A DNA stretch of 64,000 nt from Amoeboaphelidium protococcarum X5 (taxonomy: Eukaryota; Fungi; Aphelidiomycota), in the NCBI GenBank assembly GCA_023515725.1, contig JALDTO010000213.1:1-64000 (forward strand), given 5' to 3'. Below the pieces are notes generated by a model. That model made no database searches. It was given only the letters and a program-made list of their open reading frames with translations, and was not told where the DNA came from. A program made the position numbers and the translations under genes. Shown here one piece after another: positions 1 through 64,000 of this stretch (position 1 is the stretch's first letter; every line of letters begins with the position of its first letter).

Positions 1-99
1 ATTAGTTGGAATATGTATATAGGGACAATCCATTTGAATGAACACCAACCTCAACACAATGACAAACCCGTAGTAATTTACTGCGGGGCTTTTTTTATT

Positions 100-593
100 A
101 CTGTGAATGAAAGGTGTAGTAGTAGTATTTTACTCCTTAAAAGTTTGGTTGGTTTACTTGGAGGTTTTTTTTTTGGTTGGGGGCTACTAAAAATCATTTC
201 CCCGGAAGTGAAAGGTGTAGTAGGAACTTTTTTCTCCTTTAATACTTTAATATTTTAACAACCAACTAAACCAACCAAACCAACCAAAATATTATATAGT
301 ATAAAATCAAAACTATTACTTCTTTTTTTTTTTTTATAAACTTGTTTTTTTATATTTTTAAAGAATGAAAATTTTGGTTGGTGGAGGGTGGTTTTGAGAT
401 TCTTAACATTTTAAAAACCCGCGATTATTTTTATTTTTAATTGAGCTTTTGAAAAAATAAAATTGAGTAAATGTTATTTTTTTTGTAGACTGACTCAGTC
501 CGATAGTCAGTTTGTATATACAAACTGACTATCGGACTGAGTCAGTCATGCATTGTAACTAGTACTACCACCACTACTACTACTACATTTCAC
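100..593. repeat. AT-rich non-coding block with nested direct and inverted repeats, possibly the end of a mobile or virus-like element
   Basis: TGAAAGGTGTAGTAG near 107 and 209, with a similar inverted copy near 574-593; tttggttggtttacttgg (144-161) vs ccaactaaaccaaccaaa (262-279) is a 17/18 inverted match; long T/A tracts unlike the rest of the window. Confidence 0.5.
488..547. repeat. 60-bp perfect palindrome (30-bp arms, no spacer)
   Basis: gactgactcagtccgatagtcagtttgtat|atacaaactgactatcggactgagtcagtc; the arms are exact reverse complements. Confidence 0.95.
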
Positions 594-747
594 GTTCTGC
601 CCGTACGAAGACGCGCGTCCGAGTGAATCTCTTCGCGCCTGTTTTAAAGAGATTCCACATTAAACCAACATAGACACGCTCAGTACTTATACATTTGCTA
701 CCGTTAACCATTCATACTCTATCAAAGGCTAATTGAACAGGACAAAT

Positions 748-1182
748 ATGTCTCAGAATACAAATTAAATCATCTGTGAAGTTCCACAGGAAATTACCGA
801 TAAATTGAAGGAATTTAGATTCAGAAAGAGCAAGAAGAATGCTGCATTGATTCTGAAGGTGGACAAGGATGATTTCAAGGTCAAGATTGAGTAGTTACTA
901 GATGGCTGCACAATGGAAGATCTGGCCGAAGAATTGCCGGATAACTAACCAAGATTTGTAGTATATTCCTATGAGTATGTGCATCAAGACGGTCGTGTCT
1001 CGTACCCTCTAATCTTCTTCTACTGGTCTCCCACTACGGTGAAGCCAGAGATGCATATGTTGTACGCCTCCGCCAAGACTCATGTCGTCTAAAAGTGTGA
1101 AGTTGGTAAAGTGTATGACATTCGGGAGTTGAGTACATTCACAGAGACTTGGCTCAAAGAGAAATTGTCATTCTTTAAATGA
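748..1182 (+). CDS. GMF: Glia maturation factor / Aim7-like ADF-H protein (144 aa)
   Basis: TAR=Gln reading: ...LKEFRFRK...[17 protein letters not shown]...[15 protein letters not shown]...MLYASAK...[13 protein letters not shown] stop. Confidence 0.9.
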
Positions 1183-1336
1183 ATTTATTGCTTAGTGTAA
1201 AAGAATTCTGAGACTCTATAAATATATATACTAAACTTTCACCTTCTAATTGCACTAGTAGCACCTCAGTATAGTTGGTATAACAGAACATTGCCACTCA
1301 CAATATGATAACCATCCACCAACAGACGATAATAAC

Positions 1337-1714
1337 TCACTTGGCCTTACTTCTGAGCGATACAAACTGACCGTGTCGCTTCTTGGCCGTTTTCCCGTTT
1401 GGATGCGCGCTCTGTCCGTGCACTGGGAGACCGTATGCCAACCGCTAGCCTCTAAGTGACCCAATATCATAGTAGTGCTTGCAACGCGCGGCAATCTTCC
1501 TCTATAGCTCGTGACCGACTTTATCTGGATCCTGTTCAATAGTTTTCGATATGCGCGACACCATGTCTTCACTCAGATCTTTCACTTTGCATTTCGGATG
1601 GATTGACAGTCGGTTGCATATCTACACCGCCTTCGTGTCTCCAATGCCAAATATATTCCTCAGCGCAATCCTCACAAGCTTCTACTCTGGTAGATTAGCT
1701 CCAAATAAAAACAT
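1337..1714 (-). CDS. SWS2: Mitochondrial ribosomal protein uS13m (Sws2-like, 125 aa)
   Basis: MFLFGANLPEQKLVRIALRNIFGIG...IGSLRGQRLAYGLPVHGQ...NGKTAKK: S13 motifs. Confidence 0.85.
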
Positions 1715-1916
1715 TTTATTATATCGCTGATTTAGTGCGCGAGTTTCTGTGGTGCAATTTTTCAATCGCTGGCTGAATCTCTGTGTCTGAGGAAGAAGAG
1801 CGAAATCAGAGAACTCTTTACCTTTAATCGTAAAACTTTGCGTATAATACTTCCCGCCTTGGTATCATCAATCCTAACTAATCTCGTTAATAAAATAATA
1901 AACTGAAATTCAAGAT

Positions 1917-2750
1917 ATGAAAGAAGACTGGCATAAGACATCCCTCATTAAAAAGTAATTGTAGTAGGCATATCGAGTAAAGGGCGAGATTAAACCGCAC
2001 GATGTTGTTAGGCGAAAGAACTTGCCTGGGAGTAGTAATGCTTGGCGATACAGAGAAGGTGGCGATGATGCGGATGGTTCTAAGCTGAATGATGGCACAG
2101 CGTTAAAATTGAAATTGGAGTCTTTCAGGTTCAGTAAAGATGCACAGGTTCACTTGGATGATGAGCAGTACTGGAATGACGATCGCGATAATATCCTCAA
2201 TGTTGACTTATTTAGAATAGACTTGAAGCGATTAGATTCGCTGATTACTGATTATGATGTAAATGTTGATTTTATACAACCTATCTTGTATACTAAAGTT
2301 GATAAAACACGTAAGTCGCATGGTATCCTGCGGTAGTAGTTATCTCTGGTAGATTAGAATGCGAGTCCGTAAAAAGAGTCTGAATTCTAAGGAATCGCGG
2401 AATTGGACAAATTGTAGATTAAGGATTCTCATGAATAGTAGTAGACTCTATAATAATTACAGTCACCTTTGCATGTATCTTCGCCGGGGTCTAGTCAAAG
2501 TTAATATCAGTCAACACACTCTGAATCTGCTGATAACTCATCATCTGTCAGCGTAGCATCTCCTCTTAGTAGTGAAATGTAAAATAGCATGTCTCCAGTC
2601 TCTCCGGTCTCTCAGCAATCTAATCTATAGGTAAGTTAGTAATAATAAATAATGGAAAAGACGGGATAAGTATCAGCAGAGTAGAAAAAGAGACCATCTG
2701 TGCTTTAAGATGTTGATCCTGAAGAGTGGCTGGACGATTTGCTGGGATGA
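1917..2750 (+). CDS. Hypothetical protein, possibly Aven-like (277 aa)
   Basis: Open frame with TAR=Gln; RRKNLPGSSNAWRY near the N-terminus and EEWLDDLLG at the C-terminus resemble Aven-family motifs. Confidence 0.55.
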
Positions 2751-2869
2751 TGGCTAGTAAGTTACATCTTACCGCGTTCAATCTGTATGAATAGATAAAG
2801 TTATCAATAATTCAATGTAAACTTCGTTAGTAACAAGTCACTTTATCATAAATAGGACATGACTTTCAA

Positions 2870-3650
2870 TCAATAGGAGCGATCTTTGGCAGTGCATTTC
2901 AAACTGGTCAACTGCTTCCCTTTGTAAGAGAGAGTGCAGTGCATTCGATCTCCATCAACAACTTGAGACACGCCGCTCGGAGTACCCGTTAGAATAACAT
3001 CACCCTCTTCCAGAGTCATTATGCGACTAACATGCTGAATTATAGATGGAATGTCAAAGAGCATATCGCGCGTATTTCCAGATTGACGAACTTGTCCATT
3101 CACTTGTATCATTAGATCGACATCATGCGGGTGTGGTATGAGACTCTTCTCGATCACATCGCTTATCGGTGTGAACGTGTCATAGCCTTTACTCTCAGTC
3201 CATGGTAGTCCATTGCGAGCCGCCAGTTGTTACAAATCACGTGCTGTCATGTCTAGTGCCAGTGTATAGCCTCCGACTAGATCAAGAGCGTCTGACTTTG
3301 GCACGTTAGAGCCACGCTTCCCAATAACAACACCCAGCTCAACTACACACAGTATTGATGTTTTGATCAACATGTGTCTGATAAGCCTAGATAAGATTGT
3401 TTACCTTCGTGGTGTACATTAGTTCCTTTTGGAATTAACACTTTGCTGTCATTCACACAGTAAGACGAAGTTGGCTTCAGAAAGATGATTGGACTTTTAG
3501 GGACGTCATTACCAAGTTCTTTAGCATGATCGCTACACACCTGCTTAATATGTACATCAAAGAGCTGGTATAATCCATGATTAAAACATACACATAGTTT
3601 CTGCCGACTGCCACTATCTTGCGACCATTTTTAATAAACTGTTTCCACAT
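2870..3650 (-). CDS. FAHD1: Fumarylacetoacetate hydrolase domain protein FAHD1/Fmp41, 2 introns
   Basis: KIVAVGRNY^[19 protein letters not shown]^[38 protein letters not shown]. Confidence 0.9.
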
Positions 3651-3821
3651 GCTGCTCTAAATGTACAAAGAAGATACAATCACGACACTATAAGTATTAA
3701 CAAGCAGCGAAAGCTTGAAAGACGATGATACAGTAAAGTTAAAATTCGATCATTATAAAGATATGTATTATTCAATTTTTATACGGATATGTCTCATTTT
3801 CATGCCAATACTACATTACCA

Positions 3822-6800
3822 TCAAATCAGTGGAACGGTATCTCCAATTTCACCACGTTGAATTAGCTATGCCAAATTATCAGATCCAGATCCACCTACA
3901 GAAGACGCGACATTATTATTACTGTCCAAGTTATTACTGCCTGTGCCTTAAGCAGCATTTCCAAGTGGCCTCGTAACAACAGCAACCAACTGACTTAACT
4001 ACTCCATCAAATTAGTGTTCTATACAAATACAGGCTATTCAAACCATTCCAATAGCACAAATAAAGGATAACGAGCGCCCTTAAACAAAAGATGAGCACT
4101 ACTCTTACGACGATGCTCCTTCTGAGAACCTGATTTATCCTTTTTGTGATGTGGGGACGATGCTTATGATGGAGACAGACACATCTCAACAGATGCAGAG
4201 TTGAGTTTATTTTCCACCAGAAAGTACTTTGCAATTTATTCATTCCCAATAGCCAGATCCAACAAAAGGCCTATGCAGCGCTGTACAGCTTCAAAATACT
4301 TTTACTGACTAGTATAAGATAGGTCGAGAGGCATAATGATGTCCAACAACGGATCTGCAGACTCTTACTATTATTATTGTGACATTCTCTCTTTGCCTTT
4401 GCCGCCTTTATCCAAAGTAGTAGATTACTGCTTCAAAGATTCAGGTTCATTCGCTCCCAATCTCCACTCTCGTGCACATCGCGCCGTTATGAATATAATG
4501 GCATTTATGATCTCCTTCCTAGCCACACTATTCTCGCATAAATTACGTAGCAGTTGTGGCAAAAAGTGATGGTGTATCGGCCGAGGAGCAAACGCAATCT
4601 TCAGCAGATCCAACAAAGACGACAGGTCCAAAATCTGAGCAGGTTCCTTGTTATTCACAGGCAACTTTTTCACAGCTTCAGCAGCTTTAACACGTTGTCT
4701 TTACTGATTTTGCTGCTCTTCCTAAAGATGATTTCTATGCTGCGCAATATTTCCCTCTGTAAACTGCAGAAAATCTTACATCTCTGGAGGTAAATGATTA
4801 AGAAACTCAGCCATAGACTACTCCATCTAGCTCAGTGTGGGAGCATCAGTATCCATCAATGCGCCCAAAGCTGCAGACGCATTACCTGCACCACCATCAG
4901 TTCCTTAGGCTCGGATCATTCTACGCACATCGATAGGCAGTTGCTACAGAAATTCTTCACTTATGTCACCAGTGATAATGTTATTCGTAGTCTGTTCTCT
5001 AAGATACTGACCAATTACTTCTACTCTCAAATCATCAGGCAGAGCTTGCAAGAACATAACATCAATACCAGTGGACGTCAAATCTACAGGAGTACCATAA
5101 ATCGTAATTACATTCTCATTCGTCGGACCCTGACTTGAAGAGGGTTAACTACCCTCTTGAGTAGACTAAGCACTACCACTTTATTCGCTATTAGCTGCAG
5201 CCTCTGCCGCCTCTTATGCGCGTTTCTGCTACTCTGCGGCTCTATCTGCAGCTTCCTTGGCCTCTTTCTCCTCTCTTTCACGCTACTTAACCTCAGCTAG
5301 ACGTTTCTATTCTTCAGCCTTCAACTTATCAGCCACTTTGGCAGCAGGTAAGAGAGCATTGAGAACGTGATTTACAACATTCTAAGCCTAGTCACTATAC
5401 TTTGCACCAAACAAAAATTTGGCCTCCTGGAACCATCTGTCACTCGACTTTGTAGGAAGAAATTCATTACTAAAGCTATCTTCCTTCTTCTGCTAAGTCT
5501 AGTCATCGGCAAGACCATCTACTTGGCGAGCATTAAAAGACCTACGTCCATTCTCTACAGTCACATTAATACTACGAGGATCCACATGTAACAGTTACTC
5601 AATCATTTAAATAGCACCTTGTGCCTCTTCAGGAAGATCAGGACGACTACCAACAAGACCGCGAGGTAATGTAAGACCATCTGGATTCACATCCGCTGAC
5701 TGTCCACCATTTGAGAGAAAATCTGGATTCTGTGGAATAGTATCAGCCAAAGATACAGCATTAGTGCGGCCATTAATGTTGGAATAACTAGCGATTCCAT
5801 CATCCATCATTAAAGGTTATTATATTCCACCGCCAGTCATACGAACCTGAAATCCAGAGTTTGCAATCTCATCAAACGCATCAGGCCGGAAGATGGTATT
5901 CAAAGGTGGAATTCTGCGTCTCATCAAATTACCAAACGGAGGCATACCTCCGAATGGCCTTCCTCCCATCTAAACAAAATCATCATTTCCCATCTCAATC
6001 TCATAGTCAGCCCAGGCCTAGTTCTCATAATCCTCTTCATCCTCATCTTCTTCTGGATCCTCATCATCGTCGTAGTCGTCTACATCTTGGTCATCATCAT
6101 GCGCATGTTCGACGGCAGCAAATAAGTCATCATCGTCGAAGTGATTCATAAAGTCAAGTTGAAAGTCTCTTTAACCGCCAGCATCTTGATCTCCACCAGC
6201 ATTCGGTGGGCGAACAATGTTCAAATCCTCTATCGGCACTTCAAACGCTAAAGGATCGCCATGATTGTGACCAGGGCCATCGCCATCTTCGTCATCAGCG
6301 ATATCGAGCCACTCAGGCGCATCTTCATCTTCGTCGTCGTACTCTTCTCCTTCCAAATAGTCGTGATTGTGAACACTGTCACCATCATGCTCCATTTCAT
6401 AGTCATCTAGATCAGAGTCGGTATCACTGATGTCTCCATCATCATCATCATCGTCAAGACTATCATCGTCTTCATCGTCAACAGGAGTGGCTCTAATCAC
6501 GACCTCCATATCCATGTCGTCTCCAGAATTCATAGAATGATCATCGTCGGTCTCATCGGAAACATCTGTGAAATCACCACCAGCATCTTCGTCCATCATA
6601 TCCTCATCACTGTAATAATCCTCTTCTTCACCATACTAGTCTTCTTCTCCATCCTCGTCAGACGACGTCATTCCATTTCGACCATGACTAACGCCTGCTG
6701 GATTCATAACTCCCAGTGCGGAATCGCTGATAAACTCGTCATTGTCCAGTTACAAGGAAGCAGATTAACTGCCCTAATACTCCGGCTAATCTTTCTATTG

Positions 6801-9800
6801 TTGCACAATAGCATCCAATAAAGACAGACGAGATGCTTTTGGACTATTAGCCGCGGACGAGAACTTGCTGATTTTATTTCCAGATCGCGTTAATGATTCC
6901 AATGGACGCAGTACAGCATCGACAAAATTATCAACACCAGGCAGGCCGTAATCGATACCATTAAAGATCGATGTCAGCAGCTGCAGAAAATTACGCTCAA
7001 GAACAGCTCTTATCACTACCGGCTCAGTGCCGGCCTGTGAAAGCTACATATTGTTACTTCTTGCGGCAGTCTGACCCAGTTTAGGACTAATTATCTTCTG
7101 CAAAAGATCGCAATATGCAAGCAGGGCACCATACTTTGAATTCACATCATTCTGTTTGTACAAGCTAAACTTCATACATCTAGCCAGTTGATCAAGAACA
7201 AACTTTCTCAATCCAGCTAAATCTTGAATAGAATTCAACACTGGAGTAGAACGGCCAGATTTTTGAGTCAGACCACCAGCAGGCGATTGTGATTATACTT
7301 CGTCTACAGAGCACAGAGCTACCACAGCATGCATAGACCATAGAGAAACATTTAGCAGAGTTTTATCAGCCTTCGATAGATTAGATTTGGCGTGATAATT
7401 CAAGTTAGGATACGGAATCAAACGGCGCATAAGCAGCTAGACAAACTTTTCAAATTATCCAAGAGATCCTAGCAAATCACCGCCTTTGAACATGGCTAGG
7501 CGAGTACAGGGGAATGATGTCCAAATCTCAGACAGCATCTAAAGGTTCAAAGACAAATTAAAACGGTCTACTTCTTTAATGCTATCTCTGTCCTTAGCCG
7601 TCTTAGCGTCAAAAGCCAAAATATTACGGACCAGTATGGAAATCACAGCATTCATACCTCCCAACTAATCAGAAGAGTTCAGACATTACATGGTCTCCCC
7701 GACACAATCAAACTTCTTCTCTTCTACATTCTGCTAATCTTCTTAAATGGAATCTGATGCCTTGAAAACGGCATTAATTGACTGGATCTAAACAAAAATA
7801 CCATTCTTGGAATACTGAGTGAGCTTGCATTAATCTTTCGCGGCATCCACAAATGACTGTGGATGTCTGATTATAGCAGCAGCAAAGTTCTTGACAAACA
7901 AACTAACATCTGTAGTGCGTTGACGCGGAGTATTGAGCCAAGTATTGATATCAGATGCAAAGCAAAGTCGAAGCATATCCGGTGACTCTACTATATGCCT
8001 GACAAGAACACAAACTAATGCAGATAATCCACGAACATGCAGTTACTGAGAACGCTCGAGAATAACTTCTAGAGCACTTTTTCCATCATTGTTAGCTGCG
8101 GTCAACAACAGCTGAATAACACCGTCAACTCGTGAGGACAACACCAAAAAGCGGACAACTTGCACTAATAGATCGCCATTCATTATCTAGTCTTCATTCA
8201 GCAAAGTATTGACAACAGAACAGAGTTTAACAATCAAATCCTTCACTTTCTCTGACAACTAAACTTGGACAACCACATTAGGCTAATAGGAATCATCATA
8301 ATTAGTAAGATCCGTCACCGTCTCTTTCACAATCTAGAAAAACGGCTTAACTAGATATTCGACAATAGCCAAAATACAGCATATCAAATTTCGAGACAAT
8401 ACGCTATCCACATCTTTGGCTTACTACAATCTATGAATAAACTCTGCGGCACTAGTTAAGATGCTCACTGCGGTATTTTCTTCACTGGACTTCTATTGAA
8501 AAGATTGCACCAATACAGCGGCGAACGATAACTTGTTCTAGGCAGACTTGAGTTAATCAGCATTTTCAAGGTTATCCAAATTCAAAGAGCTAATGACACA
8601 ATCATTAAACACATTGACAAGCAGATCCTACTTTTTAGCATAAACTTTCAAGATTAGATTCTTAAATCCACTAAAGCCATGCCCAATGCGACTAATAAAC
8701 TCTTTCATGTGAGTTGATATAAAGTCCCTGAGCTCATCTCTAGCTTCTTTCAAATCCTTAAGCTACTGCGCGGACTCAATCTGCTTTTAAGTCAACTCTG
8801 TTTTTTCTTCTTCACCTTAACTCTTATCCTCCTCATCTTCTGACATCTGATCATCGTCACTATCAACATCTTCGTAATCATTGTCACCATCATCTGATAT
8901 CGCATCCTCATCCATGGCATCATCTATGTTCTAACTAAGTCCATCGTTGCTAGATCCTTACGCAGGAACGTCAACAAGCGCGGGCATATCATCAGTATTT
9001 GCAGGTGCCTATCTATAACTTCCACCAGCGTCAACATGTAAATTCAGCGAAATTAGATGATTATAAGCTTCTTCAACATTGTTACCATATTGCTAAAGGA
9101 CACTTAAACAACGACGTCTACTAAATCCGAGATTCATAAGTCTTTCAATGTCTGCCTCGCTGACATCTAAATTGCGAACCACAGTGGCACCAGGTACTAT
9201 CTGCCTAATCTCCTCAACGATCTTTGAGATTTCCGAAAACTAGGCATTAGACTCGCGATCTGCATCAAAGATGTTGGTAAACACGTTCATAAACAATCTC
9301 TAAGTATTCGGTTTGATCTAGGAAAAATCCAATGCCTTCATTATCGGCGACAATTTAGTAATGCACATCAAACGGCAATTGACTAAGAACTAATGAGGAC
9401 TAAAGTCTACCTCAATAACTGGAGCCCCCAACTCTCGATTCTTTCCCAAAAAGTACTACGTATGTTTGGAGTCATGAATAGATTTCGACGCACAAAACAG
9501 CTAGAATACCATCAACAAATTATTTAGCAGTCCCTCGCATTTCTATATGCCCAGCTTTTACTCTTTGTCATTCATCACCGCAACATCTTTAGAGAGATCC
9601 AGATACTCTTCCAAAGTTTTACCAAATAAATCCAGAAAAAGCGCAAGACCACCATGATTGACAAAAGACACTGCAGTAATGGTCTACAGCATATCCACAG
9701 ATCTCTCATCAGTGATCAGAGTCTAAAGAAAACCAGTGCAAATCTGCAGATAATGATATCTCACCACATCTTTGGTGGCTGGAACGCGCTCCCATTTCAA

Positions 9801-12800
9801 CATAGCTAAACATTATTCAACAAAAAGCTCGGAAATGGTGACAGCAAGCGGTCTTTACTCGGCCTTCATCCTCTTGGGAGGTAGAAGTATTTTAGATAGT
9901 CCTTGAAGCAGAGGCACAATGAACGCCGTCGTTTAAGACAGAAGGTAGCGAAGAGCTTTCACATTTCTTACTCTAATATCCTAAGGATTCGGATACCTGC
10001 GATCCTCCTTCTTCTGGGGCACTTTTCCGTCAGCATCAACCTGTACTCCCGCCAACTCTTTAGGTACCTCTTTTCGGAAAAACTAAATTTCTAACGCACA
10101 AAACTTATAAAGCTCAAACACTTGACGCAGAACAAATAACCCCGCATCACTTGAGAAACAGCTAACCATATCAAAAGCAGAAGTGGCCTACAACATCATC
10201 GGAGAACTAAAGACATCACAAAGAGCGCCGACATGAGCATGAACAGAGGCCATGGCTCTAAAATTCTCCCGACCTTACTCAACATGCAAAAGATTCGATC
10301 CGGAAATCAGATCTATATACTTGGCAAAGATTGATTTCTAATCAGTGCAGTTAAACAATTGCTGACATCCTTAAAATGCCGCAGAAGTTTTCTCCAACAG
10401 ACAAGTCAATACTTGACGGATATCAATACCAGACATTACGCGCAAGACACTAGAGCAACTGAAACTCGCCAGTGAAGATCCGAAATCATACGGCAGCGAT
10501 GGAAGAGAGTACAGATCCAGCAGCGCTTCCACGCCGCCCATCTTCATAAAATCGCCTGCATGACTTTCCGTCTAAAAGAATCCTTCAGCAAAACGGGCAC
10601 AAATATCCACAAAGCACATAATAGGAGATTCATGCGTCTCATCCTTAGTGGCAACGTCTTCATCAACAAATTCAATGGCGCCTACATTAGCTTCAGCCTC
10701 ATAGGTGAGCAATTGATGTCCAGACTTTATCGGATCACGACCGACAACATCGACTCCAGACGTACGACCCAAGGCGGCAACTTTGAGCAAGATATCCTTG
10801 AATGACTTCAAAATATCATCCTTTAAACGTGGATGATGTCTAACCAGCTCATCAAACGACGTACCCAACGCAGAACTAGCATCTTCATCAAGCAGAGGTC
10901 GGATATGCTCGCTAGACATAAATGTACTAAAGAAGTTGGGAAACGGATTCATGGCATGCACCTTATCAAGAGCAGATGAATTCAGACATATAGCACCAAG
11001 AGTGTACGGAATAGAGAACAATAAATCAAATGAAGCTGGATACTCCGAATTCAACACTCCAATAAACTAGTCCACGACTCCCTTATCCTACAACACTGCG
11101 AACGCGGCAGGTTCATTGTGTATCATGGATCCAAACAAGTTATACGCCATCGCAGTTATAACAGCACCAAAAGCGTTCACATTCTTCATCACAGACAGAA
11201 TTATATCAGGCAATGGAGATTCTACAAGATTTCGAATACGATCATTACCACCCTGACTTTGCATAGTGTGAATGATAAATCGCACCAGACTTTTAAACAG
11301 AGAAATCCTGTTATAAGGAATCTTTTCAGACGATACATTAGGACTCTTTTTACCAACGCCGATAGACACAGGGGAAGTACCTGAAGAGGACGACTACAAA
11401 TTATTGTCATCAACCATCATCATGTGAACACTTTCCTGCTCTATAGCAGGAGAAGCTTACGCCTTTTCATAATCCAGGCAGACATCCAGCTCCTATTTAA
11501 TACATCTGACAATAATATTGAATCCATCTGCATCAGCAATCGCGTCAAAGACACCAGTAACATTACTTGCATACGAGACAGTATCCAGAATCGTGGCTAG
11601 CTTGGTAAAAACTCTCAAGCTCTCCTTTGGCAAAGAATGTTAAAATGCACTTAGAACCACTGGTACAATTCCGGCTTGGACTAACTGATTACCACAATCT
11701 TTATTAGCTAACAGAGTGGAGATTAAACACAACAAAGAGTCCATGAAATTAAAGTCTAATCTTTTATCAGCATCACTCCCAATATTGCAAGCATCAATAA
11801 TAGATTTACGTAACAAGAATAGCAATATTCCATGAGAAGCACCCAGATTCAACACTCCCATCAGGTCATTAACCTTGCCACGATGCTGACACATTGCCTC
11901 AAACAATATCAGGGCAGCGGCTTATATTGAAGAAGGAACACTAAAATTAGACTACTAAGCTGAATCAAGCAGACCAGCAACATCTTGCATCACAAATGAA
12001 CATCTGTCAAATAGCTCAACATTTGCAATCACCTCCTGAGACATGAACGTATACAAAGCCATAGCGAGTAGACGAATTCTCAACAACTATAACCGGGTCT
12101 GATACGTCTACATCCCATTAACAAATCTGAGTGAATGCAATAACTATACATGCATTTCTTGGGGCACTTTGTATTTCTAAACAAGGCTATTAAAATGCTC
12201 CATCACATTGTCAGCATAAGGAACGTTAAACTTTACAAAGCCATTTCCACTCGATGCACCACCACCAATATCAACCATATTCTCCTCAGCACCTGACGAC
12301 GCTTATTATTATTATTACTAAGCTTAAGATCTGTAAAAGGAGAATATCATATCAGCATCTTTAACTTTATGCTCCGGATTGCAAACATCCTTAAGAGAAG
12401 AATTCGACTGCCAGGCCAGTGATAAAGAGCGCAGAGCTGCAGTGCTAACATGAACAACAACACCCTGAGTCTTAAACGGTCTCACAGACACTGATCGCTA
12501 AGCAGGACGAACTAGAAGCTTAAGCACACACTCCAATACATCCAGATCATTTACACCCAAAAGACAATTAAGATTATCATACGAATTATACACTCCCCTA
12601 TTCATGGCGTTCTCCAGCAACATGCGAGACATTGTGAGAACGGCAATGAGAGTCTACTTATCTGCAGCTTCCATCAAACCGAGCTAAACCTTCAGTCGAT
12701 CACGAGTAGCCACAATCTTCTTGTCATCTTTGCGATAGAAACCACCAGCCGTATCCAGAGCACCATTCTAGTCATCATTATCAGATGACGACACCAGTGG

Positions 12801-13070
12801 AACGGTTCCCAGCTCATACCTCTTGATCATATCAGAATAAAACTAGTCAAAGCAGTCCAGAACAGACACAAAATGATACATATCCACTTTAGGATACGTC
12901 CATTCTAAAGTGCTCACTTCCACGCTCTAACCACCACAACGAAGAAACTTGTCAATTACAGACACCCATTCACGGGGATCACCACTAGAATTTACAATCT
13001 TCCGAATAAAAGTCTTAAAAGCCTATGGAGGATTACTCAGACGTTTTGGAGGACTCTTTGTAATCTTCAT
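3822..13070 (-). CDS. TOM1: Tom1/HUWE1-like giant ARM-repeat protein (~3082 aa): N-terminal ARM region, UBA-like segment, acidic region, UBM-like repeats; no HECT domain before the stop
   Basis: All minus-strand ORF fragments 4425-11906 share one frame; MKITKSPPKR start, IHNEP, LGTSFDELVRHHPRLK, PxxIDPEFLxALP-type repeats, LMEQLSQLVAVVTRPL; I translated 4427-3822 by hand and the first in-frame TGA is at 3824-3822. Confidence 0.85.
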
Positions 13071-13144
13071 TCTTTATTCAATCACCACTTTCGTGTAATA
13101 TGAACACTTTTAATTGATAGAGGAAGAAACTGGATGCGATAATT

Positions 13145-13168
13145 GAGAGAGAGAAAGAGAGAGAGAGA
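13145..13168. repeat. (GA)n microsatellite upstream of the TOM1-like gene
   Basis: gagagagagaaagagagagagaga. Confidence 0.7.
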
Positions 13169-13958
13169 AATGCCAACTGATCGCGCTTGACTCAGAAACG
13201 ACTTTGAGCACTGCGCAAGAACGAGAGGAAAGTGATCAGTGATGGAATAAACGACGACCACAGCACGGAACTGTACTGTCTGAATCGTCTTCAGCCTATT
13301 TATGTACTCTTAAATTGCAAATCTATGTAGTATCAGACACTTATATACACTATCAAGTTGTTGGTAGACCCCAGGACAGAGATTTATGGACTCAGCTGAG
13401 TTACTTTGAGGTAGACATTTTACGAAAGTTGCCTACAAGTAAAACGCGTACCATACAGGAAACAGCTAAAGCCGTGTGATACAATGCTCTGTGGTCATTA
13501 CTCACTCTTTTAAATTCCTAAGTCTATGACTGAGCTGAGAATATGTGGTTGCTGGATGTTCAGTAGTGTTGTGTTTGTAAGCCTCGGTTTGAAACATTTT
13601 CGACTGGATGATTTGTTGCACGATCGTTAAGTATCACTGTTTACCGCATTTAGCACAGGAAAGGTAACACAGTGGGTGAGAAAGAAGCCACCATATTCTT
13701 ACGATAACAAAATGTCAACAAATAAACCACTTAATTGTATAACTTATTTTCGATTAAAACGCGTATAACTCCTAAAAATTTGCATCTTCTGACTTCAGTG
13801 ATTGCTTTCGAGGAACTACCAACTCTACTCCGCTTTTCTTTGAAATTGTCGTTGTTGATTGAAGTAGAATCAGACGCGTTATATTAATTGTTTGCCTGAA
13901 CAAGACTAGCATCTAGGGATATTTGAGTATTTAAACTGAATAAGATCGAATACAGTAC

Positions 13959-15527
13959 ATGACTGACCAAGCGGTGTAAGGAAAAGTTTTGATTGAAGAA
14001 GACGTACTTGAAGACGATACTGTAGAACAACAATAACAAAGCTAACCACTAGCACCTACGTGTCATATTCCTCAATCGAAAGCCGTGATTAAGCAGCACC
14101 GAAAATGCGTAACTGCCCTCAGTTTCACACCGCAAGGTAACCATCTGATTACGGGATCTCGGGATTATAGTGTCCATCTGTACGATTTCAATCAAATGGA
14201 CCAGTCGCTGTAATCTTAGCGGTAGGTATATCCTTGGGATGGGTACCACATTCATGATTTATAATTTAATCGGAAGGGACATGCGTTCATCTGCTGCAGC
14301 GGAGCTTCCAGTGTTAGGCTGTTTAATCGCGATGGCTCAGAGCTAGTTGAGTTCTAGAGTGGTGATATGTATTTGAAGAATTTGAAGCGATGCTCTGGTC
14401 ATATTTCTGCTGTATCTCAATGCTTATGGAGTCCACATGACGAGAGCGTATTCGCCACCGGGTCCACAGATTCCACTATACGTATATGGAGTGTGGAGTA
14501 GAAGCGATAGAGTAAGGAGTGTTATGAGTTGCCCAGTAAGAAGAACCACTCCATTGGTAGACTTGATAACGCGGTCAACTCAATCTGCTTTAAAGATGCG
14601 AGCGGTAACATAGTGATGGGTGCAGGATAATTGAATGGATCTATATTTGGCTTTGATAGACGGACACCTCATATGAGGCCCTGTATATCGATTGAGAATG
14701 CGCACACACCTGGCAATGAGATTTGCAGTATACTCACTGTGAATAAAGATTCCGATACGCTATTATTGAGCAGGTGCACTGATGGATCATTAAAATCTTT
14801 TGATTTACGCGATTAAAAGCAGTGCTTGAGTGAAGTGAATGATTTATCGTGTTCGTTCCCAGAAGCCAACATTATCACTGATCCTACTGAATAGTATGTT
14901 CTAGTTCCCGTATCTGGCGATTCGAGATAAGGAATTTCCGGGTCTATTTCTATTCATGCGATATCCGATTTCTCTTTGGTTGATACAATCTCTGATTTTA
15001 ATAGTTCAGTGGTGCGATTGTGTTGGAATGAATAATCTAACCAACTCGCTGTGGGATGCAGCGATGGTTCAGTATCTATTTTGTATGACGATGATGAGCA
15101 ATAGAATGATGGTTCTACCTAACATAAATAGACAAGCAAGCAGTACAAGTAGGTTGGAATTCTGAAAGCATTGCATAAATCTGTGAAGAAGAAAGCGTAA
15201 GAAGACTATGATCCTCATCAAACAATTTACACTCCCGATGATAATGGCTTCTTTCGAGAGCATAATGACTGGAGAAAAGAGAAGAGGAAACAGAAGATGC
15301 TGGAGCGTTAGGAGCAGAATAAGATTAGAAAACTTAATGAGGCTGCATTATTACCGAAAGGCTTCGTTCCATCCAAGAAGATTAATCTCATGCAAGATCC
15401 GGACCAAGGTTCTTCAACGCGTTAATAGTCTGGATCATCATCAAAATATATAGCAGAAGATCCGCGCAAAGAGCTGTGGAAGTATTCTAAATAAGAGGAT
15501 GAGGATGATAATACTGACGACCTGTGA
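13959..15527 (+). CDS. WDR70: WD40 protein WDR70 (522 aa)
   Basis: LITGSRDYSVHLYDFNQM, SGDMYLKNLKRCSGH, FATGSTDSTIRIW, C-terminal EDPRKELWKY. Confidence 0.85.
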
Positions 15528-15666
15528 ATACAAAGAATGAATTCAATAATATGTAGAGAAATTTGCGTGATAATAGCATGTGAGTTTAGTATTTTGCTTT
15601 TCATGTATTCTTAGTCGCTCCCTAGTGGCCGTTCATCAAATGTCCAGTCGATCGATAGAAGTGACT

Positions 15667-17214
15667 TCAGACGTTTGGAGATATCATGAAAGATACCAGA
15701 TCAAACTTGGTGACAATATGCTTCACTGCTCCATTACCGCTGGCATCTTCGGTGACTATAGCAGAGCTGTGTTTGTCAAAAAACTTGATCATGTCCACCA
15801 GAGGTGTCTCTGGAGTCACCGGTACAAATCCATTAGATTTGTCAACTTTGTACATGACTTTACTCACCGCATCGCCAAGAGTTGCACGTCCATGGCTGAC
15901 TTTAGATAAAATATTGCCCAGAGTGACTAGACCGAGAACTTTACCATCTTTCGAGTCAATGACAGGCACCTGGTCAAAGTTTTTCGTTTTCATAATCTTG
16001 GCAGCCTCCTAACAGCTGGTGGAAGAGTTGACACAGACAGCTTGTGGCAGATTCAAATCTTTAATCTTGGCCGGTCCAAACTAGAACATTGTCTCCTTAG
16101 TGAGCGGGCTGAGAGGTTCTTCAATGTAAGAGCTGGCAGACTCCATATTGATAAATTTGTTATTCGCCATCCAAGTATCATTAAGAAACTTGCTCATATA
16201 ATTTCTAACAGAGTCAGCAAACAGGACTACGGCGACAAAATCTTTATCACCAGCGCGACCATACTCTTTGATAGCCCTCATAGCTCCGTCCATTGCAGAT
16301 CCACTAGAGCCACCACACAGAATACCCTCCTCACGAATCAGACGGCGACTGTACGCAAACGAATCCTTGTCATTAGATTTGTACCATTTATCAACAACTG
16401 ATCTGTCCAGTACGCGTGGTATAAAGTCATATCCAATACCTTCAACCTTGTACGAGGCAACGGATGAGTTCAGAGACTCTGGCAAGGCCAAGATACTTCC
16501 ATGCGGATCAACGCCAACAACGATGCACTTTGGGCACTTTTCACGCAACTTCCTACCAATACCAGCAATAGTTCCACCGGTACCGGCACCGCAGATGAAC
16601 ATATCAATCTTGCCACCACATGCAGCCAGAATCTCTTCGGCAGTGCCATCATAATGCGCCAGCGGATTGTAAGGATTTGAATACTGATCCAGTATGACAG
16701 AATTTGGAATTTCCTTATTCAACTTCTAAGCCACAGAAATATGACTCTCCGGACTATCGAACGCTGCCTCAGTTGGTGTACGAACAATCTCTGCACCGAG
16801 AGCCTTCAGAACGTCCACCTTCTCCTGGGACATCTTCTCCGGCATAGTGATGATCGCTCTATATCCTTTCACCGCCGCGCACAAAGCCAATCCAATACCA
16901 GTGTTACCCGATGTTGGCTCAATGATTGTGTACCCAGGCTTAAGTCTACCATCGCGCTCAGCCTCTTCCACCATTCGCTTTGCAATTCTATCCTTCACCG
17001 AGCCACCAGCATTAAAGAAATCACACTTAGCGTACACTTGACACTGGACTCCCTCTGATTGTGGAATCTTGTTCAACTTTACCAGCGGGGTGTTGCCGAT
17101 GTGATCAAGAATGGTGTCACAAACCTGGGCCTTTTTCGAGTTTGCGCAATCCATCACTTGGTGCCTATGCGGATCCTTCTCCGTAGTCGTGTTGGGAGAC
17201 CAAGTGCAAGTCAT
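15667..17214 (-). CDS. CBS: Cystathionine beta-synthase with N-terminal heme motif and C-terminal CBS domains (515 aa)
   Basis: [51 protein letters not shown]; N-terminus [14 protein letters not shown]. Confidence 0.95.
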
Positions 17215-17385
17215 ATCGCTGCTTATCCTTAGATAATTATTAAATAGTTGATAAACCGGGATGAATAAGCAACCACAGTAAGAAGTATGAGAAGTTCTGT
17301 GAGAAACAATCGGCAAATCAGGAACGGCTAACTTTTTTCAAACTTTTTTTCTCAATTTCTTCCGACAGTCGTGTTGACGAGAGCG

Positions 17386-17416
17386 GAGAGAGAGAGAGAG
17401 AGAGATTGAGAGAGAG
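17386..17416. repeat. (GA)n microsatellite in the CBS / 5-phosphatase divergent intergenic region
   Basis: Run of GA dinucleotides. Confidence 0.7.
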
Positions 17417-17637
17417 CGATGAACCAACAGCAACAACAAAAGAAGATTGATCAAGATCGCCCGTCTCTCTCAGTCGCTTTTGCCTTTGTTGACGGATCTC
17501 ACTGTTTGTGAAGAGGGAGAAGCTGAAAATTAGATTTTGCATCGCATTGTCCACTGAACAGTTCCTTCCTACTTTCACTCTCTATTAATACATTCCTATT
17601 ATTAGGAGTAATCATTACATAGTTAATTTTTTATGAG

Positions 17638-19098
17638 ATGGATATTTTGAAAGATAAAGTTTTGAGAGATGGACGGTAGCGGTGGATAGATCGAGAGTTG
17701 AGAAAGAGGGAAGATATGTATACATCGCATGCTGAGTTGAATGTGTTCATCGGAACTTGGAATGTGAATGATAAATTGTGCAAAGACAGTCTCCGGACAT
17801 GGCTTAGTGAGCAGTCTGATATCTATGTGATTGGCCTACAGGAGATGGACATGTCGACTGAAAGTGTCCTACTGACAGAGACTCCGAAATAGCTTCAATG
17901 GCTCTCCCTTATCACGTCTAATCTACCCAGAAAATCTAAGCTCTTGGTCTCTAAATAACTAGGAGGGTTATTTTTAATGATATTCCAGAGTGCGCATTGT
18001 AAATTGAATGTCGATAAACAGTTTGTGATTGATGTAAAAAGCACCGGAGTAATGTCACTGGCGAATAAAGGCAGCATAGGCGCCGTGATTAGAATTGAAG
18101 GTTCCACTCTGTGCTTTATTAATAGTCATTTCGCTGCAGATACAAATATGCTGGAGCGGCGTAATTGGGAGTATTAGGAGAGCAGGAGTAAACTGTTTAA
18201 TGGCAAGATGGATGTTTGTGATTATGTTTTCTGGTTTGGTGATTTAAATTATAGAATTAATCTGCCTCATGATCAGGTCAAGTAATTGCTCATGGATACT
18301 GATGGTAATAATAATTTTTAGGAGTTGCTCTATCACGATCAATTGCGAATTGAGATTGAACGAGGTGGAGCATTCAAGGATTTCACAGAGCGGGATATTC
18401 AGTTCTAGCCATCTTATAAATATGATCCCGGAACTAATATTTATGATTCTACAGAGAAGATGCGTACACCTTCATGGTGTGATAGAATATTGTACAGGGT
18501 CAGAGATAAGAATAAGCTGCAAGTTCTTTTATACGATGTGGATATGAATATGAAAATATCTGATCATAAACCGGTGAAGGCCTTCTTTCGACTTTAATAA
18601 ATCAAAGTGCCAGATCCCGTAAAGAAGCAGGAAGTTGTGTGGGAACTTATGAAGTTGCTGGACAAGTATGAGAATGATGCCATACCTGACGTGTCAATAA
18701 GCTCTCACTCTGTCGAATTTAATGATCTCTCGCTATTTAATGGAAATGCACTGCAAGATGGATCTTCTCTTACCAAAGTTATTGAAGTCAAGAATGTCGG
18801 AAGATCACTGGCTAAGCTGAAATTTATTCCATCCCATTAGAACTCAATTGTATGCCCTAAATTCTTGAAGATTAATGCACTGGACTTCTCGATAATGCCA
18901 GGAGATTCCTTTAATGTGGAAATCACGCTGGCTGTTGACTCTCACACTCTCTCAGAGATGAACGCGTCAAAGAATTATACTCTGGATCGAATACTAATAC
19001 TTCATGTGGAGAATGGGAAAGATATGTTTATCAGTGTGCTGGTGAATTGCAAATCCTCTAGCAATACTAGACCAATCAGTCAACCTTCTAGCGTATGA
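17638..19098 (+). CDS. OCRL: OCRL/INPP5B-like inositol polyphosphate 5-phosphatase plus ASH domain (486 aa)
   Basis: FIGTWNVN, IGLQE, ANKGSIG, FWFGDLNYRI, PSYKY, TPSWCDRILY, SDHKPV, LDKYENDAIP, ILILHVENGKDMFISV. Confidence 0.85.
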
Positions 19099-19195
19099 TG
19101 TTTATTTAAATGTATAAATGCATTATTTCAGCAATAGAATAGTTTATTAAAAATTTGAATAATTTCATTTTATATAAAATGATATTGACATTATA

Positions 19196-19570
19196 TCACC
19201 TGTCAGTTATGGACTTTATGGACGCGTTTGTCAATAAAAGTATACCGTTTTGCATGTAACCATTTTGAATTGTGATGAATTGACCCTGCTTCAGGTCATT
19301 ACTTAACAGTCTGCATCGTTCCAATTCTGCAGCTTTGATTTCCTATCTACCATCACTAAGCACTAGCATATACAGAGGATTTTTGACTTTTGCATTTCCG
19401 AACTTTTATGCATTATCGTCTTCTTTATCATCGGGCACATCATGCTGAGTATTGGCGTTGTATGGTTTGGTTATATCTTTCACACTTTTGATTTAGAGCT
19501 TCACCAGTGCATTTCCACCTTGATCTTTAAGAATTGACTTGTGAAGTTTATTGGCATTACTCGACAGCAT
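19196..19570 (-). CDS. Small RMI1-like OB-fold protein (124 aa)
   Basis: LQIKSVKDITKP...LYMLVLSDGRQEIKAAELERCRLLSNDLKQGQFITI..NGILLLT resembles the RMI1/TDRD3 N-terminal OB fold. Confidence 0.6.
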
Positions 19571-19688
19571 ACTTAATCGTGGTGACTCAGTTCAGCAGGG
19601 TGACGATAATCTAACACTCGAATGAAAAACAGTTGAAACAAAAGTACTCCGAAGAACATTAAGAACAAAAGATAGATAGTCATCATCT

Positions 19689-20309
19689 TCAATTATCAAT
19701 CAAATGAGAAGTGTCATTCCATTTAATTACAGAGAGAATATAGTCGTATTGAGAGCGAGGGGAGACTTTGAACTAGAAATGCGACCCATTCTTGGGAAGA
19801 GTAACAATGTCGTTGTACTAGCGCGTTATGTCATCGTTAGGGGAGATGCGCGCCTACACAGACATTGCAGACAAGTATTGTTTAATCAAACCTCCGTGAG
19901 TGAAAATAACAACGTCATCCACTCTCTGTCTAAATCCATCTTGAACATACGAATCGATTGAACTTTTGGATCGGGAGGAAAACTGTTCCCACGTCTCGCC
20001 ATCATTCTCATTTACAAGTGCAGAGTATTCCAGTCCTTGTAATCTTCCAAAATATTTGTCGCGAAGTCTTTAATCAAATTTCACAAGATGATACAGATGA
20101 CGTGGCATTGCATGTAAACAAGTATTTTTACACCGTGAAAGATCGCTTGAAGCAATCAGCAGTCGATCTCCGGCAGCCCATTCAATAATATTCTTCATCC
20201 TTGAAGCTTAAATTAACCCAGTATCAGACAGTGGGATATCCAAATGTCCCTGAATAATCTTTTTTGCATTAAACGCCGTCTCAGTATGCCGTATTAAACT
20301 TAACCTCAT
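19689..20309 (-). CDS. Histidine phosphatase / phosphoglycerate mutase family protein (206 aa)
   Basis: MRLSLIRHTETAFN..IIQGHLDIPLSDTG..SSDLSRC..FGRLQG..GETW..FTHGGLI. Confidence 0.85.
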
Positions 20310-20482
20310 CTGAAATCCTTATCTTGATGCATAAACTCACATACGGTGCGCGCGCCAAAAGGATCTCTGAATCTCTTTCAAATCTTGAAAACATTTTCAT
20401 CTTCGTTCCTTTCTTTCCAAGTGTCATAGTGACGACATTTAAACACTCGCAATAGAATTAGATCCTCTTTAGATTTATCAAA

Positions 20483-20683
20483 ATGCCTTTGGTTAGAATT
20501 TCATCTGGTACTAGTTAGGTTGTGAGAATGAATTACCTCCCTAAGTTGTTGGGCTGGTCTGTGGCTTTGGGCTCCGGTGTGCTGTACATGGGAGAGTGCA
20601 TTCCTAGATTGAAGAAGGACATCTTTTACAACATCCCACTCATTGGCAACAACTGGGAAGAGTACAAGGATTGGAAAATCTGA
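20483..20683 (+). CDS. QCR10: Cytochrome bc1 complex subunit 10 (66 aa)
   Basis: LPKLLGWSVALGSGVLYMGECIPRLKKDIFYNIPLIGNNW. Confidence 0.75.
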
Positions 20684-20801
20684 AGATTAATTGCAAAAAA
20701 TACTGATAATATATATAAGAGTATCTCAGTAATATGCACACTCTTATAATCATTTAAAGAATCAAGTTTTAATCTCTCTCGCTCACTGGTACCTTTAATC
20801 A

Positions 20802-21662
20802 TCAATTGGATCCCATAATCTTTTCAAATTCAGAGTAGAGCAGCGGGTACTTTAGGCCAATAATCTCATACACGTTCTATAGTGTAATTGAGGAGGATTA
20901 CTATCGCTGGTTGTATTTCTTCACATTGTTATACAAATCAGTATACTCTTGATAAGACAGAATCTTTTTCAAGTGCTTAAAGAATTCCCTCGCGTCGACA
21001 GAGCTCACTTGCTTCTACTGTTATGAGTATTACTATTACTACTGTTAATCACGATCAAATACAGTTCTTCTAGAGGCAGATGTTGGTGATCTTACATCAT
21101 TTATATTCACATCTTGACCAAAGTCTGCCGGGAAATTACTATTATTATTATTATTATCAATGTTGTTATTGTTATTATTCAGATTCAGAGTCCTATTATT
21201 AAGTGCAGTACTAAATCTGAAGGTGTTGGATTAGTCTCGGAGTATTGATGTAGCATTGCCAGCAAGTTCATGCCCAGCTTATGACTTTATAAACGGTTAA
21301 TAACTCACAGACCGCCCACCCTACACCGTATGAAGGTGATGTGAGGAGTGAGGGAGGGAGAACTCTGGCGGAACCTCGAGGCCACTTTCAGAGAACGATT
21401 AGAGCACTGTTGAGCGAAATTGATTTAACTTGTTCAGATTCTTGTTTAAATCAGTCAATTTCTAATTCAGCTCCAGATTCTCATCAACCAGCTACTTATT
21501 CTATCGCTACAAATCTTCTATCAAAGCTCGGTGCCTGGCATTCTCTCCACGCAGCGAAACAACCTCCGTCTCTTTCTATGCCAGTCGCTTGCTGTAAGCC
21601 TCCCTAATCAATCGCACTCCAGCCTCAAACTCATTATTATCGCCTCCATTTTAGGTATTCAT
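20802..21662 (-). CDS. Coiled-coil protein with At4g15545/NAIP-like C-terminal domain (286 aa)
   Basis: N-terminal coiled coil ending KLNQFRSTVLQSF; C-terminus VDAREFFKHLKKILSYQEY..VKKYN..YEIIG..LYSEFEKIM. Confidence 0.65.
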
Positions 21663-21962
21663 AACTCCGCTCTATACTTCATACCGATGACTACTACTCA
21701 TCGTTCGTATTACTTCTAAGTACTATGGGCTGCGGTAAGTCCAAGTTGTTCAAACTTTTGTTTCACTGTAACTTAGAAAGAGACGTTGTTTCAGTGGAGT
21801 TTAGCTTGAAAGAGAGAGAGAGTCAGAAAGTAATGTTAAGGCAGGGACACCTAACTAAATCAAGACAAGACACAACGGTAATTACAATACACGAAAAAAT
21901 ACGAAACTAGCACAATTTATTTCAAGGCATCATTTTATGGTTATATATACAATGCAAAAAAT

Positions 21963-22349
21963 TCAATCTGAGGCAGTTACCCACGGCTTTCTATCCATCG
22001 GACATTGCTGTTGCGATGATGGAGAAGCGATCCATTTCAATAAGCAATGCATATGAAAGCAATGCTTACACTGACCCACAACTACATTTAAATGAATATT
22101 TAAGAATCAATGTCTTCTATACCGGGAAACTCAATGTAAACTTACTCAAAGGACAGTCATCACCAGGGAATCGACATTACGGACATGCTGAATCATACGG
22201 ACTTCTGCAAATTCCACAAATATCTTCATTAGGTACATCCCATTTCCACTTGGCAACAGCATTCCAATCTACATTATATTGTACTAAGTGAATACACTAC
22301 TAATTTCAATGAGCATCGTACTCTTTATTGTAACTTGCAATCGCGTCAT
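21963..22349 (-). CDS. APC11: Anaphase-promoting complex RING subunit Apc11, 2 introns
   Basis: MTRLQVTIK^NWNAVAKWKW..DICGICR..CPQCRFPGDDCPL^IVGQCKHCFHMHCLLKW..CPMDR. Confidence 0.9.
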
Positions 22350-22568
22350 CACGCTTCTCTTCTTCTTGTATGCGACTGATCTGCTACAAGAGCGAGGAAA
22401 CTTTCTTCAGCCAAACTCTCTCTTTACTTTGTTGTTGAGATATCACCCTCAAAGTATTGCGTATTGGTGGATAGTTTACTTACTTCTTTATATAGCGTAC
22501 GCTTCTTGAGAATTCAGAATACATTTTACTAGAGCTGTAATCAACTGAATATTAATAATAATAATAAA

Positions 22569-22826
22569 ATGTCAGCGCTATTTCCGTAGAATAAATGGGA
22601 CGGTCCTCGATTTAAAGATCCTTGGTATAGAGCTGAGGAGTGGAGATACAAACACCCGTTGGTGGCGAGCAAATTCACATGGAGATAATTGCTTCCTGGA
22701 TTTGGATATGCTAGTGCTGCGTTCGCTGTATATTGTGTGGCTGATTACTTTCTATTTGCAGATAAGCACGGTCATCATGGGCACTCGCATAGTAATGGGA
22801 AGTAGTCTCATGGAGAGAAGCATTGA
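22569..22826 (+). CDS. NDUFB3: Complex I subunit NDUFB3/B12 (85 aa)
   Basis: KDPWYRAEEWRY..LLPGFGYASAAFAVY, His-rich tail. Confidence 0.8.
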
Positions 22827-22985
22827 AAACTATTATTATACTGAAAAATACATCTAATTCAATGTAGAAAGGTTTTAAACTTGTAGTCTTTGATCTATAC
22901 GTATATATTTTTATATTGCTTGAGAAGCAAAGAAGTCATATAATGTTAATAGTGGTTTATAGATGGGTTAGCGGTAGAGTAAAGC

Positions 22986-23710
22986 TCACAACTTGAATGA
23001 GTCGTTGTTAGAGGCAGATGAAGGCTGTGGTTGATGGCCGTACTTTTCTGCTTATCGAAGTTTTTACGCGCTTCCTGTAAGAATTGGTATCTACATATTT
23101 CGAATACGTTTTATACGATGGTATGAGCACATGAGGGTGTAAGTTCTGCGGTAGTAGTATCGAAAACTTACCCATTATCTCGGATTCGCTGGATTCATCA
23201 CCCAGTCCATGTCTGATAAGTTAGGCTTCAAACTGAACAACATATTGAACTGCCCAGTGCGCATTATACTCCCACCATCTTTCTTCACATACACTGATAT
23301 CTGATCTTTGAACAGCCTAGTGCGGCCACCACTTATTCGCACCATATCCATGTGTTTAAATGCAAGTCCGGCCTCACCAACCAGGTACAAAGTGACACTT
23401 CCCGACGCGTCACTCAACGTGAACTGGTAGAACTCCAAATCTTGGCCACCTTTACTAGCTTCCTACTTCACATCAGTTATTATACCACACAATTACAAGC
23501 TAGTCATATTCGGCCTAACATGCGCTACACTAACAATGATGAGTATATACGTAAAATTTAAATCAAAAGTGTGAATAAATCAATTCTGATATTGCGAGAC
23601 GTACCTATGGGTATGCCATAATCAGGCTGCCAGTCTCCAGCAACAGGCATAGGTATCCGCAAGTCTTCCGGGATAAAGGAAAAAACTTTTTAATAATTGG
23701 GATGTGACAT
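22986..23710 (-). CDS. NABP: SOSS-B / hSSB1-like single-stranded DNA-binding OB protein, 1-2 introns
   Basis: FTLSDASGSVTLYL..DMVRISGG..GGSIMRTGQFNMLFSLKPNLSDMDW. Confidence 0.75.
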
Positions 23711-23906
23711 TTAATACAGTAAATAACAGCTCTATGGAAGGAGAAATATTTAGAGAATTAAAGAGTCGATACTAGTTATACCGTAAAATTGAGAAATTTT
23801 AACAATCTTGATCGAAAACTCAATAAAAAATTCCCATCTTCTCTCGCCAAGTCAACAATAAGCCGGTCGCTGCATTTATTAAATAGCGCGGTAGTTGTAG
23901 ACGCTG

Positions 23907-25127
23907 ATGATGTAGCTCTTCATTGTCTTTGCGCTGATTTTACTTCTATAGCTATGCCATTCAAGGCTGTTGGATATTTGTAGCCATAATCTGAAGAATT
24001 TCGGAATCTCCAAGGCATAATCATATGATGGTCGCCTGTTGCAAGTTGTGATTGATGAGATCCTGGACTGCGACGTGTTTATAGCGCAAGAGATTCAGGA
24101 TGTCAGCTTTCAGGTGATCAATCTAATGCTGGCTCGTCTAAGCGAACGATCTGGAGATGAGCCGTACAATATAGCGATTAGCCCTCAGCTGGGAGAGGGA
24201 GGTTATCAAGAATAGATGATCGTATTTTATAGAAGTAAATCAGTGCAATACCTGCTTGGTAAAGAAGTGAAGACTGCAGGTGTCAAGAGAAATCCTTACG
24301 CGATTGTATTTGAAGCGCGTCCAGACGCTCGTGAGTTACAGTAACAACGGAAGCAGCAGAATGGATGGAGCAGAATTTTTAACTTTGGCAGGAAAAAGAT
24401 GCGTAAACCATTTCGCTTTATGCTACTTACTACGCACGTCTCTCCAAAAGATGCTCCCGAAGAGCTGCGATCTCTGTCTTTTCGGTACATGAATATTTTG
24501 CGTAGTGGTCTTGCCTCTGATCTGTCTAACATTGTTCTTATTGGAGATCTTAACGCTGATGCGCCTTATTTGACCATTGCTGATAAATCTAAAATTCCTT
24601 TATTTGATCCTGCCAAATATAATAACATTATCATTGGTGACAACTCAATGACAAAGGAGAATGTGCCGAAAATGCTGGACCGCGCCTTTAGTCACAAATT
24701 ACTTGAGGAGTCGATTGTTCCTCTGTCTGGACATGTGGTAAGGATTGGATCCCGTGATTTTGATTACGTTCGTATGAGGGGACTTACCGCAGAGTAAATT
24801 AGTGATCACTACGCGATAAGATTTTAATTGGACACTTCTAAAGTGATTGAAGGAACTCTCGTGGATCAGGCAAATGATCTCAATATGGCATTTGCTGATA
24901 TGGGGTTGAGTGAAGCTGTTGAACAGCGATCTCGCTCTATTGTTGTTAATCGCGATATGACAGCTTTTAAAAACAAGAATAAGCCTATGAAGCGTGATGT
25001 TGCTGCGCAAGCATTGCCTAGAGTTCCAGGGAAATTTCAGATACCTCATTCGCAAACTTTAAATCGACGATTCAATTCAAGAGTGTTTGGCTAAAGTAGC
25101 GCTATGCCTAAAATAATGACTCTATGA
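23907..25127 (+). CDS. Secreted DNase I-family (EEP) nuclease, copy 1 (406 aa)
   Basis: Signal peptide MMQLFIVFALILLLQLCHS; HNLKNFG, AQEIQD, YQEQ, RNPY, TTHVSP, GDLNAD, LDR, ISDHYA. Confidence 0.85.
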
Positions 25128-25338
25128 AATCAATTGAATTTTGCAATCTTTATGTTCAATATTCCCATTTTCCTGCTCCATGACAGTTAAATCTGAGCCA
25201 TAGTGTGCAGTAATTGTGTGGCGTTTGTGAAACTAATCGATTTACGGGGCGAGTGTGGCGCATACCAAACAAAGTATTGATTATCGCAGTACTAAGCATC
25301 TTTTCACATCTCAAATTGAACCTTACTTAACTAATAGT

Positions 25339-26757
25339 ATGCAAGTCGTACGTGTTGTTGTGAGTCTCCTGGTCGCTATCGCTGCCGTATGTGCTAGTCA
25401 CATTAAAGTTTGTAGTCATAATCTACAGCGCTTTGGGCCATTGAAAGTTCAATAATATGATGGGAAGATCTTATCTGTGATTCTGCAAGAGATTGCCTCA
25501 TGTGATATCTTTATAGCTCTGGAGATGACTGATTTATCATAAAAGTCTTATCAGATCTTGCAATAGCAGCTTTATAACCGCTATAGAAAGTTGAAGTTTC
25601 TCTCAATATTGAGTCCTACGGTTGGTAGTGGACGATACACGGAGCAGGTTGCCGTATTCTACCGCGCGGATAAAGTTGAACTAATTGGCAGCGCAGAGTT
25701 GTAAATTGAAGACGCGAATCGAAATCCGTATGCTGTACAGTTCCAAGTTAAGTAAGGTTTTTGGTTTCCCGTGTACTTTAAGTTTATGCTCATCTGCGTG
25801 CATACCAGTCCAGACAATGTCCCGAAAGAGATGAAAGGACTGGAACAGCGATACTCATCTCTACTCAATCAAGAGGCGTTCAATGACTACTCATCCATAG
25901 TGGTCGTCGGGGATCTTAATGCTGATACGCCGAGTCTTACAGTGGAGGATAAAAAATCTTTGCAGATGTTCGACACGGACAAGTATTATGAGATTATAAC
26001 GGATGGCGGGTCGACAATGACGCAAGGCGCGACTGTGAAGAAGTATGACCGTGCTTTCACTCACTAAGTGTTCAAGCACTCAATAGTACCTCAGTCAGGC
26101 CGAGTGATGCGCATCGGATCACCTGAAGTCCGCGGCATAAATATGCATAGTTTGTATCCTAGAATGATTAGTGATCATTATGCTATAATGTTTACTCTGG
26201 ATACCTCTAAGGTGATTCGCGATGTGCGGAAGGATATGGAAGTCTACAAGCAGGTCATAAAGGCTAAGAAGGCTGAGGAGCTGCGTCAATTGCGCTTGCT
26301 ATAGAAATAGGCTTAACAGTAGGCCAAACTGCAGTTAAAGAAGTTGGAAGATTTGTAAAAGTTGAAATAGCGTCCGTAGTAAGTACCACAATCGTCTAGA
26401 TAAGCTGAACGCTAAAGTATAGTTCCTGAGTTGGTTGACCCAATACTTGAAGCCATGCCAGTCGCTCCAATGAAGTAGTAGAGCATTAGCAAAAGTAAAT
26501 CCGCGCCGAAAGCCCGTCCTTAAAATAATTTGAAGCCTGTCATCAAGCCTATGAAGCCAATGAAATAAGATCAATCTTCGTAAAGAGAGAAGAGAAGACG
26601 AAATCGCCCTGTTAGTTATGCCGATGACGATGATATATCAATTGGAGACGACGCTGAATATGAGAGAAATGGTAACTTGAGAAAGGGTACTAAAAATGAT
26701 CCAGATTTTGATTTAGACGAAGTTGAATATATGGATTAAGGATATCAGTCCGAATGA
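25339..26757 (+). CDS. Secreted DNase I-family (EEP) nuclease, copy 2, with long basic then acidic C-terminal tail (472 aa)
   Basis: Signal peptide MQVVRVVVSLLVAIAAVCAS; HNLQRFG, ALEMTD, YTEQ, RNPY, CVHTSP, GDLNAD, YDR, ISDHYA. Confidence 0.85.
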
Positions 26758-26796
26758 GGCAAATCAATGCATAATGAATATATTCAGTAAGAGCAT

Positions 26797-27918
26797 TCAA
26801 TTAACTTTACTTTTAGTCTTGGTCTATCTAGTCCGTCTATCATCACCATTGACATCTTAAGAACTAATTTTAGAAGTATTCAGACTCTATACTATTTTAG
26901 ATCTTCGTGTCATGAAAGCTTCTAAGCCAATCCCAGTAAATACAACACCGACGGCGACCCATTGACTGAGATTAAGTTGATGATTGAACCAGAACACGGA
27001 CAGTATCATGGACAGCATCTTTCGAGTGACATTGACCGTAACGAGAATCAGAGAGCCAAATCTCTCCAAAGTGTAGAAGATGAACAACTATCCAACTGAA
27101 CCGAAGAAGCCAAATATTACCACATCAACCACAGAATCTGGATAAGTGGACAAGAACTTCAAAGCTTCTAACAAGGCATTTGAACCGTCCGCACTCATGA
27201 TAGGAGTAATTGAACCCAGGTAGAATAACATCAAGAGCGATGATATGAGATTCATGTAAAACATCATATGAGCCCCGTTCACCTCTTTATACCGACTAAA
27301 GATATTATCCTATGTACTGTTAGTGACTCCATCAAGGAGTAAATTAATAGCGAGAAGAACAAGTCCATACACACTATTTTATCGCGCATCGACAGTACCA
27401 AGCTTGGCGGGATGCATGAAGGTGAATATACACACGCCGGCAGTGATCAAAAGAACACTAGCATACTTGTACCATTCGTGAACTTTGCGATACAGCACAT
27501 AGCTCATTATGATAACTGGAAGCAGTTTACAGCTCTTCGCTAGTATCATTGTGGGATAATCGACATGCTTCAGACTCTCATAACCAAATGGAGATGCAAT
27601 CGTAGAGAGAACGGCCACCTTGACAAAATCCAGCAAGAGTTGAGCGGATGGCTTTAAAAGCAGAGATTCAGATTACCCAGCAACTTTTACAGTTGGCGTT
27701 CGCCGCTATCTTAAATACATATAGACTATAGACACTATGCTGGCAATGAATGCTTACAAACAATTCAAGAACACGAAATGCTTAAAGTATGCTGGCTAAT
27801 GCTACTTCAAATGGTCATCATGCGCATAGTACGGCGTAGTGGACACTCGCTCCTACAGCAGTCCCCAAGAAAGGAAGCATCCATAAATTCCAGCGATACA
27901 AAATGCCAACTCATACAT
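26797..27918 (-). CDS. HUT1: Nucleotide-sugar transporter Hut1/SLC35B1
   Basis: CIAGIYGCFLSWGLLQERV, SLKHVDYPTMILAKSCKLLPV, LDGVTNSTQD, VTVNVTRKMLS. Confidence 0.9.
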
Positions 27919-28059
27919 TTTAGTTCCACTAACAATGAGTCGATATCTCGTTCTCCAATGCTTTATCGTATTGTATTAGGAGAAAGCTTTTAGATTGAAT
28001 GAAAGAGAGAGCGACGATTCAAGTAAAGGAAAATCTCTATCATGTTAAATAAAAGTCTA

Positions 28060-29021
28060 TCATTGTTGCATTTCCTGACGAATTGAATCTTGCATTCCAT
28101 TGGAGCTGAATGGTTAATGCCACGCTATTTCCTCAGCACATCCACCGCTCAAATCGCAGCTCTATGAGCAAGTATAGATCATAATACTACCAAAATCCAG
28201 AGATTTCGCGTCTCGATGATCAAGTCCGAGATAGTTGAGAATTTGGGGCATCAGTTAGAATTCAAATGATCTCTCAGATTTGCAGTTTGGACAATGCGGT
28301 ATATCTTTTGGTAGTGGAATATTCTACTCGCTCACATATAATGGCTCAGGATTAGAACATTCTACAGAACGCGCATACCGTAGCACCTAATCCAGATCGT
28401 TCCTAATTCTCTTTTGAAACTTTAAAAACATTCGATCGACACCAGTCTCACTATCCTCACACTCTTCCATTGCATCATCGTTGTTGATATCATCTGTATT
28501 AAAGGGAGCGGTCAGTTTCTAGGCAGCTAATGCTCTGGCAACATCATCTGCAGTATCCGTATTGATTGATGATTCCTCTTCAGACACTATGAAGCTTTCT
28601 TAGTAAGGAGAATCACTAACCAGATCGCTCATATTCTCAATACTATCACAGATTACATCTTCAGCCCATTAAGCTCGAATTACACGGATAGCTTCATTTT
28701 TACCTTCAATCATACAAGTTGAATCGCGGCACACAAAGACGTAGATCACTCGGTGAAACGCGTAATTATCCACTTCATCATCTGGAGCATACAACTGCAG
28801 TAGCAGATTCATCAATTTACCACATCTTCCACATAAACAATGATCTAATTTGAATTTGTTATTCTGATCTTTTGGTGCAGTCTACATGAGAGATTTATCA
28901 ACTGTAAATTTGTACGTATGAAAATAATGGATGTGATTACCGGTAACCCACCAATTTTACTGACAGTCAAATCCACAATGTCAGGTCGCTCAGTATCAAC
29001 AAATCCCAATACGACAGTCAT
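28060..29021 (-). CDS. TSR4: PDCD2/Tsr4-family protein, 1 intron
   Basis: MTVVLGF..SKIGGLP^..CGRCGKLMNLLLQLYAP..HRVIYVFVC..FQLMPQIL..LDFGSIMIYTC. Confidence 0.85.
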
Positions 29022-29339
29022 AATCTCGTATTTATGCGCAGTAGATATTTGATTGCGATGATACTACGGCAGTCTGCTAAAACTTTTTAAGATTTTCCAT
29101 AATCAAAGCTCACGCGCGTATGCTCTGGGGCGTTTCAGAAACCTTTCATCTGTCCTCTCATGATTCCTTTCTTCCCCCATTCAACAACAGTCGTTTCATC
29201 ATTCCTGGTTGAAACAACTTCTGCTTCCAAAGACTTTCATTGCTAATACTTTGGTATTGTATCATATAGATAGATTCCTTGTTTAATCTAGGTGCAGAGT
29301 TTAGATAGAGTATTGCTTTTTATTAAATTCTTTAAATTC

Positions 29340-31094
29340 ATGTCTAGACCGACTACTGGAAAGAGTGGAGGTGGTAGTATTCACCGTACTTCTAGTGTTC
29401 GGGCGTTTGGTAGAGACTTGGCTCAGTCGCAGAAGATTGCTATTGCTGCATCAAACACGGAGCGGAAACACTCTAGTGATGGTTTGACCAAGAATTTTTA
29501 TGAAGATAGTTTTCGGCCTGTCTATGAACCAATGAAGAACAGTTAGTCATCACCTCCACCTCCACCTCCTGCTTCTTCTGCACTAAAATCCACCTCTATT
29601 TAAAACTCTTTGAGTAGAAGTTTTAGCTCTTACAGTAATAATAACAATAACAATGATTATAGAGATGGTAATTATGTTTATAAGTAGAAGCATGTTGATT
29701 CTCCTCGTACATCTCCCAGAAAGACTAATGCATCTTCCTTCAGTAGTTAGAGTAACAATGAGTTGGAGTCTCTTCGTGGCCAGATATCACTGTTAGAGTC
29801 TAGTAATGAGTAATTACAGTCTAGATTGGACAGTATGTAGAAAGATTTCAGCCAGGCGTTGAATAGATAGTAAGCATCATTTTAATCCAAGCTTGATCAG
29901 GTGGTGGATAGTTAGAACTCCATGTCCAGAGATTAGAATCATAGTAATAGTTTGCATATGAAATGTAAAACTATGGAGCAGTAATTGCGTTAGTTGGAGA
30001 ATTTATTCAACACTATGCAAAGATAGAATGACTCTGGTCAAGTGGCACGATTAGAAAAGATGGTGGATAGACTTGGTTCTTAGGTATCAAGCTTAGAATA
30101 GCAGATATAGCAGCAGTCATCTGTTAGTTCTCAACAGTCTAGATTACAGAATCTACTAAATGCTGTGCAAAGCAAATTGGTCGAGATTGAGAACAAGCTG
30201 TATGATCAAGAGAAGCAGCTGTCCGTTTATAATATACCTGGATTGAACAAGGCCATGGCAAAGCTATAAACTGAATATTCAGCCATTGAGCAGAATCAAG
30301 AGTTTTTAAATTAAAAGATGACTAGAGTGGATGCTCTTGCTAAATAAGTAAAGTAGTTGCAGACTTCTCTTGAGAATGAATAATCATAATATGTGCGTAA
30401 TTCTAGGCAATTTGCAGATTATGATGAGAATGAAATCTTTGAGTAGCTGGAATCTTTGAATGAAATTGTCAGAAAGTTGGATGAGAGAATCTCTTTATCA
30501 GAGTAGAAGCTGCACGAGGAGCTTATCGTGAATTTGAAAAAGATTATGGCATAGATTTCAAAGTTGTAAAGTGGCAATTAAAATGCAGAAGATTCTATTC
30601 AATCCTCGTCAGTACATCATCAAGAAATTACTATGCTTCGCGACGAACTGGCTTCGATAAAGAAGCAAATCTCTGCTCGCGGACTATCCCAGACAGACAC
30701 CAAATGGAAAGATTCGATTGAGAATAGAGTGAAAGTTTTGGAGAATATGGTCCACAATGTAGCATCCACTGTCACTGCTGATGGCCGCTCTAACAAGATT
30801 TAAAAATCATCTTCCCTCATTGTTACAGTCAATGAACCTGAGAATGATATCAACTATGTGAAAAGAAGCACTCTCCTCAGTCCTACTGATGCTTACTCGT
30901 CTCTGAAACGACCAAGTGCCAGACAGAATGAAGCTGCGAGCAGAGAGTCATTGATGTTTATCGGAAGTAATTACGCACTCGATCAGGAATAAAGACCAAC
31001 GATGGGCAGTGACGAGTATCTGTAGAATGAGCCGTTTCTTGAAGATTTAAATGAGTTGGAGGAAGGTCATACTCTAGTGAATGAAGATTAATGA
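29340..31094 (+). CDS. Hypothetical coiled-coil protein (~584 aa)
   Basis: Long TAR=Gln frame with heptad-rich centre and Ser/Pro-rich N-terminus; no family recognised. Confidence 0.65.
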
Positions 31095-31270
31095 TATTAA
31101 TAGTTTGTGCTAATTACCTTGTTATATTTCACGCATGAAACTTTATTACAATGATCAAAACCAACAGTAGCTCTTTATCATAATTTAAGATTTTTATAGT
31201 GTATGATTGCAATTGAGTAGTTTACATATTCAAGAACAGTGCGTCACACTCTTGCAAGACTGAACTATAA

Positions 31271-32313
31271 ATGACCGCGTTTTTAGTAATTTCTGAAACA
31301 GAAACTTGTTCCTTTTTTGATGTTTCAAAAGAACTGGAAAAAACTCGTCGAGACAATGCAATGCAGACTGAAATATTTGAAAATGTCATGATACAACTGG
31401 AACAGCTGACTCGTAAAGTGATTAATAATTCTATAGAATCTAGAGATCTTAAGTCGTAATTAGAGAATCTGATGTCGCAGTGTGGGAGCGAGTTTTAGGA
31501 TAACCCATTCAATCATTGGTTCTTATATCTGGCAATCAAGTCTGATTAGAAAGAGATTTGGGATTTAATTTTACATTATGTGCTACAACTAGATAATAAA
31601 GGGCTTAAGATCAATGAGAATAATGATATAATGGAAGAGCATAATGCCATGACTGATTCAGTTAAATGGCAAATGATGAAACAATCTGGACTTGCTGATT
31701 TCGTCCCTCGATCTTCTTTACACTAACACTCGGATATATAGGATATTAATGCTTTAGTTAGTAATCTATTGATGCATCGTTAACATGTGTAAGTTAATAG
31801 TATATTACATGCCTTGAAAGATAATCCTTAGTTGAGTTTGTCAATTCAAATGACATAATAAGATTTTCAAGAGTTGCTCGCTGCACATAGAAATCTCTGT
31901 ATCAGCATAGTGTAATGCTTGTAACAATTTAATGCATTCGATCACTTGCTCCATTGGACTAATCTCACACTATCATGCTTTGAAGTTCATCTCCAATTGT
32001 TGAGGGATGATGTGATAGGCATGTAAGAAATTCACTTAATATTCAGTGACTCGATATCAAAACTGGAACGTGTCACTGATCAAGTTGAAAAAGTTCGATA
32101 AGTCCGACTTGTAAGAATTTATTTATATTCAATCGATAGTAATAATATGATGATTAGATTTTGTAGATTTGTATGTTTGTCAGGTAGCTAATGACACAAA
32201 AGGACAAGATCAGTATTGCAGATTTAAGGTATGCTCTTGACCCATTTCTAGTGGAGCATTCTCGAGTTCCTGAGGCTGTGGAGTTGTATAAACGGCTTCT
32301 CGCTATAACATGA
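31271..32313 (+). CDS. Hypothetical helical protein, probable 1 intron
   Basis: Open frame from ATG 31271; GTAAGA...TTGTAG intron at about 32111-32166 leads to TGA at 32311-32313. Confidence 0.5.
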
Positions 32314-32364
32314 TGATAGTGGAAAAGCAATAAAAGTATAGCAACAATATACAAATCAGTTTAG

Positions 32365-33144
32365 TCACCCAGAGCTGTTCATTGATAGCAAATACTATTA
32401 AATTTCAGGGAATTCGCAAATGGACGCATATGATATAGGAGTCTCCCCTTCACTATCCTCTGCGTTGATGTCAGCACCACACTCTCCGACAAGATACTTT
32501 ACAATTTCCAAGTTCCCTTGATCAACAGCATGATGAAGTAATGATGTATTACAAGAATCACGTACTTGTATATTGTCTTTATTAACCAATTCCCGTACTT
32601 GAGTCAAATCACCAGCAAGCACAGCTTAGAACAAACGATTAATCTCAGGATTTTGGCTGAACTTCTCGTCACTTTAACCATCCTCCGCTCTCTTTTCAGC
32701 ACTATTACTCGGTGAAGTATCAAATGATGGTAATTGCTAGTCTTATGCGGGTTATTATGTTAGAGAACTGCCAGGCGATGATGGATTAAAACCAAGATCA
32801 TTCTTCACCAGATCCAGGTATCGTCGCTGAGCTTCTTCTTTATCCATATCACCTAAATCTTACCATGCCTTCTACTTGGCCTCCTGCGCATTCAAAGGAC
32901 CAATGACGCTGGACACGATACTCAACAGCCTCCCAGTCCATGTGGAATTCCTCTCCTCCTGCTCATCCATATCCGTGGCACGGGCAAACTCATCGTCTGC
33001 ATACCTCCCGCTAGTACCCTGCTTGTACAGCGCATACAACTGCAAGCGAGTACTGTTAGATAAATGGCCCAGCTTTCCATCGACCGCTTGCTGTTAAACG
33101 AACTGAGACGCTCTCTTGAAATCGGTACTCAGTTATGCGGACAT
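32365..33144 (-). CDS. ACBD6: Acyl-CoA-binding plus ankyrin repeat protein (ACBD6-like, 259 aa)
   Basis: RLQLYALYKQGTSG..KQKAWQDLGDMDKEEAQRRY; ankyrin SLLHHAVDQGNLEIVKYLV..EGETPI. Confidence 0.85.
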
Positions 33145-33424
33145 TTCCAACGTGTGTTGTTGTATCAAACAGAAACAAAGATCTACACGCCGCGCGTCCT
33201 CATTAAAAACCTGAAACTGATAATGATTTGATGATGGTTGGTATCAAGTGATATATTTAAATTATAAAAGTATCTTAATAATAGTATAGCTATAAGCATA
33301 AAACATGAAGTTGATTCAAATACTCTAGTGTGAACACAAGTCAATAGTTACGGAATCTATTTTCTTTTCTCCGTAGCAAACCATCAAAACGTTTGAAAAT
33401 TGATCAAATATCGAATAAGAGAAA

Positions 33425-34525
33425 ATGGTGACAATGGAAAGTCTTGACGTGGAATAGACATAGATTTTAGACGTATAGTCCGCCGAGTAGCAGTAAATTC
33501 CTAAAATCAGTGATATTGATAAGCTGAAGGTGAAGGATAGAAAGAGAAAGTCTGATGGTGGTGCATTATCTGAGCGCGATGCTAAAAAGAAGCTTCGTCA
33601 AGAGCGAAAGCTGAAGAAGAAGCTCAAGGTATCAGAGCTATTGGAGTTACCCGTGGAAGATATTAGTTCTGGCGGCGCATTAAACCCGGAGAAGAAGTAG
33701 AAATACAATAATAATTTGGGTGTTTGGATTGGAAATCTCGCCTTCAGTACCAAGGCTGAGTAGTTGAAAAAGTTCTTGATATCGCATCAGACTACACCAT
33801 CTGCCATTACGCGTTTGAAAATGCCACATTAAAAGTTGAGTGGTTAGGAGCTTTTTAATAAAGGATTTGCTAAAGTGTACTTTGAGTCTGAAGATGGTGT
33901 CACCTAGGCGGTGGCATTGTCTGAATCAGACTTTGAAGGTAGAAAGCTGCTAATCAAGCGGATAGATAATTTTGAAGGCCGACCTGATGAAGAGTCGCGC
34001 GTTAACGGCGGTGAGGATGGTAATGGTAAGAAATCAGGCAAATCCACTCACCTAGTACCAAACACAAAGATATTTATTGGTAATCTGCCATTTGATACCA
34101 AGCTGGCGGATGTTCAGTAATGGTTCTCGCAGTATGGCCCGATTGCAAATGTTCGTCTCGCTCAGTTTGAAGACTCTGGAAAGTGTCGCGGATTTGGCCA
34201 TGTTATCTATTACCATCTGGAGTCGGCTAAATCTGTTATCAATGCATCTACCCAAGGACTTTTGAAGGTGGAGTTTAAACGCAAGAGTCAGGATGATTAA
34301 TCCACACCAGCTGAGAGCGTAGAGTGTAGAGTCAAAGTGGAGTATGGAGCTAAACACGACGCCAAGACGTTCTCTAATGTCAAGAGAAATCGTGATTAAA
34401 ATAGGTCGGGATTTTAAGATAGGCATGCTCGACGCGATAATTATCGAGTTGAAGAGGATCCACCTGCTATTTAATAGTAGTAGAAGCCCCAAAATACAAA
34501 GATTGTGTTTAGCGACGATGACTGA
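33425..34525 (+). CDS. NOP13: Nucleolar two-RRM protein (Nop13-like, 366 aa)
   Basis: GVWIGNLAFST, NKGFA, GRKLLIK..FEGRP, IFIGNLPFD, SGKCRGFGHV, C-terminal KIVFSDDD. Confidence 0.8.
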
Positions 34526-34683
34526 TAGATACAGTAAGCCGCTGTCACCATGAGTGAAATCTTTAATAAAAATCAAAAGTACACCTAAACAGACATAATA
34601 TATATTCACATTCTATTTGAAATTCCCCTCAACTAGTCCATAAGTCCACGCATCAATCCGCCCATCAGTCAAATGTTATAAGC

Positions 34684-35227
34684 TCATGCTCGACCACCAC
34701 TAACTAAAGATGAGAAATTTGATGTAAAGTCAAATGGGGAAAGCTTACCTTCTTTCTACAAACGAGGCCTGGCCATGGACGAGGAAGACTGAGGATTCAT
34801 TTTCTATGCATTATATCCGGCCGTGGTGGATGATGTAGCTCCAATAGGTGGAATGTAATCACTGGCTGATGATGTTGATCTCTCGGCCAACTCCTCCTCT
34901 CGAGCCACTTTGGCATTGAGCCAACTTTACCAAGAGCAAAACACCAGAAAGAAGGCGTAAACCGCTGCAGCTATAAAGCAATTATTCGCAGCATTTTCAG
35001 TGTCTTCAATAGGTTCCTTGCCTTAAGTGAGAACGTGGTTGCCTTACTTTATAAGAGATCCCAACACTAACTACATTAATTGTGATAAAAGATACATGTT
35101 AGTGGATGTAAGTTTAGCTGTAATATAATCTCAACAATAATAATAACAATCATACCAAGAATACAATGCCAAAGGCACTAAGTCCAGAACAATAAATAGA
35201 CTATATCCGACTAAAATACGGCTTCAT
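34684..35227 (-). CDS. RNASEK: V-ATPase subunit f / RNASEK-like two-TM protein with C-terminal extension, 1 intron
   Basis: MKP..YCSGLSAFGIVFL^LVLGSL..AANNCFIAAAVYAFFLVFCSWQ. Confidence 0.75.
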
Positions 35228-35588
35228 AATACTATACTCTTGGACTCTATATATTTATTTATGCAGGATTTTACACGACAAAAGAACGATTGAACTACGA
35301 GCTGAAAGAGATTGTGTGCGCGAAAGACTTCTTCCCACCTGAAGAAGGGACGAGATTACCAGAGCAAAAAGAGAGAAGAGAAAATCGAGAGAGTTGTCGT
35401 TGTCGACTTTATTCTGATTCTGTCTCTGAAAAAGATTTTTCTCCCGACTTTGTTCGTTAAAAATTCCGCCGCCTGCCAACTATCACATTTCTCTTTCCTT
35501 TCGTTCCTTTGACGCTACTAATCATCAACATTATTACTTATCATTTACAGTAAGGTTTTCTGATAATAAATAAAGACTATTATATAAA

Positions 35589-35945
35589 ATGCCGGGAAAT
35601 ATGCCATTGCTGGAGGTGGACAACTGGTTGCACCAGGTTACTTGCTTGTATGCTGCAGCCATTCCAATATATATCTTTGTGAACAATCACCTGGGTCCAA
35701 AGACGATGGAGCCAATGTTCTGCCGTGATTTCCTCATGTCTCACTTTGAGAAGATTGCCTCTTCTCCGTCTGCAGTCTAGGCTGCTCAAGCTGGTTCCTC
35801 ATCATCTGCCACTACTGCATCATTTGTGCCAAAGCTGTAAAAGTTGCCATTTGCCAGATTTGGTAATGCCGCTTTCGGTAGTGGAAATGTTCGTTCCCGC
35901 GTCGCTGGAATCACCATGAAGGGATTGGCTGCTCTCTTTAAATGA
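35589..35945 (+). CDS. Candidate nucleus-encoded ATP synthase subunit 8 with C-terminal extension (118 aa)
   Basis: From Met at 35601, MPLLEVDNWLHQVTCLYAAAIPIYIFVNNHLGPKTMEPMFCRDF aligns without gaps to the fungal Atp8 pattern (M1 P2 L4 Q12 T14 P33 R42 F44); contains TAG and TAA read as Gln. Confidence 0.6.
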
Positions 35946-36397
35946 GAATTTTATGGATTACTATTGGAATCATATGAAATAAATGCAGATCTAGTTCTCT
36001 AGTACAGTTTTCAGTCTTTGTACATTTGGATGTAACATTACAATGGTAGAAAGTTGATACTTTAACTAGTGCTCGTAATTTCATACCACTGTCAGTTACC
36101 GCAATACAACACGCCGATCACAGATATGATTCAGAATGTTAAGTACGACGTAAATCTCTTAAAACAAGTACACGCATATATGCGATATCGCCTAATTGTC
36201 ACTTTAAAATTAAACTAAATGATATCAAAGTTGAACCAAGGGCGCGCGTGTAGGGACTATTCATCAACTTTCGAGTTGCGTCTGCGAGCTTTTTTATCTC
36301 TTTGCCGTTGTTACTCAGAGGTGTTGCACGTAAAATTACAGTCGCTGTCGTCAAAATTATTTCATTAACTCGCGTTAATATCCTAAGCAAAAGCTTT

Positions 36398-37423
36398 ATG
36401 AGCATGGTGTCAAAAGCAAAGAAGATTGGTACGCATAGTGGCACGTTCCATGCGGATGAGAGCTTGGCGTGTTGGATGTTGAAGCAGACTAAAGAGTTTG
36501 CCGATGCAGAGATTGTCCGCTCCCGTGACCCGTCTGTACTTGATCAGTGTGATATTCTGGTGGATGTGGGTGGTGTCTATGATCCAGCGAAGCATAGATA
36601 TGATCATCATTAGAGGGAATTTAATGAGTTAATGTCTATCGGCGGCACTGATTACAAGGTTACCAAATTGTCCTCTGCCGGTCTTATCTATCGTCACTTT
36701 GGTAAAGAGGTGTTGTAGAGCATCATGGATGACAACAGTTAAATCGCCGGATTGACTGCAGGGGCTGACTACAAGGCTAATATTGATGTGGTCTACAAAA
36801 AGGTTTACGATGACTTTATCGAGGCTATGGACGCTATCGATAATGGAGTTTCGCGTTACCCAGACACGGTGAAGGGCAAGTACCGTGAGAGTACACACCT
36901 ATCTGCTCGTGTTGGACGCCTCAATCCATGGTGGAATCAGGATGACTCTGATATGGATGAACGCTTTGCCAGAGCAATGTAGATTTGTGGCGAAGAGTTG
37001 AGAGAACGCGTACTGTTCATATCTAAAGCATGGCTACCAGCAAGAGACTTGGTGAAGAAGGCGCTGGATGATCGGTACAAGGTGGATAAGAGTGGAAAGA
37101 TTATGGTGTTTGATCAATCGCTGCCTTGGAAAGAGCATCTGTTCGACCTTGAACAGGGTCTGGACATCTATGAAGAACGACCACTGTATGCTCTATATCC
37201 TGATTAGAGTAACAAATGGCGTGTGCAATGCATTCCCCTCTAAAGTGAAGGATTTACCAACCGTAAGCCTCTGCCTGAGTCATGGCGTGGGCTGCGTGAC
37301 GAAGCTCTGTCTCAGCACATTGGTATCCCTGGATGTATATTCGTACACGCTGCCGGCTTCATTGGTGGTAACGCTACTAAGGAAGGAACTCTATAGATGG
37401 CTATTAAGGCTGTCTAAAGTTGA
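36398..37423 (+). CDS. MYG1: MYG1 exonuclease (341 aa)
   Basis: [62 protein letters not shown]. Confidence 0.95.
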
Positions 37424-37573
37424 TCATTGCTCATGTGAAGATTAAAATATGAAAATCGCTTTTAAATATGATAGTGAGCGTATTAAACTTGATCGCAGCT
37501 TTAACATGATTTTTTTACTTCAATCTTCTCTCTTGTTATTTCATCGCGCGTTGCAACTTTTAAGTCGTCAAGT

Positions 37574-39005
37574 ATGAAGCATTTATTATAGTCAATCACA
37601 TCCACCATTCTCTTGCTGGCTTTGATGCTAGCACAAGTTTGTGCATCATCAGCTGTTACTGGTACGTTAGTTAAGTAGGTGCTAGTAGTTGCAGATAAGG
37701 GAAGCGTGGCAGAAGTGGAAAAGGATTACAGCTAGTTCTGGTCTCAGCTGAAGAGTATGTCCTATATACCGTTGTCGTTATCAATTTGTTAAATCTTTAT
37801 GTGTAGAGCGAGATTATAATTTGACTTTTGCTGATGTATCCACCGCTGAGTTGTTCAAATATGGTTAGAAGACGTGCGATAACTTGATCTTGTTCTCACC
37901 TGAAGTCAAGTCGTTGGGTGGCAGCAGTAGTAAGTTTAGTGCTGGCGATGTTATTGATTTTGTCGGTCAGGGAGGTAATGTGCTGCTGACTGCATCATCC
38001 ACTTCTGGCTCGGTAGTTCGTAAGCTGGCTCTGGAATATGGTTTTGAATTGGATCCCAGTGGTACTTTATTAGCAGGAGCGAGCGACAAAATTGTGGATA
38101 AGTCTTTAGATGCTGAGTATGGTGGGGGTAAGAAGACTGTTCTAAAGGTGGATGTTGATTCCGAGTTGCCATTCCTTACCAAGTCTGGTGGTAGTGGTTA
38201 GGTGTTATTCCACGGTATTGGACATCGCTTGGTGGAGCATAACAACTTGGTGTTCCCTGGCTTGAAAGTGGATTCTACTTCAGTCGATATTATTGACTCC
38301 AAGACTGGTAATAAGAAGAAGAGTACCGGCGATAATAAAGACAATGTTCTAGTAGGTCTGTCATAGGCGAGGAACAATGCAAGGGTGGCATTTACCGGTT
38401 CTATGGCCATGTTTTCTGATAAGTTTATGAAAGCTGATGACAAAAGTGGCAATGCTCAAGTTATATCTCAATTGACCAGTTGGCTATTCCAGGAAGTTGG
38501 TCAGATCAGAGTAAAGTCTGTAAGCCACCATAGATTGAATGAGAAGAAGCCACTGAAATAGTACAGAATCAAGGATCCTTTTGTGTATGAGATTGAACTG
38601 GAAGAATTAGTTAACGGTAAATGGCGCCCATTTTAGTTGCCATCCAAGGATGATAAAGTGCAGTTGGAGTTTGTAATGCTGGATCCATTTATCAGAACTA
38701 ATCTGGTGCCTTCGCAGGGTGGAAAGTTTGTGACGCGTCCAGATTTGATCCTGCCTGATGTCCACGGCGTGTACACCCTCAAGGTGGAGTATAAGCGCAG
38801 AGGTTACTCATACATTGTGCAGAAGGATGTGGTTAGTATCGTACCGTTTAGACATAATGAATATCCGCGATTTCTCGTAGCTGCGTACCCCTATTATGCT
38901 AGCGTGGGACTGAGTATGGGTGTTTTCATCTTATTCACCTTGTTCTATCTGTATTATCAAGATCCAAGTGTAACATCAGCGAATGAAGGCAAGAAGAAGA
39001 AATGA
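37574..39005 (+). CDS. WBP1: Oligosaccharyltransferase subunit Wbp1/DDOST, 1 intron
   Basis: Signal peptide, QARNNARVAFTGS, VQLEFVMLDPFIR, LPDVHGVYTLKVEYKRRGYS, TM followed by KKKK ER-retrieval end. Confidence 0.9.
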
Positions 39006-39158
39006 TTGATTATTATCAGGATTGACATTTAGTACCAATCGTAAATCACAACACTTTCAATTCACCAAGAATTGTTATTAACATTTACATCAAGATTAAA
39101 TTCTTTATATTACAGCCGTGATCGCAATCAATTAAACTACATCAAACAATTCAAAGTT

Positions 39159-41093
39159 TCACTTTTTGATCTTGTAGAACTAAGTCATAAAGTGAATTTT
39201 GGTGCAGATTTCCTGAGCCTCGGACGGAGACTAAGCATCAAATTCATACGTCTTGGTATCCTACTTGCCATTATCTTTCACGATAACCATTTTGAACGTG
39301 GTACTCTTCTTGGCCTGTTTACAACTCACTATATTCGCTATATGGAATGAGACAGTCTTGACCGAGTCGAAAAAGTTTCGATTCTCCGGCGGCATAAAGT
39401 AGATGTAATCACCATCTATGGCCATGATGCGCTCAATCTTGGACATTATCATTGGCATCTTACGTGTAACATTGTATCGCTTGTACACACTAGTATACTC
39501 ATCCGGAATATACTGAGGCTCATCATAATCTACATCCTGCTCCATCTCTTCCGGTGGCCGCAAGAATATATCTCCAGCAGATGGACCTCGATCTTTTTTC
39601 AACAGGCAGAGCTCCGTAAGTCCAGATGCTCCTATTGTTTTATCCAGAGGAACATCCGTCTTGGTATCAGCCATCTTCAACGTATAATCAGACGGATCAA
39701 TCTTTCTCTTCTTGGCACAGAACGCAAGAACATCTCCCAGAAGCATATCCGCAGGCACAGATACCGTAGTAGTCTACTTAACTTCTAGAGTACTGTACAA
39801 ATGAACTTTGATAAATAGTAGTGATGATCGAACATTTGGATTTCTATTCAGATCCATCATTGATAGCGACTAATCAGGTCTGTTGTTGTTGTTATTGTTA
39901 GATTTACTTGCAGATATCGGAGGTAGAGGAGTTTTGCCACTAACAGGAGCAGGAGCATTCCTCTTATCACTACCGGTAACATTAGGACCGAAAGCAAAAC
40001 TCTATCCAGACTACTATTACTATTATTACTATTGCTATTCTTACCGCTGCTTCTAAAGCTTCTATTGCATATTCTCACTAGGACATACGGCAAACTGGTC
40101 AAATGCAAACTTTTAAATTTTTCTATTCCTCTCCAGAGCAGGAAAATCCTCATCCACTTCCCCCTCATCTTCCACTATCCTTAGATTCCAAAACTGAACC
40201 AACTATTTACCATCCGAGTTACTACTGGCAATAGCGGGCAATCTCTTCTCTTCCACATAGCAGTAGAGAGCATATCCAACCACATCTTCCACCGATGCAT
40301 CACGCTTGACCACTATAATACTAGCCTTGGTAGCCTGGGCCGATGATGGAAAGTATATGCGCAGAGTTACAGGAGCCAGATCACCTCTACCACAAATATG
40401 ACTATAATCTTTAAATGGATTCGAATTCTGAGCACCACTCTTAACTTTGGCCGTCAGCAGAGATTTAGTCTGCTGCACTGGGACAACTTGGACTGGTGTA
40501 AATTCCAACAACTAAGCTTTTATAGCATTCAGACTATCTGCAGATTTCAACTTTTCGAGTGATGCTTTATCTGGAATAGGTGGTGGTTATGGTAGAGCAA
40601 TCGCAGTTTATTATTATTATTACTACTACTACTATCGCAGATCCTTCTTACTAGTGTTGACACCTTGAGTTTAATCCACTCTAGATTACTACAATTGTTA
40701 AGACTAATGCTAGCCAACTCTGAGCTTGTTAATCTTCAAAACATCACTAGTAATATGCTAGATATTAGGACTATAACACATACTCTTCTCTTTAACATCC
40801 TCAGTCACATATGCATTCTGATAATCAAAGAACAAACTCTACTACTACTACTACTACTACTATTATACAGAAGAAGTATTCTAATCACCGGCAGCGGAGT
40901 AATTTTACAATGTGATCTCCATCGAATCACTATCAAGACTTCCTGAGATACTCTGCTATTACTACTATTGCTATCTTAGAGTTGGATCAATATTGGGGAA
41001 GGTGATAATACGTTCAGCCAGAGGATCATCACTCTTTAAGTACATGGATCTAATCTACTGAATAGTCCACTCTGTATCAGTAATCAAAGACAT
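39159..41093 (-). CDS. SIN1: TORC2 subunit Sin1/Avo1
   Basis: MSLITD..IQQIRSMYL; CRIM domain LRIYFP..VEDVVGYALY..WNLRIVEDEGEVDEDFPALER; PH domain YKRYNVTRK..ERIMAIDGDYIYFMP. Confidence 0.9.
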
Positions 41094-41466
41094 TATTATT
41101 CTTGCAACAACTTAATAGCTTCTTAGGAATGAGAAGATGGAATAACTAAAAGATATTATTGCACAGATTGCAACTTTTAGACAACTACCAGCAATAGTAA
41201 AACGTCCAATTTCCTTATTGAAACGAACAGAAGAAGAAGAAAAGGAAACGACAAGAAGAGTTGGGAGAAGGAACGAGAGTTTCTATTAGTAAGAAAGCCA
41301 AAGGATCTCTCTTGTCGTTCTCCCCCCTTTACAGTATTGTTCTTCTTTTCTTGAGTGCTAATAGCAAAGAAGATAGAATTTTGTGATTTTATTCCATACG
41401 GGGAATCTAATTTATCATACTAAGTACTGATTCAAAGCAGAATTTATAATCTGTCTCGCTTAATAA

Positions 41467-41895
41467 ATGGTTGAGTCGTAATAAAGCGAAAAGGTTCCTA
41501 AGCTGGCAGCTGCCGTGATGGCTGTCATGCAGAGTATGGGCGTGCGGGAGGCTGATCCTACTGTAATACATCAATTGATGGAGTTGACTTCGCGGACTAC
41601 GCGTAAGTATCTGGATAAGTCGAAGGTGCTGGCTAATCATGCTGGACATAAGCAAGTGGAGCTGGAGGATTTGCAATTGGCCATCCGAATGGTGACTGAG
41701 AAGGAATTTGTGATGCCTCTACCGCGGGAGGTTTATGCTAGGATGGCGAATGATATAAATCGATAGCCACTACCTCTGTTTGATGAAAAGTATGGCCTAA
41801 GATTACCTCCTGAAAGAGATTGTCTGACTTAGCCTAATTATCGATTGCTGCATTAGAAAGAGTAAGATGATAACAACAACACTATGAAGGATTGA
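41467..41895 (+). CDS. TAF9: TFIID/SAGA subunit Taf9 (142 aa)
   Basis: SMGV..VIHQLME..ANHAG..DLQLAI..NRQPLP..YGLRLPPERDCLT.PNY. Confidence 0.9.
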
Positions 41896-41941
41896 ATGCA
41901 TGAATGAATCAATGTAAATTTATTATTGTACTTACACTAAT

Positions 41942-43942
41942 TCAATCAGATTTAGATTTGATTAGACATGCAGGTTGATGAGGTAGAGGGATAGACAAAA
42001 GCGCCACGGATAGTCATTATTTTCGCTGCGATTTCTTTTATGCTTTAGCCTGCCGAGCAACCTGCTAGAAGCTCTGCTAAATTACAGCCGTCTACTACTG
42101 CTACTGCAGATAAGCCTCATTGATGGGAGGTAAGTTTTGTGGCACCGCTTTACCTTTGGACCGAGCTGTTGCACCACCAAGCCGCTCTTGTAATTACTTC
42201 TTTCTCTCTTGCTTCAGCTGGATAGCATTCACCTTCAGCTTAGTCACGGCCTTGTTCTGCATATTAGCGAGAACATTGGAACTGTAGAATTTAGATTAGC
42301 GTTCATTATTACTTAGAGCCACAGTATTCAGACGCTCCTCTGTCAGCGTTGGTGCTTGGCCATGAGCGCGCGACTTGGCATCCAACTTGAGCATAAGTTC
42401 ATCCTGCTAACTGCCTTCATAAGGTTTGTTAGGCAGATTGAAGTGCGTAGCGGGTACCATGGAGCCATTATAGAAGATAACAGATTGATTCTTGCCAGAG
42501 TTATGTTCGACCATATCCATGAGAGTCTTACGCTTATCCTTCCTACTGCTACCTCCATTACTCTTTTTCTATCTCGGTGCTAAGAGTTATTACTGAGGCT
42601 ACAGTAATGGTACATTGTCTAGCTGTTGCACATCACCATTTGATTACATCAACGCGTGTTGCTACGTTGCCATTGGCTAATCATTCGAAAAGGTGGCAGC
42701 ACGCTGTCTTTATTACATTAAAGGGGCAGAATCTGGTTAAATTGGCGCTTACTAGTACATAGGATGGTATACGGGTTACTAAGGATTTTGCAATATATAC
42801 TGCTGGTTATGGGGATACTGCATCTATCCGGCATCATAAGGCTGCACTATATACGGACTTGCTACATTTACCTGCTGCTGTTAATGATAAACTGGTTACT
42901 ACTCTGCATACAAATGAGCATGAGGATGTGAGACCATTTATTGAGGATCTTACATCATCACTTACTAGGTGGGCATCGGAGACTAATTCAAAAGAAGAGG
43001 GCTTTGATCCTAGAAGATAGCAGATTACATCATCATATTCTTCAATTAAGCCTCCAGATCACCTTGCGATTTCTCATCATTAACAGTACCATTCACATAA
43101 TGCGTAGTCTTGGGCCTCAGATCATCTTCACTTGACTCTTCAGATGAGGACCAATCTGATGAAGATGACGATTCAGTAGAAATAGTGGATGCAGTTACAG
43201 ACGATGCAGAACTCATAGATGCTTCAGATGAGAGCTAATTATCCTGTGCATCAGAATCCGAGACTAATAAAGACTGGTTCAGTGCGCTTATTGAACCAGA
43301 TGAGGATTTAAACCCGGTTTGTAGAGTACTATTAGAAGATGACGTGGCACTGGAGAGATACTAAATGGGAGGCGACTTTGATTATTGTTTCATGCCATCC
43401 TTCAGTTATTTCTACTGGATCAGATTGACGCCTTTCGAGTATCTCAGGCCAATTGGTTACTACTCATCCTACTGGATTTACTTCTGCTACTCTTGCAGCA
43501 TTTCATCATCAGGAGCACCTTCCAGGATAGCCTTCACGGTCCTTAAGCGTTGTACCACAAAATCACGCGCCAATACGACATTCTCGCCACTGCCGCCTTT
43601 CAATTGCAAACACTAACCATCGTAGCTGTACTTGTGTGACACCTTCCATCCGGTGAGCGCGTCTTTCATCTCCTGTGACCAGAATAATCTATTAAAATTC
43701 ACATCATAATAGATTTAGCTGTTGATGAGGATACTCAGTTTCTTTGGCTTCCTTCTAAGCCTATGACCGAAGCCTTTTTTTTATGGCGTTACTTGATCAG
43801 ATTCGCTCGGCTGATCGGCCAGTTGTTGTTATTGTTGAGACAATTCTTCAATACACTTCACCCCGTAGACCTATCGTTCCAATTCACCTTCATCAAAGGG
43901 CATTTCCTTTTCAAATTTGAGATATTTTAAGAATTTAGACAT
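41942..43942 (-). CDS. Hypothetical Ser/Gln/Pro-rich protein (~666 aa)
   Basis: ATG 43942 and TGA 41942 in one frame with TAR=Gln; no family recognised. Confidence 0.55.
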
Positions 43943-44016
43943 TACTTATTAATTATTATATATATATATATATAAGACTGCAATTAATAGAAAATAAAGA
44001 TTAAAAAATCGTATCC

Positions 44017-44127
44017 GCAAATGATGAAATAGTTAATCGAATGTACCCCAAGCGCACTAATCAGAGACATTTGATACTGTAGTACCAAGGTTGATCAGCG
44101 AATCACGCTCAAGCATCGTCTGATTGC
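44017..44127 (+). ncRNA. Candidate box C/D snoRNA
   Basis: GCAA-ATGATGA (box C, 44021-27) ... CTGA (box D, 44120-23)-TTGC with a 4-bp terminal stem, intergenic, 111 nt. Confidence 0.5.
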
Positions 44128-44370
44128 CATGCTTTCAATCTTCTCGAGTATCATAGAGTTTACTGTATGTGTTATAAGCTATAAGCTGTGAGCTATGAGC
44201 GGCGATAATATTTTACGCGTTATTGCTCTTGATTTGACCAAATGAGCAGGCCATTATGGTTCAAAAGAGTTCAAACGACAAAAACTTGACGAGCAATGAA
44301 AGTAGTAACAAAGCGGTATATTGACATCTCATACAATTCAAGTAACAGATATAATAGACCGAGAGTCCAT

Positions 44371-45117
44371 TCACCTGATGGCATGAATTTGGGCGCTGGA
44401 AGAACTTACAAACTGCGGCCCATCACTTTCAATCACATAAGCCATATCGTCTTCATCATCGGGACAATTGTGGCCGTTTTCTGTCCCATCAATTAGTCCA
44501 TTTATATACTACGCACCTCCATCCATGGCCACATGGTATTCATCCATATCATCTACATCGCCAGTTTCAAAGAAATCTTGATACTATGACACTTGCTCGG
44601 AATTTATACCAAATGTGGACGCAACTACAGCATTTCTTCTCCTGGTTGGATCAAATCCAGCGGGGAATATATGAGCACTAGTTGGCGGATCAATTACAAT
44701 CGGTGGCCTGATATTGACTTCAGAGATAGGAATATAGTCATTACTATCAGAATCCTATTCCTCTTGAGCATAGAGGTAAGACGCGTCTTAAAATCTCTAC
44801 CGCAGTGATTAGACGCGTGCACTGGAATTGGCACTGCCACTCTACGTCTAACGACCAGTCAACCAAGAGGGAAGACGACGCCTATCTGGCTGCAGCTTAT
44901 TCTTCTGATATAAATCGATAACTGACAAAAGCATAGCCTCAGTCTACTCATCTCCATCTCTTAATTTCGACACAAAGCTGGAGTATCTGCTTTTTGGCTT
45001 ATGACTCTCCCCAAGCACGGACGAGAAGTACTACTAGCTGCGAACATGCTATTCATACAGCTCCCTTAAACGTCTACCAACAAATGCATCATCATTCTCC
45101 ACTGTTCTTTTACCCAT
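44371..45117 (-). CDS. Hypothetical protein (248 aa)
   Basis: Continuous frame MGKRTVENDDAF...IHAIR with TAR=Gln; acidic C-terminal half. Confidence 0.55.
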
Positions 45118-45327
45118 ATTTATTCAACGTTAATTTGTATTCAGAAATGCACAACAATGTGATTGAGAAAGAGGTGTGTAAGATGAAAAGTCAGGGGAAC
45201 AGCATAAGCGTAAAAATCAAGGGACCAACAATCAAATTGAACGTTATCACCCACTCACTCACTCACAGACACAGAGAGAGAGAAAGATGATCACACTATT
45301 ATAATAAATGACTCAATGCATCATCAA

Positions 45328-45988
<661 letters not shown>

Positions 45989-46197
45989 ATTTTTTATCAT
46001 AAATTTTCATAAATGACTGAGATGATACTACTGTTATGGACGGAATCGAGAGAGAATGAGAAATCACGAAACGGCTCCAAATCGAAGACTCTCAAATTTA
46101 GTATTGATCACGTCAAAATTGCCAGCATACTGTTCAAATTAAAATCATGAGAATCAAGAAAACTATATATTAGATGGTAGTATTTTTATTATTTAAA

Positions 46198-47757
46198 TCA
46201 AGCGACAACTTCAACCTTTTCGTGTTTATGCTTCTTGGACTTTTTGCTCTTCTTACTCTTCTCCTCTTTGGAAGCTACCACAGCCTACTACTACTACTGC
46301 TCATGATCATCATCATGCTTACGCTTCTTGGACTTTTTCTTGTCCTTCTTTGACTTCTTTAAAGATTCTTCTTCAGATACCAGTGCTGGTACTTCAACAG
46401 AGCCAGCCATCACAGTGGTATCGTCAACCTTGGCCTCAACGTCAGACTCATTGTCATCGCCAAAATCAGCCAGGGAGTCCAAGACGCTCTACATAACATC
46501 CAGATTCTTCTTCACCGGCTCACCAGTCTCGTAATACTTTAATCGGTCCTCCACCTGCTGCTTCATAGCCTCACCAAACACACTGGTAGGATGGTCATTA
46601 AAGCAGTCAATTCTGGACGCGATGGAGCACTTGTTGGCCAGATATCTAGAAATTCTGCCCTTGTTCTTGTTTCCAGTGCGACCAATGAAGGAGCTGTGGT
46701 AGATGAGTCCATACTTTGGAGTATTTCCACGCGTTTTCAGTGCCCTGAACAAAGCCTTCTCCGCACCCAGAATTTACACAGTGGAAGCAGGATACTTGCT
46801 CAAGTTGGTCAGACTTCCAGCATGACTGATAAGTCTAGCACCGACAACATCTCCAATCAGGGCGGCCAGATTCGGCGCAACATGACCCATCTTGGAATGC
46901 AGATACTCCTGCAGCTCGACTCTGTACTTGTACAGCGACTCAACTCTCTTGGCGAAAGACTCAATATTCAAAATGTCCAACTCTGAGATATCAGTACCCA
47001 TTGAAGATCTAGCGGCCATTAGGATTCTCTCAGCCAGAGCGTCTGCATCATCGCCACCGATAATCTCAGCCAACTTGGACACATCTTCCTCACTCAGAGT
47101 ACTCTTATTCTAGATGGCCATAGTCAATCTGACATAGGTCAAGTTATCAGCGACGATCTTGATAAGCTCAGGGAAATGCCAAGAGTACCACTCTCTGATG
47201 CGCATGGTGAAAGTGTTAATATCCTTATCCAACTGATCCAGCATACAAATGGCCTGAGTGATCATATTGTCGGCTCTGTTCACATTGAACTTGACCTTGG
47301 CACGCGAATAAGAGTGACCCAAACCGAGCTGAGCCTTCTCCATCACTCCATTATCCAGGGCTTTGATCATCTTCTGTATATGCAATCTGATGCCGCGCAC
47401 AAACTCATGCACCACATCGTTGGACTCGCATTAGATTCCAGTCTCTGCTCTGATTGCTCCAGCCAGATTCTTATCACCAACACCCAATACACTCTTGGAT
47501 CCTTTACTGAAATTCAAATCCAGAAATGACTTTAGACTAGCATTACAGATACCCTCAGACACGTCATTCAAATTCTGTAAAGCATCCGCAGCATTTTTGT
47601 ATGGCAGAAATGACTTCAATTTGACCACTTTACAGAAAAGGGAGTAATCAGCATATGCCTACTGCACGCTCTCAGTGGATGCTCCAATTTCATCTCCACC
47701 AATCTTCTCGAATAACGCGTATCCGGAAGCCAACTCAAATAATATATGTGTAGTCAT
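46198..47757 (-). CDS. NOP56: Box C/D snoRNP protein Nop56 (519 aa)
   Basis: [58 protein letters not shown], Lys-rich tail. Confidence 0.95.
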
Positions 47758-47982
47758 TATTGAATTATCAAGCGATATTTGATAATTAAATCTCCCTTAC
47801 CGTGTTGATATAATAACGCGTCAATCAATTCTAGTGATGAAGAGAGAAAACGTATCAAAAAGGAGAGGACTCGATAAGGTTAGCGGTTTTGGTCAAGGGA
47901 AAATCATCCAAAGAGCTAAATGCTTAAAGAGTGATGCCGTTATGTAAAACATATATACTCAAATTAAATACAATCATTAAAA

Positions 47983-49715
47983 TCATTACTGTTATTGCTG
48001 AGCTAGTAGAATCGCGTATTGCTTGACAGTTTTGGTCAGGGATTACAGAACCATGACCACATCTTTTTAGAGCGGAATGTGCCGCGTCAGCTACTTTACA
48101 GCGCCAGACAGTTGGGCGACGCATTTAATCAAAGAGTTGGAATCTCCAATAAACTAGCGATAAAACACAGAACTAGCTTGATCAGAGGCATGCAATTGTT
48201 TGCTCTTTATCAGAGCCTTGTACGCAGATTCAGCGAGGGACATTTGGGCACAGAGCGACTCGATACTGTTCGTCACGTCAGCAGTTTCACTGTTACGGAG
48301 TTGAGACTTTACTAAATCGGACAACTAGAGTAGAACATGATCAACCAGGCCCATACATCTATCAGCCACGTCAAGCAAAGTCATGGACGACTCATTAAAA
48401 GAGTCAATGGTTGAAGCCGAGTCTGAATGATTACGCTGATGTCGAATCACACCTGCTCCGCCGCTACCACCTAAAGGCTTTAGAATTTATATATCAGGCG
48501 TACCATTCAGATTGATTGATCCTGTCAACTAGGCGCTCATTGGAGTACTAATTCTACTACCAGCACCACCAGCATCAGCTGTAAATTGTTTAGCGTAAAC
48601 CTAATGAGAGATTGACTGCAACTCCTCTACTAGTAAATACCCGCACAGGATAACATTTTTACAAGTTACACCATTTAATTGATGAGCCAATGCTTTACTT
48701 AAAGTTTACATCTCATGAAACAATTCCATTATGCCGTCTACTAATACGATAAAGTTCTACTACTATTACTAATCATCCAATTCTCCTCCATCCCTAATAC
48801 CACCTCTGGATGCTTTCGATATCTTGTTACAAACCTTCAAGATATGCTCCTTTTCGGGCAGTGCCACCACATTCAGCAGATTCTGAATTGTCACTGCAAA
48901 ATTACAGGCTGCATACAATACCGAACGGTAGTGACTTTCGCTCTAAGACCGTAAGCTTAATCGCGTAATATCACGGTCATTGTAAAAGTGTTGTTGATCT
49001 TGCTATTGCTCACCATCATTTAAATCCTTCTATATCTACTGTTACCATTACTATTAATATTCAGAGTATGGATTCTCTCGTATCCACTGCTGCAGCCCAG
49101 AAAGCCAACTAACCTGACCCGCATCACTCTTGTCATTGGAACTCTTTTTAATCACATTCGATGGAGGATATCGCAGAGGATTACCATCAACCTTGAGGAT
49201 CTTTAATTAATTCATCTTACTAAAATACTCTGGCAATACTTGGATTTCATTCTTTGACAAGCTCAATGCCTACAAATTTAAATGAAATTATTATAAGATG
49301 TGCAATGTTTAATAATGCCCAAACATTACCTTGAGATTGATCAATGAACCAAAATCTTCAGGCAGTTCGGCAATCCTGTTTCGACTCACATCCAGAATTT
49401 CCAACAACTTCATTTAACACAACTACATTACTTTACAGTGATATGTCTGAGTAAATTAAACTATATGTTAATTATTGTTATTACAACTAGGGGAAATTCA
49501 GTAAACTAATTAGATTTAATGTTGAGATTGCGTAAATTCATAAATGTAATGTGGAATGATTCAGGCAGGTGGTGTATGAGGTTCTATTGCAAGCTGAGTC
49601 TCTCAACACTAGACCTATTTTCCATTATAGATTAAGGAAATTCCTGCAGATCCATACCAGCAAAAGTCACATCTGACTTTCCCAAATCAACTTCAGTGCT
49701 TGAATCCATATTCAT
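47983..49715 (-). CDS. SOG2: RAM-network leucine-rich-repeat protein Sog2-like, 2 introns
   Basis: N-terminal LRRs (VERLSLQQNLI, LRNLNIKSNQFTEFP, LEILDVSRNRI); C-terminal helical region FIGDSNSLIKCV..LTKTVKQYAILL. Confidence 0.7.
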
Positions 49716-49945
49716 TTCCTAATTAACGTTACTGCCGAGAGACTTCAGTGGTAAAACAAGGACGGCGATGATCAGCTTAAATGGAGGAAAGCGATAAGTT
49801 ACACCTGGTAAAGTTTAAATTTGATAATACTGGGCATATCAAAAGACATTTATACTTTATTTTTATAATCATGAATTTTCATTTTAAACACACACACCAC
49901 ATTAATCTTCCAACAGTACAAAAATTGCAAATTTCAACACCGTGA

Positions 49946-52906
49946 TCATTCTTGCTACATCCATGCTTGGGATCCCACAATCTTTTCCAGCTTGGTGACA
50001 ACATGTCTACCATAGGTAAACTTCTTGATCATTACCACATTTGGTCTCACTACAGCCAGAATTTTTTCAAGTTATGGCTTTGAACACACCTCAAGTAGTC
50101 TCTGCACCACATAGTTGGCAAATTGATCGCGCATCATCTGCATCAAAGGCATATTCTCCACATTTTACTACGATGAAGGTGATTACTATGCAGCACTGCC
50201 CACTTTACCAGCGGGAATAGCCAATAACTCATCAATCAGCTCAGTACGCTAAGTCTCACTTGCATAAATGACACACTTCTCGATAACATTACTGGCAAAC
50301 TTGTGACGGGACAGATGTAGCAATTGGCCTCTGACCTGTCGCAGAATATTAGCACGATCTTCAGGATTGCCACGCTCTAAAATATGCTGAATCACATAGT
50401 TTCCATACTGATCCTGCACCAGTGTCTGCGTGAAAGTACTCAACTCTTTCACCAGCGGACGAGTCAAAGCTTCATCACAATGCTCAAAAATTCTCTGCAT
50501 CACACGACAGCCATAAGCATGAGTGGCCAGTGAAAACACTTGTCCACCAAAGCTGCCTATAATCACTTTTATATCACCGGGTGAGGCAATCTCAATAGCC
50601 TTCTGCACAACATGATTTCCATTCTGATCCTTCACCAGAGCAGTGATCGAAGGCTCAAGTTCATGTATGATCTTGCATTACTCTTCAGGTTTACCAAACT
50701 CCAGAGACTTTTACACAACACGGCAGCCATAAGTTTATACAGATAGCTGCATAAATTTACCAGCCATATTATGAATCAGACGAGAACGCTACTCAGGAGA
50801 ACCATATTCAAAAAACTTTTACACCACATAGTTGCCGAATACGTCCGTGGTGAGATCAAAAGAGTGCGGACATAGCTCTTCAAACAGGGCAGCACGTACC
50901 TTTGGCTCAGCATACTCCAACTTCTGTTGAATAAAGCGACTACCATGTTAATCAGAACTAAATTCAACCACATGCCCAAGAATATCTCCCAGTTCGTACT
51001 TTTTCGTTTTCATATTAGCTCTGAACTCATCCAATGCCTATGAACGATTCTACTAAACAGGTGCAGACTAACGTGTATGAGAGCGAGTAAATCGTTCATT
51101 GTTACCGCCATGATGCTGGAAACCATTGTGCGCACTGTGATTACCATTGTTATGATAGTGATTGTGATGATGTTACTGCTGCTGATAACCATGATGACCA
51201 TGTGACATTGAATCTGAATAGTAAGCATGTTGTGCCGACTATGGACGACTTTGGTGATAGTCAAAACTATCGTGTGGATACTACATTAACATTGACGGAT
51301 TGGCAGATGTGTAAGCATTACGATTCACATGAGCCGGATAATTCAAAGCACCAGACGGAGAATGTTCAAATTCAGAATAGCCAGAGTTTAGACCGCCAAA
51401 TTACATACTATGATTATAAGGTTTCTCATGCTAGTAGGAATGAGACGGAGAATTAAATGCAGCAACTCTTGCAGACGGGGACGATTTGTTGTAACCTGAA
51501 CCACCATTCTGCTCAGTAAGAGATGATTACGGCGGCTGTCCAAAATCATCTTCATCCGAGAGACCAAAATTACGAATAGAAGCAATCATATCCTTATCCA
51601 AATGCGTATCATCAGATTCCTCAATATCATCAATGACGATAGACTGACTCAAGTGCGAGTGGCTGATCATAGGGCTTTGATTCGTCGGATGATGGTGAGA
51701 GTGCACAGATAAAGAAGAGCCAGAGCGCTAAACTCCCCTATTCGCTGTACTATTGTTACCATTAAACGCGTTCATAGCAGCAGTTGGAGGGGTAGAAGAT
51801 GATCTTGGCAGCGCCACTAGGCTCTGAAACTACTAAATAGAAAGTCCCGGAGGAGGCGGAGTCTTGGAAGCCAATCTCAAACGCTGCAAATCAGCACCAA
51901 CATCAACATGCCCACTAGGAAGGCGGACAGCTTTCTGCGACTATTACTACTAACTGTACATCATACCTGGTGATGGTGTTCTGTTGATACTAGAACCGAC
52001 AGCTGAGCGGTACTACGACTCTCCCTGACTGCTAAGATGCTATTAAGACTACTATTACTACTACTAGTGCAGACTGTAGATAGGTGCCGACTCAGGAGCA
52101 TTATGAACCTACATGCGACCAGCCGGCTACTAACGTGGAGACCCAACAGATTTCTGCTTCGCCATCAAATTAGGAGACTAATGATGATGGTGATTATGAT
52201 TATGGTTCGGCCTGGAATCAGAGTTGGTCCAAGCAGAATTGGCTCCGTTAGTGCCACTACCACCGCCAATAGCTGCACTTGCACTACTAGGTGATCCCCA
52301 AATCTACCAAGCCTGTCCACTATGGTACCCGGGAGTAGGCAGCTATTGATAAGAAGAGGATCCTCTCTCACTAGCGGACATGAAACTCTCAATCTCTTAT
52401 ACAACCTCCGGCTCTTGATCATTGATATCTGCAAACTGATCACGATGCTGCTACTACTACTACTGAATTCCACCACCAACATTGTTCATGATACCAAATA
52501 GACCGCCATCACTAGCAGTGTCCAAAGTATCATCCTAGAGCAAGAGACTAGCCGTAGTGGCATTCATACCCAAACGACTTCTGGATGGTAACAGCGGAGA
52601 CTGAGAATTCTTACCAGCACCGAGACCACCACCATTCATAAAAGGCTGAATAGGAGGCGCACTACTGCTTCTGCTAATATCCTTAATCAGATCACTGAAA
52701 CCACCATCATCATGCAATCCAAATGGGAAACGAGATTAATGCAGCTACTGCTTTCTCTGCGCCGGTACAGCGGAAATACCATCAGCATGAGGTGACGCCC
52801 CTACAGGAGCAGGTCTCACCGGATCTGCCTATTTCTCAAGGCCAGCATTATTATCACTACTATTTTTGCTTTTATTATTATTACTATTGTTATTCATCAT
52901 TTTCAT
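49946..52906 (-). CDS. PUM: Pumilio/PUF RNA-binding protein (~986 aa)
   Basis: C-terminal PUF repeats ([66 protein letters not shown]); low-complexity N-terminus. Confidence 0.9.
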
Positions 52907-53630
52907 TCACACAGACAAAGAGGTAGATATATACTATTAATATTACAGTTTTACACACAGGGGTATTTGACTATTATGCACACTATGTACAGACTAATTA
53001 CACTATTGCCGTATATAATGGAATAGATCAGACTCTGAGAAAGGTGCCAATTATTACAATGGAATCAGATATACAGCGCAACTATTATATGAGAAAGTGT
53101 GTGTGTAATACTTTGAATATTAACCTATAAACTCTCACAAAAATTGAAGGATGATGAGATGACGAGTTAATTAACAAATTAAAATTGATTGAGAAGAATT
53201 TTCACAAATCTTTTTTATCAATTTTCTCGTTGATTAAAGCCCAGCTCTGCGACTCCTTTAAATTGAAATTTCTCGTGCACCAAGTTTTGTGTAACTAAAT
53301 CGCCTGCTCCTGATTCGAACAAAGTTCTTTAGTTACTGTTCTTGAGTTCATCGCTTGTCGCTGATTGCTCATTGCTGTGTACAAATGTTCCAAGGCCAAG
53401 GATTCAATATATAAAAATTTCTCAAGTCTGAAACACTAAATCTTAAGATTATATACACGCGATTTTCTTGTATTTTAGGCGTGTGTTTAAATTATCGAAC
53501 CTTTTCACAATGCGGCCACCTCAATAATGTGATTGGTCCAATAGTCTTTCTTTTCTCTTCTTTTTTGATTAGTAGTTGTGATATATTCTAATTTACATTT
53601 TTAATAATATTCAACTTCTTTTACTTTAAA

Positions 53631-54092
53631 ATGTCAAATTAATAGTAATAAGAATCGTCATCTCGCGGATCAGCTACCGTGGTAGTGGAAGATGCTTCTA
53701 ATTCAACAGAGCAAGATCCTTAAGAGCGAATCGTCCGCAACTAGTAGCCTATCATTGTAGTTGGTGACTAATCTAATTCTTAACAATCTGAACAATCATC
53801 ATTATAGTAGTAATAGTAGCAAGAATAAGAATAATAGGCTGAGAATAGAGTGCGATGGGCAGATGATGTTGTGGATAATGAGAATTTGAACAGAAAGTCG
53901 AGTAAGATTTGCTGCATCTACGTGAAGGATGATGATGATGATGCGGTAGAGTCTGACAATGACTAAAGTAATAATGATCCTCGCCAAGGTGGCTCATCAT
54001 AATCGAAAGCTGATGGTAAAAGGAATGCATATGAGAGGTAGCCTAAGTATAAAAGCCACAAGCATCATAAACATGATCACAATTGTCATTGA
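53631..54092 (+). CDS. YPI1: PP1 inhibitor-3 Ypi1/PPP1R11 (153 aa)
   Basis: [25 protein letters not shown] and NAYERQPK. Confidence 0.9.
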
Positions 54093-54143
54093 TAAAATTG
54101 AAGTTTCAACACTTGTTTATTATACTCTGCCAATTTACGTATA

Positions 54144-54164
54144 CTGTATTTTTCACAATTAAGC
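54144..54164 (+). repeat. Left TIR of the Fanzor element
   Basis: TA|CTGTATTTTTCACAATTAAGC. Confidence 0.65.
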
Positions 54165-54230
54165 AAACTAGGGACAGCAACGGATTTGCACCGCCGATCA
54201 GACTGTTGCGCGCGGAGCCTGGACTGATCA
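54144..54230 (-). ncRNA. Putative Fanzor omegaRNA scaffold
   Basis: GC-rich segment directly 3' of the Fanzor stop; stem GATCAG/CTGATC and hairpin GGCGG-TGCAAAT-CCGTT, ending at the TIR. The 5' boundary is uncertain. Confidence 0.55.
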
Positions 54231-56318
54231 TTATTGAGGACGAGGAGGATCGTATCGAAATGGAACCGGCCTTTCACCACCGTCACGATTTCTTGCCAGA
54301 AAGATGTGGCGAATGTTACGTGCCGCATTCACATCACGGTGCCAGATAGCTAAGCAATTGTTATTTGGACAATGCTTAATTCTCCATACTCGTGATTGAC
54401 CAAGCTCACTCTCGCAATTACTACATCTTTGACTGGTTCGATATTCAGGGACCAAGCGGACTCTGCAGCGTTTCTTCAGCTCATAAAACAGCCGCTTGTT
54501 AGGAGTCGCAGGATATCCAGGAGACGCAGTGTCAAAGTTGCCAGCGCCGTATGCAATGATGGTGTTATGGTCAAACTAACCATCTTGGCGGAGAGTCAGC
54601 ATACGCGCCAAATTGTCATAGGCCCTTTGGCGCTTGGAGAATAGCTTTCTCCTCAGCTTTCGCCACATCTCAGGACGGTAGAAGCCAGTGAATGCATCTC
54701 TATGTTGCAGTACGTACTGCAAATGTTAGATGATCCCCAGAAACGAAGTTGATTTGGCGGAAGGAATCTGGGCCATGGCATTAACGACCTCTGGAGCTAT
54801 TTCATTCCATGCAGCCTTCTTCTTTTCACCAAACTTTTCTCCGTTCTCTTCACGCCATCTAGCAGTCGTGTACACCAGCTCATGCGTTCCATCAGCAAAC
54901 GGCGTCTGATCGGTTGGAACATCTGCAATCCGGTCATCAGGACCACAAGAAGCAGCCAAAAGCACGCCACGATTGACGTCAATCCCGATAACGCGGGTCT
55001 CATTGTTTACATCCAGCGGTTAATATCCGGTACCATCGAAAGCGAACCCGTAGCGGCTAGCAGGAGGGGCAGGATAGGCAGGACGTAAAACGGAAGCAGA
55101 ACAGCCAACACCATCGGATGTTATGGAGTAGCCAAAACGTCTTCTCTGATTGCCAGTAGTGGAGACCTTGTTCAACTTGAAACATTGTGACCACAAAGCG
55201 TGAACATCCATCTGACGGACATCTGGCAGATTAGCAGCAACACATATCTCCTTCAGCACATTGGAGGTGATCAGGATGTGTTTCTGCGTAAATCCATTTA
55301 GAGGCAGCAACGCGTAAACGTTTAGTAGAGGACCTTCATTGTTTAGCAGATACTCCTCCTCATACATTTGATGATTACTTTCAAATGTACGAAGGATACG
55401 CCACATGGATTTCAGATACAGATGCCAGTTGTTCTGAAGACTAGCCTTATCCATTGGGAGATTGCAAAGGATGTATTGACGTGCACGCGTCTCGTAGTAG
55501 TCCATGTAATACACCACCAATTCTCCGTTACCACAATTGTCGATGATTTCTGCAGGATAAGGAGGCATTTCTTCAATATCTTCAGGTGGGTTTATCAACG
55601 CCAAGACATAAACAGCAAGGGTGCAAACATCATCCTCCTCCAAACAGAAGCCGAGATGTTTTCGAAACTTGTGGCGCAGCCATTGTTTCAGCCTTGATGG
55701 CAAGTTTGTGCTTATATGTCTAGCGCAATCGTCATTGTGAGCTGAAGCCAAGGCAGTAACCATGTTTGAGTAGCCTCGCATGTCACACCAAAACAAGTCA
55801 GCAGGACGACGAGGTACATAGTGTGCTTCAATAAACTCGTTTAAAGCCGCCCAGTTGCAGGTATTACGATTAAGCAGATCACGCCGCCTAGGATTAGCAA
55901 TCAAAGAGCTGAAGAAGTTACGCATCTACCCATTTGCGCCAAAGCGGATGTCTGGCATTGGAGTGTCAGGATTGTATACCAAATGATTAAGCACGAAGGA
56001 CAGGAGAAGTCTGCAAGCCTCTACTTTGAGATCAGTACAACGCGAAACCAAATCACTTATCTCATGCTTCACCGCGTCGATTTTGCAAAATACGTTTAAA
56101 CCGATAGGTACAGCTACGTAGGCTTCAGCCACAGGTATTCCCATATTGTCTTGTGGTTTGGCAGCATTTTTTGCACGAGGGACATAATTGGGACACAGTT
56201 TACTGGATGAGCGCTTGTGATCGTCGCGACCACATGCTTTACAATTTACTTCTCGTTGACGTTTACGCGGCGGTAAGGCACCACCGATATCAGCTACCTC
56301 TATAGGGGGATCTGCCAT
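54228..56318 (-). CDS. Fz1: Fanzor1 RNA-guided endonuclease (696 aa), apparently intact
   Basis: Four ORF-track fragments in one frame joined by TAR=Gln; N-terminal CxxC..H..C knuckle; FGYSITSDGVGCS; RuvC-I VIGIDVN; IIAYGAGNF; RuvC-II LVPEYRTSQRC; CxxC...CxxxxC zinc finger; RuvC-III WHRDVNAARNI. Confidence 0.9.
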
Positions 56319-56362
56319 TTCTGATTTTATTGAAGAAAAGAGTTGAAACCAGTCCGATTACG

Positions 56363-56395
56363 CTTTTATACCCAAAAAACCAACTTTATGATTGG
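56363..56395 (-). promoter_or_regulatory. CCAAT box and TATA box upstream of the Fanzor ATG
   Basis: Minus strand CCAAT (56395-56391) and TATAAAAG (56370-56363), about 45 bp upstream of ATG 56318. Confidence 0.5.
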
Positions 56396-56928
56396 CAGAA
56401 AATGGCTCGGACGAATCTCAAAATGGAGTCCCGCTTTGCCAAATCTAATTTTAACCGCTAAGTCAAGTAGTTACTATAAATAGGAGGAAGCAGATCAACG
56501 TTAAGATCTTGACACAAGATATAGACAGCCGCTAAATTGAGAAGTGACCAATGCGTCTATGGAACATCTAATGAAGTTAATCATCGGTTGATCAATGAAC
56601 GATATATATTTTGATTAAGCGCTATACATTTTGTTAAATTTATATTACGCATTATTGTACTTCGATTTACGCTTACATGGTAGTTTTGTTCGTGTGCAAT
56701 TATATTGGTACACATCAAGGCTTAATGTAGACATTTGTCATAGTAAAAGAGTCTTCTGATTATGACTTTGAATAATCGGCGGACAGCTGCAGTATATACT
56801 GAACGGTTACAGTATATTTTCCCCCCTTTTGGTTCCTCTTAACAGCCTCTACTCTTAGGTTGCTGACGCTTGTAACAGATGCTTCAATCGCCTCGTTTAC
56901 CTACAATCATAGTAAGATGAGAATTGAA

Positions 56929-57426
56929 TCAAACGAGGGTTCAATCGACAATATATATTCAAAGGTCGAACAGACTTAAGGGATATGTTTTTAGTGATTA
57001 ATGCTGGCATGATGCGTGTCAATAAAAATCCACCAGTGCCCGTTGTAGATTTAACGCGTCGCCTCAGTCGTCGTGGATTGGTCGTCTCCGTCCCCAGATA
57101 CCACAGTACAAAGCTCTGCTCATGTTGCCACCATGGGTGTAAAATTGGAAAAGGTTGGTTTCTCTACCGTCGCGTTAAGAAGGGTAGAAGGCGCGTCCCC
57201 AAGTAGTCCCACCCTGTGCTCTGTTGCTTTGATGCTTCTAGCTCCTTTCTGCATGTATCGTCCAGCTGTCCTGACCGTCAACAGAAGTAGGTGGAGTCAA
57301 GCTTAGCTTTTGCCCAAATTGCTAAGTCTAAGGCCTAACTTATTTGTATATCGGGATGTCAACGCAACTTAAAGCATGCTACTGATGGCAGTATATTTTG
57401 CGGAGAGTAGAGGACGCCCTGATTGA
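56929..57426 (+). pseudogene. Degenerate second Fanzor (C-terminal RuvC / zinc finger remnant)
   Basis: PPVPVVDLTRRLSRRGLVVSVPRYHSTKLCSCCH, then in a shifted frame YRDVNATQSM..GRPD; in-frame TGA upstream; RuvC-II Glu position is Arg. Confidence 0.7.
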
Positions 57427-57471
57427 AATCGTCGCGTTTGACACCACGCTTGACCTACTTTGTTGTGATTC

Positions 57472-57493
57472 GCTTAAAATGTGAAAAATACAA
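57472..57493 (-). repeat. Right TIR of the Fanzor element
   Basis: GCTTAAAATGTGAAAAATACAA|TA. Confidence 0.65.
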
Positions 57494-57548
57494 TATCCAA
57501 AAAATTACTCATTTTCACGATACTCATATAATAACAACTACCAGGAGA

Positions 57549-58520
57549 TCATCTGGACTGACGTTCACGCAAGATTTTGAGCAAAGCCAATACCAAATCT
57601 CCTCCACGTTGCTGCAATTGCTACAAGGTGACTCCAACAGATTACAGTAAATCATCAGCTTATCCATTCTGCAGCTTTTCACGCAACTGCTGAACCTAAT
57701 CCACGAAGCGCGGGTCTCTAATCAAACTCTATACCTGAGCATTGGTAAGTTGATCAGAATTACCACCTGGATGATGGGAAAACAATTAATCTCTAAGTAG
57801 ATTATTACTCAGCGCAGGTGTGACCACCTCTGGAGTAAACTGACTGAGAATGGGATTCTGCGAGTCTCCGCCCATATCAACATCATCTTGATTCTACTCA
57901 ACTGCAGCAGATCCACTCACGTCAGTATCAGTGTCCATAGCCAATCCTTGCTGTCTCAGCAAATCCATCAACTGTCTCTGCTCTGCATTATCCATGCCCT
58001 GAAGTAATCCAGCAACACCGTCTTGTCCGACAGGCATGTCTAGAGATACCGCTCCTGCTGGTCCATCCTTCAGAATCTTGTTCACTTTGGTGATCAGCTC
58101 CTTCTCCTTCTCCTTTCCGGCTTCATTATCCTCCAGTACAAAAGACTCCTAGATCCAGAAGAAAAGTCTTTAAGAGGAGGTGTTGAACTTGAGGACATAC
58201 ACTCCTCGTCCACCGTTAGCCTGTGGGATCAACTTAAACTCTGCGTCTCCCGGGAACATGATCAAATCATCTTCCACAGCAGCACCAATAGCACCATTCT
58301 CACGGCTCTTCCAGCACAGATGAACCAGCTAATCATCTTCATTCTTGGTGAGGTAGAATGATCCCTTGCGAGGATCAGCCGTGACTTGAGTTCCAACTCT
58401 GTTCAGTTTACCACACTTGAACTCGACCAGATGGCGAGCACTAGCACCAACTCCTCTCTAGTTATTACCTCTACCGGCTCCGGCAAACAAGTCAACCACT
58501 TACTAAGTTTACTAAGTCAT
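57549..58520 (-). CDS. RPN13: Proteasome ubiquitin receptor Rpn13/ADRM1 (323 aa)
   Basis: [51 protein letters not shown]; C-terminal DEUBAD-like helices. Confidence 0.9.
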
Positions 58521-58844
58521 TTTATCTCAAATGAAAGTGATTCTACGAAATATAGACTATCCTGACGTTATTGAAGGCGAAAAAGGAACAAGCTGTTTTA
58601 ACTATAAACGTTCTAACGAAAGGGAAGAAGAGGAGAAGGAGAGAGAGCGGCAAAAGATGACGATTCATTCTCTGCGCTGGAAAAGCCGTTTAGAAGAGCC
58701 AAAACGTTCCTTCAAAACGCGGAGCTTTCTGAAATTTCCTTTCTTGAAACAAAAGTTGAAATTCGTAAGATTATTTGCATCCTTGTAGGTGTGTATACAG
58801 TTTGGGGATTTGGAATTTAAAGTAAATCGATAGCAGTGAATATT

Positions 58845-59856
58845 ATGGGAGGTAATGTTTGATATTTTAAAAAATACCCTAATCTAATCTTAACTATGTA
58901 AATATATTGTAGCTGATTTGGATGCGTGGCTCGTTGAGGTAAAAGAGTGTAAGGCTTTGTAGGAGAAATAGATGAGGACATTGTGTGAGATTGTTCAGTC
59001 GTACTTGATGGAAGAGTCCAATGTACAGCCAATATCGAGTCCTGTGACTATTTGCGGTGACATTCATGGTCAGTTTTATGATCTCTTGGAGCTATTCAAT
59101 GTTGGCGGTGAGTGTCCAGATACCAAGTACATTTTCATGGGCGACTTTGTGGATCGCGGCTATTTTTCTCTAGAGACTTGGACACTACTCCTTGTGCTTA
59201 AGGCCAGGTACCCGGATAGGATAACTTTATTACGAGGTAATCATGAGAGTAGACAAATTACGCAGGTGTACGGATTCTACGATGAATGCATGTAAAAGTA
59301 TGGTAATGCAAATGTATGGCGATACTCGTGCCAAGTGTTCGATTACCTCGGCTTGGCTGCCATCATTGACGGCCGGGTGCTGTGTGTGCATGGTGGACTG
59401 AGTCCGGATGTTTCCACCATTGATGGTATCAGATCGCTTGATCGAGTAAAAGAGATTCCTCATGCCGGTGCTTTCTGCGATCTGATGTGGAGTGATCCTG
59501 AAGATATTGAAGGCTGGGCAGTGTCACCTAGAGGTGCTGGTTGGTTATTTGGTAGTCGGGTGACATCTGAGTTTAATCATCTGAATGGCCTCACTATGAT
59601 TGCTCGTGCCCATTAGCTCGTCCAAGAAGGATACAAGTTTATGTTTCCCAATGAGAATCTGGTTACTGTATGGTCTGCGCCTAATTACTGTTATAGATGT
59701 GGTAATGTGGCCTCCATTTTGTGTATTGATGACGTAGATGTTCCCGCCAGTCCGGTATCGAAAATTGATGATACCTGCTTCAAGATATTCTCCGCTGTGC
59801 CTGACCAAGAGCGTTTTCTCCCTCAGCGCAACAAACCATCTGAATACTTTATGTGA
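58845..59856 (+). CDS. SIT4: Ser/Thr phosphatase PP6/Sit4 catalytic subunit, 1 intron
   Basis: [50 protein letters not shown]; ends SEYFM. Confidence 0.9.
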
Positions 59857-60122
59857 TAAATTGGGAGCATTAGTTGTTCAATGTGCTGTAAATAAATATA
59901 ATTTTGTTTTGTAGTTAAAATTGAAAGCTGTTATAACAAAAGCCTTGATTAAATTTGAAACATTTATATTGTCATTGTGTTGTCCTCTTTCATTATCATC
60001 ATCACTATCGTCCTCATCACCAAATCACAATAATAATAAAAATAACGAAACGTTCATCATGCACAGCTTCTTCCATTGATTTGAACCGCTTATTGATTGT
60101 AAAGCTCCAACTTACTGTAGAA

Positions 60123-61673
60123 TCAAAATCCACTATTGGCAACAATGTAGTTGCCACAAATCTTATCATCAATAGCTGTCAGATTCTACTTGATACCAGC
60201 ACCCATTCTACCATAACGATAACAAGCCTCTTCTCTGAATACATCATACAGACGCCTGTTGTACTTTCTCTCCACTCTTCTATCACTCTCCGGATATGGA
60301 TGTCGCTGATGTATTAGAAAATCATCAGGCATAACCCAAAACTCTGCACCAGACAGAAAGATCTCATATAAACACGCAGCCTTATTCGCACCATACCCAG
60401 TAAATCGTTCATCACACCAAGGCAGGCCCTCCTTCTTCATCAGCACGTACGGCTCATAATTGTAATTGTATTGAGTCACCTGGTACGGCTGATTTGACTA
60501 TACCCATCGAGCATAGTCTGTGGGTCCGTGTCCTCTTTTCCAACTATCATGGAACATTACCAGATGATGTTTTTAGATGAACGGTATGGCCGCCTGCTTA
60601 GTGGACGGATACTAATCCACTTCCAACTCAACGGCAGAATTACTAAATTCAAAAGCTGGCACCACTAGAACTGCCGAGGCGTCCATCACTTTAGTCTTCA
60701 AGCCTTGTGGTATATTCTATGCAAAATTGGATTATAACTCGGTACATATAAAGAAATCGACATCCATAGTCATGATCAGATCAGATCTTGCAAACATTCT
60801 AGCTATATTGCGCCAATAGTTGAATTACCTGTCAAATTTATCGATAACCAGATGAAGATCGACATACTTTGCAAATTCTGCACTCTACTTAGTCATCTCG
60901 GCAACTTGATCTAGAGCATACTTGACATTCTCATCATCCGGCAGGTGTAATGTCACAGAAACCGGGCCATGATACTTGCGAACTAGTTGATCCAGCACGG
61001 GTAATCTACCAATTGTGATCAGAGTGGTAATTGTAATGTCATCCATCTTTGGAGTGTAAGACATTCTCAAATAGTATGGTGTTAGACTGGATGGCTTTAG
61101 TGCATGCTAGAATAACTTGCTATGCAGAATAGAATCAGACAATTGATGCAAAGGATTACCAAAAACCTGTACAGAACTGTCTGTTGCATAGTGCAGAGGT
61201 GAAAGTTATCTCAATCTATCGATCCATTTCTGCGATGTAGGCTAGTTATCAGATTAAACTTCACTATTTGCAGAGTCAATACTGCTACTCTATTGAGTAA
61301 GCCTAGATAGTGGACTCTACTTGGCAGAACGCACTCTCAACTGCACATTACTCATACCATTCCTGCTACCACCGCCCCCAACTGATGAAGCACCGTCCTA
61401 TTTCGAAACAAGAGACTTGGCCATATAGACAATATGAGTACTTGTATACGCCATAGATAGCAGCACATAGATAACAAACACAAACTTGATATACTTGAAA
61501 TATGAGTAATGCATCGATTGTGCAGATGATGGCTTCCTAACTTTATCCATCAGTGCAGGGAGACTATTGAAACTACTAATACTGCCTCCAGATTCTTTAT
61601 GCAATTTATTGTATTTATTATTACCACCACTACTACCACTACTAGTATTGCTGGTAGACGACGACGACTACAT
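60123..61673 (-). CDS. GT49 (LARGE / B4GAT1-like) type II membrane glycosyltransferase
   Basis: Single TM; DITITTL..GPVSVTLH..NYWRNIARM..MTMDVDF..LVVPAFE..GHGPTDYARW..YEPY..CDERFTGYGANK. Confidence 0.85.
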
Positions 61674-62354
61674 GCAAGACAATGCTGACCACACGAGACG
61701 AGTATTAAAAGTGGAAACAATAGAACTGAGAACTAAGTAAATGAATGAAGGAATAAGTGTTAGTGTATTCAAACTGCCAGACTTTATTTCTCTCTCTTTC
61801 GCTCTCTTTATCGTTGAAACGGAATGGAGTGCGACGAGGACGGCGACCAGGGAATCGACCTTTGCATCAATCAGTCAACAAAACAACGACGATGAGCGGT
61901 GGGAAATTAAGATGATACGTGACGCGACAAACAAGAAGGCGACTCGTTTCAGATTCACCCACAGATCAAACTCGCTCTCAGACCGACTTCCCTTTTGTCG
62001 AAATGACATTCATTATTCCTGGGCGTGTTCATCGATCACATCTATGTCATTTTATGTATAATGACGCGTTCATCTGTTTCAACAATGTCAATTTATGATG
62101 AGATTTATAGACTGTGGTTTTGAGGTCTTTTGTAGATGGATTTAATGTTGAATATGAAGGCGTATAAGTACTGAGTCAATGTGAGTGTATCTTCAGTTAT
62201 ATAGGGTGATAATGATTTATGGGATTGCGTTTCCTTAAAGAAAAATCAATTTTTTAAGGGCGATTCGACGAATGTTTTAGTTTCTTTGATTCGCTTTCAT
62301 GTGCTGAAGATTGGAAAACTCTGACGTTTATAATAATTTTTACCTGATTTCAGT

Positions 62355-63908
62355 ATGACGAGAGGGAACCATTCGCTACTTACTGATTTGTTCTAAGTCC
62401 TGCACCAGTCATCTAGAGTCTTGAATGTATCGCCATCCATAGTCTCCACGGGATCTAATAAGCTTTAATCTGGATTGCGGCCGCCGCGCATAGTGCCTGT
62501 AAAAAACAATTTCGCGCAAAATGCCTAGTCTTCAGGCTCATCATCTTTATAACAATCGGAACAAGATTTACCTGTTATTTAAAATGAAAAGAAATAACTA
62601 GTCGCTGCCAAGGTTCCAGCTTCCAGAGTGTCGCGTTTGGTAAATTATGGTCAGTTGGGTTTATCTATTGGTGTCAATATGCTGCGCGGTCAGTCGATAA
62701 AATCGTCTGATAATCTAGATACTATAGTTTCTATACTGTCTCGTATGAGAGGAGCTGCTCTTAAACTTGGTCAGATGCTGAGTTTGCAGGATTCTGAAAT
62801 ATTGCCAGAGCAGTGGCGACGCGTTTTAGTATAACTATAGAACTAAGCTTACTATGTGCCATTTGAATAAGTGGAGCCAATCTTGATTAAGGAATTGGGA
62901 AGTGATTGGAGAAATAAATTTTAGGATTTTGAAGAGACACCTAGAGCTGCGGCATCTATTGGTCAGGTGCACTATGCTCAATTCAAGTCTTCATCCGGTC
63001 TCATACCTGTTGCGGTGAAGATTTAGTACCCAAATGTTGCCAAATCAATCATCTCGGATCTCTCCACTTTAAAATTGATTCTGCTAGCTTCCAAACTCTT
63101 ACCCAAAGGTCTTTTTCTTGATAAGACACTTGAGGCGGCCAGGAAGGAGTTACTGCTTGAGTGTGATTATAGGCGTGAAGCGTAGATGATGACCATGTTC
63201 TCATAGCATCTCTATAATGATCCGAATCTTACCAGAGATACTGTGAGAGTAACGGTCCCCAAAGTGTTCACTGACATATCTTCAGATAATGTATTAGTCT
63301 CTGAGTGGAAAGATGGAATTACATTTGGAAATTTATTATCACCATCCTCTTCTAGAATTACTCAGTAGCGATTAAATGCTATAGGATAAAGTATGTTAAA
63401 GCTGTGCTTGAACGAGATTTTCACGTATAATCTTATGCAGACTGATCCCAATTGGTCAAACTTCCTATACAACTAGCTAAAGAATGAAGTTGTTCTACTA
63501 GACTTTGGTTCCAGCAAGAGCTTTGATGACAATTTCGTGAGTGTCTATCGACAACTGCTGATTAGCGCGGTGGATATGGACCATGACAATGCCATCAAGT
63601 TGAGCCAGGACATTGGTTATCTCACTGGATTTGAATCGCAAATGATGATCAGTGCGCATCTGAATTCTCTGTTCACTCTAGCGGTTCCATTTAGAAAGAA
63701 TGGCGGATAGATTTATGATTTTGGCCGCACTGGCGTCACGACTTAGGTGAGATCAGAGATTCCAATAATGCTAGAGCATCGTCTTACTCCACCGCCTGAA
63801 GAGACTTACACTCTGCACAGGAAACTTAGTGGGATCTTTCTGCTGTGCCAGCGTTTAGGTTGTCGGTTCAATGCAGCGTAACTATTCGACTCTATAGTAA
63901 GAAAGTGA
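62355..63908 (+). CDS. COQ8: Atypical kinase Coq8/Abc1 (517 aa)
   Basis: [73 protein letters not shown]. Confidence 0.95.
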
Positions 63909-64000
63909 TACCGAAAGATGATACATGATCAATAGAATTTCTATTAAAGGTAAGAAGACAATGATGAACGCGCTACATTTGCATTGCTTAAAAGTTCATT

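Follow-up and report, generated by a model that had tools for sequence, protein, structure and literature searches.

Aphelids are opisthokonts and the sister group of Fungi, and in opisthokonts the gene for ATP synthase subunit 8 (ATP8, also known as A6L) is normally carried by mitochondrial DNA (mtDNA). The mitochondrial ATP synthase structures and the surveys of the enzyme's subunits that we consulted all include subunit 8 (PMC10214729, PMC6930080, PMC4980432). The gene, atp8, has been reported lost from the mtDNA of many animals (PMC5446695, PMC11384887), and ATP8 has been called lost in sanchytrids and Rozella (PMC8371127). Nuclear copies of atp8 have been sought in animals and not found (PMC11384887), and the literature that we searched, to which the genome paper of Amoeboaphelidium protococcarum did not belong, describes no nuclear atp8 for an opisthokont. 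A short open reading frame (ORF) in the nuclear genome of A. protococcarum X5, a parasite of algae, raises the question of whether such a gene exists. It lies at positions 35589–35945 of the 64,000-nucleotide stretch that we analysed (contig JALDTO010000213.1, positions 1–64,000, forward strand; hereafter, the window). An initial annotation, made from the letters of the sequence alone, read it as a functional nuclear ATP8 with reduced hydrophobicity and a C-terminal presequence-like tail that drives import, and rightly set it against the usual mitochondrial location of atp8 in opisthokonts. Here we present evidence, from profile comparisons and mitochondrial gene content, that this gene probably is ATP synthase subunit 8, moved from mtDNA to the nucleus in a lineage that includes Amoeboaphelidium.

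The gene is a single ORF on the forward strand (35589–35945), with an ATG at 35589, 118 codons and a TGA stop at 35943–35945; its frame is kept in a second genomic copy. It is read through two in-frame glutamine codons, a TAG at codon 64 (35778–35780) and a TAA at codon 84 (35838–35840), both of which are conserved in that copy, in agreement with the nuclear TAR=Gln codons that had been pointed out before. Under the standard code, the window holds four ORFs of at least 150 amino acids (aa), which sum to 797 aa; with TGA as the only stop it holds 68, which sum to 23,627 aa and include one of 3,082 aa. TGA is the sole stop codon in the nuclear genome of A. protococcarum.

Transcript-like contigs from four public runs cover the gene, at 35569–35987, 35569–35914, 35556–35988 (from a freshwater metatranscriptome) and 35540–35785. 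Contigs of the same runs have zero coverage of 35300–35539 and 35997–36328 and are found again where the next gene begins, at about 36329. Contigs on the gene and on the next gene, with a gap between them, are the pattern expected of transcripts. No joints (splice junctions) were reported in the run contigs over the gene, which is thus without an intron. The contigs outline a short unspliced mRNA (35556–35988, forward strand) with a 5′ untranslated region (UTR) of at least 20–33 nucleotides (nt) and a 3′ UTR of about 43 nt. An AATAAA hexamer at 35978–35983, located 4–5 nt upstream of the contig 3′ ends and unchanged in the second copy, is the likely polyadenylation signal. Word depth over the gene is several-fold higher than over the neighbouring MYG1 gene, with contig depth serving only as a rough guide, and the variants among run contigs are all synonymous except for one, T76S.

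The second copy is a homeolog on contig C192, and over 700 bases the DNA of the two copies is the same at 90% of positions. The coding sequence reaches 96% identity, compared with 78% for the upstream and 84% for the downstream flank, both of which contain indels, and the 3′ UTR (35946–35988) is 88% identical overall. The coding sequences differ by seven synonymous and three conservative changes and by one 6-nt in-frame indel, giving a pN/pS of 0.13 between the two homeologs. Relatives were found further afield. Among 1.84 billion representatives, searched exhaustively with HMMER, there were seven clusters with lengths of 92–125 aa, and a profile search of 5.8 billion proteins defined a family of 17 members including the window's own protein, all of them from metagenomes or run assemblies and none annotated. 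The 16 orthologs show 41–65% identity. One of them is encoded among ordinary eukaryotic nuclear genes on a 138-kb metagenome scaffold, on which gene order and orientation are as in the window: UAA transporter, PDCD2, RRM protein, the ortholog, MYG1, OST48 and AVO1. This synteny shows that the gene is nuclear and old. Together, these results establish 35589–35945 as a real, expressed and conserved nuclear gene under purifying selection.

The encoded protein starts with a four-residue leader, M-P-G-N (35589–35600), which precedes a conserved Met-Pro. Across the family the leader varies from 0 to 4 residues (MG, MS, MGG, MHG and MSGG in relatives) and is followed by an invariant Met-Pro, from which the N-terminal motif continues as x-(L/F/M)-E-x-x-N-W-L-H-Q into a weakly hydrophobic helix. 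The first 11 residues contain Glu and Asp and no basic residue, consistent with the earlier statement that the protein has no N-terminal presequence. Kyte–Doolittle analysis and AlphaFold2 predict a membrane helix of reduced hydrophobicity at residues 13–31 (35625–35681), within a hydrophobic window that spans residues 9–31 in the Met-Pro register. The best 19-residue Kyte–Doolittle window scores 1.46 in this protein and 1.23 on average in the family, compared with 2.13 in a reference set of ATP8 and alphaproteobacterial b′ proteins (below) and 2.23 in the one fungal Atp8 compared; the reduced hydrophobicity of the membrane segment proposed in the initial annotation is therefore borne out. The helix is followed by a conserved block (35682–35762) with the family consensus N-N-x-L-G-P-K-x-x-E-P-x-F-C-R-D-F-L-M-x-H-F-E-K-I, in which N32, N33, P37, E41, F44, D47 and F53 are invariant. 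A Ser/Ala/Thr-rich linker comes next (35763–35825); it is poorly conserved and predicted to be disordered, and it contains both the 6-nt indel of the homeolog and the T76S variant.

The remainder of the protein is a basic, acid-free C-terminal tail (35826–35942) with the motif F-x-P...L-P-K-x-x-F-A-R and a terminal helix at residues 101–117. After 'FEKI', the protein has 62 residues with seven Lys or Arg and no Asp or Glu, matching the Ala/Ser linker and basic tail described at the outset; the 12 members with an intact tail have 44–75 residues after 'FEKI', with 7–10 Lys or Arg and 0–2 Asp or Glu. The net charge of the tail is +5 to +7. Many members end not in an amphipathic helix but in a hydrophobic stretch, rich in Gly and Ala and with basic residues on either side, which might form a second helix that is embedded in the membrane or binds another subunit. 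An AlphaFold2 model built on a 13-sequence alignment (mean pLDDT 59) has a helix at residues 7–58, disorder at 63–100 and a helix at 101–117, with a pLDDT of 71–84 over residues 11–40 and below 50 over residues 63–100. With a single predicted membrane helix right behind the N-terminal motif and a C-terminal part that is basic, the predicted layout is that of ATP8.

We compared the family with a reference set of 33 N-termini from mitochondrial ATP8/YMF19 and alphaproteobacterial b′, harvested from loci around atp6 homologs. The b′ N-termini carry precomputed PF02326 matches in database annotation, and most also carry PF05933. Profile–profile alignment with hhalign matched the family to this set with a probability of 87% and P = 3.8e-6 (1.6e-5 in a separate run). 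The alignment runs for 42 columns without gaps, from the family Met-Pro (residue 5) on ATP8 residue 1 up to residue 42, and so places residues 5–46 of the protein (35601–35726) in apparent homology with residues 1–42 of ATP8 and b′. Positions shared in the ATP8 register are M1, P2, L4, an acidic residue at 5, an aromatic residue at 9, Q12, an aromatic residue at 24, L31, P33, K/R34 and R42. Within the MPQL motif and the position after it, Met, Pro and the acidic residue at 5 are invariant across the family, position 4 is L, F or M, and every member has L, V or I in place of Gln3; Trp15 of ATP8 is not retained. The alignment score of 30.9 exceeded all of 300 shuffles in which Met and the hydropathy blocks were kept and columns were permuted inside each block (mean 11.6, SD 2.7, maximum 23.3). 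Correction of the hhalign P value for about 10,000 proteins gives an E value of about 0.04–0.16.

Two further tests used single sequences. A hidden Markov model (HMM) built from the first 60 residues of the ATP8/b′ set aligned every family member from position 1 at Met-Pro, with weak scores (16.8 bits at best and 8.2 bits for this protein). In the reverse direction, the family HMM was run against 10,293 real ORFs obtained by six-frame translation of 788 kb of DNA from mitochondria and alphaproteobacteria, and 41 of these ORFs are ATP8 or b′; these 41 took ranks 1–6 and 15 of the top 30. The ATP8/b′ ORFs are mutually homologous, so this outcome represents one family ranking first and not independent events. 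Judged by these profile comparisons, the family appears homologous to the N-termini of ATP8 and b′, and the likeness to ATP8 asserted in the initial annotation extends beyond chance at the profile level.

The comparison with fungi rests on a single Atp8 of 48 aa from a yeast-type mtDNA (L103:10947–11090); a protein search aimed at opisthokont ATP8 returned mostly truncated b′ subunits of alphaproteobacteria. The gapless register to yeast Atp8 given in the initial annotation was reproduced with this fungal protein, which lies on residues 5–52 with ten identities (M1, P2, L4, Q12, V13, T14, F26, P33, R42 and F44), nearly the same matches as before. At the profile level, hhalign of the family against this Atp8 alone was weak (P = 0.0017), with an alignment that was gapped and in a different register, and the family HMM did not detect it (rank 1,693). 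Given this failure of the family HMM, the family looks, from its sequence, more like the ancestral (protist or bacterial) type of ATP8 than like the yeast type.

The main alternative is that the gene encodes a small membrane protein that is specific to the lineage and has no relation to ATP8, with an N-terminal likeness that arose by chance or by convergence of short hydrophobic N-termini; such a protein might belong to another respiratory complex as an accessory subunit, act as a translocase, or reside in the ER or in peroxisomes. General databases leave room for this explanation. Scanned against Pfam at E values up to 10, the pieces of the ORF and seven homologs matched no family, and thus none of PF05933, PF00895 and PF02326; PDB searches with the protein sequence and with the family profile returned nothing relevant; and an ESM Atlas look-up with a full-length homolog gave no usable match. 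The small size of the family relative to 5.8 billion proteins, the borderline sequence evidence after genome-wide correction, and the post-helix block and tail motif, which have no counterpart in the ATP8/b′ set, also favour an unrelated protein. Against it stand the gapless alignment that starts at the Met-Pro of both families and outscores all hydropathy-preserving shuffles, the top six ranks of ATP8/b′ in a background of real ORFs rich in membrane proteins, and the finding, presented below, that atp8 is the one standard mitochondrial gene absent from the mtDNA of this lineage. We consider an unrelated protein unlikely. When residues 1–66 were modelled in complex with the Atp6 of A. protococcarum, the prediction gave a score of 0.00 with an uncertain fold of the partner, and counts neither way.

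If atp8 had moved to the nucleus, it would be expected to be missing from mtDNA. The mtDNA of A. protococcarum is a contig of 28,427 bp (C346), and a 68-nt terminal overlap shows the contig to be a complete circle of about 28.4 kb. Its Atp6 is 100% identical to the A. protococcarum UniRef entry. It encodes atp6, atp9, cob, cox1–3 and nad genes; conserved genes use TGG, not TGA, as the Trp codon, and ARAGORN found only four tRNA genes. No ORF in this complete mtDNA scored against the ATP8 HMM, and the only frame that starts with Met-Pro-(Q/L/H/E)-(L/M/I/F) lies inside atp6. Seven related mitochondrial contigs, with Atp6 proteins 54–65% identical to that of the aphelid (every other group reaches at most about 40%), likewise yielded no ATP8-like ORF in the 13–20 kb scanned from each. 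As a positive control, the same scans recovered atp8 in stramenopile-type and yeast-type mtDNAs. Subunit 8 is found even in the divergent mitochondrial ATP synthases analysed so far, and its absence from this mtDNA therefore leads one to expect a nuclear copy (PMC10214729, PMC6930080).

A second alternative accepts that the gene is derived from ATP8 and holds that the working subunit 8 is an unrecognisable mtDNA ORF, for example one of 157 codons at positions 1401–1874 on the reverse strand of the mtDNA, with the nuclear copy redundant or serving another role. The mtDNA does contain unassigned ORFs without a Pfam match, and ATP8, a notoriously divergent protein, has escaped notice in many mitogenomes (PMC11384887, PMC5446695). 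These ORFs, however, start like duplicated nad1 5′ ends (MIK-LLII..), none of them scores against the ATP8 HMM or begins with Met-Pro, and the 13–20 kb scanned from each of the seven related mitochondrial contigs hold no conserved candidate. The purifying selection on the nuclear gene and its abundant transcripts also speak against this explanation, which we regard as very improbable. The remaining alternative, a chance intergenic open frame in a genome in which TGA-only termination makes long spurious ORFs common, many of them overlapping real genes in other frames, is refuted by the low pN/pS with its sole indel in frame, the discrete transcript, the 16 orthologs and the synteny of one of them.

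The candidate gene is not subunit b or b′: a mitochondrial-type subunit b (PF05405) is encoded by a separate nuclear gene in two homeologous copies, and the coiled-coil stalk that follows the membrane anchor of b and b′ is absent from the model of this protein, which past residue 58 is predicted to consist of the disordered Ser/Ala linker and a short helix. Scans of the nuclear assembly (23.6 Mb, 346 contigs) found no PF05933 or PF02326 match over the whole genome. PF00895 gave two sub-threshold matches, the stronger of which contains a TGA stop, and neither stretch resembles an ATP8 gene. In a first, non-exhaustive pass over the genome, the ATP8/b′ profile gave two spurious candidates, each of them a 'WMPQLVWL' read out of frame within the gene of an amino-acid transporter. 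A functional nuclear ATP8, as first proposed, is the best-supported reading of the gene, on the combined strength of its expression, selection and profile homology, the absence of atp8 from mtDNA and the lower hydrophobicity of the membrane helix; profile comparison by hhalign favours it, although Pfam is silent and single-sequence scores are weak.

Assuming that the gene is a nuclear ATP8, we infer a location in ATP synthase, a topology and an import route for its product. Its mRNA, which is short, abundant and free of introns, would be translated in the cytosol. Cytosolic methionine aminopeptidase cleaves an initiator Met that stands before Pro. A Met-Pro start would thus lose its Met, and a leader would preserve it; in this proposal, the short leader keeps the ancestral Met-Pro as internal residues. 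An internal Met-Pro that is invariant, behind a leader that is short and variable, agrees with a gene that had its start at that Met in the past. Relocated inner-membrane proteins must stay importable and avoid mis-targeting, and the weakly hydrophobic helix would suit this constraint. Once in place, the 'MPxLE..W..Q' segment and the membrane helix would lie beside subunit a, with the N terminus on the side of the intermembrane space. In solved ATP synthases, the lumenal proton half-channel is lined at its entrance by the N terminus of subunit 8, the helix of which adjoins subunit a and is clamped by subunit d (PMC6930080, PMC4980432). The charge of the tail would be compatible with a location in the matrix.

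The second part of the initial annotation, C-terminus-first import, was not supported. The presequence-like C-terminal tail that it invoked for C-terminus-first import finds an echo in the composition of the tail, and an amphipathic helix of the C-terminal presequence type was not detectable there: the best 14-residue helical moment in the last 32 residues was not above that of shuffled tails in any of the 16 members scored, with 0.12–0.77 of the shuffles attaining the observed moment. Even if the protein is ATP8, tail-first import is thus a tentative proposal that we hold to be doubtful. The full scenario, in which this would be the first natural nuclear atp8 in Opisthokonta, equipped with a leader, a de-hydrophobised helix and a matrix-targeting tail that enters C terminus first and leaves the N terminus arrested in the intermembrane space, seems to us rather unlikely as a whole.

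A nuclear copy in an aphelid, if confirmed, would mean that 'losses' of atp8 from mtDNA can be transfers, and it would show the form that a transferred copy takes: a leader in front, a membrane helix of lower hydrophobicity, and a tail that is basic. The full scenario, if true, would also tell what to look for in Rozella, sanchytrids, nematodes, flatworms and chaetognaths, in which atp8 counts as 'lost'. The family profile can be used to search other lineages without a mitochondrial atp8. Allotopic ATP8 has so far been engineered only with N-terminal presequences (PMC11629202, PMC7729113); the aphelid gene, again if its identity holds, would be a natural solution to ATP8 import and, under the full scenario, a natural template for allotopic expression.

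The protein shares with mitochondrial ATP8 (A6L, YMF19; PF05933, PF00895, PF02326) the Met-Pro-x-Leu-acidic start with an aromatic residue at 9 and Gln12, a single membrane helix directly after this motif, a basic C-terminal part, and Pro33, Lys/Arg34 and Arg42 in the same gapless register. It differs in being encoded in the nucleus with TAR=Gln codons, in the leader before Met-Pro, in the exchange of Gln3 for Leu, Val or Ile and the loss of Trp15, in the far lower hydropathy of its helix (family mean 1.23 versus 2.13), and in an extra conserved post-helix block and a long, nearly acid-free tail; at 118 aa it is also far longer than the 48-aa fungal Atp8. The N-termini of alphaproteobacterial b′ (PF00430) are the best-scoring relatives of the family HMM, in the same register, and some b′ proteins carry 'GGMPQL' behind a signal peptide, resembling the aphelid 'MGGMP' start. 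Unlike the aphelid protein, which has no such region, b′ extends into a 100-residue coiled coil that reaches F1.

For import, the relevant comparison is with signals that are not N-terminal, such as the C-terminal signal of yeast Hmi1p and the internal signal of Bcs1. The aphelid protein resembles these in having no N-terminal presequence and a basic, acid-free region C-terminal to the membrane helix, and import led by the basic tail would yield the N-out, C-in topology of ATP8; unlike these presequence-like signals, the aphelid tail has a helical moment no higher than that of shuffled controls. Natural moves of subunit 8 to the nucleus are known from ASA5 of chlorophycean algae and ATPTB13 of kinetoplastids, which were recognised only through sensitive profile and structural comparison (PMC10214729). 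The aphelid gene would be a further case of this kind, a likeness that we draw from the published description of these proteins. The lineages of ASA5 and ATPTB13 have drastically reduced mtDNA and highly divergent ATP synthases, whereas the mtDNA of the aphelid keeps atp6 and atp9.

The region of the window around the candidate ATP8 gene is present twice in the A. protococcarum assembly: positions 33900–37600 are duplicated whole on contig C192 (C192:612305–616005) at about 90% identity, with indels between the two copies falling mostly in intergenic stretches. The gene for subunit b likewise occurs in two copies, on contigs C233 and C214. Together, the doubled window region and the doubled subunit b gene fit a hybrid or highly heterozygous genome. 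Directly downstream of the candidate gene, transcript contigs of MYG1 have their 5′ end near window position 36329, about 69 nt upstream of the MYG1 ATG (36398); this start bears on a possible non-AUG presequence at 36296–36400.

Gene order in window positions 26800–41400 is shared with L015:1–20333, part of a 138-kb freshwater metagenome scaffold from ENA. Protein identity between the two is 32–55% for most shared genes, and a short match to the AVO1 UBL reaches 73%. The called genes of L015 contain no in-frame stops, and the scaffold appears to derive from an uncultured aphelid relative that uses standard stop codons.

The A. protococcarum mtDNA (contig C346) is complete and circular, with a length of 28.4 kb and a GC content of 22.6%. 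ARAGORN found only four tRNA genes in the whole molecule (Trp-CCA, Gln, Asn and Tyr; L006:5641–6226, within this mtDNA), and its Trp codon is TGG, not TGA, which together imply that tRNAs are imported into the mitochondria on a large scale. Two unassigned minus-strand ORFs of 41 codons (C346:1222–1347) and 157 codons (C346:1401–1874) have nad1-like N termini (MIK-LLII...); neither has a Pfam match, and both appear to be partially duplicated 5′ ends of nad1. In aphelid-like mitochondrial contigs assembled from metagenomes there are pieces of a B-family DNA polymerase gene (PF03175; L016:13296–15148, L101:2876–3668 and 12632–13201, and L109:7504–8196), apparently left over from the insertion of linear plasmids. 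A block of L101 that includes a 380-codon ORF is, in addition, duplicated.

In SAR11-like alphaproteobacterial b′ subunits (P0144, P0186, P0187 and similar proteins), a signal-peptide-like leader ends in ‘...AESGGMPQL’, so an ATP8-like Met-Pro is internal there as well. Gly-Gly precedes the internal Met-Pro both in these proteins and in aphelid family members that start ‘MGGMP’, a likeness that is probably coincidental.
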